From an uncultured Bdellovibrio sp. (lineage in GTDB: Bacteria > Bdellovibrionota > Bdellovibrionia > Bdellovibrionales > Bdellovibrionaceae): a stretch of DNA of 22,259 nucleotides. Shown piece by piece: positions 1 through 22,259 of the stretch. How positions within the stretch are numbered: the first letter of the stretch is position 1; every line of letters begins with the position of its first letter. Location of the stretch: the NCBI GenBank assembly GCA_963932905.1, contig CAWVRN010000044.1, positions 1 to 22,259 of the forward strand, written 5' to 3'. The position numbers and the translations under genes are program-made. Below the pieces are notes generated by a model that ran no database searches, was not told the DNA's origin, and saw only the letters and a program-made list of their open reading frames with translations.

Positions 1-8344: not shown

Positions 8345-10570
8345 TTAAATAAACAAAATGCGAATATATTTAAGACCGCTAAATGCACTTTCGATGTTGG
8401 CCTTTGTCTGATTTGACCAACCTGTTGAAGATATACAAACAAAATGACCTACATTAAAGTCGCGGCAAAACTTTACGTATCTTGCAAGTTGAGGATTCTT
8501 AAGGGTTCCGTTCGTCTTACATTCGGCGACCAATAGCTTACCGTCAAAATTTCCTATAATATCAATTTCTTGTACTGCGTTTTGATTTTCATTGCATATC
8601 TCTACTTCGCATTCAAACTCAAAATAATTTTTAGAAGTATCCTTAATTTTTTTTGCGCCATATAGAACGAGATCGCTATTTGATTCTTGCAACCCATAGA
8701 CTAAAGGATTCTGATCATAGAGAAATCTTGGATCAATGTCGCCCGAGGATAAAATATTGCGGGTATGCATATTAGAACATCGATTGCATTTAAACTTACG
8801 ACTTACACTCCCTTCAGAATAAAAATCCACCCATCCGCAGGTCTGACAAATCAGTTTTTCTCCACGAATTAACACCTCACGCTCAATCCACTGATTCAAC
8901 AAATCAATAGTTACCGAAGAAAGGGGCACTCCAAAGGCTTCCGCAATAGGCATGCTAAATAGGAATCGATTTTTAATCACAATTCCAGCATGAAGAGCAA
9001 GCCCTAGGCTTGTTTTATTTTTGGCTTTCGATCCATTTCTAAATACTTCAAAGACATTGCATGAATCTGAGTTGTAATATTCTTCGTAAAACAGATCGAC
9101 ACTTCCGGACCAAAGATTCAACACAGCATCTATATTCATAGAACCTATTGATTTTCTCGGTGAAAGATTCTTCTTTGAAAGTATCTCTTTCAAATCTTGA
9201 AAGAATTTATTTTTAACCAGGCGGGGACCATGGAGGGCCGACTCAATTTGTTGCCCAGCTCTAGATAGATGCATAATAGGATTAAATGAAACGCCTCCGG
9301 TATACGACCTTCTTGCATCATCATCTAAAGCTATTCTCTCGTTTGGCCATCGAATAGGCACCGAATCTATCATATTATGTCCGAGAAACTTATAAGCTGA
9401 AGTATGCAAATCTATCTGAAACTTCGCTTTACTCGTTTCCAATTTAAAGCCCTTTGGTGAAAGCAAGGGGGCCTTTTGAATCGACGATGTCCCCTTAAAC
9501 AACATTGCAATTTCCGAGAAATTATTCGGTTCTCCCCACTCTAACCAGTTTTTGACAATAGAATTAAAATCAACATCAAAAGAATATCGAGGTCTCATAA
9601 AAGACGAACCAGAAATCTTCGATTCTGTTCTACTAATCGAATCCGAAACAAACTTATTCAAATCAGCTTCACTGAGAGACGCTGAAGTAAAAACACATCC
9701 TTTTTCTCGATCCTGATCCGTAACCATTCGATACAATAGAAAGTCAAATTCACTAGGAATACTCTCTTGTTTTGGTATCAACAATGATGTCGGAATCCAG
9801 CGAACTGAAAAATAGAAATTCTGAAGAGTCTGAAATAAGCACCAATCTTCAATTTTATCTCCCACAATAACGATATAGGGAATTAAATAAGGAATAACTG
9901 GGCCATTTACCCCCGCAGCACCAAGAAACCTGTTGGTCTCTTTCATCGGGCTACCATCAAAGTTATTTGGATATCTACAACTTGCGATATCTACGCAATT
10001 GTTTTCAATGTCCTGGATTGTAATGTTTAAATTGTTAAAATGAACCAAATTAGCATTTACACAAACGTCTTTTTGATATTTCCCACTCCTTCCAAAATGG
10101 GAAAAAAACCACAAATCATGTACTATGCTTTCAGTCGGGCCATATTCGACCATCGTGGTCATTTGCAACTCACCTGAAAACAAGTCCTCGAAAGGCATCG
10201 TATAATGATGCCCTCGATGAACCATTTTCGGAATTTGAACAACTTCGGAATCAAATTGAAATATTTCGGCCCGAGTTAACAAGCTCTCGGATAAGAATTC
10301 CAAAAAGCTTTCGGAAAACGAAGCTGTTGAGACAATTCGATCAGGATCATACTTCTGTAACAATTTAATCCAAACTTGAATATCTGGATTGTTTTGCTCA
10401 TTCTCACCTATCGGCAGGAAAAAATAATTCGACCCACCCCATACTGTTGAAATCCAGGGCAAAACTTCGTCCATTATCCAAGATAGCGGAGATCTAATAT
10501 CTATGAGAAAAGCAATGCGCGTCGGTCTCAATGTTGCTGTAACGTCTACCGTTGTTATTTCGGTTTCCAT
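8345..10570 (-). CDS. Large hypothetical protein with C-terminal Zn-ribbon and PD-(D/E)XK nuclease-like domain
   Basis: CQTC (8837-8848) and CNRC (8777-8788), followed by EVEI...QEIDIIGNFDGKLLVAECK (D...ExK motif). The likely start is ATG 10570 (METEITT) with AGGA upstream; the ORF track starts at 10624. Confidence 0.75.
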   Translation of the reverse strand: METEITTVDVTATLRPTRIAFLIDIRSPLSWIMDEVLPWISTVWGGSNYFFLPIGENEQNNPDIQVWIKLLQKYDPDRIVSTASFSESFLEFLSESLLTRAEIFQFDSEVVQIPKMVHRGHHYTMPFEDLFSGELQMTTMVEYGPTESIVHDLWFFSHFGRSGKYQKDVCVNANLVHFNNLNITIQDIENNCVDIASCRYPNNFDGSPMKETNRFLGAAGVNGPVIPYLIPYIVIVGDKIEDWCLFQTLQNFYFSVRWIPTSLLIPKQESIPSEFDFLLYRMVTDQDREKGCVFTSASLSEADLNKFVSDSISRTESKISGSSFMRPRYSFDVDFNSIVKNWLEWGEPNNFSEIAMLFKGTSSIQKAPLLSPKGFKLETSKAKFQIDLHTSAYKFLGHNMIDSVPIRWPNERIALDDDARRSYTGGVSFNPIMHLSRAGQQIESALHGPRLVKNKFFQDLKEILSKKNLSPRKSIGSMNIDAVLNLWSGSVDLFYEEYYNSDSCNVFEVFRNGSKAKNKTSLGLALHAGIVIKNRFLFSMPIAEAFGVPLSSVTIDLLNQWIEREVLIRGEKLICQTCGWVDFYSEGSVSRKFKCNRCSNMHTRNILSSGDIDPRFLYDQNPLVYGLQESNSDLVLYGAKKIKDTSKNYFEFECEVEICNENQNAVQEIDIIGNFDGKLLVAECKTNGTLKNPQLARYVKFCRDFNVGHFVCISSTGWSNQTKANIESAFSGLKYIRILFI

Positions 10571-10649
10571 AATGAAATTCCTAAAAATTTTTCCTAAACG
10601 ACGTAAAAGGACCCATTCACGCAAGACAAAAAATAAGGGGTACCTTTCA

Positions 10650-11180
10650 CTAAATCATTTTAAATACTTTATTTTCAAGATTCGCTCGAAGCAAATAAAA
10701 AGAGAGTGAAATAACAAGTAATGCCGCATTTATAGGATTTAAAAGTGCCAACCCTGTCTCTGAAATCGCATATCCCAAATACATTGGGTGCTTAATGTGG
10801 CGATAGATTCCACTGCTTACTAGGCCACGATTGGCTGGTGATATTCCAATGGAGACTCCAAGTTCAATTGTCGCGAAGACCACTATTAAAAAGCCAGATA
10901 TAGCTAAGAGGTCCGAAACAAGTAGTAACGATTTGGTATCGACAGCAGGTCCCAAATAGAGAAGTGGCATCGCCGAAGATACATAGGCCAGAACACTCGG
11001 AATCAAACCACCTTCTGATCGGCTAGGTTTCCTTTTTAAAAAAAAGTACCCCGCTGCAAAATCCCGCAAAACCAACAGTAAAAAAAACATAAGCTGAGTC
11101 TGGTGCCAGCGATAAAGTGCTATCACACCAAACCCGATCATCATTGCCGAGCCTAAATATTTTCCATAGTCTTTATTCAA
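10650..11180 (-). CDS. Isoprenylcysteine carboxylmethyltransferase (ICMT/PEMT) family membrane methyltransferase
   Basis: Multiple TM helices and the motif LVSSGIYRHIKHPMYLG...RANLE. The likely start is TTG 11180, just after the upstream peptide stop; the ORF track starts at 11210. Confidence 0.85.
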   Translation of the reverse strand: MNKDYGKYLGSAMMIGFGVIALYRWHQTQLMFFLLLVLRDFAAGYFFLKRKPSRSEGGLIPSVLAYVSSAMPLLYLGPAVDTKSLLLVSDLLAISGFLIVVFATIELGVSIGISPANRGLVSSGIYRHIKHPMYLGYAISETGLALLNPINAALLVISLSFYLLRANLENKVFKMI

Positions 11181-11181
11181 A

Positions 11182-11340
11182 CTAAATCCCAGGTTCCCCG
11201 CAGACAACAATTGGCCTCACTTTGGATTTTTCAATGTCGCTTATATAGTCATTTCCGGCATCTGCCTGATAAGACTTCATAGATTGAAATCCTGCCACGA
11301 GAGCAAGTATAACGGCCAACACCTGTATCATTTTTTTCAT
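11182..11340 (-). CDS. Small secreted peptide, 52 aa (not in the ORF track)
   Basis: MKKMIQVLAVILALVAGFQSMKSYQADAGNDYISDIEKSKVRPIVVCGEPGI*. The ATG overlaps the hydrolase stop (ATGA), a GGGGAG RBS lies upstream, and the ORF fills the gap between two operon genes. It has basic n-region, hydrophobic h-region and an A-D-A cleavage-like motif. Confidence 0.75.
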   Translation of the reverse strand: MKKMIQVLAVILALVAGFQSMKSYQADAGNDYISDIEKSKVRPIVVCGEPGI

Positions 11341-12125
11341 TTCTCCCCCTTATGATATAAAAATTCTGTTTCTATTAAATTTGAAACCTTATCGGGCTGG
11401 TCCATAGTTACGAAGTGACTCGCATTTTCAACTTCGAAAAATTCAAATCCGCCTGCTAAAGAGTCATTTTTTAAAATATCTACGTCCAAAAGTTTATCGG
11501 CGCTTCCAGCAATGAAGATCTTTTTCTGTTCAATTGTCCGAAGAACATCCAACAAGTCTTCTTTTCCTAAAACATCTGCTCGGTTATCCAAGAAATATTT
11601 TGCAGACACCCTGTCATTTATCAGAGCATCTTTGCCTTTTGGTGTTAAAAAATACATATCGCCATACTCCGAAACCCAATTAGCAAAAGACGAATCGTCT
11701 CGCATTTCGGTCCATTTTAATTCTGCGTCACTTAAAGCGGGTGACATGTTTTTCAAATAATTATCATTTGCAGATGAAAGCGCTGCTTTCGAAAATGGAG
11801 TCGAAATACAAACAAGTCCTGAAACTACGTCACGAACAAGTAATTCTGCGGCGACAAAGCCTCCGAACGAATGGCCTAACGCATATTTCAAACCGGATTC
11901 ACTTTTTACAACCTTTTCCAACGCTGTTGTGATTTCGGTGAACGTTTTTTTTCCTGTATAACTGGAATCATTCGTCCCCTGGATATCTACATAAATAAGT
12001 TCAAAACTCCGTTTGAGCACATCAAGGCCTCGCAAAGTAAGCGAACTTAACCCAGGTCCACCAGGAATTATGAAAAGTTTCGGTCCATTGGGTGAGACAG
12101 ACGGAACATAGGTTAATTTAATCAT
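11337..12125 (-). CDS. Alpha/beta fold hydrolase, proline iminopeptidase (S33)-like
   Basis: IIPGGPG oxyanion motif, GHSFGG nucleophile elbow, Asp in GSADKL and His in NASHF. No signal peptide. Confidence 0.9.
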   Translation of the reverse strand: MIKLTYVPSVSPNGPKLFIIPGGPGLSSLTLRGLDVLKRSFELIYVDIQGTNDSSYTGKKTFTEITTALEKVVKSESGLKYALGHSFGGFVAAELLVRDVVSGLVCISTPFSKAALSSANDNYLKNMSPALSDAELKWTEMRDDSSFANWVSEYGDMYFLTPKGKDALINDRVSAKYFLDNRADVLGKEDLLDVLRTIEQKKIFIAGSADKLLDVDILKNDSLAGGFEFFEVENASHFVTMDQPDKVSNLIETEFLYHKGEK

Positions 12126-12163
12126 ATGAGTGCCTCAAATTTTTCTTTAAAAGCTTGTGCGCT

Positions 12164-13489
12164 TTATGTTTTGTTAAGATTAAAATCCTTCAACCAACGA
12201 TAAAGAGTGGCTTCGCTAATTCCCAGACTTACAGCAGATTTTCTTTTATTGCCGTTAAATTCATTCAACGTTTTGATTAACTCTTCTTTACGGGCATTAG
12301 TTTCTACAACAGCAACCCTAGTAAGGTTTGTTTCGCTCGGAGATTGGCCATAGCCGATGGCCTCAGCTACGACTCCACTATCTATAGTAGTTTTGGAAGA
12401 CAGGACTATGATTCTTTCAATAACGTTTCTTAACTCTCTGATATTTCCTGGCCAACGATACTTCAGCAACTCTAACTCTCCATCTTGAGTTAAGTGAAAC
12501 CTATCCCCATTTCGAGATAGTTCGTCAATAAACAGATTTGCATAAAAAATGATATCCTCGGGACGCTCTCTTAAAGACGGTAACTTCAAAACGAATGTAT
12601 TAAGCCTTTGAAGAAGATCGAGTCTAAATGTACCGTCCGCGACAAGTTTGTTTAGGTCCCTATGGGTAGCAGCGATGAAGCGTACATTTATTTTCTTGGT
12701 TTTATTTGAGCCCAGAGGTTGAACTTCCTTTTCTTGAATTACACGTAAGAGTTTAGATTGAACAGACGAAGAGCATTCTCCAATTTCATCAAGGAAGAAA
12801 AGGCCATTATGTGCCGTTTCAATCAGACCTGTCTTATTTGCAATGGCTCCAGTAAAAGCACCACGTTCATGGCCAAACAAAATGCTCTCAGCCATTTCTT
12901 TCGGTATGCAACCCATATTGGTACTCACCGCTTTTAATTTAAGATTATGCGCTATATGTTGAGCTAAAAATTCTTTCCCAGTTCCAGTTTCACCCAAAAT
13001 TAAAATTGGAGACTCAGAATTACTTCTAAGAATAGTATTTACCTGACGAAGAACGTTTTTTACCGACTCGGATTGAGTAAGATATTTAGTTTGAGCTTCC
13101 GCCTTGGTGGCAATCCGCAACTGAGTTGCATTCTTAAGAGAACTTAATAGAAATCCAAAGTAGTCGATATCTTTAACGATGAATTGAAAATGTTTTCTTC
13201 TGGTTGCCTCAACAATCCGCCGTGTACTTGTATCACCGCTGAGCACTATCAGGAAAGTTCCCGCAGATTGCTTGTTCATAAAATCCAAAAGATGAATTCC
13301 ATCGAATTCTTGACCGTCAAAATTTAAATCAATGATAGCCGCATCAAAGTCGGTTTCTAAAACAATTCTTTTTGCTTTTTCTACGGTATTTGCAGTAACG
13401 ACCTCGAAACTTGAACGGAGGCTTAGATTAAGAGTCTGTAAAATATCAGAATCATCATCACAGATAAGTATTTTTGGCTTTATGTTCAT
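12164..13489 (-). CDS. sigma54-dependent NtrC/Fis-family response regulator
   Basis: Receiver domain (ICDDD, IIDL), Walker A GETGTGKE, GAFTGA loop, FLDEIGE, WPGNIREL and a C-terminal Fis HTH (LGISEATLYR). Confidence 0.97.
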   Translation of the reverse strand: MNIKPKILICDDDSDILQTLNLSLRSSFEVVTANTVEKAKRIVLETDFDAAIIDLNFDGQEFDGIHLLDFMNKQSAGTFLIVLSGDTSTRRIVEATRRKHFQFIVKDIDYFGFLLSSLKNATQLRIATKAEAQTKYLTQSESVKNVLRQVNTILRSNSESPILILGETGTGKEFLAQHIAHNLKLKAVSTNMGCIPKEMAESILFGHERGAFTGAIANKTGLIETAHNGLFFLDEIGECSSSVQSKLLRVIQEKEVQPLGSNKTKKINVRFIAATHRDLNKLVADGTFRLDLLQRLNTFVLKLPSLRERPEDIIFYANLFIDELSRNGDRFHLTQDGELELLKYRWPGNIRELRNVIERIIVLSSKTTIDSGVVAEAIGYGQSPSETNLTRVAVVETNARKEELIKTLNEFNGNKRKSAVSLGISEATLYRWLKDFNLNKT

Positions 13490-14847
13490 ATAATCCCCAA
13501 ACGAATCTCAAAGCTAGAGCCTCCGAGATCACTTCTTTTATATATCAATTTTCCACCGTGAGAATGAACAATGTGATTCGTCGACGAGAGACCAAATGCC
13601 TGTCGATTTGCTTTCCCCGATTGACCTCGCCCCTGAAAATAAAGTGGAACCTTGCTTTCATCCATGCCGATTCCGTCGTCGCAGATACGAATGATAGCAT
13701 GGTTACTATTTTTAACTACTGAAACACGAACTTGGCTTTTCGCCGCTTCAAGGCCATTTTCTAGCAGGTTTACTAACGCCCGTTTTAAAAGTACGGGATC
13801 ATGAGGAACACCAAAATATTCAGATTCAAAATCAGCATAAATAGTTTTTTTATTTTCAAGGGTTTGTGCCTGATAAATTCCATCTTGGATACAATTGATA
13901 ATGTTCAATTCCCTTAGAGCAATTGGTTCATCTTCTAAATTTTTCTTTGCGGCGGTAACTTGGCTCAAAATCTGGTCAGCCAGTCTAGAGATACTATCGG
14001 CAGCCTCAATCTTTGTTTCCAAGTCTTGAGATTCATCATTCGCAAGACTGCTCATTTGCCTCAACGCCGAAACTGGATTATGAAGATCATGAATAAGTCT
14101 TTTGTAAGCATCCGTAGAAAGTTTTTTTGCTTTAGATTCAGCAATTTGGTCCTTTGCATTCTCCAGCGCCGTTTTTGTCATGCGTACGGTATTTCTTATT
14201 TCTTCAAGCTCCCGTATTTGGATAGGTGCCGATTCGCCAATATTTTCAGCCAACATTCCTTTAATCTCGGCGTGAAGTTGATCGATCGGACGCAACGCTT
14301 TCTTTATGGCTTTTCTCATTTGATGGGCCGACAACAGCGAAACTAAAACACAAAGAAAAAATATGCCACTGAAAATCCCTAGGGTGCTCGCGATAATTGG
14401 CTTCAAGGGAGAAATTATATAAATTGTAGCATCTAAAGGAGCTTGGCCCGGTCGTTTAATTTCACTTGAAGTGATAATTTCACTACGGCCAATATCCTTA
14501 TTCCACAATTTCAGTATAGAATCTGGTTTGATAAATGGACGATCAAGTTCCTCAAGACTTCGACTTGAGGCAAATACGTCACCGCCTTGGACAACTATTA
14601 GGTCTGATCGAATTGCCTCAGAAGTCGACTGCAGAACTCGCAAAAGTTCGGGGCGATCTGAAGACTCAATCAACGTTGCAAGATAAGGAGACAGAGACTC
14701 CGCCGTCTTAACGTTTGTCTCAAATTTTGATTCAAGAGAGTTTGCCGCAATCAAACATGATACAGAAACAGCACTAACTAGTGATATCGTCCATCGATAC
14801 AGACTAAGTGAACTATTGACGTGCTTAAAGAAAGTAACTCTTTTCAT
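13486..14847 (-). CDS. Membrane sensor histidine kinase
   Basis: Two TM helices flank a periplasmic domain. H-box LIHDLHNP, N-box NLLENG, G1 DDGIG and an atypical G2 (QAFGLS). Start ATG 14847 overlaps the SBP stop (TAATG), and the stop overlaps the regulator start (ATGA). Confidence 0.95.
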   Translation of the reverse strand: MKRVTFFKHVNSSLSLYRWTISLVSAVSVSCLIAANSLESKFETNVKTAESLSPYLATLIESSDRPELLRVLQSTSEAIRSDLIVVQGGDVFASSRSLEELDRPFIKPDSILKLWNKDIGRSEIITSSEIKRPGQAPLDATIYIISPLKPIIASTLGIFSGIFFLCVLVSLLSAHQMRKAIKKALRPIDQLHAEIKGMLAENIGESAPIQIRELEEIRNTVRMTKTALENAKDQIAESKAKKLSTDAYKRLIHDLHNPVSALRQMSSLANDESQDLETKIEAADSISRLADQILSQVTAAKKNLEDEPIALRELNIINCIQDGIYQAQTLENKKTIYADFESEYFGVPHDPVLLKRALVNLLENGLEAAKSQVRVSVVKNSNHAIIRICDDGIGMDESKVPLYFQGRGQSGKANRQAFGLSSTNHIVHSHGGKLIYKRSDLGGSSFEIRLGII

Positions 14848-16340
14848 TACTCCGCCACTTTTTCCGGCAAGCAATTTGTCGAAAGACTTACATTAGTATA
14901 ATCAATATAAACATCTGATAGAATATTCGGTCTAAAATTTTGAACACAGTTTGAAATCCAATAATTTGCTCTAGGGTGGAAAAGATTTACCGTAACGGAG
15001 GATTTCTCTGTCAATTTCAAGGCCTCAAAATAGTAAGTTTCCCGTATTTTTCTATCTTGCGTAGCCCGTGACTTTTTCAAAATCTCGTCTAGCTTGGCGT
15101 TCTTTAGTCCACTAAAGTTATCTAGGTTATCCGATTCAAAATTTTTCAATAGGAAATCCGCGTCGGGGTAGTCCATGTTCATCGCTACTAAAAATGCTTG
15201 ATGAGACTTTTTAGCATACCCGTCCATCAAGCTATTCCAAGCCATCAACTCCACTTCAACACTCCAACCCCTATTAGACATTTCTTTTTCAACCAACACT
15301 TTCATATCTTTGGCCCTAGCTAACTCGGCAGGAATAGCGATTGTAATCTTTTTTCGTATAGGGCGAGCCCATTTAACATTCAAATCTATTTTTACTTGGG
15401 AGCCGGAAAGCCCATTGGGAACATAGCCATTGGCTTTTACAGAATCGGGATAAAACGATTGACGGAATGTCTCGACTGGAAAACTGACTTTGAAAAGTTG
15501 CCTTGTATTTAGATTATCGAATGGTGGTTTTAGCGTATTCATTCCTATAATCCAAGTTGAAGCTACCGGACTAGATACCTTTTGACCCATGCGAAATATT
15601 GGATCATTTTCAGTCAATGGCCAACTTGAGAGGTCATGAATGTTTCCAGACTTAGCTAGTTCTAGAGCGACGTCTTGAGTTGTTTCTTTTAAAATTAAGC
15701 GATCAATTTTTGGTTTACCCGCATGAAACTTGGAAAATGCCTCCAAAGACATTTCTTTTTTCGATTGATTGATGCCTATAAATTTGAATGGACCTGACCC
15801 TATCGGACTATGAAAAAAATTAGGATCGAGTACTTTTGATCTCGGAAGAACCTTTGCTGTCGCACCCGCCAGAACCGATAGAAACGGCGGAAATGGGTAC
15901 AGCAATTCAATCTCTAAATTTTTATCATCAATGGCCCGAATCTCTTTTATCGAGTCATAAAACTTGCGAACCTTGCTTTCTGGCAACAATGCCCTCTTCA
16001 ATGAAAACTCGACGTCGGCAGCAGTAATGGCATCACCTGAATGAAAAAATATATTTGTCTTAAGCTGGAATCTAAGGGTACGGCCGTCTTTACTCGTAGA
16101 CCAGGTATCAGCTAAAGCACCTTCAATTTTAAGGGTAGGAGAGAATTTCAATAGTCCATCATAAATTAGATTAGCAACCGTCAGTGAGGCTGTGTCGTTC
16201 ATTTTTATTGGATCGAGTGAAAGTGGAAAAGAATAGATCCCTTTGAAATAGGTTTTAGACGAATCTTGAGCATAGGCTGAGGCTTGCACTAAAAAACCAA
16301 TTGAGAAAAATATTAAAAACAGCCATTTTCCAAGAAACAT
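14847..16340 (-). CDS. Family 5 (OppA/DppA-like) periplasmic solute-binding protein, with no adjacent permease or ATPase
   Basis: Signal peptide ending AYA. Motifs SLDP, IYDGLLK...GALA..W..S.DG, FHSGDAITAADVEFS and PIGSGPFK. Confidence 0.93.
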   Translation of the reverse strand: MFLGKWLFLIFFSIGFLVQASAYAQDSSKTYFKGIYSFPLSLDPIKMNDTASLTVANLIYDGLLKFSPTLKIEGALADTWSTSKDGRTLRFQLKTNIFFHSGDAITAADVEFSLKRALLPESKVRKFYDSIKEIRAIDDKNLEIELLYPFPPFLSVLAGATAKVLPRSKVLDPNFFHSPIGSGPFKFIGINQSKKEMSLEAFSKFHAGKPKIDRLILKETTQDVALELAKSGNIHDLSSWPLTENDPIFRMGQKVSSPVASTWIIGMNTLKPPFDNLNTRQLFKVSFPVETFRQSFYPDSVKANGYVPNGLSGSQVKIDLNVKWARPIRKKITIAIPAELARAKDMKVLVEKEMSNRGWSVEVELMAWNSLMDGYAKKSHQAFLVAMNMDYPDADFLLKNFESDNLDNFSGLKNAKLDEILKKSRATQDRKIRETYYFEALKLTEKSSVTVNLFHPRANYWISNCVQNFRPNILSDVYIDYTNVSLSTNCLPEKVAE

Positions 16341-16379
16341 TTTAACCCCTTATTGGAAGATCAAGTTATTCCTCCCAAT

Positions 16380-16395
16380 TGCGGATATTGTGCCA
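16380..16395 (-). promoter_or_regulatory. sigma54 (-24/-12) promoter of the SBP-HK-RR operon
   Basis: Minus strand TGGCACAATATCCGCA has a consensus TGGCAC -24 element and exact GG-N10-GC spacing, 40 nt upstream of the SBP ATG. Confidence 0.7.
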
Positions 16396-16551
16396 AAGCA
16401 ACCCACCTTAAATAAGCTGTTGCTAACTAAATAATCAAGCAATGCACAATTCTAAACCGTTCCAGTGGCTTAAACGATTTTAATTGATTTACAAAAACAA
16501 CCGGCATGAATGAATTACATACTTCTCAGAGCCAGAATGGCTCCTTATCCG

Positions 16552-16580
16552 TGAGAGAGTCTCTCAAAAATGAGAGACTC
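16552..16580. repeat. Perfect inverted repeat, candidate upstream activator site
   Basis: GAGTCTCTCA-AAAA-TGAGAGACTC (16557-16580) overlaps a second palindrome TGAGAGA-G-TCTCTCA (16552-16566). It lies ~160-185 bp upstream of the sigma54 promoter. Confidence 0.65.
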
Positions 16581-16691
16581 GGAAACCTTGTTACTAAGTG
16601 TAGTAATAAAAAACCGTCGCGATAAAAGCTAAATTTCTACTAATTTGTACTAGCTTAGTATTGATCTGATAAATCCTCGAAGTAATTTAGG

Positions 16692-16916
16692 CTACTTATC
16701 AAAGTTTCGCTTTATTTGATCGCTATTTAAGGAAACTCGGGCATCATATTCGTGACTATTGACCTCCACAAATACCACGTTACTTCTGGTAAGCCATACT
16801 TTAGATATTACCTTGCCTATGGCAAAGTTAAACTTCTTGCATTCCGGGTTATAGGAAGCGTAGGACCCCGGTTTTTTTTCGCAACGTACCCGCCCTATTG
16901 CAATAATAGAAGTCAT
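16692..16916 (-). CDS. Small hypothetical protein
   Basis: 74-aa ORF co-oriented with upstream small ORFs. No motif recognised. It overlaps an alternative 42-aa ORF (16849-16977). Confidence 0.4.
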   Translation of the reverse strand: MTSIIAIGRVRCEKKPGSYASYNPECKKFNFAIGKVISKVWLTRSNVVFVEVNSHEYDARVSLNSDQIKRNFDK

Positions 16917-16976
16917 TTTTCTTTATCCAAAAGCTCTGCATAGGCAGCCTTTGTGTATATTGTGGTCGATGTGCCA

Positions 16977-17210
16977 TTAGCCAGCCTCACAAGCTATCTC
17001 TTTAAAAATTAAATTCGATTTAAAGAAACTGAATTCGGAATCCGTATTAACCACGTAGGTAAACGCTAAACTTTTAAAAACGAAAGAACTTTCTCTAAAC
17101 TCAATAGAAATTATGGAATCCAAATCAAACTTAACGCTATTCAAATAGCTCAAAAGCTTCGGTTTAGACTCTAAGAAAATAAGTTTTGGACTTTTATATT
17201 TCATTTTCAT
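16977..17210 (-). CDS. Small hypothetical protein
   Basis: 77-aa ORF overlapping the upstream ORF end, with a GAGGG RBS. Confidence 0.55.
   Translation of the reverse strand: MKMKYKSPKLIFLESKPKLLSYLNSVKFDLDSIISIEFRESSFVFKSLAFTYVVNTDSEFSFFKSNLIFKEIACEAG

Positions 17211-22259: not shown

Follow-up and report, generated by a model that had tools for sequence, protein, structure and literature searches.

The six genes described here, part of a window of 22,259 nucleotides (the whole stretch of DNA that was analysed), form a real cassette that is without earlier description in the Bdellovibrionota, the predatory Bdellovibrio-type bacteria, and that resides on mobile DNA. The reading we tentatively prefer, to which we give not quite an even chance, is that of a mobile, self-activating three-component cassette whose own small protein either supplies the cue or modulates its sensing. 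That this small protein is the operon's own signal, as the quorum-sensing reading of the original prediction has it, is plausible but unproven. In the list of open reading frames of the window all six genes are found on the minus strand, tightly coupled and with one promoter and a palindrome ahead of them:

16536..16580, minus strand: left border of the cassette, palindrome and conserved block, putative UAS
16380..16395, minus strand: sigma-54 (-24/-12) promoter TGGCACaatatCCGCA with canonical GG-N10-GC spacing
14847..16340, minus strand: SBP, 497 aa, an orphan, periplasmic, DppA/OppA-like family-5 solute-binding protein
13486..14847, minus strand: HK, sensor histidine kinase, 453 aa
12164..13489, minus strand: RR, response regulator/sigma-54 enhancer-binding protein, 441 aa
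11337..12125, minus strand: alpha/beta hydrolase, 262 aa, without signal peptide
11182..11340, minus strand: small ORF, 52 aa, secreted, with a Sec signal peptide and the C-terminus CGEPGI
10650..11180, minus strand: ICMT-like protein, an ICMT/PEMT-family integral-membrane methyltransferase, 176 aa from the TTG at 11180

The co-orientation of the six genes and all five junctions given in the original prediction were confirmed by reading the sequence. The stop codon of SBP and the start codon of HK overlap in GAGTAATGAAA (TAATG), HK and RR meet in TATATGAAC (ATGA), a gap of 38 nt separates RR from the hydrolase gene, the hydrolase gene and the small ORF join in AAATGAAA (ATGA), and the small ORF and the ICMT-like gene, which starts with the TTG at 11180 (a second possible TTG lies at 11210), are 1 nt apart (TAG-T-TTG). 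Likewise, the ICMT start codon abuts or overlaps the small-ORF stop codon in all five loci that were read. The conserved SBP-HK-RR-hydrolase-ICMT clusters that a synteny search had been expected to reveal were found in Bdellovibrionota genomes as well as metagenomes, with their order kept: the identical six-gene order is complete in 10 of 18 genome-contig loci, five more of these loci, truncated by contig ends, follow it over the stretch that they cover, and of 20 non-self metagenome loci 6 have it in full, the others being short or cut. A cassette-type SBP (at least 44% identity) was present in 4 of the 60 relatives' genomes searched, and the best conserved cassette gene in the distant clade is the ICMT-like one (55-63% identity). 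No flanking gene is common to more than five loci. The neighbours of the cassette include resolvases (directly after the ICMT gene in L020, L026, L027 and L029), IS elements (with an IS91-type transposase), conjugation genes (with TraC/VirB4), the BREX genes BrxA/BrxB, a gene for a MerA-like reductase and one for a LinB-like nucleotidyltransferase, and the window copy is located within an island after tRNA-Arg. Since only the six genes are conserved amid these mobile-element neighbours, they constitute a self-contained mobile cassette, and the comparison of loci supports their being a conserved unit.

The sigma-54 promoter TGGCACaatatCCGCA is placed between the palindrome and the SBP gene, about 40 nt ahead of the SBP start codon and about 175 nt past the palindrome centre, and rpoN was found in the host genome. 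A GG-N10-GC element is present at the matching position in 11 aligned clade-A upstream regions and, judged by eye, also in clade B (TGGCACaccatTTGCG, TGGCCCgatatTTGCC), where that of L056 is weaker. The palindrome itself, GAGTCTCTCA-tttt-TGAGAGACTC, has arms of 10 nt each (16557-16566 and 16571-16580) that are 100% complementary and separated by a 4-nt spacer, and it adjoins the conserved block TCTCTCACGGAT..GGAGCC. Among the 13 inverted repeats listed for the window it is the sole perfect one with arms of at least 10 nt, and the exact palindrome occurs once in the 4.55-Mb genome. It is near-invariant in the 11 clade-A loci, in each of which the DNA upstream of it is unrelated, while clade-B loci carry other palindromes (of the TAGTAGCGCTACTA type) at the equivalent place; contigs from RNA libraries of relatives match the window over 16536-16580 only. 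The palindrome region is probably the binding site (UAS) of the sigma-54 activator of the cassette. Both elements predicted ahead of the operon were thus recovered, and they are more than chance because both are kept at the same place in related cassettes. Moreover, since the cassette travels as a unit and the type of palindrome switches with the clade of the regulator, the cassette's own regulator is the likely activator, which would mean that the operon feeds back positively on itself. The conserved promoter and upstream palindrome hence support the self-activation that had been proposed.

The sensory part begins with the SBP, which matches Pfam PF00496 (SBP_bac_5) at 171.8 bits and has a Sec signal peptide ending in ..ASAYA, followed by Q. 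When compared with the NCBIfam equivalogs, all of its scores were far below the cut-offs, the best of these sub-threshold matches including nickel and glutathione binders. Profile matches in the PDB comprise DppA, HbpA and AgaA (about 1e-36 to 1e-41) and also SapA-type antimicrobial-peptide binders. The equivalent of DppA D408 (D390) is invariant in 11 of 11 cassette SBPs in MAFFT and hhalign alignments, and the position of DppA R355 is occupied by an invariant Leu instead. In DppA, Asp408 touches the charged terminus of the ligand (PMC3295651). The SBP keeps this DppA aspartate, the clamp for a peptide's amino terminus, in agreement with its predicted assignment to the peptide-binding type. 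No ABC transporter genes were found in the window, leaving the SBP without a transporter partner, and it is proposed to act as a co-sensor of the kinase. The HK has two transmembrane segments (20-38 and 148-177) flanking a periplasmic domain of about 110 aa, followed by an H-box (HDLHNP) and HATPase_c, and the RR combines Response_reg (PF00072), Sigma54_activat (PF00158) and HTH_8 (PF02954), i.e. REC, AAA+ and a Fis-type HTH, and carries GAFTGA (..ERGAFTGA..).

The original prediction had tied its signal hypothesis to the presence of the small ORF in homologous clusters, and the ORF was indeed recovered, in 17 of 18 loci from genomes and 19 of 20 non-self loci from metagenomes; of the two exceptions, one has no DNA upstream and the other is a solo ICMT gene that is broken. 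Of the predicted 52-aa secreted peptide, the secretion signal holds but the size does not: the usual length in the family is about 118 aa, with about 93 mature residues, and the window form is an atypical in-frame deletion derivative of this helical protein, in which about 66 core codons are gone and the signal peptide, the frame and the tail are kept. This form could represent simple decay. It recurs with two residues different as P0054, in a cluster of five member sequences, and, without gaps, also in contigs of runs X1 and X3. The family is defined by three parts: a Sec signal peptide at the front, then a helical core (..LRYIQAIGAE..L..), then P-G-[IV] at the C-terminus. In a set of 37 sequences every tail reads PGI (30 EPGI, 7 GPGI), and a PG[IV] ending was found in 15 of 18 remote representatives fetched, whose lengths range from 88 to 124 aa and whose middles have diverged. 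The family, which has 35 representatives among 1.84 billion proteins, is without a name, and neither the 52-aa ORF nor the family gave a Pfam match. Searches with the small protein gave no fold match, nothing in it suggests a lipid carrier, and it lacks a conserved His/Cys/Met pattern for metal binding. Across the family just three features are invariant: the signal peptide, a single short helix motif and PG[IV] at the very C-terminus. In most lineages the core is conserved and confidently predicted to be helical, and the small protein is therefore more than a disposable pro-region. The tail is invariant among cassettes whose SBPs share only about 45% identity, so that a pherotype-like co-diversification is missing, and the expected co-variation of the peptide with the SBP was not borne out. 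The tail Cys is not conserved across the family, so that no CaaX-like substrate is evident.

The hydrolase matches Abhydrolase_6 at 39.6 bits, whereas the S33 model Hydrolase_4 reaches 19.2, below its cut-off of 27. Its invariant columns comprise the GGPG oxyanion motif and a Ser86/Asp210/His237 triad. Profile matches in the PDB include the proline iminopeptidase F1 (7e-9) and the C-terminal carboxyl methylesterase PME-1 (3e-7), and with the AF2 model (pLDDT 91) the top Foldseek matches, F1, esterases and BioH, are ranked alike, with lipases among the structural neighbours. The PME-1 and proline-iminopeptidase matches are generic alpha/beta-hydrolase similarity, and the enzyme is predicted to be S33-like or esterase-like and cytoplasmic. 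The ICMT-like enzyme scores above the cut-off with both PEMT (PF04191, 31.5 bits) and ICMT (PF04140, 29.3 bits), aligns by profile with the part of Ma-ICMT 4a2n that binds the cofactor (E 1.2e-4) and keeps the cofactor-binding motif; from the positive-inside rule and the topology of ICMT, its catalytic loop is predicted to lie on the cytoplasmic side. With the small protein exported, the hydrolase lacking a signal peptide and the ICMT loop on the cytoplasmic side, it is not obvious how the two enzymes would reach the protein, which weakens the claim that they process a peptide.

In the reading we prefer, an orphan DppA/OppA-type SBP, translationally coupled to a membrane HK and a sigma-54 enhancer-binding RR, would read a peptide-like cue together with the kinase, and the small protein of the cassette would supply this cue or modulate its sensing through its invariant C-terminal tail, taken as an acidic residue followed by Pro-Gly-Ile/Val-COOH. 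Periplasmic proteolysis might free the tail as a short, Phr-like peptide that leaks out and acts between cells, or the intact protein might remain periplasmic as a cell-autonomous feedback partner. As the weakest step of the scheme, the ICMT-like enzyme and the hydrolase may form a methylation/ester-hydrolysis pair at the cytoplasmic membrane face, acting on the C-terminal carboxylate of the precursor prior to export or on a membrane lipid. It counts against this explanation that neither an exporter nor a protease is encoded in the cassette, that the helical core is conserved, and that the tail stays fixed despite the divergence of the SBPs; such a constant tail is unlike known peptide pheromone systems, and cytoplasm-facing enzymes and a non-diversifying tail fit an agr-like maturation scheme poorly. 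A strictly Agr/Phr-like quorum sensing, a special case judged here separately, holds that the small ORF is a pheromone precursor matured or modified by the hydrolase and the ICMT enzyme, and that the peptide accumulates outside, where the SBP-kinase pair measures the density of cells or of the element. It shares the evidence of the preferred explanation and finds a model in Rap-Phr precursors, with their active C-terminal residues, OppA-type reader and frequent location on mobile elements, and a pentapeptide would be expected to pass porins. We nevertheless regard it as unlikely, since besides the invariant tail without signal-receptor co-diversification it has to contend with a precursor that is normally folded with about 93 mature residues, maturation enzymes on the wrong side of the membrane, the inapplicability of yeast a-factor-type ICMT chemistry (no prenyltransferase and no conserved Cys) and the lack of an encoded outer-membrane secretion route.

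A further point against the preferred explanation is that the cassette is a passenger of transposons and conjugative elements beside MerA-like, nucleotidyltransferase and BREX genes. Mobile-element cargo next to such genes is the usual setting of external-stress response modules. Given this carriage and the AioXSR precedent, an external-ligand response module therefore reads equally well, and we consider it a serious contender, if on balance a doubtful one. In such an inducible response or resistance module the SBP would sense a ligand from outside, peptide-like or of another kind (such as a peptide antibiotic, a peptide from prey or wall, or a metal complex), and the HK and RR would switch on the operon; its hydrolase, periplasmic helical protein and membrane methyltransferase would then remodel or protect the envelope or detoxify the compound, with the small protein as an effector or chaperone, not a signal. 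The architecture matches that of the AioX-AioS-AioR arsenite sensor, which lies on arsenic islands (PMC7533571). The genes with which the cassette travels as cargo (resolvase, IS91-type transposase, TraC/VirB4, BrxA/BrxB, MerA-like, LinB-like), the island after tRNA-Arg, the nickel, glutathione and SapA-type antimicrobial-peptide binders among the SBP matches, and the cytoplasmic hydrolase and methyltransferase site, which suit an output role, are all in line with it. In addition, the ICMT-family protein CzcN, which has its catalytic core in common with the ICMT-like enzyme (hhalign probability 73%, E 3e-5), is described as a two-component-controlled output of acquired metal resistance (PMC7563307, PMC10127602). 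However, a response module leaves unexplained why the PG[IV] tail, signal peptide and helix motif are the sole invariants and why one lineage keeps a signal-peptide-plus-tail form; moreover, the small protein has no metal-binding pattern and shows no relationship to CzcI (hhalign probability 0.3%), the scores of the SBP with all named equivalogs stay far below the cut-offs, and neither an efflux pump nor a transporter is encoded in the cassette. Far less probable still is a small-molecule methyl-ester signal or lipid modification, in which the hydrolase would free a carboxylic acid (fatty or isoprenoid) for esterification by the methyltransferase, and the small periplasmic protein would carry the product to which the sensor responds. 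The slightly higher score of the PEMT (phospholipid methyltransferase) model, the esterases, lipases and BioH among the structural neighbours of the hydrolase, and the recurrence of paired carboxyl methyltransferases and alpha/beta-hydrolase esterases, such as BioC/BioH, are consistent with this idea. The same pair logic underlies the 3-OH-fatty-acid methyl ester signal of Ralstonia, which has its own esterase. A family-5 SBP with the DppA amino-terminus clamp, however, indicates an amine- or peptide-type ligand, the small protein offers no lipid-carrier hint or fold match, and the invariant tail again finds no explanation.

Among known systems, LCMT-1/PME-1 on PP2A and eukaryotic ICMT/prenylcysteine methylesterase resemble the cassette in combining a carboxyl methyltransferase with an alpha/beta-hydrolase methylesterase, the target being the carboxylate at the C-terminus of a protein whose tail is invariant. 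In contrast, the PME-1 likeness of the cassette hydrolase lies in general alpha/beta-hydrolase motifs, the candidate substrate is exported, and it has no prenylation signal. ZraP-ZraS-ZraR and CpxP-CpxA-CpxR likewise have a small helical periplasmic protein in the regulon of a kinase that it possibly modulates. ZraR is a sigma-54 activator, and the ZraR and ZraS models match the window proteins below cut-off. For the small protein no sequence or fold similarity was found (Spy only at rank 41, probability 0.02; no Pfam match), and its defining C-terminal PG[IV] is not known from those families. With Rap-Phr/OppA of Bacillus, agr and comQXPA the cassette has in common a Sec-signal precursor with a conserved extreme C-terminus, a likely reader of the OppA/DppA family, carriage on mobile elements and autoinduction; however, its SBP would signal through the kinase instead of importing the peptide, its precursor is folded with about 93 mature residues, its tail is constant, its host is diderm, and it contains no AgrB-, ComQ- or Rap-like gene. 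CzcN/NccN of Cupriavidus are similar in being ICMT-family membrane proteins under two-component control on acquired DNA (PMC7563307, PMC10127602), but the identity to CzcN is 32% over 87 columns only, the cassette is without an efflux pump, and CzcI, the small protein of the gene beside czcN, has no relationship to the PG[IV] family. The likeness to LuxP-LuxQ feeding LuxO is looser, with the same three-component scheme and a score of 220 bits for the window RR against the LuxO model, far short of its cut-off of 800. AioX-AioS-AioR is similar as a three-component sensor that joins a transporter-less periplasmic binding protein to a membrane HK and a sigma-54-family RR, and it is reported to be located on horizontally transferred islands and to drive an RpoN-dependent promoter (PMC7533571). 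The SBP of the cassette belongs to the peptide/nickel family 5, whereas AioX is of the phosphonate-type family, the hydrolase, the PG[IV]-tailed secreted protein and the ICMT-like enzyme are without counterpart in the Aio and Lux systems, and, unlike in both, the sensor genes of the cassette share an operon with their outputs behind a regulated promoter.

The window spans an entire contig of a 4.55 Mb genome that is 98.6% complete, and ORF calling placed six ORFs in succession on its minus strand, from 16340 to 10650. In order of transcription, these are:

Minus strand, 497 aa: SBP, a family-5 solute-binding protein
Minus strand, 453 aa: histidine kinase
Minus strand, 441 aa: response regulator
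Minus strand, 262 aa: alpha/beta hydrolase
Minus strand, 52 aa: small secreted ORF
Minus strand, 176 aa: ICMT/PEMT-family membrane protein

The five junctions between these genes, read from the sequence in order as TAATG, ATGA, 38 nt, ATGA and TAG-T-TTG, agree exactly with those of the original prediction, whose domain assignments were likewise borne out by Pfam matches for the sensor and regulator domains of the cassette and for ICMT/PEMT. The stop codon of the SBP gene overlaps the start codon of the kinase gene (TAATG), and the two are translationally coupled. In the kinase, hydrophobic segments at residues 20-38 and 148-177 flank a predicted periplasmic stretch of about 110 residues, and the response regulator combines a receiver domain (PF00072), a sigma-54 AAA+ domain (PF00158, 181.8 bits) with a visible GAFTGA motif, and a Fis-type helix-turn-helix (PF02954). 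Sec-type signal peptides were found in the SBP (..ASAYA before Q) and in the small ORF (..MKSYQA before D), while inspection of the hydrolase N-terminus revealed none. No transporter gene, either ABC permease or ATPase, was detected in Pfam scans of the larger ORFs of the window. Inside the cassette neither sigma-70 promoters (8 versus 14.9 expected) nor terminators (6 versus 5.3 expected) were enriched over shuffled sequences. A 759-aa ORF on the same strand (8345-10624) begins approximately 25-80 nt past the ICMT stop codon; it has no Pfam or NCBIfam match and, according to the cross-locus ORF comparison, lies outside the conserved cassette. No terminator-like site was found between the ICMT gene and this ORF, which may be co-transcribed with the cassette in the window.

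The six-gene order recurs both in genomes of relatives and in metagenome contigs. Among 60 genomes of relatives, close SBP homologues (46-70% identity) were present in four, G004 (twice), G040, G046 and G048, each from a different family of the order, and all of these homologues had the same five neighbor genes in identical order; six further matching genomes contained only ordinary SBPs of 25-28% identity. When species-representative genomes were scanned with an alignment of the ICMT-like protein and gene content was determined by tblastn, 18 loci were obtained, nearly all from records titled as Bdellovibrionota (Bdellovibrio bacteriovorus strain Bd5, Bdellovibrionaceae, Bacteriovoracaceae and Oligoflexia MAGs), two being short contigs binned as Chlamydiae and Saccharibacteria. 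All six genes occur in order in 10 of the 18, in one case with the hydrolase gene interrupted by IS21-type istA/istB, and five others end at contig edges and are consistent as far as their sequence extends. The remaining loci are reduced. In the Bd5 chromosome (L026) the SBP is absent and the kinase is cut down to its last 59 residues, with regulator, hydrolase, small protein and ICMT gene intact and with a large serine recombinase and a resolvase on the flanks. Another locus (L024) retains only a partial small ORF and the ICMT gene, and a third (L037) is a solo, frame-broken ICMT gene with neither hydrolase nor small ORF upstream. In L037 and in L058 the ICMT-like gene was matched as two pieces a few bases apart, which suggests a frame break or a sequencing error. 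Metagenome contigs yielded 21 loci, one of which (L039) is the window itself; the six-gene set is complete in 6 of the 20 non-self loci, one lacks upstream DNA, and the others are short or cut and consistent with the same arrangement. The small ORF, on whose presence in homologous clusters the original prediction depended, was found in 17 of the 18 genome loci and in 19 of the 20 non-self metagenome loci. No flanking gene was conserved across related loci, and an all-against-all ORF comparison revealed no other gene common to more than five of them. In a plasmid collection the ICMT-like protein retrieved only six distant matches (28-50% identity), none in a comparable context.

A sigma-54 promoter and a perfect palindrome had been predicted ahead of the operon, and both were found, and are conserved at related loci, upstream of the SBP gene:

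16395..16380: -24/-12 element TGGCACaatatCCGCA with canonical GG-N10-GC spacing
16557-16566 / 16571-16580: perfect 10+10 inverted repeat

The window genome encodes rpoN (sigma-54) at position 328170 of contig C2. The putative promoter, TGGCAC-N5-CCGCA, is kept across cassette loci, and the palindrome is kept or swapped by clade. In an alignment of 11 clade-A loci, comprising those with SBPs 68-72% identical to that of the window plus the window itself, the invariant or nearly invariant blocks are the palindrome block, an ATGTAA block and TTTGGCACAA-N5-(C/A)GCAAT. Clade B, with SBPs of about 45% identity, retains the -24/-12 element (TGGCACaccatTTGCG, TGGCCCgatatTTGCC), in a weaker version in L056, and has upstream repeats of another type (TAGTAGCGCTACTA, GTAGCA..TGCTAC). 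To the left of the palindrome each locus has DNA unrelated to that of the others, so that the palindrome marks the left edge of the unit. Sigma-54 promoters require an enhancer-binding protein. Since the mobile cassette carries exactly one such activator, and since the type of putative operator tracks the regulator clade, autoregulation of the cassette operon by its own predicted regulator is well supported by these sequence comparisons. The exact palindrome occurs only once in the window genome. A look-alike, CTCTCActggTGAGAG, lies at position 8704 of contig C12 of the same genome, in a region of interest at about 8700-9130, some 100 nt upstream of TGGCACaagaTTGCT and ahead of an 84-aa zinc-ribbon ORF; the -24/-12 spacing there is one base short, and the resemblance is probably due to chance rather than indicating a second target of the regulator. 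Pieces of the cassette were also recovered, at 88-100% likeness and a depth of 2-13, in contigs of three metatranscriptome (RNA-seq) libraries from a single study (X3-X5) and of a library of uncertain kind (X1), but they were not counted as evidence of transcription, since contigs reveal neither where a transcript ends nor its strand and may stem from carried-over DNA.

The surroundings of the cassette differ from locus to locus and are rich in mobile functions. A resolvase follows immediately after the ICMT gene in four loci (L020, L026, L027 and L029), and other neighbors or extras across the loci include an IS91-type transposase, a large serine recombinase, a LinB-like nucleotidyltransferase, TraC/VirB4 conjugation genes, BrxA/BrxB and a MerA-like reductase. 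In the second copy of the cassette in G004 (L016/L023, contig C41) the hydrolase gene is interrupted by roughly 2.9 kb of inserted DNA that contains IS21-type istA (rve, Mu-transposase C) and istB, and the MerA-like reductase is located directly upstream of the cassette, beside small ORFs resembling MerP and MerT. On one side of the window cassette itself lie a tRNA-Arg gene, a resolvase fragment and a PARP-like ORF, and on the other SRAP and RHS-fragment ORFs:

2434-2509: tRNA-Arg(CCT)
2989-3318: 109-aa resolvase fragment
3671-6508: 945-aa ORF that weakly matches the PARP catalytic domain (24 bits, under the cut-off)
17641-18624: SRAP-domain ORF
18537-19892: RHS-repeat fragment

The window cassette appears to sit inside a genomic island. 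At the left end of the contig (106-747 and 984-1787) there are, in addition, two type IV pilin-like ORFs with N-terminal prepilin-type methylation motifs. Taken together, we are highly confident that SBP, kinase and sigma-54 activator make up a mobile and autoregulated cassette, which has three obligatory companions.

The sensor of this unit belongs to a peptide-binding class of proteins. The SBP scored 171.8 bits against the Pfam model SBP_bac_5 (cut-off 32.4), and profile comparisons with the structures of DppA, HbpA, AgaA and OppA gave values between 1e-24 and 1e-41. It is not an equivalog of any of the named binders DppA, OppA, NikA, GsiB or SapA, for which the best score was 95.3 bits against a required 600 (Opp5A_nikA), and every other NCBIfam SBP model was likewise far under its cut-off. 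At the position of DppA Arg355, which binds the dipeptide carboxylate, the cassette SBPs have an invariant Leu (L340 in the window) in both a MAFFT and an hhalign alignment with E. coli DppA, with an invariant Arg two residues further on, which argues against a DppA-type dipeptide binder. In the same alignments all 11 cassette SBPs carry the equivalent of DppA Asp408, D390 in the window, without exception. In DppA this Asp contacts the charged amino terminus of the ligand by a salt bridge (PMC3295651). The retained Asp together with the exchange of Arg for Leu thus speaks for a ligand that carries a free amino group, in the simplest case a peptide, though not a dipeptide of the DppA type.

The small secreted protein belongs to a family that has no Pfam entry and no name in the source collections, and that we designate PG[IV] after its C-terminal residues. 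It is a small family, with 29 clusters at 90% identity, and a set of 1.84 billion proteins contains 35 representatives of it at 50% identity. Conservation in the family is found in the signal peptide, in a short helical motif (..LRYIQAIGAE..L..) and at the very C-terminus. All 37 sequences derived from the loci end in PGI, 30 as EPGI and seven as GPGI after Asp or Cys; among 18 remote representatives that were retrieved, the last residues are PG[IV] in 15 and PT[IV] in two, one protein being apparently truncated, and these proteins are 88-124 aa long with middles that can barely be aligned. A Cys ahead of the tail is found in a minority of cases (CGEPGI in 1 of 37, GCGPGI in 2 of 37, and a few others one or two residues further upstream). 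In its AF2 model (pLDDT 75) the small protein is helical and the tail disordered. The model retrieved nothing from the PDB with Foldseek at E<=0.001, and in the VIA wide search it reached a best Z of 6.6 against generic helical hairpins and matched no solved fold; these results, together with the lack of a Pfam match, also describe its comparison with CpxP, Spy and ZraP. In the ESM Atlas, by a comparison of features and not of structures, the best score was 0.75, to an unnamed cluster. CzcI was rejected as a relative (hhalign probability 0.3%), and no fused or longer form scored among 522 candidates, which is weak evidence.

The original prediction of a 52-aa secreted peptide needs to be corrected, as complete genes encode 116-124 aa in the loci of both collections and, among these loci, the 52-aa form is restricted to the window and its metagenome copy. 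This form consists of the signal peptide, about 20 residues and CGEPGI, with approximately 66 codons lost in frame. An assembly artefact was rejected as its origin, given that a variant differing by two residues heads a five-member cluster and that X1 and X3 have ungapped contigs which span the short form. Either the loss of the conserved core indicates that the tail is what matters, or the window copy is decaying. The tail does not form specificity groups with the receptors, as it reads PGI in 37 of 37 sequences while the SBPs span about 44 to 100% identity. Its constancy across such deeply diverged SBPs argues against classical pheromone specificity groups and is compatible with a conserved internal partner.

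Two enzymes are encoded beside the small protein. The hydrolase has an invariant GGPG (G22-G25) and a Ser-Asp-His triad (S86, D210, H237), and its AF2 model shows an alpha/beta fold (pLDDT 91). By profile its nearest relatives are a proline iminopeptidase, the tricorn factor F1 (7e-9), and PME-1 (3e-7), and its scores against the S33 family models remained below the cut-offs (PF12146, 19.2 versus 27; TIGR01250, 22.8 versus 167.65). F1 is at the top of the Foldseek results as well, with several esterases and BioH equally close by fold, so that "S33-like" is a fair label that leaves the substrate class wide. The ICMT-like enzyme exceeded the cut-offs of PF04140 (29.3 versus 24) and PF04191 (31.5 versus 25) and fell below that of the NCBIfam equivalog NF040696 (24 versus 160). 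Its profile segment GIY..I.HPMY..R..E aligns to the cofactor-binding segment of Ma-ICMT (4a2n, residues 112-171). In clade B its gene is the best conserved, with 55-63% identity compared to 29-34% for kinase and hydrolase, and its start codon directly adjoins the stop codon of the small ORF, or overlaps with it, in the five loci that were read. Our own reading of the positive-inside rule predicts a catalytic loop on the cytoplasmic side of the membrane, the side on which SAM is available. Since the hydrolase has no signal peptide, the ICMT loop is predicted to be cytoplasmic and the small protein is exported, the original picture of processing and modifying enzymes would work only with modification taking place before export. 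A CaaX-type substrate, i.e. a prenylated Cys, was excluded because the Cys is not conserved and neither the six genes nor the conserved flanks include a prenyltransferase. We know of no substrate for bacterial ICMT-family enzymes.

What the cassette senses can be read in several ways. We tentatively favor a self-made cue or modulator, in which the tail of the small protein would act on the SBP-kinase pair; this is a plausible role, and it explains the invariant tail, the peptide-type clamp and the obligatory co-occurrence of the genes. Strict quorum sensing, as originally proposed, represents a subset of this reading and is unlikely, in that the tail has not diversified although the SBPs have. 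The main rival is a response module for an external compound, similar to AioXSR, which we regard as a serious and only somewhat less likely possibility. The setting as cargo of mobile elements and the cytoplasmic location of the enzymes fit better with such a module, and a precedent exists in CzcN, which belongs to the ICMT family and is controlled by a two-component system as part of an acquired resistance determinant; the tail, the clamp and the co-occurrence are the features for which the self-made cue accounts.

The self-made cue could take a more specific form, that of a mobile-element-borne, C-terminally methyl-esterified peptide pheromone in a diderm predator, which we consider improbable. 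The ICMT-like enzyme would then esterify the precursor at its Ile/Val carboxylate, on the inner side of the membrane and prior to Sec export, the cytoplasmic hydrolase would be the opposing methylesterase, and periplasmic proteolysis would free a short x-E/G-P-G-I-OMe peptide. Its reader would be the DppA-like SBP, with the clamp for the amino terminus kept and Leu at the DppA carboxylate site, and the signal would drive sigma-54 autoinduction, thereby reporting the local density of the element or of its hosts.

If the tail is the ligand, the cassette would offer an uncommon example of self-signalling by a peptide in a diderm bacterium and would provide the first candidate substrate for bacterial ICMT-family enzymes; if an external compound is sensed, it would be a new mobile inducible response module of predatory bacteria. 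With about 6 kb and one promoter, it is small enough for reconstitution in a sigma-54-containing laboratory host. Searches of the open-access literature returned nothing on the cassette, on the PG[IV] family or on a connection between ICMT and Bdellovibrio, in keeping with the original statement that no described system of this composition is known. The kind of sensor in the front half is known, since an SBP, a kinase and a sigma-54 activator without a transporter partner are the gene features of the AioXSR type, within the class of binding-protein-dependent two-component sensors; new are the gene combination, its portability and the small-protein family. From this known class the cassette sets itself apart as a portable, self-activating unit with a sensor of the peptide-binding class, and by its constant companions, an undescribed family of PG[IV]-tailed secreted proteins and a bacterial ICMT-family enzyme.
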